Assembly: GCA_028534125.1 (NCBI GenBank)
Contig: CM052821.1
Span: 53,010,001 to 53,074,000, forward strand
Origin: Lama glama
Taxonomy: Eukaryota
Reading direction: 5' to 3'
Length of the DNA stretch: 64,000 nt
In this document: in pieces, positions 1 to 64,000 of the stretch
Position numbering within the stretch: the first letter of the stretch is position 1
Layout: every line of letters begins with the position of its first letter
The notes under the pieces: model-generated
What the model was told of the DNA's origin: nothing
Database searches by the model: none
The model's input: only the letters and a program-made list of their open reading frames with translations
Made by a program: the position numbers and the translations under genes

Positions 1-378
1 GGGGTGATGAGCCGGAAGGCTGCGGCTCTCGGAGGGAAGGGTCCTGTGTGTGCAGGCTGGCCCTTCACCCTCCCATCCCCTTCCCAAGCACAGAGGGAGG
101 AGAAGGCCCTGCAGAGTAGGAGGGGCTCCTGGTGGCTCACTCTGGATGGTGTGGCAGGATGTGGCGAAACAACTGGGATGAGAGGCTGGTCTGTGGTCAG
201 TGTCGAGACCGGGTCTGACCAGGCCCTGGTTCCCACACTGAGGACACACTGTGAGCTCCCAGACCTTTCCATTCGGTCTGCACAGCCCAGCTCCGGGAGT
301 CAGAGGCGAGTGCCCGCGGAGCGGGGCCGAGGGCTGCGGCTGTCTGTGGCCCTGCTGCTGCACTCGCCCGGCACGTAC

Positions 379-576
379 CACTCTTCCTCATGACCAGGAC
401 GTCGCCGCACTCATCCTCGATGGGCAGGAAGATCTCGGGGACCACGATGAGAATCCTGCGCTTGGGGGGTGGCGAGATGTGCCACACACACTCGGCGTTG
501 GCCGGGTAGTCTCCAGGGTAGTTGGGGGACTCGATGTAGCCCGTGTAGTCGCCAAGCTCGCCGCCACAGTGCTGGT
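379..576 (-). CDS. SCUBE1: SCUBE1 exon 19 (N-terminal half of CUB domain), 198 nt
   Basis: Acceptor GTGCCCACAG|AC, donor AGTG|GTACGT; [66 protein letters not shown]. Confidence 0.96.
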
Positions 577-2238
577 CTGTGGGCACCGTGGCCGGGGCCC
601 TGGTCAGGCTCGCAGGACGGGAGCCCTGGCTGGCTGGGCTTTCAACAGCCTTGGAGGCCCAGGGCAGGGCTGGCGGGTGCTTGGCCCCTTCCGTGGCCTG
701 TCTCCACCCGGCCCTCCCCAACGGCCAGCCAGGCCTTGGGCTCGTCCTCCCTGGGGGGCCCCGCTGAGGGGCAGGTCCCTGTTCCCACATTGGTTCTCTG
801 AGACCCAGCCCGAGCGTCTCCTTCTTCCTGGTCACCCTTGGCTGCCTCACCTGCATCTCTGTGGCTGAGCCCTGTCCTGGCCTCCTGCTGGGAGCCACTC
901 ACCGCTCCCCGCCAGCCCCTGCTCTCCTCCTGTGTCTCAGCCAAGGCCAGTGTGCCAACTTCCCTTTTCTCTCCGCTCACTCATCTGTCCATTCCTTTGC
1001 TCAACATCTGCTGAGGGACCCCAGGTGCCAGGTGCGGCAGCCCCCCACAGAGCAGGCAGGCTCAGGGACCAGCAGGCAACACAGCCAGGGACGGAAGACA
1101 CGCTTCCCTTCCTCTGCCTTTTTAGCTAAGCCGTGCACCCTGAAACAGGCCGAACGTGACTCTTTCATTAGCTAGATGGTTCCCAGCCTTAACCTCATAA
1201 AGGAAGTCACACAAAGAAAATTGGATGTAAATGTTAAATATGCATAATTTTCTCACACGTTTTCATTTAAAAATCCTCCCCTCACATCAGCATTTCTGGG
1301 AAACGTCTCATTTTCACCTTATCGTTCCAGAAGCTTCCCTCCCACTTGGTTTCCCCACTTTTCTTCATTAGGACGTTTAAGTGTTGACAACCCTGCTTCT
1401 GCTGAGCCCCACCAGGAGGCCACGAGCCCAGGGGGGCAGCCCGGATGGCATCCCCTGTAGGATGAAACCCCCTTCGCGAGCCCTCAGTCTGTTCCAACGT
1501 GACCGCAGGCCAGGAAAGGGACAACTGGCTGGAATGGATCCGGGAAAAAGTAAAATACCAGAAACTATGTCCCAAAGGACTCTGGAAAGTGAATGAGAAA
1601 TCCCTAAAAGAGGGATGGGATCCTCTGTGTGAGGCCCAAGTGACTTGCTCGTGAGGGGCCAGGACACTAACTCCCAGGTTGCCTTAAGCTGCCCGCGTTT
1701 CTTCTGGTTAAACGGAGCTTCTTACAGACATAAAGGGTTCCTCTTGCACCTGCACACCTGGAACACACTGGGCACCCTGCTTCCTGTTGCTGGGTCCTCT
1801 GGTTTGCGCCCACAGGGCAGTCTAGACGGTACGTGCCTTTAGAGCTGCTGGGTCTGGCCCTGGGCAGCTGCCCCACAAGTCCCCCTGGTATGGGTCCTGG
1901 CTTTTCCGTCCACAGACTTAGAGCCTCGAGCAGGGCCTGGCCTGGCACTGAGGCACGGGTCGCCCCAGTGAGCGACAGGAACCAATGAACGACCATGCAA
2001 TCAGGTTGCTCCATGGAACACAGAGCACGCGCACCCCACACCATGGGGCTCCCGACGACAAAGGGTTCCCTCGGGTGTCTGTCCCACTGAGTGGATGTGC
2101 GGATGTGACAGAGCAGGGAGGAGTCACCAGTCACCCCATGGACACGATGCGAGGTCGGGGCTCACTGCACCCCCCATGACCTGCCCCTGGTCCCCCTGGC
2201 ATTCCCAGCTCCCTGGCCGTGGGAAGAGTAGCACCTAC

Positions 2239-2400
2239 TTTTGCAGTGTGTGACGTTGGTGGAGCCATCGAAATCGGTGCTGGTGTTGCCTGGACAGGTG
2301 ATGCAGTGGTTCTGGCCAAACTCGGGCTGGTAGGTGCCGACAGGGCAGCGGATGCACCGGTGGATGGTGGTGTTGTAGTAGTGGCCGGGGGAGCAGTGCA
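2239..2400 (-). CDS. SCUBE1: SCUBE1 exon 18 (Cys-rich repeat), 162 nt
   Basis: Acceptor TCCCCCACAG|TG, donor AAAA|GTAGGT; [54 protein letters not shown]. Confidence 0.96.
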
Positions 2401-3748
2401 CTGTGGGGGAGGCGACAGTGGGAAAGGGCAGGGGGGCCTGCCATTCTCTCCGGGGCTCCCTGCCCTCAAGGTCTGACTCAGAAAAGGGTTCAAGGCCCTT
2501 CCCCACCATCCAGTGACCTCTCACTGTGTGCACCCAGTCTGAACAGGTCGACCCCTCCGCTCCCTGACGCTGTCCACAACTGTGCAGAGTGCGCTGTGGA
2601 CCCCCGGGGTCTGAGCAGTGAGCCAAGCAGACCCAGCCCTGCCGGGGGGTTGACATCCTACTCGGCTGTGCTGGACGCCGCGTCTGTTCCTCCGTCGGTG
2701 GTAATAAGCGGGGAGAATTGTAAGGCCGGGAGTGGAGGGAGGCCGGAGAAGGCAGCACTGAGGGGGCTGCGTGGAGACCTGAGGGGCGTGGAGCCGGCCC
2801 TGCTGGTGTGGGCTGAGCGGAGGTCAGGGGCTGTGGTGAGGGCCCTGCTTTCCTAGTCCACCTGGAGCTGCCCTGGGTTCCTGGCTGCTGCGTTGGGAGT
2901 GGGCTCCGGGGGCGGGGGCAGAGGCGGAGGCCCAGGCAGGACACGTCAGGGCCAGGAGAGGTGGCGGTGGCCTGGGTCAGGGAGGCAGCAGTGAGGTAGT
3001 GAGAAGTCACTGCAGCCTGGGTCTGTTTAGAGGCTAGAGCTGCAGGGGCCACGGACAGACTGGGTGTGAGGGGAGAGGGACGAGGACTCGGGGCGATTCC
3101 AAGGTTCCCTTGAGTGCCTGGCAGGAGGGAGCCACCGTGCCCTGGGGAGGCCAGACGCTCTTGCTAGGAGGTTGGCAGTAAAGGGAAGAAAACCTGGCAG
3201 GAGCTAGGGGGCAGGTGGGGCAGGAGAGCGCCTCCTCAGAACGAGAGGGTTCAGGGAGTCTGTACGTTGGGCCATCAGCAGGTGGGGAGGCTGTCCCAAA
3301 AGCCCGGGGCTGAGAGGGAGCGTGTGCAGGGGAAGCAGGGCCCTCAGTGGAGGGCAGGGCCCGGGGTGACATGGAGGTGAGACTCCTCTGACCTCACCCT
3401 GCCGCCCCTCCGCCGCCCTCACTGCCTTGCCTTCCTCCTCCAGTCCTTCCTCATGGTGAGCGCAAAGCATCCCCAGAGCCTGGAGGAGCTGGCGGCTCCT
3501 CCTTCTTGCTCCGGGGGCTCAAAGCTCCAGACTGGAGCTACTGGCCTGCCTGGCCCTCTCATCGAGACCCTTGGGCAGGCTGGTGTCGGACCCCCTGCAG
3601 TCCCCATCCTAGCGTGTAGCACAGGGCCAGTCACCAGTGTCCACTGCGCCAGGCCCCTCCTCTGACCCAGGAGGTTTGCCACGGCAGGAACTGAGAGGCC
3701 TTGAGGGAAACTGTCCCTGAGCAGAGGGGTGGGTGGGAGCGTCCTCAC

Positions 3749-3916
3749 CTTTGGCCTCACAGTCTTGGAAGGAGGCTGTGCCCTCGTGCTTGGTGAGCAG
3801 CCCCCCTCCGCAGGGGAAGCAGCCCGTGCGCCCCGGCTCAGGCTGGTACGTGCCCACAGGGCAGGCCTGGCAGGGCCTGAAGCCATCGGTGGAGAAGGAG
3901 CCTGGAGAGCACTGGC
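3749..3916 (-). CDS. SCUBE1: SCUBE1 exon 17 (Cys-rich repeat), 168 nt
   Basis: Acceptor TTTGACTTCCAG|GC, donor AAAG|GTGAGG; [56 protein letters not shown]. Confidence 0.95.
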
Positions 3917-5218
3917 CTGGAAGTCAAAGGTCAAGGCTCAGGCTAGGGGAAGGGCGCCTCAGGCCAGGCCCTGTGCTGAGCCCTCAGCTGCCCCTGGGAA
4001 AGGCACCAAGGCTGGGGGGTGAGGGGGAGGACCTGGGGGAGGAGGACTGGCCTCCCAGCGGCTCATGCACTGTGTGGCCTTGGCCAGGCCTGGCTTGCTT
4101 CTCCCACTGGCTAGAAGGGCTGTGGATTGAAGAGAAGTGGCCCTGCTCCTGAGCTGGAAGTGTGGACCCCACATATGGAGGTGGAAGGTCGTGGGAGGCA
4201 ATTTATTTGGGGGGGCTCTCCCAGAGGGCTGGCCACACTGAGTCTTCACATGACGATCTAGGGCTGTCAAGTTCCAGGCTGATGCTGCCTTGTCTGTCTG
4301 CCTGGCTGAGCAGAGGGAGGAGGGTCTTTGAGGTCCCTAGGGCACAGTTGGGAGAAAGGGAGGGGACAACACATTCTAGCAAAAGATCAGGATGGAGTGG
4401 GTTTATTGCCCTCTCAGCCCAGACCCTGGAATTCTCTGCTCCCACAGTGGCCACTCTGTGCTGCCAGTCACCATCCCCCCAGGGCAGAGACCACATGCCT
4501 GGAGGGGGCAGGGGCTAGAGGGCAGCTGGCTAGCCTACAGAGACTCAGGGCTGGGCTCTGATGTTTTCTGTTGGAAGAAGGCTGGAGATCTCCAGCACCC
4601 TAAGGGTCCCACTCACCAGCACACATTTCCCCACCTATTCTCCTGGCTGATCCCCACAATGGCCTGGGAAGGGAGGCTGATGGGGGGAAGGCTATGAGCC
4701 CATTTCATAGATGAGGTTAAGTAAGGGTTGTAAATGGAAGAACTCTTTGTAAACCAAACTGTGCTTGGTAAGTTGAAAAAGGCTTTCCAAACCACCTATA
4801 GGGCAAACTGTAGAGTTCTTTGTGTGGAGCACAGTTCTTGCCCAAGTGTCTGGCCCCACTCCATGAAGCATTCCGACAACGCTGGGCTGGAGGTGGAACG
4901 TGTTTGGACACATAAAGAACTATGCACTCCATTACAAGCTGACCTGTAAATGATCAAGTGTCAAGTCCCTTCCAACCTGCATGATGCAGTTTTAAGGTGC
5001 ACCCAGTGCAGCCGAGTGCCTGCTCCCCGCCGTGCCCTGTGGCACGTGCACCTGTGGGTCTGCACCTGTAAGTGAAGCTGCATGGAAGTCAGGACAGGCT
5101 CTGGAAATGGCAAAGACTTTACAGAAGATCACGAGGCACCCGGGCCTTTGCTTTGGGAACCTCAGGGAGGCTGGAGATACCCTGTCCCCGCCCTTTCCCA
5201 GGGTGGGCCCGTACTCGC

Positions 5219-5380
5219 CTCCACACTCGGATACGTTGCGGGCACCCGCCAGGCCTAGCCCGTCGTTGCTGGGGCACGGCGTGCAGCTGAGCTGGCCATC
5301 CCCATCCTGGTAGGTCCCCGGTGTGCAGGGCACACACTGGCCGGGCTCTCCGCTGAAGAAGGTGCCAGGACTGCAGGCCA
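5219..5380 (-). CDS. SCUBE1: SCUBE1 exon 16 (Cys-rich repeat), 162 nt, followed by a GC donor
   Basis: Acceptor TTTTGCCCCTGCAG|TG, donor GGAG|GCGAGT; [54 protein letters not shown]. Confidence 0.93.
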
Positions 5381-6111
5381 CTGCAGGGGCAAAATGGAGA
5401 GACTGCTGGTGGCAGAGGTGGGGAGCGGTGGCCGGGGGTCTGGCCACCTGGCTCCTGGTGCCTCAAGCTCAGGCTCTGTTCTTCCGGATGGGACACAGCT
5501 CTCGTTCCTGTGGCTCAGAGGAGCCGGGGGTAGGAGCCAGGCGGTGGTCATCGGTGAGGACCCTGGAGGCCTGTCCTGGTCCCATGTCCTCTCCTGGCTG
5601 CCCCTGGGCACGGTCCTCTGCAGACCCCTCTGTCTCAGCCCTCTCATAAATGCCTGTGGTCCCAGGGCTCCTTTGCTCTTTCTGCTCCACACACTGTCTT
5701 CCAGCCCTGACCCCTCGGCCTGGGTACCAACTGCCTCCTGGATGCCCCACAGTCACTTCATTCACCAAGCTCCCCTGCCCACCCTTTTCTTTCCCCATGT
5801 GGCAGACTTGGCATCTGAGGACATGGGGCAGCGCAGAGGGCCTGGGGGAGTGACACAGGGACAGGCAGGAAGGCCTGGGGGTGGAGGACATTGCAGAGAC
5901 GGTGGGCTGAAGAGAGAGCCATTGACCAAATAAGCAAAGTGATGAGCAAATAAGGAAACTCGTTGAGAAAATAAGGTAAAGAGAAAGGGAGCCAAGTGTG
6001 TCACTGGAGAAAATATTTAGAAACATGGAAAAAGAACATGGGGGAAAAAGGTTAGAAAGAATCCCAAGGTACTGAATTGGAGCTACTGGTGTGAACTCAT
6101 GGTTTTATATC

Positions 6112-6270
6112 ACACATAACAAACTGGTGTAGAGCACAGGGAATTATATTCAATTTCTTGTAATGAGCTGTAATAGAAAAGAATCCGAAAAACAGTATGT
6201 ATAACTGAACAGCTTTGCTGTACACCTGAAGCTAACATTGTAAACTGACTACACTTCAACTAAAAGAATA
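6112..6270 (+). mobile_element. Cetartiodactyl-type L1 3' terminal fragment nested in the older L1
   Basis: agcacagggaattatattcaatttcttgtaat...tgtataactgaacagctttgctgtacacctgaagctaacattgtaaactgactacacttcaac matches the recalled artiodactyl L1 3' end. Confidence 0.75.
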
Positions 6271-6627
6271 CATCCCCATCAAATCCTAGGCAGTCGCAGA
6301 GGGAAAAAGGTGAGTGAAGGTGGAGGAACCAGTGGCGGGCTGGGGCAATACCCTGTGCCTCCTGATGGGGGCGCAGAAGAGCAGACATGGAGCGTGGTTT
6401 TCCTGCCAAGAACCAGGAAACCTCAGCAGCAGCTAGCCAAGGGTCGCCCTACAGAACTTAGGGAAGGCAGGAGAGAGCAAGGGACTGCTCGAGATGAAGG
6501 ACTCTGAGGAGACACGACCGCTAAACGTAACACGCCTTCCTGGAGAGGAAAGGGAGGTTGTGGGAGAGCTGGTGAAGTCTGATGGGGCGTGCGGATCGGA
6601 TGGGAAGGTGAAGGCTAAACTAGCACG

Positions 6628-6659
6628 CCATACACACACACACACACACAGACACACAC
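6628..6659. repeat. (CA)n microsatellite
   Basis: catacacacacacacacacacagacacacac. Confidence 0.85.
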
Positions 6660-7992
6660 GTGAGGAAGCCCTGGGGAGCAAATGCTGTCAAATGCCCACA
6701 GCGGGGGAGTCTGGGTGAAGAAGATACTGAAGTTCTTTGTTCTGTCTGGCAATGTTACTGAAATTTTGAAATCATCTCAAAGTAAGTTATTAAACATAAA
6801 AGAATGACATCGCCAAGTCCCTCGCCCTCCTCGCACATCAGGGACCGGCCCCTCTGCCCGCCCTGCTGCCCGAGCTGGAGTCCTGCCTTCCCTGCCCCAC
6901 CCCACCGTCCTAAATCCCCTCTTCTCCAGTGGCTCCCCGTCTGCCTCTCTGGCCCAGTCTATGCTTTGTGCTCCAGGTCTGAGGCCCCCGCCACCTAGTC
7001 AACACCTTCACGTGGATGACTCATGAGCATCTCAGACTAACAAGGACTCTTGGCACCTCCGCCAGCTCCCTCACCTGAAGTTCCTCCCAGATCAGAAAGT
7101 GCTGCCACCTGCACCCAAGTGGCCAAAACCTCTGGAGCCATCCTTGAAGCCTCCCGCTCCCTTGCCTACCTCTCTTAGCAGCACGCTCAGTCTCTCTCTT
7201 GCTGCCCACCTCACCTGCTGCCCCAGCTCTAGGTTCTACTGTCTCTCGCTCGACCTCCGTGCCACTGTCCCCCGCACTCAGCCTGCCCACAGCAGAGAGT
7301 GGCTGGGCTGCACCTGGCTCAGTGTGTCCCAGTGTCCCCCCTGCACTCGGAGTAGCACCATGGCCTGCGAGGCCCCTCAGCTTGCCCGTGGGGGTGCTCA
7401 CTCTCTTGCTGGCTGTCTTCTTTCCCATGAACCGTGAACCCATTAGAACAGGGACTCTGTCATGTCCACCACCTCTTATCCACCGGGGGCATCGCTAAGC
7501 CTGGCCCTTCCCGAGAAGCCAGCCCCGGGGTGCCTGGCTCACTGGCCCGGTTGGCAGCCAGCCTGCAGCCCACCCCCACCGAGGCCTCACTGCTTCCCTG
7601 CAGACCCCCTGCAGCCCCGCATGCGTCTTCACTCTGCTCCTCCTCTGCGCTTGGCTCCCACCCGCCTCCTCTGGGAGCTTCTAACCACACAGACTGGCCC
7701 CGTGCCCTTCATGCCCCTCGGCTGTGGCTTTGCTGGCCTGTGCTCTCCCTGCCCACCCCTCTCAGGACCGCGGTGAGGGTCATAGGTACAAACATTCCCA
7801 GCTCCTTAAATGACAGCCGTCTGCCCAGTACCAGGGTGCCTCTCCCGGGCAGGCCTCCGTGTCTCTCCGGCCTCTCCCAACCTATCTGTCTCCCTTGGGG
7901 GACTGTCTACCTAGGCCGAGTGTGGAAGGGACAGAGAAGGTTTGCAGAGGACATCTGAGCAGCTGCGGGCAGGTGGGCAGGGACTCACTCAC

Positions 7993-8196
7993 CACATTTG
8001 CCATCCTGCAGCACCTGGCCCGTGCCACACGTCCCCTGGCCCTCCGGGACCTTGGCCGGCCGCTGGGCCACCTCGTACTCGGTGCCGGCAACCTGGATGG
8101 AGAAGTGCTGCCGGCTGAGGGACTTCCGCAGGGTCTTGATGGCAGCCTGCAAGCTCTGCTCCACTCGCTTCCGCACACAGTCCGCTGCGCAGGTGT
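7993..8196 (-). CDS. SCUBE1: SCUBE1 exon 15 (spacer), 204 nt
   Basis: Acceptor CCCCTGCAG|AC, donor TGTG|GTGAGT; [26 protein letters not shown]...GQVLQDGKC. Confidence 0.95.
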
Positions 8197-9128
8197 CTGC
8201 AGGGGTGGGCGAGGCCGTGACCCACCGCCCCTCGAGGAGCGGCCTCTTCACTCAGGTTCCCACCCGCCGGGCGCGGCACCCGGCCGGCCTTGGCTCCCAG
8301 TGCGTTCTCTCAGCAGCCCTGGGCCGAGGCACTGACGCTGTGAATGTCTGATGGATGAGGAGACTGAGGCTCCGAGTGTTCTGACCTGCTCAAGGCCATG
8401 CAGCAGACCTGAGTAGGAACCAGACCTCTGCCACTGCAACACCTCTCCTCCCCAGGGCACGACTCACTGCTGGGTGTCCCTGCCTGTCACTTAGACACCC
8501 TTGTGGCTGACAGACCTCAGCTCGTTCTCACGTGCTCACCACCTTGCGTCTCCCTTGGCGCAGGGGAGTTTGTGGGCTCCCCCATGGCTGGGAGTGCTGC
8601 TGGCTTGGGGACCAGAGTCTGTCCCTTCTTGCCACAGTGTTCAGGTTCAGGCACACACAGTGCACATTTGCTGACAGATCTCCACTCCTCGGTCACAACT
8701 CAACACTCATTCACAGCCCAGAGGGGGATGGTATGAAGCACAAGCCAGCATTCCACAAGCCCCCTTCTGGAACCTGGGAAAGACAGGTCTTTGGCGCAAC
8801 CATCCTGGGGAGGCTGCAGGGATTAGCCCTTTTGGGCCCCACCCAGGGTGTGGAGGGGTGGGGAGAGGCCCTGCGGCTGTCACTGCAGGCCTCCAAGCCC
8901 CGCTCCTCTCACGGCCCTGGGCCTCCTCTTCCACCCTGGGTTGAGCAACTGCTTTAAGGCCCTGGCACTGACCCCTGCCGGTTCCCCCGCCTGCCTGGCT
9001 GGCCTCTACTTCCTGTAGCTGTGGCTTGGGTGGGAGCCTAGCTTCAGCCTAGTAGACCCCCGCCAGCCCTCCCAGTCCACCGACCTCACTGAGGCCCTCA
9101 GCACCTCAGGAGGGGACCCCTCACCCAC

Positions 9129-9266
9129 CTGAGACCTCTTCCATCTTTGTCTCAACCTCAAACTCTGCTGTGATGTGGGTCACCTCCTTGGATGGGGACT
9201 TTCGGCCACGGCGCCTCTTCTTGGAGGAGTCACACTTGAGGGTCACAAAGGTCACGTGGCAGTTCT
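9129..9266 (-). CDS. SCUBE1: SCUBE1 exon 14 (spacer with polybasic cluster), 138 nt
   Basis: Acceptor CCTTGTCCAG|AG, donor TCAG|GTGGGT; [46 protein letters not shown]. Confidence 0.95.
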
Positions 9267-10055
9267 CTGGACAAGGAAGGGACCGCTGTGGCAAAGGTGG
9301 CACAGGGCAGAGAGCAGGGTCCTACCTGCCCTGCACACAAAGTGCCGTTGGCAAGGGTCCCACCTTGCCGAACAGTCCACGTGCAGATGGGGAAACAGGC
9401 TAAGGAAGGCCAGGGTTTTCTGAGGGGCCAGAGGCTGAGCCAGGCCCCGCACCCGGCCCTTCTGAGTTCCCAACACCGCCGCGTACCAGGCACCTTGTGC
9501 ATCTTCCTTAGCAAAGCTGTGCAGCTCTAGCTCCGGGCCACTTGGCCCAGGTCAGGCCTGCTGAGTGCCAAGGTTTCTCAGATTTCAGGGGCAATCCTGA
9601 GGTGTCCAGGAACCTTCATGGAAACAGCTGGGGTGCCCTCCTCCTGCACCCGTCTCCCCAGGCTTTCCCTGTGCTGTTCCCCCAGCCTGGAACACCCTTC
9701 TCGGCCACCCTCACTCAAGAAGGAGCCTCTGCGTGAGCCCTCGATCCCTTCCGTTTGGCAACAACCAGGCTGCGCAGAAAGCCCAGGTCTGGGGGAGCTC
9801 GTTGAACCCCCGGGAAGGCAGGGACGGTGGGCCCCAGCGACGCTGGGGGACAGGCTTTCCATGCACATGCTGGCTTTCTTCCCCAGGGACACCCCCACTG
9901 TCAACAGCGCCCCGGGCGTGGCTCCACGGCAGTGAGGGTGAAGAGAGGCTCCGACTTTGAAAACCCAGTCCTGTTGGACCCTGGGGCCCCAGAGCCCGGG
10001 AATGGGGACCCGCTGCCGCCCCCTGAGTGGGTTGGTAACAACACGGCCCACTCAC

Positions 10056-10172
10056 CCAGCAGCTGCTGCCTCAGGGCCTCCTTTGCTGGCTCCCGGCTTT
10101 GGGGCCGGAGGTGGCACTTGGCGTCTCGGATCTTGAAGCGGGCCTTCTGTCTGATGAGGGTGGCAGGGGCAC
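10056..10172 (-). CDS. SCUBE1: SCUBE1 exon 13 (spacer), 117 nt
   Basis: Acceptor CTCTCCCCAG|GT, donor CTGG|GTGAGT; [39 protein letters not shown]. Confidence 0.94.
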
Positions 10173-11092
10173 CTGGGGAGAGCCCAAACCCCCCCAAGTG
10201 GTGGCTCCTCCTGTGGGCAGGGAGGTGGGGCCTGGGGGCTGCAGAGGGAGCGCCTGAGTGTGAGGGGGCTGCCGGGGGACGAATCCACTGGGAGCTGGGG
10301 GTGGGGACCTCTGCTGCCTTGACTCTCTCCCTGAAAAAGGTGAAAGTGTGGACGGTGGGGTCAAGTTCAAGCCAGGGGCCATCCAGCCAGAGGCCTTCTG
10401 CAGAGCAGGAAAGGCCAGCCTCCCACCTCCTCCACCATCAAAGCCAGTTCATGTGGTTCATGCTTTCAGGAAAAGGGACAGGACAGAAGAGAGAGGGAAG
10501 CAAGGAAGGGAAGGGGTTTTGAAATAATATAAACGCTCAGAGCCACTGATTCTTTTTAAGAGCACATCACAGACCCTTGGCCTAAAGAATCCTACAGTCA
10601 CAGAGGCTGAGAAGTACACGTGTGTGGACTGGATGCCCACCAGCTCCAGCGTCCTGCACAGGACACGCTGGAGGGGTTGCTGGCAGGGGAGCTGGCGGGC
10701 TGTGCTGACCGGGACCCGGGACACACGCTCCCAGCCAAAGCGCGACCCTGGGAGCTTTCAGAGCCTCGTGGCCACAGCAGATGTGACTCACTTCACTGAA
10801 ACTACATCTGAGGTCCACAGATGCATGGCACTTTAGGGTCACTAAACCACTCTGGAACCACAGCGCAGAGCCTCAGAGCCAGAAGGGCCCTTTCATGGTC
10901 CACCGCCCCTGGGCTGGGACTCAGCCTGTGGTCTGCCTGCCCCTCGGTCCTGGCCCTGCTCCTAGCTCCCTGGCACCCTGAGGAGGCAGGCCCCAGGCCG
11001 GGAGGCTCTTCCCTCTGCTCCCGGCACAGTGCTGGACGCAAAGTCAAGGGCTCGTGCAGGTGTGCACGGGGCACGGACAGGCCAGGGGCTAC

Positions 11093-11197
11093 CTGAGCAG
11101 CTGGGCCCGCTGCTGGAGCTGGTGCTGTTGCGTTTCTGCAGTGTCTTGCCCTGGAGGCCTGGGACCCCGCAGCTCAGGCTGTAGCTGTTGTCCGAGT
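11093..11197 (-). CDS. SCUBE1: SCUBE1 exon 12 (spacer), 105 nt
   Basis: Acceptor CTCTCTGCAG|AC, donor TCAG|GTAGCC; [35 protein letters not shown]. Confidence 0.94.
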
Positions 11198-11568
11198 CTG
11201 CAGAGAGGCCAGTGGTGAGATGGGCCTGGGTGCCCCCGGCTTCTAGCACCCCCAGATCGATCCCGGGGCCTTGGAGGGGTCACTGAGTAAGAGGAAGGTC
11301 AGCACTGACCCTTATGTCAGTTCATTTCTGCTACACGACTATGGGCTAGGCAGCTGGGCGGGAGGGAGGGAGGGAGTCCACTGTACTTCTGAGGACACAA
11401 GGCCCACACAGAACCTGACAGCTGCCCAGGATCACTCAGGGGCCAGGGCCAGGGGTCCTCATACCTAGGCTGGGGTCCCTTCCTGGAGAATAGCAGGCAG
11501 CAGGGCGGGATCCCGGGGAAGGAAGTCCCCGCCCCCCACCATCCCATCTCGGGGACACCCCGGGTTAC

Positions 11569-11688
11569 CTGGCGTGAAGAGGGTGTGGGCCAGGCAGGAC
11601 AGGGAGCAGCTCTCCACACTGCCTGCCTTGCTGCAGGACAGCTGGGCCTGGGGCGAGGCCTTGGCCCGAGAAAGGCACTTGCCCGTCT
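11569..11688 (-). CDS. SCUBE1: SCUBE1 exon 11 (spacer), 120 nt
   Basis: Acceptor CTTTCTCCTCAG|AG, donor CCAG|GTAACC; [40 protein letters not shown]. Confidence 0.95.
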
Positions 11689-12079
11689 CTGAGGAGAAAG
11701 AAGACACGACGGAGGGCTTGAGGGGCCAGGGAGGCCTTCTGGAGCTGGCGGGGCCCCTGAGCACAGACCAACAGGGACTCCCACTGCACCTCCATCCCCT
11801 GCCCAGGCCGTCTTGGTGGGAGGGGGATGGGAGTTGGCAGGTCCACATTCTTTGGACACGTGGGGGCACTGGGCCCAGAGAGCTGTTCTCGCCTCCCCTG
11901 ACCCCAGTCCAGGCTGTCTGTGAGCAGGTTCACACCCCATGCCCAGGGCGGGGCTGGGTTCTCCAGAGCAGGTGTCTGTGCCCATCTGGGGAAAGGAACG
12001 GCTGAAAATAATGGACGGGGCTTCTTGGCAGAGACCAGCCCCTAAGTGGGTCACTGGGAGCCCCTCTCTGGGGCAGCGC

Positions 12080-13136
12080 TCGGACCCACCCATGGGTGTC
12101 TGAAGATGTCCAAAACTGAGCTCTTCAGACTTTCTCGTGTGTTTATTTATCTTTTGAGGATTAAAAGATGTCCCAGACTCCTAGGAAAAGACTGACGATT
12201 CTATAGTCCAGGAAAACATCCGAACTGACTTTATGGAAGTCTGACTGACCAGTGACAGCTGCCTCCGGAAGTGTCACCCTCGGAGCCCACCGTCAGCGGT
12301 GGGGTCGCTCCAGGCTTGAGGGGACGTAAACCTGATTTGCTTTGGTTTATTAAAACCACCCGAGTAGCGGGGCTTTGTAACACTCCTCGGTTCTTTCCCA
12401 AGTTCCAGCCTGTAACTGCTCCTTTGGGGTCATGCTCAGAAGACGTTCCCCTTTCCCAGGTCAAAGCCCCGACCCCACCCCGTAGTGCGGAGGGATCTTC
12501 TGTGCAAACGGGACTGCAGCTGAGATGCACCTGAGAGGTTGTTTATGGAAGTCTCCGAAAATTCTCCTACGAGTCAGCTCAAATCTTGGCTGATGGGAGC
12601 CTTAATATGCCTCTATTATATATGATCAAAACCCAGAATCCCCGGGGCAAAGCTTCCACAACAGCAGCAGAACGACTGGAACAGAGCCCAGGAAGAGCCC
12701 GGGTTAGTCTTCCCAAGTGGCCATTAACCTTCTTTGTTGGTATCAATGGGCAAAGCTTAGGGCAGGCTCTCAGGGGACAAGCTCAACAACACGGGAAGCA
12801 CTGGTGACCAAGGCTCGTCCTCCCTGCCTCAGAGCCACCACAGCCTTGGCTGGAACAGCTGCAGCACCTTTAAATCTGAGGGTACCCATGCATACGATCC
12901 CTACTGTGACCGAAAACTCCCAGAGCTTTTCCTGCTTGTCGGTGAACTAATTATGCTGTCTGGGTCCTTTGTCCTTCTCAGATTACCAATGAGCACTCCT
13001 ACCCCTCCCCGCAGGAGAGCCCCCATCCATCTCTGTGCACCTGTACTCAGAAGTGCTCACAGCTGGAACAGAGCTTCTGGAGACTCCGCGCCAAATCCGG
13101 ACTCAGTACTGTCTGTTGCTGAGACTTACCTTAAAC
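12080..13136 (+). mobile_element. Decayed class I ERV internal region, 5' part (gag/RT-connection/RNase H start)
   Basis: Degenerate peptides GLRGRKPDLLWFIKTTRVAG (gag-like), LPKWPLTFFVGINGQSLG, PPCLRATTALA..PLNLRVPMH..TENSQSFS and NPDSVLSVAETYLK (cf. RNase H NPDxxLFVDGSYLK). Left boundary approximate. Confidence 0.7.
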
Positions 13137-14665
13137 ATGAACAGATCTTAAAATTCATATGGAAACTCAAGGGAAGTTCAAGAATAGCCAGATCAATCTT
13201 GAATGTGAAAGCAGGAGGACTTGCACTTCACAATACAAAAACTTACCATAAAGCTACGGTAATCAAACCGGGCTTGAGGACAAACAAATAGATCAGTGGG
13301 ATAGAAATGAGAGCCTAGAAACAGACCCATTCATTTACAGCCAACTGATTTCAAGAGGATGCCTAGATAACTGTACGGGGAAAAAGGAAGGTCTTTTCAA
13401 CAAATAATGCTGTGACACCTGGGGAGCCACATGCAAAAGAATACACTTGGACCCCTATCTCACACCATATAAAATTAATCCAACATGGATCAAAGACCTA
13501 GAGGTAGGAGCTAAAACCACAAAGCTCTTAGAAAGGAAACAGGTGTAATCTTTGGGCATTTGGATCAGGCAATGAACAGCTTCTTAGAAGTGACACAAAA
13601 AACACAACCAACCAAAGGGAAAAAAACATAAACTGAACTTCACAAAAAAGTAAAGCGTATGTGCTTCAAAAGACACCATCAAGAAAGCAAAAAGGAACTC
13701 ACAGACGGGAGAAGATCTTTGTAAATCATGTACCTAATCAGGGACTTGTTGCAGAACATCAGAGAACCCTTTCACCGTAACAGTAAAGCCAACTAATTCA
13801 ACCAGAAATGGGCAAAGGATCTGGACGGGCATTTCTTTAAAGCAGGTATACAAGTGGGCAAGTACATGAAAAAATACTCAGCATCACTCGCCATCTGGGA
13901 GACACAAATGCAAACCACAATGACATACCGCTTCATACCCGCTAAGATGGCCACAATCAAAAAGGCAGATAACAACAAGTGCTGGCGAGGATGTGGAGCA
14001 ACTGGAACCCTCACACACCGCTGGAGGGAATGGAAAACGTACAACGGCGCAGCCACTTTGGGAAACAGCCTGGTAGTTCCTCAAAACTTAAACACAGAGT
14101 TACCATACAACCCAGCAATTTCCCTCTTGGGTATATACCACAGAAAACTGTGAACATATGTTCATACAGAAGCTTGTGCATGAATGCTCACAACAGCATT
14201 ATTCGTAACAGCCCAAAGCTGGAAACAACGCAAAATGTCCAATGACTGATAGATGGATAAACAAAGTGCAGTGTAACCGCACGGTGGAATACAACTCGGC
14301 AATGAAAAGGAATGAAGCACTGACACCTGCTACAACGTGGCCGAACCTTGAAATTATGCTAAATGAGATAAGCCAGTCACAGAAGGCCACAGAGCATATT
14401 CCACTTATGTGAAATCCCCAGAGTGGCGACTTCATAAAAGACAAAAGTAGATTGTGGTGGCCTAGGGCTGGGGGGCTTGAGGGAAACGAGGAGGGGCTGC
14501 TGTGGGGATGGGCTTCTTCTTGGAGGAGTGAGAAGGCTCTACAACCCACCGTGGCTGCACAGCTCTGTGATTACACTGACACTCGCTGAATCGCACACTA
14601 ACTGGGTGAACTGCGTGGTATGTGAATTACATCTCAAAAAAGCTGTTAATAAAAACAAAAAGCAA
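13137..14665 (+). mobile_element. 5'-truncated L1 (L1MB-like): ORF2 C-terminus plus 3' UTR
   Basis: ILKFIWKLKG..RIARSIL..KAGGLAL....YHKATVIK and MQTTMTYRFIPAKMATIKKADNNKCWRGCG..NTELPYNPAISLLGIY are L1 ORF2 motifs; ends in gtgaattacatctcaaaaaagctgttaataaaaac plus A-rich tail. Confidence 0.92.
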
Positions 14666-14795
14666 AAGGAAGAGAGAAAGTACCAGGCTGGACATGCAAG
14701 AATCATCCAGGCCGGAATCAAGCCCAAATGTCTCCCGGGTCATCACACGAAACACGCAAGGACTTCCTACAGGACCGAGAGGCTCACAGGTTCCA

Positions 14796-14826
<31 letters not shown>

Positions 14827-16450
14827 TTTGGCTTCCTGCTCTGTGAGGAGCAGGAGGAACAATCAGTTTGTCAGACCCATGAGGATGAAATCTGGTGAAG
14901 CCGGGACAGCCTCCTGGAACCACCAGACATCTCACTGTCTCTGAAGACAACCCATCCCCAAAGGGACAAGCTGGCTGTGACATTAGACAATGTTGGTGAG
15001 AAGCTTTTCCAGGGTAACAGAGGAAATGGCATGGCTGCGACCTTCAGAATCCTGGATAAAGTGTAAAGATGGGACATGGACTGGAGCCAAGTCCCAAGAC
15101 CTTTTGAGCATCTCTGGATGGATGTCCTGGGTTATAAATATGTACTAGTAATAGCAGGTTTACTTTCTGGGTGAGCTGAAGCAGTCTCTTGTTGAAAAAA
15201 ATAACAGCATTCACAGCAGTGAAATGTTACTACATTTTGTGTTTCTTATTTGGGATATTCCAGCTTACTTATTTAGTAACATGCAGAAACATTTTACTGG
15301 GAGAGTTATTCATAAAATTATTCAGAAATGTCACCATCTTCATTACTTCTAATTTTTTTGAAAAATAAAAATGGATTTTTCAGAACTTACTATAAAGTCA
15401 CCATTTAGAGATCTTAAACTGAGGTTCCTCAGAGAACCTCTAAAAGCAGAGAGATCACAGAAACTGACGGTTATCCAAGATTCTCCGAGCAGGCAGACGA
15501 CTACACAGAGTCGAGAGCCTGTATCTAAGATGATTGGAATAAATTCTCCTGGACGTTTGCGACCACTGATCTCCATAGGCTCCTTTGCATACCTTCGTTC
15601 TTTATTCTTTTGGCCACGTTTCCCTGTCACATACACTTAATTCTGATTTATCCAAACGAGTAGTAACTCACCTAGATGGAGGCCTTACTAGTGATAACCT
15701 CAGCTAACTGTTCCGTGGGGCTGTAAGACTGTTCCGAGTGAATGACTCCCCAGTACCCCCAGTGAGCAAATGCCTCCTTGCAAAGCATCTGGAGATAGAA
15801 CACATTCCGAGGGACAAATGGTGAAGCAGATGGCAGAAGCTACCAGCTCCATCCACAGGAACCGGACTGCCCCGGTGGTCATCACTTCGGGCGATACACA
15901 GATAACGCCGCCGAGGGCACGGCTTAGGGGCCTGATGAAGCAGTCTGACTTCCTAATGCAAGGAGCCGTGGAAAACATGGATACGGCCTCGGATTTTCTT
16001 TTGGTCAGTCATGGGAGTCAGTGCCACTGCCGGCATGTCACTGTGAACCTGGATTCACGGCGGAGGTGAGTGGGGACGATCTACACCGAGGCTCCACGAG
16101 AAAGCAGCCTGAACGCCGAAGGCAGGCTTGAGGATTCGATAGGACTGGCTTTCTGGCTCAGCCCTGGGGACGCTTCAGTCATGGTTCTAGCGGGCTTTCT
16201 AGTACCTTCTAATACCTTCAGCCATACTTGTCTGTCTCATCATCCCACGCCTGCTGTCCAGAACATTGTTGCTTTTGTGCAGGCACAGACCCAGCAAATG
16301 GCTTAGGGACAAAAATGAGATAAATTCACCCTGACTGACAGTGCCCTGACCAGCAGACCTCCACCAATGGCTCTTCATGGAGGCTGGTTTGACGGCCGTG
16401 GTGAAGATCTGGACAAGTCCTGTGGCCCCTCCTGTAGCTCTGACTGAGGA
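14666..16450 (+). mobile_element. Decayed class I ERV internal region, 3' part (RNase H, integrase, env TM)
   Basis: EERKYQAGHA (RNase H); PRPFEHLWMD/GYKYVLVIAGLLSG*AEAVSC and HFTGRVIHK (integrase); RDLKLRFLREP (IN end); QSDFLMQGAVENMDTASDFLLVSHG then GVSATAGMSL*TWIH (env immunosuppressive domain and CX6CC relic). Right boundary approximate. Confidence 0.75.
14795..14826. repeat. Compound (CT)n(CA)n microsatellite
   Basis: atctctctctctctcacacacacacacacaca. Confidence 0.9.
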
Positions 16451-16828
16451 GGGACAAGTAAATACTCGACCTCACACGACCCTAATAATCAGAGGACACA
16501 TCTCGGAAAGCCAACCAGTGGGTGCCAGTCCCAGGCCTGGAAAGTCAGCCACTTGGTGGCCGGCTCACTCAGCGATCAGGCTTCTAAGGGAGCGCCAGCC
16601 CGTTCTCCCTCAGCACCCTGCCAAGGCACGCTCCTGAGGCTGACATCACCAACCCTGCCTCTACCCAACACGGCCCCAACCCGCTGTTCCCCAAAACTCC
16701 AGACAAGAACAGGGCTTTGCTTTGCTCAACAAGACTTTGCCCGAGGAGCACAGCAAATCTCAAGCAAGCAGCACATTCAGCCTTTTGATTTTGGGTATTA
16801 AGTTACGGTATCTATTCTTCGATACTTT

Positions 16829-17390
16829 CATTCTTCATTCAACAAACATTTACTGAGTATCTACGCTTGCTGGGCTCTGGGGATTCAGCAGCGAACAAGA
16901 CAGGCTGAAAACACCTGCTCAAGTGTGCGGAGTGTGTTCAGTGAGGACAGACAGGCAACGCCCAGCAGGGCTCTGTGAAGTGCACATGTCTGGTGGTGCC
17001 AAGTGCAACGGGAGGAAAAGAGTGCGAGAGCCGAGTGGCGGGTCGGGGTGCAGAGAGGGGCCAGCTGCTGCTCAGGGTGTGTGGTCAGGAGGGTCCCCGG
17101 AGCAGACCCCTGCAGAGAGGGAGGCGCCCTCCAGGCCAACAGAGGAGCCCAAGCAAGGCTGTGTTGAGGTGGGGGCGCCGCAGCTGCGAGGTCAGGGAGG
17201 CTGGCAGGGGGTGGTGAGGGGGAGGGTGGAGGGCAGTCAGGCCCGGGCGCCACAACCTTTGGGCCATTCTAGGAACTCTGGCTTTGCTTCTGCATGAAGA
17301 GGAGTCACTGGAGGGCGCTGAGCCAAGAGGACAGACTCTGACTTAAATTTAACAGTCTTACTCTGGCAGCCCTGGGGAGGTTAGAGGATG
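16829..17390 (-). mobile_element. L2 3' end
   Basis: cattcttcattcaacaaacatttactgagtatctac...gaacaagacag is the reverse complement of the L2 tail. Confidence 0.75.
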
Positions 17391-18050
17391 GCGGGGCAAG
17401 GACTTGAGAACTGCTTCGGGGACACAGCCTCAGCACCCGGTACAGGTCCGGCACATAGCGGGTAGTCAGTACGTGTTTATGGAATCAGTGAATGTGGGGG
17501 ACTGTCCAGCACTCAGCCTAGAGGTGCCCTGAGTACCCAGAGCCACCAGCAGAGGGCGAACGAGCCCTGCGCACTCCAGGAGGCCTGCCTCGCCAGACAC
17601 CGTGGGGCCGGCGGCCTGGGCAGGAGGCAGGTGTGCAGAGACCCAGCTACTCCTCAGTCCAGGCTCTAGTGCCTTGTAACCACCCCGCCTCTCCTACCAG
17701 CCTCCTTGGTAGGACAAGGGGAGCTGGGGGCCGAGGCCTCCTCACTCCACTCCCTCTGAGCTGTCAGCTCCCCCTGCGCCACAGCTCTGGCTGCACACAC
17801 TGACCTCAGATCTCCACCTCCACGCTCTGGCTGGCACCAGTGTGCTCTCCCACTGTACCCCCTCTTCTTCTGTAAGCCCCCATTCCCACCAGCCATATTC
17901 TAGCAGCAGAGGGTCCAGTAGCCCTGAGCCCGAAGGAAGGCCCAGGGGTCTTTTTGCCCCACCTGGAGAAGTCACAGCCCCTCCCATCCAGGCAGCACGG
18001 GGCGAGGAGGGGCTAGGGCCCAGGCCCTTCTTGGGGGTCTTCGAGGGGTC

Positions 18051-18176
18051 TCAGCAATGGGACCCCGGCGTCAGCTCGCCCTGGGCACTCACCCAGCGAT
18101 GGGACCCCGGTGACAGCTCGCCCCGGGCACTCACCCAGCGAAGAGACCCTGGTGACAGCTCGCCCCGGGCACTCAC
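18051..18176 (-). repeat. 3 x 42-bp tandem repeat starting at the exon 10 5' splice site
   Basis: Units 18135-18176, 18093-18134 and 18051-18092; each begins GTGAGTGCCC(G/A)GGGCGAGCTG on the minus strand. Confidence 0.95.
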
Positions 18177-18299
18177 CCACACAGTCCTTCTGGTTCCAGT
18201 GGAGGCGCCTCCCGGGGGGGCAGACACACGCGTAGCTGCCCTTGGTGTTGACACAGCCCTGGTCACAGCTCCCGTTGTTCATGCTGCACTCGTCCACAT
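18177..18299 (-). CDS. SCUBE1: SCUBE1 exon 10 (calcium-binding EGF9), 123 nt using the first donor
   Basis: Acceptor TGCTCCCAG|AT, donor GTGG|GTGAGT; [41 protein letters not shown]. Alternative in-frame ends at 18135 and 18093. Confidence 0.93.
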
Positions 18300-19760
18300 C
18301 TGGGAGCACAGGTAGGAGTGAGGGCAGGAGGGCGGCTGGGCGGGGCTGGCAGGCGGGGCCTACCCAGGACGGGAGGGCCCTGCATCCCCTGACCCTGACC
18401 CCAGCCCGGTACTGTCACCAGCTGCAGACACGCGGCCGCACACGAGCTCGCGCACACACAGGGCTCCCACAGACACCAGCACACACCCCTCCCCCGGAAC
18501 CTCGGCGGTTTGCTGAACCTGGGCCGCTGTGCTCGGACTTGCGGGAGGGCCGAGAAGTGGTACAAAATAAAGTTCCAGTCAGGTCTTGTGGGGCACGGAA
18601 TGCCCAGCACAGGCCCGGGTCATGAGGCCGTATCTCACTGCGGGACCCCGGACAGGCCCTTCCCAGCCCGTTTCCTCTCCCAGGGCGCAGGAAGTCACCT
18701 TTAGGGCCCTGCCTTCCTTCGGGTCAAACATCCCCCTGAGGGAAGCAGCAGGCCCAGGGCAGCTGGTGAGCTGGTGCCCATGTTTCTGGGAGTCCCTCCA
18801 GAAGACGCTGCAGCTCCCCCCAGGAGCTCCCCCGCCCCCCAGCACCGCCAGGCCTGAGCCTGCCCGACCATCACGGCTGCCCAGCTGAGGAGGTGTGGCT
18901 ACCACCCCAGGTCCAGGAAAGGGAGGGACTGGAGACCGTGGGGCCTTTCTTGACTTCTCCACTTTCACACCCCAGGCCTGTACACCTCCACGTCCCATCA
19001 CCCGTGGATCCTACATACACCTAGACCTTCCCTCTCCCACATCCCTCCCACCCTGCCAGAGCCAGCAGCTCTCACTCCCCTGTCTGGAGCCGTGTCCTCA
19101 CCGGCCCTGGGTTCCACTCTCCTAAAGGTGGCAGCCAGAGGGATCTTGTTACATGACCTTGACTACGTCACACCCCTGCTTAAACCCTCGGATGGTTTCT
19201 CATCGTGCTGGGAATAAAACCACAAGTCCCCTGGGGGCTCACAGAGCCCTGTGTCCCTTCTGTCACCATGCGCCCCTTCCTTCATGGGGCTGTAGCCCCA
19301 CGGGCTGCATCTCGGTCCCTCTGTGCTCCCTCTGCCTCAGTGCCTCTGCACACGCTGAACCCTCTGGCACGCTTCCCCTCATCTTGACCCAAACCGTCCT
19401 CCTTTAGGATCCCCCCATCTTCCCCACACTCCGCCCTTCTCTGTTGTCACCCCCTCCCACTGGAATGAACTGGTTAAGGGATTCTCTGTGTAGCCGTCCT
19501 CCCTTCCAGACCGGGGTTCCCCAGCAACTGCTGTTCACAGGCCTGTGCCCACAGGCTTGCTGAGGCCTGGCACCCAGGGGATACTTTCTGCCCCTCCCCC
19601 CATCCTCCTGCCTGGCCCTTGGCTGAGCCCCTCCCCCCACCAGTCCCTCCCAGGCCCGTCAGAGTCAAGGTCAGGGGCGGGGTGTGGGGTACAGTGCAGG
19701 TGGCCATGTGGCCGGCGCGTGCCTCTGGGGGGAGGTGGCCCTGGCGGGCGAGCTGCAGAC

Positions 19761-19877
19761 CTCCGCAGTGGGTCGTCCCATAGAGCGTGTAGCCGCGGTG
19801 GCACAGGCACTGGAAGCTGCCCGGGGAGTTGATGCAGACGTGGTCGCAGGTCCGCTCGAAGGAGCACTCGTCGATGT
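19761..19877 (-). CDS. SCUBE1: SCUBE1 exon 9 (calcium-binding EGF8), 117 nt
   Basis: Acceptor GGCCACCAG|AC, weak donor GGAG|GTCTGC; [39 protein letters not shown]. Confidence 0.95.
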
Positions 19878-21990
19878 CTGGTGGCCACAGGGAGACAAAG
19901 TTTGGGAGAGGTTTCGGGGTGTGGTGGATGGCATGGCCTGTCACTACTCAGTCACTCAAAAGACATCTGGGTGCAGACAGTCCCGGGCCGAAGGCTCAGT
20001 GCACAGCTGACCCACAGTAAATGCCAGACTTCCGGTCATTGCCTGACTTCCCATTTAGTCTCCATTAACCTCATGTTTCTGGGTTGGAAGCCACCTCACA
20101 TCTTTTCTGGAGGTGGGCAGGGGAGAAATATTGTGAGAAGGGATGATTATGCCATTGTGACAGCTCACACTCTAGTGTGGTTAGGATGGGTATTTCATCC
20201 ACACCTGCAGGAAACCGACGGGCTTGCCTGAGGATGCCGCCGAACTGAGATGTGAAAACAGACCTTGGATGCCGACCGAAGTGTGTTTTCCCATCACCCC
20301 AAGATGTCTCTTGAGAGAGTAAGGAAAACAGCACAGATAGAAAGGGGGTTAGGGGGTAATATGCTACCCACAAGGAATAACAAAGCAGCCTTGACAGTAC
20401 ATGAAATTTGATTCTGACCACCCTGGCAGCCAGGGTAAAAAGGGAAAGAGGGAAGGTCACAGAGCACTTGTCACTGGAAAGGAGGAAATGGACCACGTGT
20501 TCACAGGGGACAAGTCTGTCCTGGCCATAAGTTCTGAGGACAATGGCTCCTGTGGGATAGTTGATGGGGGTCCTGAGGGCAAAGCAGACATTGATCTGCC
20601 TCCCCATGGGCACTGCAGTTGGAGTTCATTCTTTGAATACTTTTGTTCATGTGACTGCAGATGTACTCGTGACATATGCGTGTTTGTAGTAACATAGCAC
20701 AAGGAAGGAATCACACTGCATGTGCTCAAAGGAGGATGTGATTCCTCTGGTGGGGGGGCTGGTCTGGAAAGATCTCATGGTGCTTGTGGCACCTGGGCTA
20801 GACCCTGAAGGATAGGGCCAGACTGGAGTGAAGGAAGGAGAGTCGGGGAGGGGCACTCTAGGCAAAGGCTGGGAGGTGGCAGCACCGGCTCCTCGGGGAT
20901 CGTGTGGAGCTCAGGGGGGCGGGGGAGGTGTCTGGGGTCCGCATCCCAAGGGCCTTGAGTGCCAAGCAGGGAAGCTTAGACCTCTCCCTGTTGGAACTGG
21001 AGATCCAGGGGCTGTGCTGAAGCCGGGGTTGGGGGGCATGGCCAGAGCCCCAGGCCTCAGAGAGATGAGTCTGGAGAGGGTGGAGAAATCAGTCAGAGCC
21101 CAGAGCAGTCCTGCCATTGCCCCTTCCTCGGCAGCTGCCCGCCTCTCTCAAGGCAGCAGGGAATGCAAAGTCCAGGGCCTCCCTCACTGCCCACAGAATG
21201 CGGTATGGCAGACAGAGAAACAAAGTCCAAGAGCAGAGGAGCCCCGATCGGGGCCTGCACAGATGCTACACTCCCAGGAGGCCCGAGAGGAAGACCGGGC
21301 CAGGTGCCCGACCAGGAATGAAGAGGCTGAGCCCAGGGAGGGGGACCGCCTGGCTTGGGTCACGTGATGAGCCCCAGGACAGGCTGGCCCTGGACCCTGC
21401 CTTGCCAGCCTCTGCTCTCATCATTTTTGGAGCCCTTGGGGGAGCACATCCCTGGCCCCTCAGGGCCTTGTGCTGCCCCAGGCCAGCCTCTGAGTGGCAC
21501 TAAGAGGCAGAAGCTGCAAGGCCCATGGCCAGATGCAGCCACGTGGAGATGAAACGACTGGATGACAACAGGGTAGCCATAATGGAACAGAGCCACTCCC
21601 TCACCGCCCAGGTCATCCTGGTCCCTCCTTCTGCACATTTCCCCAAAGCTGTCTCCTTCTCAGGGGCCTCATTCAGCCCCAAAGGGCTCCTTGTGGTCCC
21701 TCAAGCCCCTTCAGCCCAACAGTGCCGCTCCCTGGATGGGTCCCTTCCTTGGCTCCTCCTGGAAGATGCCTATTCATCCTTCAAGCATTTCACCAATGTC
21801 CCTTCCTCTAGAGAGCCTTTCCTGACCACCCTCTCTGCTGCCCATCCTCTGGACTCTCCCTGCTGAACTTGTCCTGGGCTGTAATTCTTAGCTTCTGCCC
21901 AAATTTCTCCTCCCATTACCCCTGCTCCTGGCAGGCGCCCAGAGACCCTGAGGAAGGACTGCTGGCAAGCACCTGCCATGTGCACACCTT

Positions 21991-22006
21991 CCACCAGGTG
22001 GCAGCA
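21991..22006 (+). promoter_or_regulatory. Candidate CTCF site
   Basis: CCACCAGGTGGCAGCA matches the CTCF core; motif evidence only. Confidence 0.45.
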
Positions 22007-22340
22007 TCCTGCCTCCGAAGCCACCAGGGGAGCCAGGCAGGACTCCCTGTGCCACCTGGGACTCGGTGATCCCTCCCTGGGCCTCAGGTTCCCATTCATA
22101 GTGGGGACAGGGTGGACTGGGTGGCTTCTGGGGGCCTCTAGAGTCGCAAAGGACAGGGAAGACAGGGAGGGCAAGAGCACATGCTAGGGACAGAAAAACT
22201 ACAGCCACCCCCTCAGGCCCAGCCCAGTAGGTGGGCGGCCCCAACCCCGGGCTCACCTCCTCCCCTAGCGGGCTGTATGAGCCCCCAAGGGGGGAGGACC
22301 CCACGAGGACCAGGGCTGCCCGGGCCGGCTGGCAGCTCAC

Positions 22341-22463
22341 CTTGGCACGTCCGCTCATCCGTCAGCAGCTTGTAGCCCTTCCGGCAGCTGCACTCGAAGC
22401 TGCCCACAGTGTTGCGGCAGAAGTGGTCGCAGCCCCCGTTGTTGACCAGGCACTCATTGATGT
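22341..22463 (-). CDS. SCUBE1: SCUBE1 exon 8 (calcium-binding EGF7), 123 nt
   Basis: Acceptor CCCCCACAG|AC, donor CAAG|GTGAGC; [41 protein letters not shown]. Confidence 0.96.
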
Positions 22464-24784
22464 CTGTGGGGGCCAAGCGGGCGGGGGAGATGAGGATGGT
22501 GGGCTCGGCGGTGGGGGCGAGGGTGGGGGCACTGCAGGACCCCCGGCCGGGACTCCCCCGCCCTGACTCGCCTGCCGCCCAGGGCCCAGGGCTGCGGCGG
22601 GTGCCCCAGCTGAGCGCAGGGGTGGGCTGGGCCCCCAGCCGGGGGGGTGCGGAGGACGGGCCACGCCGCGCCCAGCATTTGTGTATAGAAGGTTGGGGAG
22701 CTGATGTCTACTGTACCCCACAAGACAACAGGGTCGATGACACCCCGAGCCCTTTCGTTCCGGGAGGCAGGCCAGGGGGCAGTGAGGCCTGGGAAGGCAG
22801 GCTGCTTCCCCGCAGGGCAGCGGTGACTCTGGGCAAGCTCCCGGGCCCTGCAGCCCATGCCCCCTGTCGTAACAGCAGGCTCAGAAGCGCCCCTGCTTGA
22901 AGAACAGCGGCAGGAGCCAATGAAATAACACCCCCACGGCACTGGCACTTTCTCAGCGCCCAACCGCCCTTTCTGAGAGGCAGGTTGGCTGCTCCTGTTC
23001 CACTGACAGGGAGACCGAGCCGTGGAAGGTGACGGCTGGCTGAGGCGCTGTGCCCGGAGGCGGGTGTCCCCGGGCTGCCCGACCTCCCGGCCTGGTTCTT
23101 CCTGCTCCCCTCCCAGGGCCTGCCCGAGGGTCTGAGCTGTCTCCTCACTCAGCATTTCACGGGTTGGGTATGTGCCCTGAAGGTCACCTGAGCGTCCCTG
23201 CCAGTCGGCCTCTGCTTGCACACCTGGAGTGACGGGAGCCTCCTCCCTCACAGCCGGGCCTGCTGGCTGATGCCTCAAAAACTTCCCCTGTCCCAGGTGA
23301 ACTCCCTCCCTCCCCCTGGCCCTGCTCATCTGGGTTCTGCTCCCCAGGCTGCTGGTCAACCTGGCGGACTGAGTTGTCAGAGACCTTGTCCCTGAGGTGC
23401 CTCTTCTTCCTCCAGAGTTCCTCTTGGACCCCGATCCCTGGGACCCCAGTGCTGGTCACACTCCACGCCCCCAGCCCCGACCCAGCAGCTGGAGACAGAA
23501 GTAGATGACTTTCAGGGTGGTGTCACCCTGATTTGGAGGGGGCAAAAAGAAGTGGTGGAAGAGGCAAGGGCTTCTGCTGTGTTGGCCACTGGCCGCACCA
23601 TAGCAGAGCTGCTGACTCAGACCCCAGCACCCGCTGAGCCTGGCCTGAGCGTGAAGCTGGACGCCCCTCGTGAGCAAGGTCAGCCTGTCCCCATTTCACC
23701 GCCCCACGGAGGGGACCAGGTCCTGTTCCAATGGCTCCCGTCTCGGGCCCAGCCTCTCCCCACGCTGCTCTCTTGACTTGAACCTGCTGAAAAATCCTAA
23801 GGCGGCATTCCCACAGAATGCTCCCCAACACAAAACAAAACTCACAAAACATGGGGACAATGGGGGGCTTTAAAGAGAGCAAGGCTGAGGCCTGCAGTGG
23901 GGCCAACCTCGGGGCCTTTGGGAGGGGAATAGGCACAGGGAGTCGGGCGGGGGCAGGCCCCAGAGCTGCTTTCCTGCAGAGGCCTGGGCAGGACTGGGCT
24001 CTGGGGAACACAGGACCCCCAGTGGGCGGGCCTGTCATCACCTTGCCCTTGGCTGGCCTCCCAGAGGCACCTTCGCCCCAAAGACCCATTCTGTTTGCAT
24101 ATTCTGATGATATTGGCACCAGGAAGATGGGAAGGGAGGGGAACCTGAGGTGGCCCCATGAAGAAAGGCAGCCGGGGTGTGTGTGGTTCACCAGACCTGG
24201 CTCTGAGTCTGGCTCTGCTGCTCATCGGCTGGGGGTCTTGACCTCTCTGAACACAGTCAGTGCTCTGTGTGTACACACTGAAGTGACTGCTAAAGACAGG
24301 CTTCTCAGCACTTCAAACTCTGCACAGGCTCCAAAGCCCGTACTTCAGGAGCAGAGCTGCCTAAGGAGGAGCCCACGTGCCAGAGTAAGTATTAGGACCC
24401 CTAGTGGTCACTGCCCCTACAGGACACCACCTCCTGCTGGCAGCCAGGCCAAGCACTTTCTGGCAAAGTCTCATGTGATGGTCCAGACAAGTAGGGGGTC
24501 AGATCTCCCCCTTTACAGAGGAGGTCACAGCTCCGAGGAGGAGCCAGATTTGAGCCCAGCTCCAGCTGCCTCTGAAGAGGGGCCTTCTCCAGGACAGCAC
24601 GCCCGCCCTGCAGCCTCCAGAGGAAGCAGATGACAAGCCCAGTGAGGGCTTGTCCAGGGCAGAGGCTTGGGCACGTCCATCACCCCCTCCCCTGGGGACT
24701 ACGGGAAGATGGGTGAGGTTCAAGCTAAAAGCCCCTGGCTGGAAGGAGAACAGAGGCCCTTCGCCACTCTGCCCCAGCCCGCTC

Positions 24785-24885
24785 TGTGATCCTGGGCAAG
24801 GAAAGGCACCTCTCTGTGCCTCAGGTTCCCCATCTGCAAACTGGGCTGCTAATAGGCACCTCTCCAGCATCATTCATTAAGATTA
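24785..24885 (+). mobile_element. MIR SINE
   Basis: tgtgatcctgggcaag...cctctctgtgcctcaggttccccatctgcaaactggg. Confidence 0.65.
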
Positions 24886-27608
24886 AATGTGCAGATGGGG
24901 CTTGCCCCCTCAGGAGTGCCTCAGGCCTTCTGGAACCCCCTAATCCCATCCCCTTCCCCATCTGGGCAGCTCAGGGGCTGTCATAGCAACCAGACAGGCG
25001 GTGGGAGGCATGTTTGCTTGAGGACCAGGCTGATGTAGCCGGCTGCCTGGGGGTCAGAGTGGGGCAAGCACCCCCTCCCCAGCTCTAGTAAGAGTGTGAC
25101 GGGCTTGCACAGGGCCTCAGGTTTGTTGGGACCCCCAGTTGGCCTGCCCCCGCTGAGCCCCACACCTGCCCTGCACCTCTCCAGACAGGCCCCAGGGGAC
25201 CTGGGCTGTGAGCCCAAGGCTCTAAGACGCCAAACCCTGGGTCTGGAGGTCGTTTGGTTTCCAGGGTTCCCTGATTTGAAGATGTAAAGATGTTTGTATT
25301 ATGTAGTTCTAGACTAGTCCCACGATCCTTAAGTTCTAATGTCTGTGACAATATCCAGACTGCACTTCTCTGCCACTGCCGCCCTGTGGCCCCAGCCACT
25401 CTCGCCTCGAGCCGGACCCTGCGAGAAGCCCCCATCCAAACAGTGAGAGGGACTGACTCAAAATGAAAACCTGGCCTGTGCCGCCCCTGCCCAGTGGCGT
25501 CTGGGGCCTCACCGAGGCTTGTGGGATGAAGGGCCAACCCCTGCCCCGGCCCACCCTCCCCGAATTGCCCCCAGATCTAGGCACACTGGCTGCTTTGGGA
25601 CCTGAAACCCCAGGCCTCTGCACAGCCGTCGTGTGCTGCTGGAAATGCTGCCTGGATTGGAGCCTATTGCTCTGTCCTTCCAGACCTCCCCACCCCCGCC
25701 CAGGCCTGGCCTCGCTCTCCGGCACCAGCCAGCACCAAGTGCTCTGCTGTACACGCTTATCTTGGTGATTCTGAAAAATTAAAATGTGTCTTCTTTACTC
25801 AGTAGAAGATCCCCGGGGACAAGGAATTTCTGTTTCAGTCGTTTCTGTGCCCCTAGCACCTGTACATGGGAGAAGCCCAGAAAACCCATGTGGTACATGA
25901 GTGACCAAGAGGACTTCCTGACTCCAGGACAGTGGGAGTGAGGATGTTTGGCTAAAGGCAAAGGGGCAGCTCTGATTAAAGGGCCCAGTTGTTCCAAGAG
26001 GAGCCACATGGTGGAAAGATGGTGGGGGCTCAGACTGGTGGGCCTGGGCTGTGTGGACAGCTCCCTTCAACACCTCCCCCTACCCCAGACTCGCAGTGGG
26101 GTGAGGATGGAAGCCCCTCAGGCCACCAATGCATGGGCGGGGGGCAGTAGCCACAGCACCCTTAGGTGCTCCTCTTGGGCCATGTGATGGCCAAGGTCCC
26201 TTTCTGGTCCAGACAGGTTGGCTCCCAGTGCTGAGCTCCTGGTCTCACGTCAGAAATGAAGCCATGCCCTGCCCTCCTTGTCCTGGGTCAGCGCTGTGCC
26301 CTGGGCAGAGGGCAGACTGGCCCGATTCTACCCTCTTCTGTCCTGGTTGCAAGGGCAACTGGCTGGGTCTGCTGTGACATTGCTGGGCTGGGAGGACGGC
26401 TGGGTCTGCGGTGCACGCCTGGCCAGTCCTCCTGGCATGAAGCCCATGGGGCAAGGCCGCAGATAGCCCCTGCCCGCCCACTCACCCACCAGGAACACAT
26501 CTTGCTCTAAGTGGGCCAAGCCAGGGTTACAGAAGGGCTTTATTTTCAAATAAATAGGCAGAAAAGCTGTTATTTCTGTCAATAATCACTAGGTTCTTCC
26601 CAGCAAAGTGTCTGGGAAGGAGAAGTCACACGTTGTCTATTTTTGCAGGCTTAAAAAAGCCCATCTCAGACTATTTAAAATCTCTCTAAGCCTCCGCTGT
26701 CAATATTTTCACCCACTCGGCTCTGGGAGTTCAAGCACCCCTCCCCTTCCATGCTGGCCGCAAGCCCTGCCCACTTCCTGGCGGGATGGTAGGAAGAGGG
26801 CGGCCAGCCTTAGCAGGAATTCCTGGGCTGGCCTGGGGCCACAGGCAGTGGTGCGGAGGGGTGCACCTCACCCTTCTCAGGGGCTGAGTCCCTGCCCGAG
26901 GCCCGCAGCTCAAGGGGTCTGTAACACCCCAGGTCTTTGTCTGGGCTGGTCCCCCATGCTGCAGGGCTGGCCCCTTCAGTCCTAGGGCTCAGCCAACTCT
27001 GGCTTCCCAGCCCCCTTGCTTCCTGTTTCCTGAGGGATCCCCGACACTGCTGAGCACCCTGGAGGCCCTCAGGAAATGTGGGGTGAGGAGGGACAGCGGG
27101 CGGGCAGAGAAAGCTCGACCTTCTCTCACTTCCACGCCAGCCCATTCCTGACCCTCCCAACCCCTATCTTCTAATTGCAAACTGAGGTCCTTTTGCACCC
27201 TTAGTCCTTCAGTTGAGATCCCCCAACAACGTCCCTCCTCCAGGGACGAGCATACACAGTGTCCTCATTTTCCCAATGCTGACAAGAAGACAGTCCCGTC
27301 CTAGGTGGAGCCCTGTGCCATGCTGCCACCCAGCTGTGCCACACAGATTACAGCTAAGGTGAGCGCGGGGAAACAGCCCCGCCCCACCCCTGGGAGGCCA
27401 CGGCCGGCCCAGGAAGCCCAAAGTAGAGAAACACCTTGTTTGTTTAACCCGGGGTGCAGCCACATTCTTTGATATCAGAACCCCGCTTAAACCTACTGTT
27501 ATTCAGTGGAAGCAGGGTTCCCCTGAGCACTGTCGGGGAGCGCTGGTGCTGACTCTCCCTCTTCTCGGCTTCTCCAGCAGAAAAGCAGGTGACACCTGAC
27601 CATCCTCA

Positions 27609-28025
<417 letters not shown>

Positions 28026-31000
28026 GGGAAAACTGCAGACCGCAGGGCACTGGGCCTGTGCAGATTATCGCCAATAGGGGCAATGCTGCTACGGGGGCCA
28101 GTGCTGAGATCAGCCTGGCTGGTGTTTAACTGCTCAGGGACAGATTCTCAACTCTTGCCTTGCCTGACCTTAGACTTCAAACCCAGATGGGTGGTTACTG
28201 GGGCTCCCAAACTCATGTCAGCACGGAACGGCTTGTGGCCCTGGCCGTGAGGGGCAAGGAGAGGTCCCCAGAGCTCACACACCATCCATCACCTTGATGA
28301 GACTCTCAGCCCAACATCTGTTCTCACTGAACGATAAGCCAGAGGCGTCTGTTTTTTGTCCACTTGAAGCTAGTCTAGCGCTTTTTTTCTTTTGCAAATT
28401 CAAAGGGGCCGGAGAGGCTGGGGCATAGCTGAGGTCACTGAGCCCATCGCATGGTGAGAGTGATCGTCCCCAGGCCCACAGAAGGGGCTGGCACGGCCGG
28501 GTCACCCGGGCGCGTGGAGGAGCCTAGTTCCCGGGCCTCTGAGCCTTTCAACCCGAGTCTCTTCCTGAGCATCTGGAGCTTTGATCTTGTGGGAGCTGTG
28601 CTGAGTGAGCTTCCCTCTCCTCTCTGCTGTGGGAAGTGAAGAGCCAAGGGCCCCCATGTCTTATAATCTGAAACCCCCATCCTGCCTACCGTGGCTTCCG
28701 CTGGGAGCCTGGCCCAGTGGCCTTTCCCCTGAAGTCTCCCCAAACTTGTTTTTTCTGCCTGTCTGTCCTGTGGTGTCTGCATTCCTGTAAGCTGCCTTCG
28801 GTTCTCTTTGGGAGGAGACTGGGGAAGAACGCAGGAGTGATGACTAAATGAACACATATCCCTCGATGCCAGGAGTCCCTGCTGCTAACGCCTTTCCTTT
28901 GAACTGCAACTTGTGAGGGGCGGGCGGAGCTGGGAGAGGAGGAAGCCCGGCTTCCCCTCTGTGCGTGTGTGTGAGTGTGCACGTCTGTGACTCTGTGGGC
29001 GGCCACGGAGGGTGTTGTCCTGAGCGTCCTGAACACAGGTGCTGCCTGCTGCAGGGACCACTGGCCCTTCGTCTCAAGGCTGACATCTGCGCCACGCACG
29101 ATCTGACAAGCTGTCACTACTTCCCAAAGGCGCGTCTCCCTGCCTCTGCCTCTCCCCAGCATTTCGGGGTGTCTCCACACACGCTAGCCCTCCAGCAGGG
29201 TGGGGGCAGCTCTGCTTCCCTGCCTAGGAGTGTGCTGCCCAGTAGCTTGGAGGCCTCCTGCCTGCTCATGGTTCAAGGCCCAGCTCAAAGACCACCTCCA
29301 GGAGGAGCCGCCCAAGTCCCAGATGCAGAAAGAAGGCCATCGCCCTCCCAGTGCCCACGCAGGCTGGCCTCGATGTTAGCACAGGCCGAGCTCTGACCGC
29401 ACACACCCGCTCAGGTCCTCTCACCTCCCTACCCGACCGTCTACCGGGACAGTGGAGGTGGGGAGGCCAGGGTGTGACTCTGGGTCTGCCACTCACTGAG
29501 TGACATAGGTAGGCCATCCCTCAGGGCATGACCTCAGCACCCGCACCTGGCAGGTGAGGGCGGCAAGCCTTCCCTCCCAGGGCTGAGGTGGGGGGCCCAC
29601 GCCTAACGGCGCCTGGCCGGGGGCCCAGCCCGGAGAAGGCGCTCAACAAATCTGTGTTTCCTCTCCTGATGTTACACCCAGAGAGTGAAATCCCTGCCCT
29701 CAAGTCCGGAGCCAGGGTACCCCACGTGCCTGCTCAGCCTTCCCTGCAGGAGACCCCTCTCTGGAGAGGAGGGCAGAGAACCTGCCTGTTTTCCAGGTGC
29801 AGGTAATTAAGGCTCGGGGGACAGCGGCAGGTGCCGGGAGCCAGGCTGGGGCACAGCTGGGCGGCCTTACTTGGTGACGATGGGGTGACTGCTGGGCTGC
29901 TCCGTGGTGGTGGAGGTGGGATGTGGCACGGCCACTGGAGGCTGTGCCCCTGAGAAACAGTCCTGGCCAAGCAGGCTTCAAGGGTCTTGCGGGCTCTCCC
30001 CTTCCTGTCTCTGAGGCCCCAGCAGGACTCAGAACCTTGGGCCTCCAGAGCGGGGGGGTCTAGGAGACCTCCTGGCCCCACCTGCCCACTGGGCAGATGG
30101 AGGCCGAGAGAAGGGTAGAGTCAAGACTGGATGGTCACCCATTCTCTGTGCCCTCAGCGCAGGTCTCTCCCCTGTACTGTGCACACTTTCGGTCTCATGT
30201 GTTACCCCAGACAATGCTGGTATAAGGGGCCCTGGGTCCCCAGAAGGGCCCTTTAGGTTCTTCTTGGATGCTGATCACCCCATCCCACCAGCATCACCTG
30301 CCTAGGCCCAACCCAGCTTTCCAAGCCTCACGTTCCCCACCCCGACAGAGGCTCTGTGAGACGGCTCCTGCACCCTCCACCTCCCAGGCGCACAGCACTG
30401 GGAATCTGCCCAGAGCAGTGTGGCTGGAAGTGGCAGAAATGGTGGGACCTGCTGGGTCTAACTCCAACCCACCTGACAGCCTCCAATCTCCGTCTCTGGC
30501 CAGCCCCAGCCCTAGGCCCGTACAGCCAAGCACGCAATCGACTGTCCAGCTCCCTCCCACATGGCTCCTTTCCCAGTGCTCTCTGTCTCCACGAATGCTA
30601 CCTCTATCTGCCCCAAGGACGCACCCCAGGAGGCGCCCTCCCCCAACCTTGCCTGGGTCTCCGGGCCTGGTCTTGCTGATTCCTTAACATTGGATTCTGG
30701 CCTGGTTCTTACTGCTGCTGTTCTGGGCCAGGACACTAGCGTGCTGCGATGTGACCTGCAGACTCCGCAGCGGTCCTTCTCCTCCAAACCACAGCCTCAC
30801 TCTGGGTAGCCAGCACCTTCGGGCTCATGTAGTAATGCTGAGAGCGAACCCCGTGCCAGGTTCTATGCTGGGTGGTGAAGGGGCGAGCAGAACGAGCAAC
30901 CAGCATTACCTTGTCCTCAAAGCCGCCCTCGCGGGGGCCCTGGGCAGACACCTGCACCTGCCCCCAGCGCACCCTGCACGGCACAAGTGGGCTCTTCCTG

Positions 31001-32752
31001 CCGTGTCCGCCTGGCTGTGTTGTTTGGAGGTCAGCAGACGTACACTAACGCGTGACACATACAGGAAAGGGGACAGTGTAGCCAGTCCTTTGGGCTAATG
31101 TAGGGGTTGGAGACTGAAGTGTACAATACAGAGCAGGCTGAGAGCTTCGTCTCTGGGCATTTCCAAGCAGAAGCTACGGGGCGCTGCAGAAGGGGCTCCT
31201 TGCCTGGGATGGCGCTCAGCCTGGGCCACTCCCCCAGCCCTCTCTCTGAGTGCCTCAAAGAACAGCCTCGCCTCTCTGTTCCCCGAGACCGGAGGTCACC
31301 GGGGCCTGGTATTAGGGGATCCTCAGGGCGTCGGCAGTGGGGCAGCAGAGCTGGGGGCCTGAGGATGCAGATATGCGCCCACGGTACCTGGCCCCTCACC
31401 CGGCGAGTGGGGAGAACTCTTACCCCACAAGGCTGGACAGGCAACGGGGGAAGGCTGTGCACGGGGTGGGGGGCCTAAAGCGGGACAGGGCCTGGGAGCG
31501 AAGCCTTTCAGCAGGCGGGAGAAGCCCAGATGTGTTAAAAGGCCAGTCTTCAGTCTTTCCCCGGGGGAGCCTTGCTTTGCGTCGTGCCCTGTGAGAGGCC
31601 CCGGACACAGAGGTGAGACAGGTGCTGAACAGGGAAGGGCAGCCACTCAGCTGGGCTGGCGTGCCGCCTGGCCAGGGCTCGACAGAGGGACGGGCTTGGA
31701 CGGCAGGGCTCCCTTTAAGTTGGTGCTGCCTGCTTGCACCGCCCTAGATCTGGGGTGAGGTCAGGCCTGGAGGGACAGTGTCAGTCAGCGCAGTGGCTGA
31801 AACGTGAGCCACAGAGGCAGAAACAGCTCCGGACGCCGCCCCGCTAGCTCGGGCAAGCCCCTTCACCCGTCAGAGCCTGAGTGTCCGGATGTGCGACGGG
31901 GAGATGGTAACATTCACCCCCTAGTTCCTGCAAGGCCCATGCAAGATGCAGACGTGCCGGTGCCTCGCATACTGTCCTAGCTGTGACCACGTGCTCACCC
32001 TTAGTGTCATTCCTTAGAACCGCTGCATGGGGAACCTCAGTCCCCAAAGTCAGCTGCTGATTCACCTGACAGTTCTTTTCTGAACCCCTGCTCTGTGCTG
32101 CCTTAGACGCCATCCCTGGTCCTGTGAGGCCTCAGCCCAGCAGGACAGTGGGTGCATTCACTCCTCTGTCCACCCAGCAGTTTGGGAATGACTCCCTTGG
32201 TGCTGGCTGGCCTTGAGAGAGCAGCACTAGAGATGAACCTGACACTGACCCAGGCCTCAGGGGTGAGTGGTTTATCGGGGGAGACAGACAGAAGAGGGCC
32301 CTGACCTTGCCTTTCTCACGGAGCCTGGGCTCACCTGCCACCCCCAAGCCTGGGCTCCGTGGGACCTTCAGGGAGGCGCCCTTGGCCCAGCCTCCTGCCT
32401 TTTGCACGACTCAAGAGGCCCCTGCTGGCTCTGCCAGGGCCTGGGCTCCACCTGTGGGAGTCCCCTGGGACCACTCACTCTCCAGGCAGAGCTGCGTCAG
32501 GGTGACCTCAGTGCCTGGCGCCCTGTGCAGGACCAGCACAGTGAGGGGCTGGATTTCTGCTGAGTGAGAAGATGTGAGAACAGGACTCTGGAGGCCCGGG
32601 AAGAATGAGAGGAAGTGTGGTGACTGAGCCCCTGTCCCCTGGCTGGCCTGGTCGGGGACGGTGTCTGAGAAGAACCTGACGGTACAGGGGACCAGCAACA
32701 GCCTGAGACACGGGCACTGGGAGGCGCGGTGGAGGCAGAGGTGCGCTGCACC

Positions 32753-32769
32753 AGCCGCGAGGGGGCAGC
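32753..32769 (+). promoter_or_regulatory. Candidate CTCF site
   Basis: CCGCGAGGGGGCAG matches the CCGCGNGGNGGCAG consensus exactly; motif evidence only. Confidence 0.45.
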
Positions 32770-35700
32770 TGCTGGCTCTCCTGGCCCAGCCCAGACTCTC
32801 TGACTCCGACCCTCTTCCCTCAGTTGATTCCTGAGCCTTCCATGGCTCTCATCACTTTTGGATAAAAACCACGCTCCTTGGCAAGGTCCTTAACAGCGGC
32901 CCTGGTCTCCCTCGCTGCCCAGTCTCCACGTGCTCCCCTGACCTCCGGGACGCCCAGCGGCTGTCATAAGCATCGTCAGCAGGCTTGTGTCCCTCACCGT
33001 GCCCCACAGTGGGGCTGAGCTTCCTCTTGGAGGCCCTTTGGACAGTGAGAAGAGTCAGGCCGAGACAGGAGAAGTGGCTTCCCCAGCCACTCGGCAGGGA
33101 GTGGGGGCGGAACCCCATCCCTGTCTGCCAGAGCCCTGCTCCTACCCACACTGTCTCTGCGTCCCTGCCTCTCCACTTCTGCCCAGAACCCCCTGCTCTG
33201 CCTTGGCAGGGCAGGCGTCCACTCCTGAGAGCCACCTGCAAAGGGTGGCTCTTGCCCCCGTGTGGGGACACACCACCAGGCCAAGGTGCAGGATGAACCC
33301 AGCCGGTGCCACGGCCTCTAAGTGCAGCTGGGCCCCCGGACACATGCTGGTGGCTGATGTGAGGGTGACAGTGGGTGGGGGGGTTTGTGGGGGAAGGAGG
33401 TCAGGGCAGCTGGAGGCAGGGTGGTCGTGGAGGCCAGGACTGCAGCCTCGACAAAGGAGGGGGCTCCCAGCCTAAGTCTGAGGGCAAGTAGGAAAAGAGG
33501 CTTCAGAAGGCCCCGCTGGCCACCCCCACCCCCGGCTCTCTGTCACGTCTGAGGCCACCAGACCCCTTTGGCCCACAATCCCTGAGAGGCTGGCCTGGCC
33601 CTGAGGCGGCCTCAATGATCCTGGACTTGATCTTTCAGCACATGGCCGGGTGACTGTGAGGTTCCCTTGGGCCTTTTGCTGACCGCAGCCCAGCCACGCC
33701 GAAGTCACGGGCCAGGAGGCCCACACCACCCCTCAGACTCCATCTGCCTGGGAACTCGGCCCTGCAGTTTGCTGTGAGGTAGGTTTTTGTCAGAACTGTC
33801 TTCTGGAGGCACCAGATGGGCCTGAGATTTCAGGGGCTAAGCCTTCCCACAGGCCTGCCGGGTGGGGGTGTGGGGGTTTTCACCCCAGCACCCACAGGGC
33901 AGAGCCTCCTAGGCCTGAGGATGGTGCCCTGCAGTTTGCGGCAACAGGGGCGGGTGGCGGAGGGCAGGGGAGAGGCCGACCAGGAGCAAGACGGGCAGAT
34001 CCTGGGGAGGTTTCTTCGTATGGTTTGAGGGACCTCAAATGGCCCAGGAGGACACCGAGTGTTTTTATATCAAAGCAGGCAGCAGGAGCAGGGGCCCGGC
34101 AGCCAGCCTTCTCCCCGCGCCGGGCTCCTGCCTCTACTCTGGCCATCAAGTGGAGGGGCGCTGAGGGCAGACGAAGCGGGCTCGCGTGCAGCCTCTCGCT
34201 CGGGGCCACCCTCGGAGGGAGAGAGGCAGGATCGGACGCCTGTCCTACAGGAGGTTCAGGAGGCTCGGCGAGCAGAAGCAGCCTGAGAAAGGCTACCTGG
34301 CCGGTGACCCTTCCCTGGGGCTCTGCTGCCCTGCCAGCTGCGTATGACCAGGGAGGCTGGGGGTCAGGCCCTTCTCCCTGGGACACCCACCAACAGCAGC
34401 GACACTCCGAGTCCTTCCGTGCCAGGCCCCGTGCGGAGCGGGGTCGCAGGACCCTGGCCGGAGTGTGGTGCAGTGGGATGGGGTGAAGCTGGGCCAGCCC
34501 TCACCTCTCTGAGCCTCACCTGTAACTCTGAATGGCACCCTTGCAGGTTGCTGGGAATGGTACAGTCATCTAGGTACACAGAGACTCAGCCCCGAGGCTG
34601 CTCAGAGGGGAAGCCTTGCCCCAGATTCCTGATGGCTGTCCCAGGGGCGAGGGCTGCAGGAGGCCGGGCCAGCACCTGTGCACAAACCTCCCTGCTTCCA
34701 CGCCGGGCCTTCAGCACTGGCGCACCCCCATTGACCGCCCTACCCTGTGACTTTCCGGGGCCGGGCCCGGGGGCAGGGCAGAGTGACCTGGCACTCGGAG
34801 CCTGCGTCTGTCCCCTCTCTCCAGAGTGGGCTGGGCGGGCCTCCTGGAGGGGTCCAGAGTGTGGGCACCTGGCTGGCTTCTGAAAAAGGTTTGTTCACCC
34901 TGCTAGTCTCCCTTCTTACGGCCTCACCTACAACGTGACCAAGGTCAGGCAGGCCCCGGGCTTCCTGCCTTGCTGCGGGGGACTTGCCACTGAGGCTGAT
35001 TTCCTCACTGGCCCTCCGAGTGAGCTAGTAAAATGCTAAGGGCCAGAGAAGGAGAGCAGGGGACGAGAGAAACGTGATCGAGCACCCGGCAAGTGCCACC
35101 CACACTGCTGGGTGCTGCGCGCCCAGCGTCTAGCTCAGGCAGCTTCAAGGTAGAGACGACCACCCTTTTTTCACAAAAGAGAAAGCTGAGGCTCAGAGCC
35201 GTGTGGTGACTCTGGCGTGGTGACGTCGGCACGGAACCCAGGTCTGGCTCCCAAGCCTAGGCCAGGACAACAAACCAGAAAGAGTCATGGTTGGCAAAAC
35301 TACAGTGGGGTGTCCCTGCTCTGACAGCACACGCATAGTCCTTAAAACACAGACGCACCTGGCTGAGCAACCTGAAACTTCCAACTTTGAGAAGCAACCC
35401 CAACTTCCTTGGGACAGAATCTTGCCACAGGGAGCCCTGAGCTTTGGCTACTCGCTAGCCAACAGTCTGCGGCTGGCACCTGGTCTGCAGCCACCACCTG
35501 GCCTGGCCTCGGCTGGAGCCAGCTAGAGGGAAGCCCTGAAGGAGGCCAGGGTGGGCTGGAGGGGTCGGGCCTACCCAGGCGTGGGGCGGGAGGGAACCCG
35601 TGGGCAGGGACCGAGGCACTTGGTCATTTCATCTGTTTCTATAATCGGGGGCTCTTCTGAAGACAAAAAATGGTGCCTTGGGCTCTTTGGGGTTCCTCCC

Positions 35701-35900
35701 ACTTGCAGCTCCAGTGGACAATCAGTATTGGCACTCCTGGGCTCTCCTGAGTGCGGCAGGGCAGGGGGCCCACACGGACCAGCAAAACCATCAGGAAGTG
35801 GGTGTGCGGGAGGGGCGATTAGGCACCAAAGGACACTGAGGGCACATCACTGCAGGCTTTGGGACCCCCGGACCCAATCCAGAGGGAGAGTTAAGGCAGA

Positions 35901-36012
35901 ACAGGGAGGACGCCGGGGGACAGGGAGGACGCCGGGGGACAGGGAGGGGGCTAGGGGACAGGGAGGGGGCCGAGGGACAGGGAAGGGGCTGGGGGACAGG
36001 CAGGGGCCGGGA
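35901..36012 (+). repeat. G-rich 19-bp minisatellite, about 5.5 copies
   Basis: acagggaggacgccggggg x2 exact, then acagggagggggctagggg, acagggagggggccgaggg, acagggaaggggctggggg and a partial copy. Confidence 0.85.
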
Positions 36013-37463
36013 ACACTGTCTCTGAGACGAAGGTTCAGGCCCAGGAGTGGCACGTGGGGGTCAAGTGTGCCCAGCCCCCAGCGGGATGGGGCAAAGTGTG
36101 AGGAGCAGTAGGGGCAGGGCCGCCTTCTCTCTGCAGGGCGCACCTCCATTTTCAGCTACCCCGAGGGCCCCCTGTGGGTGGAAAGCTCTATGGCACAGGG
36201 GAACTTTCTGCATCTGTGTAGGGCAAGGGCTGGCTGTGTGCCCCTGGTGCAGGTGTGGGGACGTGAGTCGCAGGGATGCTGGGAGGGCACTGCCACAAAT
36301 CAGGTGGCATTTACACAAAGCCTCAGAGCTGGGCAGACCCCGTGAGAGTCACCCCAGGTGCGTCTACTGGCCACTCTGATTGATGAAGTTCTCGCCCAGG
36401 CATCCTGTCCTGGTGGGTCCCTGTCACAGCCCCTGAGGTTGGAGGACCAGGAATCGCCTTCCTACCTTACAGCACCAAGAGGAGAAGAGATTACCGAGGC
36501 CATCCAGGGGCAAAAAGCCAGGACCGCAGTGTCTACAGTCCCCAGGCCCAGCCCCAAGAAGAGCCGTGTCAACCCCTCACGTCCCTGGCCTGGGCCGCCT
36601 CTGCCAGGAGACAGATGGCAGCATCGCCCTCAAGGCCCCAGGGGTTGTTCCCACACGGCCGGCTGGCCGCGCTCTCTGTAACACCATTCCCTGAACCCTG
36701 CCGCGGACCCTGCCCTCTGGCCTCCAGCTGCATCCCGGCACCCTCCTGCCCGTGCCAGCCCATGAGCCAGCTCCCCCGCCTGGATTCTCTGCTGGATGCC
36801 GGGCCTCCTAGACCCCTGTCCGATCAAGTTCTCTACACCTGACAGCTGGGCTTCAGCCCGTGGCTCCTGGTAGGTGCTCCCTGACCCACCTGCCCTCACA
36901 GCAGCAGGGGAACCACCCCCATCAGTAGTCCTATCACCCAGAACCCGCCCTCAGAGTCGCGGGGAGGGCCTGTCCGCCCCCTCCTCACTCTCATTACTGG
37001 GGGCTGGGACAGTGGCACTCAGAAGTATGCGGTGCTAGCTGCCCGTGGAGGTGAAGTCTCCCATGGCTTTCATACCTCATGAGATGAGCTTACAGACCGG
37101 CTAGAATCAGATTCAAATTTCATCTGAGGCCCTGAGAGTGGGGAAAGCTATAAGGCCTCATGCTCCAATGGAAGTCAAGGGACTTCTGGGTAAGTGCTCT
37201 GGGCCTTCTCAGGACAGGGGCCGGGCTGTGCCCTCTAGCCAGACTTGGTCCCCCAAGGTGCCAGCGCCCGGGTGCCAAGAACCCTGGTTTTGCCAGGAGC
37301 TTCGGGTGGCTGTGGGTGAATCACATCCTCTCCAAGCCTCAGTCTCCCCATCTGGGGCCAGCCAATGCCCTGCCTTGGACCCTGCCTGGCACCCTGCCTC
37401 CTTCCTGAGTCCTATCCCTCGACGCAGCCAAGTCAGCAGCACCCACCTCCTTCTACACTCGTA

Positions 37464-37511
37464 GTGTGTGTGTGTGTGTGTGTGTGCGCGTGCGCGAGAG
37501 ACAGAGAGAGA
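37464..37511. repeat. Compound (TG)n(CG)n(AG)n microsatellite
   Basis: gtgtgtg...tgtgcgcgtgcgcgagagacagagagagag. Confidence 0.9.
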
Positions 37512-39609
37512 GAAGGACTGTGGATATGGGTATGAAAAACTGAGGCCAGGCACTCAGGGCCTCAACCAGGGACCCCAGCTGCCCAGAGGCCAGCCACACC
37601 TGGGACTAGTTCAGTGACGGGGTGAAGTCACCCCTAGTTCCTCCTGAACGTGAGGTCAGTCCCCGGAGCTCAGCGCTGTTGGTAGGGAGGCCGTGGCTGA
37701 AGGGGAGGGGACCTGCCTGGGCCCTGGGCCCACCCACCTTCTCCCTCCAGCTGGCGCCCCTGCTGACCTGGGAAACTGCCCTGTGTCATCGCCTCCCCTG
37801 TCTCAGATTCGCCTCAGTCCCTTCCCACAGCCAGGCTCATCCAGGCTCCGGGTCCCAGCCTTTCTCTCCTAGCCAGACACCTGCCTGGGTGAAGAGTGAG
37901 CAGTGAGGGCCTACCCATCCCTGGGCACTTCCTCCAGGTGGCCTTCATTCATACTCCAAGCCAACCGGCTTCCCCTGTGCTCCTGCTCTAGGCAAGGCCC
38001 TGCGCTGTGTCCTGAGGAGCCATGAGAACTGGCACACACTTGACCCCTGCCTCCAGTCAGGGGGGCCCTAGACTTGTGACAAAACAGGGTGCTGGTGGAA
38101 TAAAAGTGAGCAGTTTAGACGGGGGTGGCAGGGGAGGCCCAGTTAGGTCTGGACAAGCCTTTGCCGGGTAGAACTGTGCAAGATAGCACATGGGTATCGA
38201 GTGGCAGGTGACAAGACCCACTGATGCAAGAAGCCTGGGACAGTCTGCATGCACAGGGCCTGAGGGACAGGTGAAGGGTGGCTCCCAGGAGGTGACAATG
38301 TGTGGGTCTGGAATTAGGGGTGGGAGGAGGTGGCCTGGGACACGGGTTGGTGAAATTAGGAGAAACCCAGGGACCCTGGAGATGGTGGCTGCAGAAAAGA
38401 GGTGGCAGGTGGGTGGTCCCTTGGTGGACAGAGGAGCTGGGAGCTGGGGAGGAGAGTGGGTGTGTCAAGAGGTGACATCAGCTGGACCTTTCAGGGTGGC
38501 TGTGTGCTTATATGAGGCTGGGACAGTATGGGGCTCAGTCTGTGCCTCCAAATATCAGCCATTATTACCATAATCGCCCCACTCTGCCTGGTCTTCCCAG
38601 CCTCCCAGGTCTTCAGCCTGTCTGTTCCCTAGCCCAGAACCCTCTCAACAGCTCCCTGGCTGAGCGTTGTCCTGTGTGCCAGGCCCCAGGCACATAGGTC
38701 ATGGTCCGTCCCATCCTTTCTCTCACGGCCCTGTCCTCTGAGCCCAGCTGGGGAGTGTGTTACGGGGTCACCCCCATTCAGTGGAAGGGAAACTTGGGCG
38801 TCCTTCCAGAGGGGCAGGGAGATGGGCAGGTGTCAGCTGTGGGAGTGCAGGGACAGAGAGGAGTTCCCAGCCACCTTTCTGTGCCTCAGTTGCCTCACTG
38901 GGAGTCACTTTACTGCCAGCTCACAAGATGGCTGTGAGGTAAGTGAAGACAGGGCAGTGCGAGGCCCGAGGAAGCTGGGGCTAATGGTTAACTACTGCCG
39001 CGGCCCCTGGGCCTGGAGCAAGGCACCTCCGCTTTCCTGGGCTCAGGGGGACCCCTGAAATGGGCTGGCTGTGAATATGCCTTCAGGAGGGAAGGTCCCA
39101 CCTGGAAAGGCTGCTGAGCCCACAGATCTGAGCTGTGTCCCAAGCCTCAGGCTGCTCCGCCACCGGCGCGGGACTTTGGGTGTGGGAGCGAGTCCACAGG
39201 CCGCAAACCTGGGCCCAGATGACGGCTCACCGACCGCACGGACCGAGCTGTGTCTCTTCGCTTTTAGGGCCTCACTGCGTCATCTGTAAAGTGGGGACAG
39301 CTGCCTCTTAGGGCTGTGGGAAGACACATTGGAGGGGGCTGACTGGCAAGCACCTTGCAAACTGTAAAGTGAGGAGGAAGGCTCAGCTGGAGGGAGTGAG
39401 CTGAAGTGTGGATACCGAGCCCACTGCTGGAGGGGCTGCAGAGGCTCCCCGCACCCCCAACGCACCCACACTTCCAGCCCCTGTCCTGTGCTGGGAGCCT
39501 GTGGTCCTGGGGACAGGCCTGTGTAAGGGCAGGCGTGGGCTCTGCCTCAGCCGAGCTCACGGCAGCCAGGTGACCCGGAAGCGTCTCCCCAGACCAAGTT
39601 TGGACTCTC

Positions 39610-40037
39610 CATGGTCAGCAGAATGACAGTTCCCCCAGATGTCCACATCTTAGTCCCTTGTGACTTGATGTGGTAAGAAAGACTCTGCAGGTGTGACTGA
39701 GCTAAGGAATTGGAGATGCAGACTATCCTGGCTTGTCCAGGTGAGCCCAAGGTGGTCACAAGGTGGAAGAGGGGGCTCAGAGAAGGAGCTGTGGTGACGG
39801 AGGTGGGTCAGAGAGATGCGGGCCACCAGGGGAGGAACGTGGGTGGCCTGCAGGAACTAGAAAAGGCAAGGAGATGGACTCACTCCTAGAGCTTCCAGAA
39901 TGAACGCAGCCCTTGCTGAAACCTTGGCTTCTGCCCAGTGAGCCCCAAGTCAAATTTCTGACCCACAGAAGGTGGCGGGTTGTTTGAAGGCACTAAGGTC
40001 GTGGTAACTTGTTAACAGCAGCGGCAGGAAACCAACA
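39610..40037 (+). mobile_element. MLT1-type (ERVL-MaLR) solo LTR
   Basis: cagaat...cccccagatgtccacatcttagtccc...ctagagcttccagaatgaacgcagccct...gtggtaacttgttaacagcagc..ggaaaccaaca is typical of MLT1C/D. Confidence 0.85.
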
Positions 40038-43000
40038 CGGCATCTTTCCCAAGTACACCTGGGGAAAAGGAGCTGATTGAAGACCTGGAGCTGACAAGTA
40101 TGACTCACAGGGTCTCATCAGTCTTGCCATAAGCGGGGCCCCCAGGGGCCTGTGGTAAACTTAGCTGGGTACTTGGATGTTTCACCCAGCTCAGTCGGCC
40201 AGATAATTGAAATTTATCACTTCAACCCTCAAATCCAAACATTTTAATGGGAATCTAAAATCAGTTACATATTTCGAGGCCTCTTTAAAGTAAACATAAC
40301 TGTACCTGTTCTCAGCCTGTGTTCAGTGACTCAGTATTATAAACAGCAACTGCTGGGTACAGCTGAGACCCCAAGGGTAGGGCAGAGCCACCGGGCCCCC
40401 GGCCACTGTGCTGCAGAGCGCTGCCCCTTTGGGGGAGCCTCTGGGAGCCCCAGGAAAACAGCCAACGCTGTAATTAGTGGGAGTGATGCTGTGGGATTTC
40501 AGGGAGCACTTCTGTTAGGGTTTCAAGACTTCTGTTGGTGTTTCAAAACTGGGGAACCTTGTAACCAAAACTCTAGCCCTTGGGGAACCAAAGAGCAAGC
40601 AGGGTTCCCAGAGAGGAACTGAGAGGCTCAAAGGTGGGTCAAGGGCCCAGGTTTTAGCTGATTTTTGCTTATGTTCTGGCTCTTGGCTGTGTTGAGATGA
40701 GGCTGCTAATTAAACGACTTGCAGACGTCTAAGTGACCTGTGACCTCTGCAGTCTTGACACAAAATACTTCTGAAATAATTCTGAGTTAAGCAGCCTATA
40801 CAACCATACAAAACCTAAATTTTCCATCTCTGTTTGGGGAAGGGAAACTGGGGCCTGCAGCCAGCAGTGAGGTCACTTCCCCTCTCTGAGATACGGGAAA
40901 AGGGGGTTTCAGCCTGGACCTGCAGGCGCGGTCTGTTGCGGATGTGTGGTCACCACAGAGGGTGGTGAGGACGGGTGTGTGCTCAGGGCTGGCCAGGGCT
41001 GCTCTGCACCCACCCACTTCCGCTCTCTCAGTCCCTTCCGACCCACTCTGAAAACAAGCCCCAGCCACACAGGAGACACCTGGCACATCAGGGCCGGAAG
41101 ACACCTGCCAGGCCATCGCCACCACCAGGTGACCACAGCACACATGCTGCTCTGATGGAGCCCTGAGCCATGACTACCCCTGGTTCGGCCCACAGCAGAC
41201 CCTTCTGGGGCATTCCAGACCCACCTGTCTCTGTCCTCTCATGGGGCCAGGCTGGCCAGTGCAGCAGTCAAGGGCACAGACTCTGGAGCGGGGTGGCCCG
41301 GGGTCTGACCTTGCTATGGGACTCCTCAGGGTCTCACTGTCCTCATCTGCTCCTGGGCCACAGAACAAGATCCTTCCTCCTCTGTCTTTTCTACCCCCAT
41401 CTCCTCCCAGGACCCCAAACAGGGCTTGATCAGCCCCCCAGCCCAGGGTCCCCTGGGAATAAACTGCCTGTGCTCCCTCCCACAGGCGAAGGATGCTGAC
41501 CCAGTTCGGTCTGGGCTGCTCTCTCCATGCAGGGGCCAGGCTCTGAACATGATGTCCCAGGCGAGCTCTGACCAGTGCAGGGCAGGATGGGGATGGTCAC
41601 CACCCTCACTCTCCAGCCCTTGCTTCTATCAGTATAACCACGGAGCAGCTGGGACTCGCTGGGGCCTACTAATTAGGCTTCAAGTCCAATAGGGTCCTAA
41701 GTCTGTACCACGTGGGCTGTTCTCAGAGGAGACAGGTGATAAGAATGATGAGCTCTCGGGGGAGCTCACCTGTACTCTAGACAGGACCTTTCATGGAAGC
41801 CTCTGAGGATGGGTGGTTCCGTGTGCGGGCCCTTAGCTGCTGGCCCTGGTCCCCCTGTTGTGAGTGTTGCAGGGAGACCACGAGAGGGAGAGGTCTCTTC
41901 TGTCTGTGGGGTGGGGCGGGTTCTCGGGGGTGGGGGTGGGGGTGGGGAACTTCCACAATCAGAGAGGTGGGACTGCAGGGGAAGCCGATTGTCACCCATT
42001 TCCTCGGCCCCTCCTAGGCCTGGTGCAGAGTCCCCCGATCTGCTCCCCTACCTCTGCCTCCCAAGCCCGGGATGAGGGTAGCTGTATCCTCGGTGCCTCC
42101 CTCCTCACCTCCCTGACCCTACTCCAGGATCTGGTTCAGCACTGCTCGCTCTAGTTAGAAAAAGTAAGTACGGAGGCCCTGCTCTGCATCTGCTTACCCA
42201 CCTGCTTGATGTCGACTCACCTCAGCCTGCTTCCCACCATCATCTAGCTGGTAAGGGTGCAGGGCACCTGGGGGCCCAGTTCCTGGTCCTGCCCTGCTCT
42301 GGAGCTCTGGTGTCAGGCAGCAGTGCCCACTTCTCCGATAAATGAGGCCGTGGGGCCTGGGCCCTCTTGGGACTCAGCCCACCAGCGGCTCTTACGTTCC
42401 TGTCACCCACCGCTAGCCAGCTTTTCAGAAAGCCCACAGCACTGACTCACCCCTTTGTGCAGGGGAGTAGACACGCCTGGTTGCTGGTGCCTCTAAGCAC
42501 ACGCCTTGGAGGTTTCCAATCCTTCCCAGGCCAACCCAGGCGGCCAACGTCAATGAGACAGCCCTGTGCAGGGAACTTGCAGAGAGCCAGGCTTCCAGCT
42601 ACACCTGTCCTTCCCAGCATGGACTTGGGGGTTCCCTGAGCCCTGTCGGCCAGCCCATGACCTCTTCTGCTCCTCAGACCCTCACTGGGGAAGGCCTCAA
42701 GCCTACTCACCAGCATGCAAGGCCACATCCCTCCCCCCGCCCCACACAGACCTCTCTCCTCTCTAGATGCCTGGGTTCTAAGTGACCTCTATGGGACCTT
42801 CAGGCTCCGACCTCCATGGTCCTATGACCCTGACACTTAAGATGGCCCACATGGCCAAGACCTCTGGGCTAAGCTCAGCTGCGCAGGGTAGTGTGTGACC
42901 TTGGGCACCCCAGCGAGCCTCAGTTTCCGCCTCTGAGACGTGGGAAATATACCACAAAGAAGGCTGTGACAACCCCTGGCGACGCTACAGCTGTGGTCCA

Positions 43001-44058
43001 GAGGCCTGGGCAGCTGCTGCCACCTAGGGGCCAGCAACCCCAGAGCTGTGGCACCAACCGAGGGCCAGAGGAATGAGCGCATGAGGAGACAAGACTGCTC
43101 TTCTGCTCTGAAGACCAAACAAGGTTGAAGAGCAGTTATTTTCTTTTCCTCCTTCCTTTTCCTCACCATGCCCAGGGTCAGCCACCCAGCAGGCCTCCGG
43201 GCCACGCGGAGTGGCCCCAGGTGTTTCTGGGCAAGCCTCTCTAGAGGGTAGATCTAGCCCAGGGACAGTGCTCAGAGGGCAGCTGACCTCACACGGACCC
43301 CCCGAGGCAAGTGGGAGCCTCAGAGGGGACCAGGGAAAGTGGGCTGCAGTTGCCAGCCCAGCGGGCTTGGGCTAGGCTCATTCACAAATGTGGGGAGCCT
43401 TGAGGTCAGAGTGGCTGAGTGAGTCTTGCTTTTAGCTGGTCTGCCAGATGACCTCAACCAGTCCTCCCTTCTCTGGGTAGTAGATTTCCCAACTCAAAAG
43501 GGGAGTGGCGTGGGCCGGATGCCCCGAGACCCCATGGTCCTGAATCTAGATGTGGCTCTTTCCCCCGGACGTGGCTCCTGTCCGAGGCAAGGAGATGGGT
43601 AAGGACTGTGCTGCCCAAATCCCTGCTCTACATCAACACCCTCTTTGCTTCTGTGTCTCAGTGTTGCTTTGCTGACCCTGGGATCCTAACTGCAAACGAG
43701 GCGTTACTGCGCGGAGAAGGGTCACAGCACATGTCTCCTCCCACGCAGAGGCCACTAGCACTGGCTCTGGGTTCTCTGCTACAAACACACAGACAAGGAA
43801 ACACACATGCTCGATGAAGGGCACAAACTTAAAAAAAGAAAAAGTGAGTCCACGTCTGGAATGGAGCCCTCCACACTCACATGTGGCACGCACGACTGCA
43901 CACACGTGGGCGCACCCCACAGACACGCAGCCCCCACGCACACTCACCCCACACGCCAGCACAGCGCTCACAACCTGCCACAGCAGCATGCACACAGATG
44001 CCCCCCACGCCGGCACACACCACACACGTGCACACACGCGCACACACACGAACAAAGG

Positions 44059-44286
44059 NNNNNNNNNNNNNNNNNNNNNNNNNNNNNNNNNNNNNNNNNN
44101 NNNNNNNNNNNNNNNNNNNNNNNNNNNNNNNNNNNNNNNNNNNNNNNNNNNNNNNNNNNNNNNNNNNNNNNNNNNNNNNNNNNNNNNNNNNNNNNNNNNN
44201 NNNNNNNNNNNNNNNNNNNNNNNNNNNNNNNNNNNNNNNNNNNNNNNNNNNNNNNNNNNNNNNNNNNNNNNNNNNNNNNNNNNNNN
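44059..44286. other. Assembly gap (228 N) in SCUBE1 intron 6
   Basis: Run of N next to a degenerate CA-rich tract (about 43870-44058). Confidence 1.
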
Positions 44287-46762
44287 AACACAGCAAGCCG
44301 GGCCAGCGCGGCGTCCTCGCCAAGGGGCTAATCCCAGGAACCTCCAAGGTGGTGTGTTCAGGGCAGAGCAAAGAGGCAGCAGGGTGGGCGGGGGAGGGGC
44401 AGGCAGACAAGGGGATGACCACAGAAGGACACGGGGCCCATCTGCAAGCAAACACAGGAGGAGGCTGAGGTCAGAGGGGACGGGACCCGTCTGCGGAGGG
44501 CCGCAGGGGCAGACAGCACCACCACGGAGATCACGGAGACACAGGCAATTACAGACACCCCGGCTCACGCTGGAGAGGTAGGCACAGGACAAGGCACAGG
44601 GCAAGGGGACAGGGCCATGAGGTCCGGTGATGGATGTGCCTGGACAGCAGACGCCCTGTCTCAAGGGCGTGACAGTGTGTCAAACACTCATGCAAGATTA
44701 AGAACAAGACATACGGAGGAGCAAATACATACGCACAACAAAGGATTGAATCGAACAGACACAGAAAAACCAGGGGGTCGATATGGGCAGCGCTGGTTGC
44801 CTGCTTGTCTATGGAGGACTGGAGTGAGACATTCAAGTGCTCAAGGAGGGGCTGCAGAAAGGGGCCCGCCGTTTTGGGAGCGTGCAGAGAGACAGACGGC
44901 CGGGCCAGGCAGGGAGCGCCTAGATGCTCCCGTGCAGAAGCATGTGAGGTTAGCTGGTTCCTGTTTCTTTGCTCAGTGGGAGATGTGGGGAGACACTCGC
45001 CCCCGGGGGAGCCCCGGGAGCAGTGAGCAAAGGCAGATGAAAGGTTCTCTGGGCCAGCAGGGAACAACGGCCCAGGAGCTGGGTCTGGAAAAGGATTTCT
45101 AAGGAGAGGGGAGGGAAAGGGGAGGGTGAAGGGAGGTACGTTAGAGTATTTCCAAGCAGGGACCTTCACATGCAGCAGACACTAAAAGATAAAAAAAAAA
45201 AAAAAAAGAAAGGATGAGCCAGGTGGACAAAGACAAGATGTGTTAGACGAGGCTGGGTGTGTGTCTGGCCGGCAGCTGTTTGCGCTGGTCTGGGGCCGGC
45301 AGAGGCGGCCCCCTGCAGACACAAACACTGTGGGAGACCCCAGCAGACGAGACAGGAAGGGGGCCGGTGGGCCGGGAGAGCCCCCAGGAGGACAGCGGAG
45401 ACAGGGAGAGAGGCGGGAGAGGAGGTTCTAGATGGGATCAGGCTGCAATAGAGACACCGGTCTGAGACCAGGTTTTGCTTTGAATTTATTTTTGGTTGTT
45501 TGGTTTGGTTTGGCTTTTGGCTCTGAAAATAATTAATGAACGTCAGTTATCAGACAAGACAGGCAATCAGGGACCATCACCAGAAAAGCAGGAAGAATGA
45601 GATAAAATGAAACCAAAAACGGCTGTCTGAGAGGAGAGACCACACAGAGGAAGGGAGAACCACGCAGGCAGCAGCCCCTGGGAGACAGTCGGGACTAGGA
45701 CGGGACCCCTTCGGCCCGACTCCCTGGGGGACAAGGCAGCAGAGTCACGGGGGACAGAATGCGACAGCAGACTCTGGGCTTCATGGCTTCGCTTGCTTAC
45801 CAACCCCTTTTCTGCTACTTGAAAATCCCTCAAGAAGTATCTTCTGAGTCAATAATAAAATGGGGATGTTTTTTGGAAAAAAAAAAAAAAGAGAACATGG
45901 TAACCATCCTGCTGTGGGTTTCTAAAGTTTGCTACCGTTGAAGAGAAAGAAGAGGTTGAACTCTGGCACCAACTCTGAAATTCCTCTTCTTCTCAGTTAA
46001 AAAAATTTGCTGTTATTTTTGAGTCGGGAAAGAACTTACTAGTGATTATGACGTGAGATAATCACAAATATTCAAGCTTCCCCTTGGAAGTAAGGACCAG
46101 GAGGAAGGAGGAGACCAGGCCTCAGGTCAAGACGCCCCGTAACAGGTGAGGCCACGGGCTGAGAAAAGGGGCTCTGGGAGGGAGAGGAGGTCCGGCAAGA
46201 GGCCCCGATGGCCTGGGGTTCGAAGGCAGCTAAAAACACCTGGAGTCACCCTGGGGCTCACAGCAGCTGCCTCCCCTGGCGTCCCAGACCACGAAGAATT
46301 AAAGCAGTTTTCTGAGGACACCTCTCAGGTTTCCAGACAGCTATGGGCAGCTCGCACCATGAAAGGGGCTGTTATGCAGGTTAAGTGAGTCTTTGGTGAG
46401 TCTCCCTATTGGGGGAGGAAACTTCTGGGCTTCAGGAGCAGAAGCTGCCCTCCAAAGGTGCATATACCTTCCTCCTCCCCACAGGACGCCTGCTGGGGAC
46501 CACCCCCATATCGAGGACGAGGACCCTCAGAAAACCGGCTGTGACACAAAGCAGAGGCGCTTGGTCCTGGGTGGCTCAACCACCCTGGATAAGTGTCCAC
46601 AGAGAGCTCCCGCGGGGGCACCTGCCAGCCCCACCAGTACCGTGGGTGCTGCTTTTCCTGTTTCCCCTAAGCTTCCTCCTTGGAAACCAGGATGCAGTGG
46701 GCTGCTGGCCACCTTGGGGCCACGCAGGCTCCCTGTGGGGCAGGGTGGCACAGGGTACTTAC

Positions 46763-46879
46763 CGATGCAAGTCCGACCGTCTGAGTGGAGGGCGTACTTC
46801 TGGTGGCAGCCGCACATGGGGCCTGTGTCCGTGTCCTCACAGCTGTGCTGGCAGCCTCCGTTTCCATAGTTACAGGTTA
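46763..46879 (-). CDS. SCUBE1: SCUBE1 exon 6 (EGF5), 117 nt
   Basis: Acceptor CCTAACTAG|TA, donor ATCG|GTAAGT; [39 protein letters not shown]. Confidence 0.96.
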
Positions 46880-49800
46880 CTAGTTAGGCCCAAAGTGTAC
46901 ATATGTGCGTATAAACAGAACGACAACAAAAGCGATTAGTCTATTGCCGTTGGTTGGTTCTCTTAAAGGATGGGGGAGGAAAGCAAGGGCAGGAGATGGT
47001 CAGTGCAGAGGCACACGTCTCCCTGGACATCAGCCCCTCCAGGGTCTTGGATGGCTCAGTCCCTAGAGGCGAACTGGGGTGGGGCAGAGCATGGATTTGG
47101 GGTCATCTGTGCTTCAAACAGTGCTGACACACAGCTGAGGCACACAGATGGTGTTAAAGAAAGGGATACGCTAGATAATTTTTTCCTTCCTAGGTTGCAA
47201 AAGACACTTTAAAATAGACTGTTTCAATGAGGCAAATGTCTGTTAACACCAGGCATACTCTTCAAGGCGGTGGGGAGGGTGGCACTTGTTTCCTCAGCTC
47301 CTGCAGCGCTGTCTTTCCTCGACCTGTGTCTTGGGGCACGTGGAAGGACGTCCCCACAGGTATCCACTCTCTCCAAGTTCAGCAGCCATCTCAATCCCTG
47401 TCCACTCTAAGCCCTAATCCTCCCAAGGAAATGTCCAAATAGACAGAACATATGCAAATTAGTGTCATCTCAGATGCAGTTTTGAAAATGACCTTTTATT
47501 TAAACACGTTACACAGTGTGCAATGCCTATGGCCTGGAGGAGCTGGTGCCCTTCCGCCCAGAATCTTAAAATGTTTCAAAGCGTCAGCCACCTGGGTTGC
47601 TGAAAAGCAGGCTGAGCAAACAGGAACAGTCTGAAGTAGAAAAAATGATAAACTCAAGTTTATTTGAAAGAAAACACACTGATCTCTCTTGCTGGGGTGA
47701 GGGCTATCCACCGCTAAAGGAGATCCAAGATCTCCATGGGAGGGCTCGCTGCCTGCTTTATTCTGCTAGAAGATGACAGGGTGCCCATTGTCTGTATACA
47801 CGTCGGACACCAGGGCCTCGAGGACAGGGTGTCTTCCTGGAGACCTTAACCATTTGTCCAGAATCCTATCCATACTCTGAATTTATCTGGCAAAACCCTA
47901 CTGATGATCAATGATGCAAAAATAAATCTCAGACCAACTATGGTCAGAGGGACAGAAAATCCCAAATGGGCAGAGTCTGAATTAGTGAACTTCTATCAGG
48001 CTGACCCATGAGCAGGGCTGGTGCCAGAGGGAAATCACTTGGTGGCAACTCCCCAGTGAAGGATTCCAAGCAATTCAGAACTGAGTTCTGCAGCTCCCTT
48101 TTCCAGGGACTCCTTTTACCAAGAGCACAGCACGGCGGCTCCGGGGGCTTCCATCCTGAGTGGTGCTGCCCTGTCAACCTGGACACACGTGGTCTTCCTG
48201 CCGGGTGAGGAGGACGGAGGAGAACAGTCCCAGACACTGTCCTCAGTGACCAGAGGCTCAAGTGAGCTGCCTTCTCCACAGGGAGCTAATGACCATCCGA
48301 AGGAGAGACCCAGCTTCCCAGGTGGCGTTTCAAGGACATGCAAAATGCTTCAGGACACACAGCTGCAGCTTTAACACCAAGCCCTCTGGCCCCTTCTCCA
48401 CGGAGCGTCTTCTCTCGGCATTCCCGGCTGCCTGGAAGCCTGGAGTCACGTTCTCTCATCTCTCTGCACAGGAAGAGCCTCAGGGAAGCCAAGGTTCCTG
48501 GGGCTACCGCTTAGCACCGCTCTCCCGAGAGGGGAGAGACCCAGCCAGAGCCCCTCCTTGGGCTGGACATGGCTGAGAAAAGCCGCACTTCAGAATGGGC
48601 AGGGGTGGGCCAGTGAAGAGACAGTTCTTTCCAAGCTCTGGGCTCCAGGAGATGGACCGCATCCTGCAAGTGACTCTAAGGAGGACACAAGCCTGTCAGA
48701 AGCAACTGGAGGAAGGGCCACTTCCTCTTGCTCCGTCTACACAGGCAATCGTGCATCCCACAGACCACAGGGGCCGACCTGTGGGCACCTGGAGAGCCTA
48801 CAACTTGTACATGGAAATAAGTGCTAGAGCCCTGAGCTCTGGGAAGACCCAGAGAAGGATGGAGAAAACCTCCCTGGCCCTGGAGTGTGTCCCAGGCTCT
48901 GGGGGATGGAAGTTTGGGAAGAGTCCCTGTGGTCCCGCTCGCTCATGGTGGCTGGCTAGGCCAGGCCTCAGCCCCCCATCCAACTCCAGATCTAGGATTT
49001 CCTGGGCTCCAAGTACCTCAAGGGCTAGAGGGAAAGGCTCAGAGCTAACTTTATGCTAATCCTGGCACATAAACCACACAGAAGAAACCAAAGCTGGCTG
49101 GGCGGACAGCCACAGGCACAGTCCCTCTGCAGGACCGCTGCAGGGCTTGGCTGCAGGATGGTCCCAGACTCCCTGCACACCTTGGCAACACCCAGCCACC
49201 AAGCAGAGAGGGCGGGGCTGCTACTTCCCTCACAGCTAAAGCTCTGGGCCGACTTGGCTCTCCTCTGTCTGGTTGGGTAGGGGCAGTCCGCTCGCGGAGC
49301 TCTGCCTTGTCCCTGACCCCTCAGACCAGGCTGGCCCCTCAGGAGTTGCTCTCTAAGCAGACTGTCCCCTTGCAACACTCATCGCGGATGGAGTTAAGAG
49401 AATGAGGAAGCGAGTCAGCCAGTCCCAGCCACTTCCCGAGGCTTGTAGCTCCCTGCGCAGGCCTGGGCTCAGGGCCGGCCCCGGCTGGGCATCAGCTAGG
49501 CTTGCTGACTGAAGGAACGCGCCCCTCTCCCGGCTGAGCCTGTCAACAAGCCTGCCCGCTCCACACGTGCTGGTCCTTGGCCCTTGTCCTGAGGAAGCTC
49601 AGACTGCCCGACAGGGAGGACTGGGAAAGCTGGAGCCACTCATCTTCTGTTCCGAAGGTTGCCCAGTGATAGGAGGTTTCTCTGCAGCTGAAGGAATCCA
49701 TCTGGTGGAGAGGACGGGGGGCCCAGCCGGAGTCTCAGGGCTGAAGCGGTCATTCCCCAGTCAGCACGTGGGTCCCCAAGACCTTGCGGACTGTCGGAGG

Positions 49801-50943
49801 AGAGCCTGAGTTGGGAAAGGCGTGGCAGGTGCCCAGGGGAACTGAGGACAACTGACAGAACCTCAGTGCCTCAGGATGATGGGCCGGCGAGGGCCAGCTG
49901 TCTTCTCCACAGAATGAAGGCCGGAAGAAAGGCCATCTCCTTAGGGGAGCTGGTCAGCCTCAGTCTCCCAGCTCAGTGGCGAGGTTGGTACCACTCTCTC
50001 TGTTGGGAGTTGGAGTCAGACTCTACCACATCATTGTTCTGCAGCAGAAAGCAGGCCTGGTATGAAGTGCTTGTCTCTGGCAGAGATGGGCAGTGCTCAC
50101 ACCAGCCTCCCTCAGCTCTTCTCAGATACAGGGTGAACATTACATCAATCCAGGCATCTGGCTACCCAGTGAGCAGAGGCACATCCTACCATGCCCCGTG
50201 CAGTGCTGGTAGGCACTGGGTCCGAAGCTACCGAGGACTAGCGGAGTGTGTTCTGCCCCATCCTACTTCATTTGCTGCCTCCCACTCCTGCTGGGGAGCT
50301 GGGTGACTACATTAAGGGGCTGGATTACACGAGTCTTGCAGGTTGACTTCCAAGCTGGTCCTGAAATGGTACCTTTGGCCAGAGGCGTCATTCCATCCAA
50401 ATCTCTCAGCGTATCATTCATAGTGGGCCTTGCAGGGCTATACTCTGAGCTCTGATCTTTGATTCTGGAAATAAGCTCAGCACAGCCTGCGCTGGGACCT
50501 CCCAGAACCAAGCTCCTTGCCTTCTTTATCCCACCCTGCTGCCCAGGGCTGCCCTGGCCCACTGAGAGCCCAGAGCCCCTCCACTCCTGCTGGAGAGCTT
50601 GAGCTCAGGAACAGTGGGTCTCCGGGGCCAGTGGTGGCAGGGGAGGGTTTCAAGAAGCACTAGTGGGGAGACCATACAGGGCCCTCCATAAGATCCAGCC
50701 CAGCTCTGGGGCTGTGTCTGCAGTGTTGTGCCAGGTGGGGAAACCCAAGCCTGGGGCTTACAGCCCCGACCCTCAGGCCTCCCCAGGCCCCTTCAGAGGC
50801 CCTGCCCTTCTCTCCACCCCGAGGGACTGAGCGCCCTCCCTGGGCAACGTCCAACAGACTGGACAGGACCCTGCCCTCCCCTCCCCAAAGCAATGGCAGG
50901 AGACGCGTGGGGATGTCTGACCCATTTGCCTCCATCTACCTAC

Positions 50944-51069
50944 GTGTGCAGTCCTTCTGGTTTTGGGCAAGGTCAAAGCCGGGCCTGCAGTCACAGGCCA
51001 CCCCACCTTTGGGTGTCTCCCGGCAGATGTGGGCACAGCCATGGTCTTTGTTCATGCAGTTCATACCCT
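50944..51069 (-). CDS. SCUBE1: SCUBE1 exon 5 (EGF4), 126 nt
   Basis: Acceptor TCTCTTCCCAG|AG, donor ACAC|GTAGGT; [42 protein letters not shown]. Confidence 0.96.
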
Positions 51070-52017
51070 CTGGGAAGAGACAGACAAGAGAGGGGTTGGG
51101 GACCGGGAAGAGAGAAAATTTCAGGCTTAAAAGAGATAAGCAGGGAAATGTCACAATCAAACGTAGCGTTCTCGGGCTGCCGTTAGCTGGTGCACGGCTT
51201 ACACACATGGGCGTGTGCCTGTCCATCCCGGAGGAGATCCCTTAGGGAGAAACCAAGGATGCACTGTCCAGGTCTAGAGCCAGGCCTTGTTCTGAGGGAC
51301 CCATGGAGGAGACGCTCCGGACCCGAGTCAGAATACAGGGCACGGGCTACGGAAGGGCCTTTCAGGGCAGGGCTCTAGACGCCCTGCTGGAGCAGGCGTG
51401 GGTGGCATTTTAAGCGATGGCATGTGCAGCACTTTTCAGTTTGTACAGGGATGCCACAAGACCCCGTGAGACAGGCGGAGGCTTTTGTTTCGGGCTGGGC
51501 TCAGAGAGCAGTGTTGGCAGGTCAGGGGGCTGGGTGGGTGGGCAGACACGTCCTGGCCGGCCTCCAGTGTTGCACCCACACCCGGAGGCCCCGGTGGCCT
51601 GCTTAACCACCACTCACTGCATTCCTGCACGAGTCAGACGCCTGGTCCACTGGACCTCAGGGCAGCAGATGCTCATCCTCACCAGCCCCACGGCTGTGCC
51701 CTGAACTAAACACCACCTCCACACACCACCGCCTAACTGCCAGAGGGGTCACTGCAGTGCTCCCTGGGACCCACAGAACCCCCAGCCCCAGTGCAGAGCC
51801 CTGCACGCCCGGGCGCCGGCCCAGCTCCATCGGCGCCCTGAGCGAGCGTCCCTCTGCCCTCCGAGCCTGCTCCGGGTCCAGGCCACACACGTTACTGTGT
51901 TCCGAACCTTAGCCCGAAATTTCTTTTGGTTGGCAGATGCTACTTTTTAAAGCAAAAATGTTTGCAAACCTCAGGCACATTTTCCTCTGAGACCTCAACT
52001 TAAAAGGACAGTCAGTG

Positions 52018-52152
52018 GGGGTGGGTATAGCCCTAGTGGTAGAGCCTGTGCTTATTAGCATGCATGAGGTCCTGGGTTCAATCCCCAGTACCTCCATTAG
52101 GGAAAAAAAGTGGTAAAAAAAAAATAATAAAGTAAACTTAAAAAAAAAAAAG
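52018..52152 (+). mobile_element. tRNA-derived SINE (camelid Vic-1-like) with target-site duplication
   Basis: A box tagccctagtggtagag, B box gggttcaatccc, A-rich tail; 15-bp TSD aaaggacagtcagtg (52003-52017) / aaagggcagtcagtg (52153-52167) at a TT/AAAA site. Confidence 0.9.
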
Positions 52153-53182
52153 AAAGGGCAGTCAGTGACTGACCTCCCTGCTGGCTGGGAAACTTCAGAA
52201 ATGGGAGACTGCCACAGAGGGCAGGGATGGGCCACCCGCTGCCTGCTCCAGTGCCCCTACCCTCCAGTTGCAGTGGGCTTTTTTTATCTGGAGCCTCGTC
52301 CACATTGGCCCAGCCAGGCAGGCCCTTCCAGATCGTCTTCCTGGCCACACCCTGCCCAGTCAGTGCGGGGCCAAGAATTTCGCCAAAATTTACCCTGAGG
52401 GTACTGGTGTGACGGGGGTGGGGGGGGTGGGGGAACAGGGCTCCCTGGGGTGGGCAACATTTGACCCCTCACCCTTAGTTCCTGGGATATCTCCTCATCC
52501 CAGAAGACTTGATCTCCCATCCCTGATTGCCTGGAGCTGCTTGGAACCCCCTTCAGTTGACCCCAGTTGATGTTTATCTTCCTGGTGATTTGTGAGGAGT
52601 TTCCAGAATTTATGAGGTCATGGGTCAAGTGAGAGGTTATAGGTCACAAGTCCATCAAGAGGCTAAATGCAGATGAAAGAGGAGCTGCTGTCCACCCACA
52701 CGGCCCTGAGACCTCCTTCCCCAGGTGACTCACTGGCCTCCTGTTCAAGGTGAGGACTAGTTCAACCCTGACCCCGGCCACTTTAAGCACGGCCATGGGG
52801 AAACTGAGAAGTGACAGACATTTAACAATGCAAACCCCCTGGCAGCTACAATAAAGATGAGGAAAAAAGTCTCAAGTTGAGTAAAACAAACAAAAAAATC
52901 GGAATGAATGAAGCATGCATTTTGCTCAGCACACTGACCTCTGGTTTCACCTGATTTTACTACTCTTACCATTCTTTCACCTTGATTTTCTCACATATGC
53001 AAATCAAACTGTCAGACTGAGGCAGACTAAGACCAGCTAACCAACAGCTGAATAAGTGAAGCACTTCAACGTCATGGCTCCTCACGGGAAGCTACAGGTT
53101 CACATGGAGAGACCAATCCTGTCCTCTTACTAAATTCCAAAATAGCACATACACATGACTGGCAGATGTTGTGGGGGAAAGA

Positions 53183-53362
53183 CAGTGGTGTGCTGATCAA
53201 TGTTTAACAGCTGGTGGGGGTGGGGATTGAGGCTTGGGTCGGGGGCTGATCTGCAGCATTTGCCAGTTTCTGTGGTGTACATGCTCCGACCACGGCTAAC
53301 TCCAGAGAGACGTCACTGAAGGTGGAGCTGGGGAGAATGCGCACAGTGGGCTCTCGCGGGCC
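53183..53362 (+). mobile_element. MER63-like hAT (Blackjack) DNA transposon remnant
   Basis: cagtggtgtgctg terminus; ttgccagtttctgtggtgtacatgctcc...gacgtcactgaa...tgcgcacagtgggctctcgcg. Confidence 0.75.
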
Positions 53363-56300
53363 TTTGGCTTTTTTAAGGTCATTATGAAGTCAGGCTGATG
53401 AGGGTCCGAGCCTGGCCTCCTTGCTAGCCGCGTGCCTTGGAGAAAACTGCTTCACTTCTTGAGCCTCATCTGTACATGACAGGAGAAGGCCAGGTATGCT
53501 AGGTACTCAAAAACTGAGACCAGGTCTTCTATGGGGGCGCTGACTTCTCCTGCAGATCTGGAGAAAAGGTAGCTCCTCATGGGGGCCCTGGCTAGGCCAG
53601 GCAGCCCCTCCTCAGAGGAGGCCTTCAGGAGAGGGACTCTCTCAGGCCACTGAGACATACTCAGGGATTCATCCGGTCATCTGTGACTCCTGCCCTGGTG
53701 AGAGTCTGGCCAGTACGTGGTTGCCACCAAGTGGCCTTCCTGACCATCATCAGTGGCTGTCATCCCTGGTGGGCTGGGCCCAAGGTCAACCCTCGCTCTC
53801 TGCTCATATGGTTTTTGTGGCTCCTTGGTACCGACAAGCACACAAGGCAATGGCGTTCCAGCTTCTTCCCAGCTTCGTCTCCCACCACCTCCCACATGTA
53901 GACACTGCCTGCTGACCACCCCCCAGAAGTGCCCATCCACGCCCTTGCCTCTCCTGTCTTCCATAAACAAAATCCTGGGCCTGCCTCAAACTCCACCAGT
54001 TTCATACGGCTTCCTGACTCCTGGTCACACTCCTCATGTCCCTTCTATGCCCCCACCCGACGTTAATTTCCCGGAGCTGTCCCGAGGCTGGCACAGGAGC
54101 TCAGCGCCAATCAGGCAGGTCTGTGCTTTCTTCCGAACCTGAGAAGACCCCACGGGCCCCCGTTTCAGCTCAGGCTTATACGTGATGAAGAAAGGGAGAT
54201 GGAATCTCCATTCACAGCCGAAGAATCACAGTTTAGGGGAAGCCCTGCCAGTCGTCATCAACCGTAAGTTTGCCACTGGAGAGCCGATGTGGCCCTGAGC
54301 TTCGCACACTAGATAGAGCATTAAGCTTTCGGAATTCCCAAGCTTCCTCCCGCGCCGTGGCCTTGCCGTCAGGCGGTCTTTCTTTTCGATTAGCTAGACG
54401 TTAATAACGAGCCAAGATGTCGTCATTGTTTTGCTGGCAGAGGGCAATCTGGGGGAGTGCTCTAGCATTCTAGTCCAGGGTTGATGTGGCACTGAGCAAT
54501 GAAACCCCGGAGCTGGGAAGGTGGGCCCCAGTCCCCAGCTGTGATCAGCCAGTCTCAAAGGTACCTACGCAGTCCTCGCAGCAACTGTGGGAGAGCAGGG
54601 CCAGGCCCTCCATCCTCCACCTAAAGACGAGCCCAGGTCACGTGACTTCCCCTCCTCCCTCAGGATTCCACGCAGGCTCTGAAGCTCCCGGCTCCTTGCC
54701 CAGCTGCCCCAGAGCCTCCTCTTCCCCTCCAGCTGAGGGCGGGGCGGGGCTGGGTCACTAGCGGAGCGGGATTTGGGATCCCCTTGCATTTCTGACAGTT
54801 CCTGAGGAGCCGAAGGGCTTGTACTTACGTGCTTGTGTGTCACAGCTGTTAGGGATTACCATACTAGACACTAGCTGGGGAGACTTATACTTACTAACTT
54901 ATTTAAAAGCGGAAATTAAAAATTTATTACATGTTAACATTAATACATTTTTTTGGTTAAAAAACGATATTTTCCAAAACAAAGGGACAGTTGGCTGAGA
55001 GCAGAGTCCCTGCCGAGGAGCTGGGGGTGGGCACTGACTCTCGACCACACCGTCTGAGGCCCTGGGAGCGCACCTGGGCCCGGAGCCACAGCCCCTGGTT
55101 CTGCAGGCACCAGGCACTCCTGCCTCTGCTAGGTTGTGGGGGTGCCTCTCGTTGACCAGGCCTGTCACAGACCGGATGCTACAGGGGCCAGTCAGCTGGT
55201 GGTGACACGCCAGAGGGTGTTCGCTCTGTGAGGCTGAACATTACTACATCTCTCCTCCAGGAAGCCTTCCTTGGTCCCCAGGCCAGTCAAGGGCCTTCTG
55301 GACGCCATGTCCCCCTTGCTCACAGCACTGATACGGTGGCTGTGTCGCTCCTCTCTGCTCTCCATGTGACTTGAGCTAAGCTCTGAGTCTTCTCAGTGAC
55401 CTCACTGTCACAGTGACAGGTCTTGCCCAGGAGGCGACACTCTTGAGTCCTCACAGTGAAGGGAGGAGAAATGGAATAATCCTGCCCCTCCACGAGAGTC
55501 TGGGCAGAGGTCTGGGTCTCACCCCCAAGCAGCTACCAACCTGGGAAACAGGCTGATGTGGAGTGAGCAGCTGGGAAGAGCAGCCACCAACAGCCAGGCT
55601 CACGTGAGGCTGGAGTCTGCTCAGCCTGAGTGCCTCCAGAGGCCACTTCTCCCTGAGAAGCTGGTCATCACAGTATCGCCGTCACATTTAAAAATGGTCC
55701 TAACAACCACTCCAAAGGCTACCACTGCCTAGCTGTGGGGCAGGGGTACAGCTTCCTCTGTACTGGTAACTTAGCCCCTTGCCCAGCTGTAGACACGGGA
55801 ACCACCTGCCTTCCCCTCCACTCTGGGCAGCACTGGCTTCCACAGGCCATGAGAAGCCTGGCTTCATGGCTGGCAGAACACAGGTGGTCAGGGCTGGCTA
55901 GATCCTTGCAGTCCATCTCACAAATGGAGAAGACGAGGCCCCGAGGCAGGAGTGACTGTCTCAGGTCATATGGCAGGAATGGAACCAGGCCCCTGGGCTC
56001 CCAGCTATGGCCCTCCTGCCCTGGGGGTCACTGAACTACACTTGTGGGACCCAGATGGCTGACAGGCAGCAAGCATTTTCTGGAGTGAACAGAACTAGGA
56101 ACCTGGCACAGAGTTGGTCTAGTAAATGTGGCCTGTTACTATTAATTGTCCTCAGAATAAAAGCCTATTAAAATTCAAGGCCAATTCAGACTCTGTGAAG
56201 CTCTCTGGGCAGCCCCTCAAGAAAGCACAGAACCCTTGCTCCTCTTTAACCTTTCCCCAGCTGCCACTGAGCGTGAGGCCAGAGCCGCAGCTCACCTGCA

Positions 56301-58635
56301 GCACCGTCAAGTTCACACGAAGCCTCGTCTCGCACGCATGCGTCACCTCTCTAGCCTTTCCAAACGGTGCCAGGTTCCTTGAGCAGCCGTGCTTTACAAA
56401 AGCCGGGGTCCCGACCTCTGGCCTGCTTGTCCTCTGAGTCTCCGCTCTCCCTTTGTGGCCACCACTGGCCTTCCTTCTGGGCTGGAGGCACCAGATCAGC
56501 CTCGGGCAGGCCTGGCCCCCGCCCTCCACAGCTGCTCTGTGAAAGGTCATGGGCTCTCAGCTGAGCAAGGTCATCACTCTGGCTGCCTCTCAAGCGGGAG
56601 GAGAGCTAAAGGGCTGGCCGATGAGCCCCGCACCTCAGGGCAGCACCAAGCTGAGCCTGCTCCACCAACTCGCCTCCCTGGGGCTCGGCCTGAAAGCGGC
56701 TCCCATTGTGGGATAACTGACGCCTTCATTCTCCCAGCACAGCTCGAGATCTGCCGCACAGACGGCGCTTCCTGGCTCTGTCTCTTCCTGCGGGAGGCAG
56801 GCCAGCTCTGAACTTCCTCCTGTGTGTGTCTCCCTGCAGCAGGTGAGCTCCCACCAGCAGGTGAGCTCCAGGAGGCAGCGTCCTGTCCCTGCTGTGGCCC
56901 GTGCCCAGAGCCCTGGCCGCACGACAGAGGCGCAGGAGATCTTACTGGGGAGCGAGTGCAGAGGCAGCAAGGAGGAGGCCTGCTCCCACCACGTGCTCAC
57001 ACCAGCAAGAGGCCCTGAGGGAGACTGAGCCTCATACAGGGCTGGGGCTGGAACCTGCCTGCTGGTACCTCTGCTCAGACGCCTTCTTCCGTTTTCTCAG
57101 CTGGGAAATGGGTGGTCAGAATCTTTACCTCTGGAGGTTGCCGTGAAGCGCAAGTGAGATGATTGTGTAGTATGCGGCACAGAGCGGGTTCCTAAGAAAG
57201 TAGGACTGCCACCAAAGCGTTTCTACTCTGCTCCTGCTTCATTCTGTCTTGTGTTAAATGTGAATAGTTGCTAAGTTGCTCTCTCCTGCCAAACAGGGGG
57301 AATCTGAGGGGAGACCTGAGCTTTATTCTTTTCTGTACCTAAGTACCCAGCACAGAGCCTGGCAGAGTTAGGGATCAGCAAACAGTAACGGAAAGAAAGC
57401 GAAGAAGGACGGGGGTGAGAAAGAGAAGGAGGGAGGAAGAGAAGAGAGCAATGAAGGGGATCTTACCTCTGAGCAGATTAAACCCACTGCCTATTATTTA
57501 GGGGGCAAGGCGAGAGGCATAGAGAGCCTGGAAAGCACTATTGTGGCACCTGCTGTTGTGTTTTCTATGAAACACAGGACCTCAGGACATCTGATGGAAA
57601 TTCACAACACATGTTACAGGCTCTGAGAAGTTCTGCAGTCATTCATGGGATAGCCCCCGTCCCCTCACTCAACACAGTATCCTCGGGAGCTCTGCCCCAA
57701 CCCCTCTGGGAGGCTCTGAGTTACAGGCTTAGAGATCCCAGAATGGTCCACTTCATCCTCATCTTACAGGTCGTGGTGGCTCAGAGACTGAGGCGGCACA
57801 GGGCAGGGCAGGGAACAGGGCACTAACTCCCACCACATGGAGCCTGGCATGGCTTCCTCTGTGCCTCAGAGCCTCAGCGGTAGGGCAGGTGGCACTCCCT
57901 TCTTGTCTTCTCAGGAAGGCTGTCCTGAGGGCAGGAAGCTAACAGGTAGTGTTCCTGGGGCCCAGCAGAGGTTTGAATGTTAAAGGTGAACCCTAGGGCA
58001 TGCAAGGTGCGTGGTACCAAGCACTTCCGCTCCAGGAGAATGGTCCTGGCTCCACATTAGAAGGGACTCCAGGTCCCCCACCCTGCTGCGCCCCCATCCC
58101 AGCTCCTCTGAAGCAGCCAGGCCCGTTTCTGCCAGCTCCGGCTGGCACACTGTCTCCACTGATGCCAGCCCGCAGGCTCCTCCAGGACAAGGGCCGAGCC
58201 CAGAACTGGGCACCGAGCAGGCTTTCCGAGCCTGCCGAGCAGAAGGGTCCCGGCTCAAACTCTGTCCTCCTGTGGCCCCTGCTTTGTACCATGTCTGCTC
58301 TTGGGAACTGCACACAAGGGAGCTGCCGCTGGGCCAGGTGCAGGCATTGCCTCAGCTTCACTCTCCTTCTCAACACCACGCAGTGCCGCGTCCAGCAGAA
58401 AGCTCTGCTTCTCCCTCCTCCTTGAGGAGAAGTGAGATAGAATTTGAGTCGTTCCCAGAAATCCTGGGCTTCAGGGGCCTGCTGCCAGTCAGGCCAGGCT
58501 GCCCGCCAGGTCGACTCTAATTTGATCCAACCCATCCAAATCCAATTATGTTCTGCAAACTCGGACCAAGTGTCTCCTTGGTGCCCAGGATGGGGCGGGG
58601 AGCAACGAGGACACAGAAGCGTTGCTGCCACATCG

Positions 58636-58735
58636 CCGGGTCTATATTCAGACTCCGTCACTTGCTGTGTGACCTTAGACAATCACATCACCTCTCTGAG
58701 CCTTAGTTTTCACCTGTGGAAAGTGGATAGTCACA
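58636..58735 (+). mobile_element. MIR SINE
   Basis: gctgtgtgaccttagacaatcacatcacctctctgagccttagttttcacctgtggaaagtgg. Confidence 0.7.
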
Positions 58736-60059
58736 GGACCTGCCTGCCTCACAGGCACTCAGCGTGCAGTCCCTTCTCTGGGCCAGTGAGGCTGGCTAAG
58801 GGTGCAGGGAAGGATTGAGGGCCTTCACCCTGGGCAGAGGGAGCCATAGAAAGCTTGTAAATCGGGCAGCAATGCACTCTGTGTTAGAAAGATCTCTGGA
58901 TGCTGCATATGGAGGGAACCTGCCGGGGCAAGAGTGCAGGCAGGAAGCAGGTGGGAGACTACTGTTCTCACCCCGAAAGGGATGAAGGAGCCTGGAGGGG
59001 AGGCAGCGTCTGTGGGGACAGGGAGGAGGGCTGGACTGGGGACACATTTCAGAGCCCCTTTCTCTGAGCTTTCCAGAAGACGTGAGGCAGGGACTCTGGC
59101 TCTAACTATACTTTTACTTAATTTACCCCTCGCTATAAAGCCTGAGATATGGCTATTGCATGATTTCATAAACAAGCACACGAGGCTGGATGAGGGTGGG
59201 GGAAAGACGTGCCAGGGCCACACTGTGCACGAGAGGCAGGGCCAGAGTTCCGAGCTGCACCTTCCTCTCCCAAGTGCCCAGAGCTTCCTTCTGAAGGGCT
59301 GCTCCCCAGGTTCACGCCTTCCCTAGCCCCTGTGACAGCCCCCTGCAGCCCTTTCCCACCAGGGCCTATTTTCCCAAAGGCCTTCTGTCATTTTTGGATG
59401 GTCCACAAGAGTGTGCGCAGAGGTAAATGATGGCAGAGTCTGCCTGCCCCAAACCAGTGTGTACACCGTGTCTTTTGCAAAGCAAAGTTCACGGATGCAT
59501 CTAAAACAGGGCAGTGTGTGTGGGGGGGTGCGGGCTCGATCTGTTTGTACTTAGGAGCAGGCCTTTCTTGTAGCCCCCGGCCAGAATAACAAAGCTGGAA
59601 TGTGTGCCTCCCAGGGGTCGTTGCTATGGTGACTTCATCAATAACATCATTTTCCGCATCCCTGTCCCTTAAACACTTGGGAAGGGAAGGCAAGCTGGGA
59701 ACTGCAGAGCAGGGAGAAAAGAACAATTACGTTGCTCCGCCCTCCCCCAACTCGGGAGGAAGGGATCTTCCTCCCCTTCCACCTCATCAGTACAAAATGA
59801 CGGAGCCCAGGATGGGGCTGGAGCCTTGGGAGGCGGCAGGAAGAGGCTGCTGCCATCCCCAGCCCAGCCTCAGCAAGCCGACCAAGCTAGGCAGGGTAAA
59901 GCAAACATAGGCTCCCACGTGCTTCAAAGAGGGGCTGAAGGAAACACCAGAAGGGTCTTGCTTTGGGGGGAAGACGCAGGAGCAGTGGCGGGGATGGGAC
60001 CGTGGGAGAGGTGACAATGACAACAGCTGTGCACGTCCGTCCAGAGCTGCCTGTGTGTC

Positions 60060-60215
60060 GGGCTGTGCCACACGCTCCACATGTGTTATCTCATGAATTC
60101 TCCTGACAGCTCCGCAGGGCGGTTCTATCATGGTACTAGCCTCACTTAACAGATGAGAACACTGAGGCACAGAGAGGTTAATAACTGAGGTAAGGCAAGG
60201 CGGCGGGGCTGGATC
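60060..60215 (-). mobile_element. MIR SINE
   Basis: acagatgagaacactgaggcacagagaggttaataact (reverse MIR core). Further degenerate MIRs near 35150, 42890 and 60850. Confidence 0.7.
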
Positions 60216-60994
60216 TAGGGACAGTGTGAAATCAAGACAGCCTCTGTGCTGCAGAACAAGCAGGGCAGAAATTCGCGGCTGCTGACAGCCTTGCTCCCGT
60301 TACCGAGCGCCCACGGCACACCACACACTTCACGTGAATAACTGCCCGTAAGCCTCGTGGCCGCTTCCAAGTAGGTGCTGTTACCCCCACTTTGCGAGCG
60401 AGGAGAGTAGGTCGAAGAGAGGCTCGGTAACTTGTCCGGGGGTCACGGGTGGGACAGGCATTCATGCTCACTTCAGAGCCTGTGCTCCCAGTGGGCTTCC
60501 AGGAGGCAGTGTTGCATTCACGTCCAGGGGAGGGGCAGGGAAACCAGAGTGGCCCCCTTCTACTCCACTCCCCATGGTGATCTGGAGCCCTGAAATGGCC
60601 AGGCCCCTGCCTTCCCTGGCTATGTCCACGCTTCCATGTTGTCTCTCCAAGCCCACCTCAAGCGCCAGCTTCTCCAAAGTGCCTGTTTTTTTACCCAACC
60701 TTTCCCGCAGCCAGGGAGTGACAGCTCCATGTTCCTCAGATTCCCGGCCTGAGATCACTGAGGCAGAGCCAGGAGCACACCCTGTTCACTCCTGATCTGC
60801 AGAGCCTAGCCCCAGACCTGGCACAAAGGCAGAGACAGAACACAGGCCCTTACAATACCACCCTGCAAGGTAAGCAGTTTTGTCCTCATTTTACGGAGCT
60901 GTTCAGAGAAGTTGAGCAATTTGCCCTTGGTCACTTGGGTTGGACGTGGTAGAGCTGAAACTTGAACCCTGTTCTGTCTGCCTTGAAGACCCAC

Positions 60995-61592
60995 CCTTCT
61001 CCAGCTGCAGAGGGAACTTCCCGGAGCGTAAACGTGACTGTGTCTTCCTAACTGTTAAAAACCCTTCGATGCCCCCACGCCGGCCAGGGCTCATAGGGTT
61101 AGGCTGAAAGTTCTCAGCATGGTGGTCCAGGTCCTCCAGACCCACTCCCCCCCGCGGGCCACGGCCTAAGGGAACAGGGATGCTCTGCTGTCAGCCAGCA
61201 CAGACTGCCTTCCCTTCTCACCTTGGTCCCTTTGGGGATGTAGCCTTCTGCCTGGGACACACTCTCTCTCCTTTGAATAGTAGCTTCTGACTAGTTATTT
61301 GAGATTCTGCTCCAGTGTTACCTCTTCTAGGAAGCCCTCCTTGTTGCCACTCTTACCTCGAGTCACTCGGCTAGATTAGGGGCCTGGCCTGGGCCTCCAC
61401 ACCCCGGACTCCCCTCTCTCATAGCACCCCCCACACGAATTGTAACTTCTAAGTTTGCTGGGTCTCCCTCACCAGACTGGGGGTCCTTGAGGAGGCAGGG
61501 CCCAAGACTGAGCCGACTCTTTGCCTCCCCCACCCCTGGCCCTGCACGATGTCCATCCCCAGAGTGAAGGCCTGAGAAATGTTCGCTGAACC
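60995..61592 (+). mobile_element. L2 3' fragment
   Basis: ttaaaaacccttcgatg...ttacctcttctaggaagccctcc...caccagactg...gaggcaggg...aatgttcgctgaa. Confidence 0.6.
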
Positions 61593-62845
61593 CAGCTGTA
61601 CTGGCGAGGGGCCTGGGCTTGGCCACTCTGGGCTTTGGACTCTGCATCAGAACAGCGGCCAACACTCAGGCAACACGATGCCTCTGTCTGAAGGCCCAGG
61701 CGGCTGCTGCCTGCAGTGCAGGGCTGGCCCCAAGCCTGTGCCGCCTGCCTGCCCACCCGCCGGTCCGGCTCCACCTCAAGCCCCTAATTACACTCCAAGC
61801 ATCCGTGCCTGGATGGTGCGCTGAGAGACTCTCATTATGAGGCCTGGGCTTAGCAGAAATGCAGGACTCTGTCTCCCATCCTGTGCCCCCAAAATTACAT
61901 CCTCCCTGGCAATTCCAGGCCTGGCTGGGGTGTCCCACACTAGACCCCCAGCCGACCGTGAGTCCAGCCTACCCCGGGCTGCAACCCTAGGGGTGGCCCT
62001 ACATGGGAAATGGGAGTAAGACTGTGGGCTTCCACTTACCCAGAGCTCCCCAGTGCCAGGCCCCATGACAGGCTCTTTGCCAATGCCCCGAATTGACCGT
62101 CTCCATGACTCTGCATGCCAGGTGCCATCAGCAGGCCCACCTGACAGGTGACAATGCTGAGGCTCAGAGAGAGGTCTCTACCTTGTGTGGTGGAGTGGGG
62201 CCCCACCCCTCTGAGTGCCAGGTACCAACAGCAGGCCCACAGGGGTCCCGGCACCTTGGCTGAATGCTCACTTCACACCACCAGCCCTGGTGCCCTCTGG
62301 GCTGCCTCAGTGGCCCTCCGGGGGACTTTGCTCTGCTCCTTGTCCTCGCCAGCATCTCACTGCCCTCATCAGCCTGATCCTTTCCCACTGTCCCCCAGGC
62401 ACACAGACCCCTTTACCTTCCTACCACCTCCAGCCCTACTTCCAGGCTTGAAGGCCCCCAGCCAGGGCCCCGGGAGGACTGGCCCTTCTGAATGTGCACC
62501 CCGCCTCCCCTCAGCACTCGCTGGCCAGCTGGTGCAACCACGAGAGTCCAGCCCTCCTGTGATTTGAATCCCGACTCCTTCCACATTCCCCTGCTCAGTG
62601 GCCTGTGGGGTCTCTTTCCACCAATCTTTAGGGAGGGTCTCCTTCCACAGGACCAGCCTGCTTTCTGTCTGTGCCTTTCACCCGCTTGGCTCTCACAGCG
62701 GCTGGACCACAGTCCAGCCCATCATGCGTGTTTAGCAAACACCTGTAGTGTGGCTGGCCCCGAAGTGCCTGGTTACTTACGAACAAGGGCCCGGCTCCAA
62801 ATCAAAGCCGCCCTACTCTGAGTTTGCATATGAGCAAACTGCCAG

Positions 62846-62910
62846 AGGGACTGGTTTTCTGGAAAGCTAGAACTGGAAGGGACTGGTTTTCTGGAAAGCC
62901 AGAACTGGAA
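62846..62910 (+). repeat. 32-bp tandem duplication
   Basis: agggactggttttctggaaagc(t/c)agaactgga x2, one mismatch. Confidence 0.9.
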
Positions 62911-64000
62911 AGGAGCTTAAAGAGCATCTAGATGAAGCCTCAACTTTTCCACTGAGGGGGCCAAAGTCCGCCGGACTGGACCCACCCTGGGCCACGCAGT
63001 AGCCATTAGTGTCCACATGGAGCCTTGGCTCCCAGTGCCTTGACCCTCAAGTTCCTCATTCTTTCCGTCACATCAGGAGGTGGCTTACGAGGCATTGCTG
63101 GTTCGGGGGTCACTCACCCACTCAGTCACTTACTCCTACACTTTTGCTGGGCAGCACCTTTGTGCAGGCCCAGCTCGAGCGCCCACCTGTCACAGGTGCA
63201 TTTTCAGCTAAGACCAAGTCCTTTGCCACGGCTGCTCACTGGGTGGGCAGGCACCGTGTACAGGACAGACGGACAGATGGGCAGACAGAGAATTCAGACT
63301 GTGGCTGACTCCTGGCATGTCAGGTGAGAGCAGAGAGGCTGGGCTGGTCTGCCCTCTCAGAAAGCGGACACGGACACCAGCCTCCCTTCAGCTCCTCACC
63401 TCCTGTGCCTTGGCCAGTCCTGCCACTGGGAGCCCCCGGAAAGCTGCCTCTGTGAGGTGGGGGGGGAGCTTGTCTGATGGCTGTGAGGACCACGTGGCAG
63501 TCTGTGCAGACACACGTGGACAGATGTCTGCAAGACTGCAGGTGCCACGGGAAGGTCAGCATCACTGGGTGGGAGGGTGGGCCTGGTTTCACCAGCTCTA
63601 CTTCCCACATCTATTCTGGCTCGTTGTAAGGTGTGTGGCCTGGAACTTGCTGGGTTTCCTCCTCTATGAAGCAGAGGAGGAAGGCCACTAAAGAGAGTCA
63701 AGAGGGAATGGCTCCCGCTCAGGGTCCCCGACCACCCCTCTCAAGACGCAGGTGGTGCTCAGTAAAGGCTGGCCTGCACCACCCGCCAGCCCCCTTTGGC
63801 CAACTCTACAGTGTCTGTCCCTTTGGAGCTGCACACTCACCTTCTCCTCCATCTCTTTCCAAGGATAATGGTCCTTCCTCTTCCTGCCCCTGAAGTTCCC
63901 TAGCTGGTCACTAGGCGTCACCACAAGCACATCCAAGCCCCTCTGAGGCCCAGGTGAACTGGGAACACAGGCTTGTGAGACTTTCTTACCTCCTGAGATT

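What the first reader, a model, noticed from the sequence alone, without database searches (positions are those of the whole stretch)
18051..18177. Tandem triplication of the SCUBE1 exon 10 splice donor creates an in-frame, Cys-adding array of 5' splice sites
Seen: a 42-bp unit starting exactly at the exon/intron boundary is present three times, giving three TGG|GTGAGT donors (exon ends at 18177, 18135, 18093). 42 is a multiple of 3 and the extension has no stop, so the later donors insert [14 protein letters not shown] (+14 aa) or additionally [14 protein letters not shown] (+28 aa) between EGF9 and the spacer. Each unit adds one cysteine. Established: among duplicated equivalent 5' splice sites the one nearest the downstream acceptor is often favoured, and a 165-207 nt exon is still a normal size. 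Inference: the main isoform in this species may be longer than orthologues and carry extra cysteines (+14 leaves one unpaired, possibly affecting oligomerisation or secretion). If copy number varies, the repeat would act as a VNTR that tunes protein length through splicing.
Basis: partly seen in the sequence, partly recalled or inferred. Interest (0 to 1): 0.8.

Follow-up and report, generated by a model that had tools for sequence, protein, structure and literature searches.

The report
Splice-donor minisatellite in camelid SCUBE1
A 42-base stretch that starts at a splice site of the SCUBE1 gene is present three times in a row in this camelid, which is a known kind of repeat in which the extra splice sites are usually silent or little used, so it is real but most likely ordinary.

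Summary
A 42-bp unit is present exactly three times (18052-18177, minus strand, 91% alike). It starts at the last base of the final EGF exon of SCUBE1, giving three identical donors TGG|GTGAGT. The extensions are in frame, stop-free, and add one Cys per unit.

The gene is SCUBE1 of a camelid close to Camelus, but not Camelus. The triplication looks lineage-specific: 16 read-through ORFs from other animals carry one copy. None of 147 SCUBE1 proteins inspected has the insert, and the Camelus RefSeq and GenBank models join the exons canonically.

The closest precedents argue against it:
- In human F7 IVS7 (37-bp donor minisatellite) only the first donor is used. Pseudo-sites changed to this same 9-mer (TGG/gtgagt) still did not compete.
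- ABCA7, CBS and IFI6 show minor use of the next one or two copies.

Most likely the canonical donor dominates and +14/+28 aa forms are absent or minor. This is a new member of a known kind. The scan noted similar donor repeats elsewhere in this genome (LPCAT1, RANBP2, TERT, MICALL2).

The parts
18177..18299 (-). SCUBE1 exon 10 (EGF9, calcium-binding EGF), 123 nt, phase 1. Its last base, G at 18177, is the first base of unit 1.
   Evidence: PF07645 EGF_CA 4.5e-08, PF14670 6.4e-09.
18136..18177 (-). Repeat unit 1. It contains the authentic donor: exon end 18177, GT at 18176-18175, 9-mer TGG|GTGAGT.
18094..18135 (-). Repeat unit 2, carrying pseudo-donor 2 (would-be exon end 18135). Using it would insert [14 protein letters not shown] (+14 aa). 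It differs from unit 1 at 3 sites.
18052..18093 (-). Repeat unit 3, carrying pseudo-donor 3 (would-be exon end 18093). Using it would insert 28 aa. It differs from unit 2 at 4 sites and is followed by unique intron sequence (AGACCCC...).
11569..11688 (-). SCUBE1 exon 11 (start of the spacer, [10 protein letters not shown]...), 120 nt. It has a strong pyrimidine tract and a cag acceptor, and is the common acceptor for all three donors.
   Evidence: (blocks identical to Camelus ferus SCUBE1, P0282).
19761..19877 (-). SCUBE1 exon 9 (EGF8), 117 nt, with donor GAG|GTCTGC.

Best explanation
This is a small lineage-specific minisatellite (3 units of 42 bp) whose first unit spans the exon 10/intron 10 boundary of camelid SCUBE1. 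The tandem duplication copied the last base(s) of the exon plus the first ~41 bases of the intron twice. Intron 10 therefore begins with the authentic donor followed by two sequence-identical 5' pseudo-sites, 42 and 84 nt downstream.

Inferred mechanism: as in other donor-spanning minisatellites, the first donor met after the exon is chosen. It sits next to the exon's purine-rich sequence, and all the G-runs of the repeat lie downstream of it. The copies are spliced out with the intron, so the normal protein with the V-E-TGKC junction is the main product.

Because the unit is a multiple of three and has no stop, any leaky use of the copies would give in-frame +14 or +28 aa forms that escape nonsense-mediated decay. 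I expect these at zero to a few percent.

Shown here: the repeat, its register, its frame, its absence in other animals, and the gene identity. Inferred: which donor is used.
For: - Structure and register of the array.
- Single copy in 16 read-through ORFs from other animals' contigs; 13 of them read at least 20 codons past the donor without a second GE[CWRL] copy.
- Of 147 SCUBE1 proteins inspected, 137 have the canonical V-[E/D]xxxC junction, none has a GECPG repeat insert, and Camelus ferus XP_032348273 (988 aa) and the Camelus dromedarius KAB1270005/6 models are canonical.
- F7 IVS7 precedent: a 37-bp minisatellite whose first monomer spans the boundary. Only the most upstream of 5-9 identical donors is used. 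Pseudo-sites raised to TGG/gtgagt, the same 9-mer as here (CV 91), are still unused; only CV 100 sites compete.
- LMNB2 and PDGF use only the authentic site. IFI6 and CBS use the authentic site plus the next two. ABCA7 retains one 25-bp VNTR unit in 2 +/- 1% of transcripts.
- G-rich elements between competing 5' sites favour the upstream site. Each unit carries two G-runs, so there are four in the 60 nt after donor 1 against two after donor 3.
- No special RNA structure distinguishes the donors (z = 0.55).
- Five of the seven unit differences change the amino acid, which gives no sign of coding constraint.
Against: - No RNA evidence from this species could be obtained.
- With two strong globin/consensus 5' sites, use of the intron-proximal (downstream) site rises steeply beyond about 30 nt separation and is about 100% at 45 nt or more, in HeLa cells and in vitro. 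Here the spacing is 42 nt and the site is fairly strong (CV 91).
- In the F7 tests the upgraded pseudo-sites competed with a weaker authentic site in a different gene context, so transfer to SCUBE1 is by analogy.
- The Camelus models are gene predictions from a sister lineage, and it is not known whether that lineage has the triplication.
- All three donors are still intact after seven substitutions, but the chance that none fell in the first 11 of 42 positions is about 0.12, so this says little.
Confidence: 0.7

Rival explanations
1. One reading: the downstream donors are used substantially or predominantly. The main SCUBE1 protein of this lineage would then carry 14 or 28 extra residues, with one or two extra cysteines, between EGF9 and the spacer.
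For: The three 9-mers and the next bases are identical, the frame is kept and there is no stop. Strong duplicated 5' sites about 45 nt apart splice almost wholly from the intron-proximal copy in globin constructs. CBS and IFI6 do use the next two copies. Exons of 165 and 207 nt are normal sizes.
Against: F7 pseudo-sites with this very 9-mer are not used at all when an upstream site exists. ABCA7 uses its second copy in about 2% of transcripts. G-runs that would become exonic lie between the donors. No SCUBE1 protein seen carries such an insert, including the Camelus models. The pattern of substitutions between units looks neutral.
Confidence: 0.2
2. The array is a copy-number-variable VNTR. 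Its length modulates SCUBE1 splicing efficiency or expression rather than protein length, as reported for F7 and ABCA7.
For: The human donor-spanning minisatellites F7 and ABCA7 are polymorphic, and ABCA7 repeat length correlates with expression and with skipping of the next exon. Units 83-93% alike can still misalign.
Against: There are only three units, and they differ at 7-17% of sites, which suggests the array has been stable for a long time. No population data could be read. Fourteen DNA runs of four coded organisms hold 0.90-0.99 of the words of the surrounding 10 kb, but that figure does not resolve the repeat.
Confidence: 0.15
3. The triplication is an assembly artefact, and the real genome has a single unit.
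For: Raw reads could not be checked.
Against: The three units differ from each other at 3, 4 and 7 positions in an additive, tree-like pattern. An assembler stutter would not produce that. There are no indels, no N nearby, and the register is exact.
Confidence: 0.03

Closest known systems
Human F7 intron 7 37-bp VNTR (Borensztajn et al. 2006, PLoS Genet, PMC1557585)
   Same: It is a minisatellite whose first monomer spans the exon-intron boundary, so the authentic donor is followed by sequence-identical 5' pseudo-sites at a fixed spacing (37 vs 42 nt). The donor is TGG/gtgggt, one base from TGG/gtgagt, and the paper tested that exact variant. The monomers are G-rich and contain G triplets.
   Different: F7 has 5-9 near-identical, polymorphic monomers; here there are only 3, differing at 7-17% of sites. 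In F7 most pseudo-sites are out of frame, whereas here every copy is in frame and adds a Cys. Donor use was measured in F7 and was not measured here.
Human ABCA7 intron 18 25-bp VNTR (De Roeck et al. 2018, PMC5954066)
   Same: The VNTR starts with the GT of the exon 18 donor. Retention of one unit, meaning use of the second donor, is seen at low level (2 +/- 1%).
   Different: It has 12 to several hundred units, and its 25-bp unit shifts the frame and triggers NMD. Its length correlates with skipping of the next exon and with disease risk. None of that is known here.
Human CBS intron 13 and IFI6 (6-16) intron 2 minisatellites; LMNB2 and PDGF intronic minisatellites (as summarised in PMC1557585)
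   Same: The donor is reiterated by a boundary-spanning minisatellite. In CBS and IFI6 the authentic site plus the two next copies are used; in LMNB2 and PDGF only the authentic site is used.
   Different: They have many more copies (10-26) and other unit lengths (81 and 100 bp for PDGF and LMNB2). I did not read the primary papers for these.
Engineered duplicated consensus 5' splice sites (Hodson et al. 2012, PMC3413131, and the globin work cited there)
   Same: Two equivalent donors tens of nucleotides apart compete for one acceptor.
   Different: Those sites have very high U1 complementarity and sit in artificial constructs, and there the downstream site wins at 45 nt or more. Natural arrays with sub-consensus sites behave the opposite way.

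Membership tests
Donor-spanning intronic minisatellite (F7 IVS7 / ABCA7 / CBS / IFI6 type) | Head-to-tail repeat with a unit in the minisatellite range | tested here: met
   Period 42, 3.0 copies, 91% matches, no indels, score 207. Three copies is the low end for the class.
Donor-spanning intronic minisatellite (F7 IVS7 / ABCA7 / CBS / IFI6 type) | First monomer spans the exon-intron boundary and contains the authentic donor | tested here: met
   Unit 1 starts at the last exonic G (18177). TRF extends the match to 18179, that is TGG of the exon.
Donor-spanning intronic minisatellite (F7 IVS7 / ABCA7 / CBS / IFI6 type) | The donor consensus is reiterated intact in the following monomers | tested here: met
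   TGGGTGAGT and GGTGAGTGCCC are found at 18177, 18135 and 18093.
Donor-spanning intronic minisatellite (F7 IVS7 / ABCA7 / CBS / IFI6 type) | Authentic (most upstream) donor used mainly or only | not testable with these tools
The only indirect evidence is that Camelus SCUBE1 models are canonical.
Donor-spanning intronic minisatellite (F7 IVS7 / ABCA7 / CBS / IFI6 type) | Copy number polymorphic (VNTR) | not testable with these tools
   No reads could be laid. The word shares cover 10 kb and do not resolve the array.
SCUBE1 orthologue | Run of EGF_CA exons, a spacer without Pfam hits, three Ephrin_rec_like (GCC2/GCC3) repeats, then CUB | tested here: met
   EGF_CA exons at 51.0k, 46.8k, 27.7k, 22.3k, 19.8k and 18.2k. 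Three PF07699 hits and PF00431 CUB lie downstream; the spacer exons have no hits.
SCUBE1 orthologue | Closest named relatives are SCUBE1, not SCUBE2/3 | tested here: met
   The exon 15 ORF is 83% identical to Bos mutus SCUBE1 against 41-45% to SCUBE2 representatives. Exon blocks of 18-65 residues are identical to Camelus ferus SCUBE1 P0282.
Functional alternative 5' splice site exon | Two or more donors each supported by transcripts | not testable with these tools
   No reads. No fragment or full-length protein with the insert appears or 53-57.

The most novel reading that the evidence does not exclude
In this camelid lineage the second or third donor is used for a large share of SCUBE1 transcripts. 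The secreted protein would then carry a lineage-specific 14- or 28-residue, Cys-containing insert between EGF9 and the spacer. Unequal crossing-over in the array would change protein length in 14-residue steps.
Probability: 0.12. Interest if true: 0.55.

Novelty: new member of a known kind. Interest (0 to 1): 0.27.

Why it matters
If the extra donors are silent, this is one more natural example of a donor-spanning repeat. Its small added value is that every copy is in frame, so leaky products would escape decay and be easy to count. That makes it a clean natural test of upstream-wins versus downstream-wins 5' splice site choice at 42-nt spacing with a CV-91 site. If the extra donors are used, a conserved secreted platelet and endothelial glycoprotein would carry a lineage-specific insert with unpaired cysteine(s). 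Either way it warns annotators of camelid genomes not to extend exon 10 into the repeat.

Tried and rejected
- **Reads.** So there are no junction, depth or copy-number data. The one exception in kind was a six-residue motif touching that place, used in local scripts to mark camelid-like proteins that had already been fetched.
- **The look-up of encoding contigs.** The species and DNA of the 16 read-through ORFs therefore stayed unknown, and no intron alignment could be made.
- **Metagenome scan.** A scan for the inter-unit junction found 0 matches.
- **Naming the gene.** The exon-by-exon word search, PDB and ESM Atlas gave no names. The name came only from the representative search plus cluster look-ups.
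- **Spliced model.** Exons were searched singly by reference.
- **Human-labelled proteins.** Two proteins labelled human (P0173, P0281) appeared in result lists and were left out of all scripts.
- **RNA structure.** Folding shows nothing that would mask a particular donor, so that idea was rejected.
- **Coding constraint.** Testing for constraint on the units is too weak with only seven differences.

Full report
**Observation**

Read on the minus strand, the stretch contains a 123-nt, phase-1 exon (18299->18177). It encodes a calcium-binding EGF domain (PF07645 4.5e-08, PF14670 6.4e-09). From its last base onward a 42-bp unit is present three times with no indels. Tandem Repeats Finder reports period 42, 3.0 copies, 91% matches and score 207 at 18052-18179. 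This is the strongest tandem repeat in the 64-kb window.

The units are U1 18136-18177, U2 18094-18135 and U3 18052-18093. Each starts G|GTGAGTGCCC. The 11-mer GGTGAGTGCCC occurs only at 18177, 18135 and 18093 in the whole window, and no further diverged copy (at most 9 substitutions) exists. All three donors therefore share the 9-mer TGG|GTGAGT.

In the exon's frame the units read [28 protein letters not shown] and [14 protein letters not shown], without a stop and with one Cys each. The next exon begins at 11688 behind a strong pyrimidine tract, and with the first donor gives ...[12 protein letters not shown].

**Is the triplication real and how old is it?**

U1 and U2 differ at 3 sites, U2 and U3 at 4, and U1 and U3 at 7. 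The differences are strictly additive and four are CpG transitions. This tree-like divergence speaks against an assembly stutter. By inference, it also means the duplications are not recent. Raw reads could not be consulted (see the section on what could not be tested).

**Which gene and which animal**

The same strand carries six EGF exons in the window, at 51.0k, 46.8k, 27.7k, 22.3k, 19.8k and 18.2k. After them come spacer exons without Pfam hits, three Ephrin_rec_like repeats and a CUB exon. This is the SCUBE architecture.

Word searches of single exons, PDB and the ESM Atlas gave no names, so the representative search was used. The exon 15 ORF is 83% identical to a protein that NCBI calls SCUBE1 of Bos mutus. 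It is only 41-45% identical to proteins named SCUBE2. A regional word search with that protein returned over a thousand SCUBE1 entries.

Window exons 11, 15, 16, 17 and 19 share identical blocks of 18-65 residues with Camelus ferus SCUBE1, XP_032348273, 988 aa. The window differs from it at about ten residues by eye, for example DTCAADC against DTCEADC. The window is therefore SCUBE1 of a camelid that is not Camelus. The exon is the last EGF exon before the spacer. That is consistent with "exon 10" if each EGF repeat has its own exon, though the exon number itself was not checked against an annotation.

**Distribution**

A word search with the genomic ORF that runs from intron 9 through the array found 16 read-through ORFs from contigs of other, unnamed animals. 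All show ...KDCV-GE... once and then unique intron sequence. Thirteen of them continue at least 20 codons past the donor without a second copy. The sequence after U3 in the window is recognisably the same intron as in those ORFs: RRAWALAPP... in the window against RRAWVLASPLPP... in P0010.

The ancestral state is therefore a single donor, and the array arose by duplicating the boundary plus the first ~41 intron bases twice. Among 147 SCUBE1 proteins inspected (two labelled human were left out):
- 137 have the canonical V-[E/D]xxxC junction.
- 6 lack that part of the protein.
- 4 are odd gene models: yak skips exons 11-14, pig and donkey read into intron 10, and grey whale has an extra exon.
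- None has a repeated GECPG insert.

The Camelus ferus RefSeq model and two Camelus dromedarius GenBank models are canonical.

**What could not be tested**

There are therefore no junction counts, no depth and no copy-number data.

A metagenome scan for the inter-unit junction found nothing.

**How it most likely works**

The arrangement is a described class. Borensztajn et al. (PMC1557585) list genes in which a minisatellite's first monomer spans an exon-intron boundary, so that the donor is reiterated in the intron:
- F7, LMNB2 and PDGF use only the authentic site.
- IFI6 and CBS use the authentic site plus the next two.

In F7, 5-9 identical sites (TGG/gtgggt) lie 37 bp apart. Only the most upstream is used. 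Knocking it out activates the next one, and so on. The result is independent of cell type and of monomer number.

Most relevant here, pseudo-sites changed to TGG/gtgagt were still not used. That is the same 9-mer as in this array, with a Shapiro-Senapathy value of 91. Only perfect CAG/gtgagt sites competed, at 70-90%. In ABCA7, whose 25-bp VNTR begins with the exon 18 donor, retention of one unit accounts for 2 +/- 1% of transcripts.

G-rich elements lying between competing 5' sites favour the upstream site. Each unit here has two G-runs, so donor 1 has four within 60 nt downstream and donor 3 has two. Those of U1 and U2 would become exonic if donor 3 were used. Predicted RNA structure does not distinguish the donors (z = 0.55). 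Five of the seven differences between units change the amino acid, so there is no sign of coding constraint, although the numbers are small.

**The counter-argument**

With consensus-type globin sites the intron-proximal copy takes over beyond about 30 nt and is used about 100% at 45 nt or more, in HeLa cells and in vitro, because both sites are occupied by U1. The spacing here (42 nt) and the fairly strong site leave room for this. The F7 results reconcile the two bodies of work, since only perfect sites shift splicing downstream, but they come from another gene.

I therefore put about 0.7 on "canonical donor dominant, copies silent or minor". I put about 0.2 on substantial use of the copies, of which about 0.12 is for a longer major isoform.

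**Comparison and novelty**

By structure this is a member of the donor-spanning minisatellite class. Unit length, boundary-spanning first unit and intact reiterated donors were all tested and met. Its behaviour (donor use, polymorphism) is untested. It differs from the human examples in three ways:
- It has only three copies.
- The copies are diverged.
- Every copy is in frame, so leaky products would not be removed by NMD.

The scan has noted similar donor repeats elsewhere in this genome (LPCAT1, with a follow-up reaching the same classification, and RANBP2, TERT, MICALL2). This is a new member of a known kind and of modest interest.

Noticed in passing
window 44059-44286: A run of 228 N lies inside a SCUBE1 intron, between the EGF exons at 46.8k and 27.7k. 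It was left as it is.
   Followed up: no
window 35901-36011: A G-rich 19-bp tandem repeat (5.9 copies, 86% matches, score 145) lies in a SCUBE1 intron. It is the second strongest tandem repeat in the window.
   Followed up: no
window about 18186-18231 (exon 10): This animal's EGF9 reads GSYACVC and HWNQKDC. Most mammals read GSYECVC; Camelus reads GSYTCVC. HWNQ is shared with Camelus, pig, horse, dog and mouse; other mammals have HWNR. The position after the conserved aromatic residue therefore varies among camelids.
   Followed up: partly
window 19755-19765 (exon 9 donor): The exon 9 donor is GAG|GTCTGC, a visibly weaker match to the consensus than the triplicated exon 10 donor.
   Followed up: no
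proteins P0160 (Equus asinus) and P0150 (Sus scrofa): Database SCUBE1 models of donkey and pig read from exon 10 into intron 10 (KDCV-GECPG...) before rejoining later exons. Intron-10 read-through or nearby cryptic donors are therefore already present in annotations of species with a single donor copy.
   Followed up: no
same genome, other windows (notes s1-268351, s1-857077, s1-862821, s1-855326): Earlier notes of the scan report donor-spanning tandem repeats at LPCAT1 exon 3, RANBP2 exon 9, TERT exon 2 and MICALL2 exon 15 in this genome. A genome-wide count against other mammals might show whether this genome is unusually rich in them.
   Followed up: no
window 62846-62914: A 32-bp unit is present 2.2 times at 94% identity (score 124) near the upstream end of the window.
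   Followed up: no
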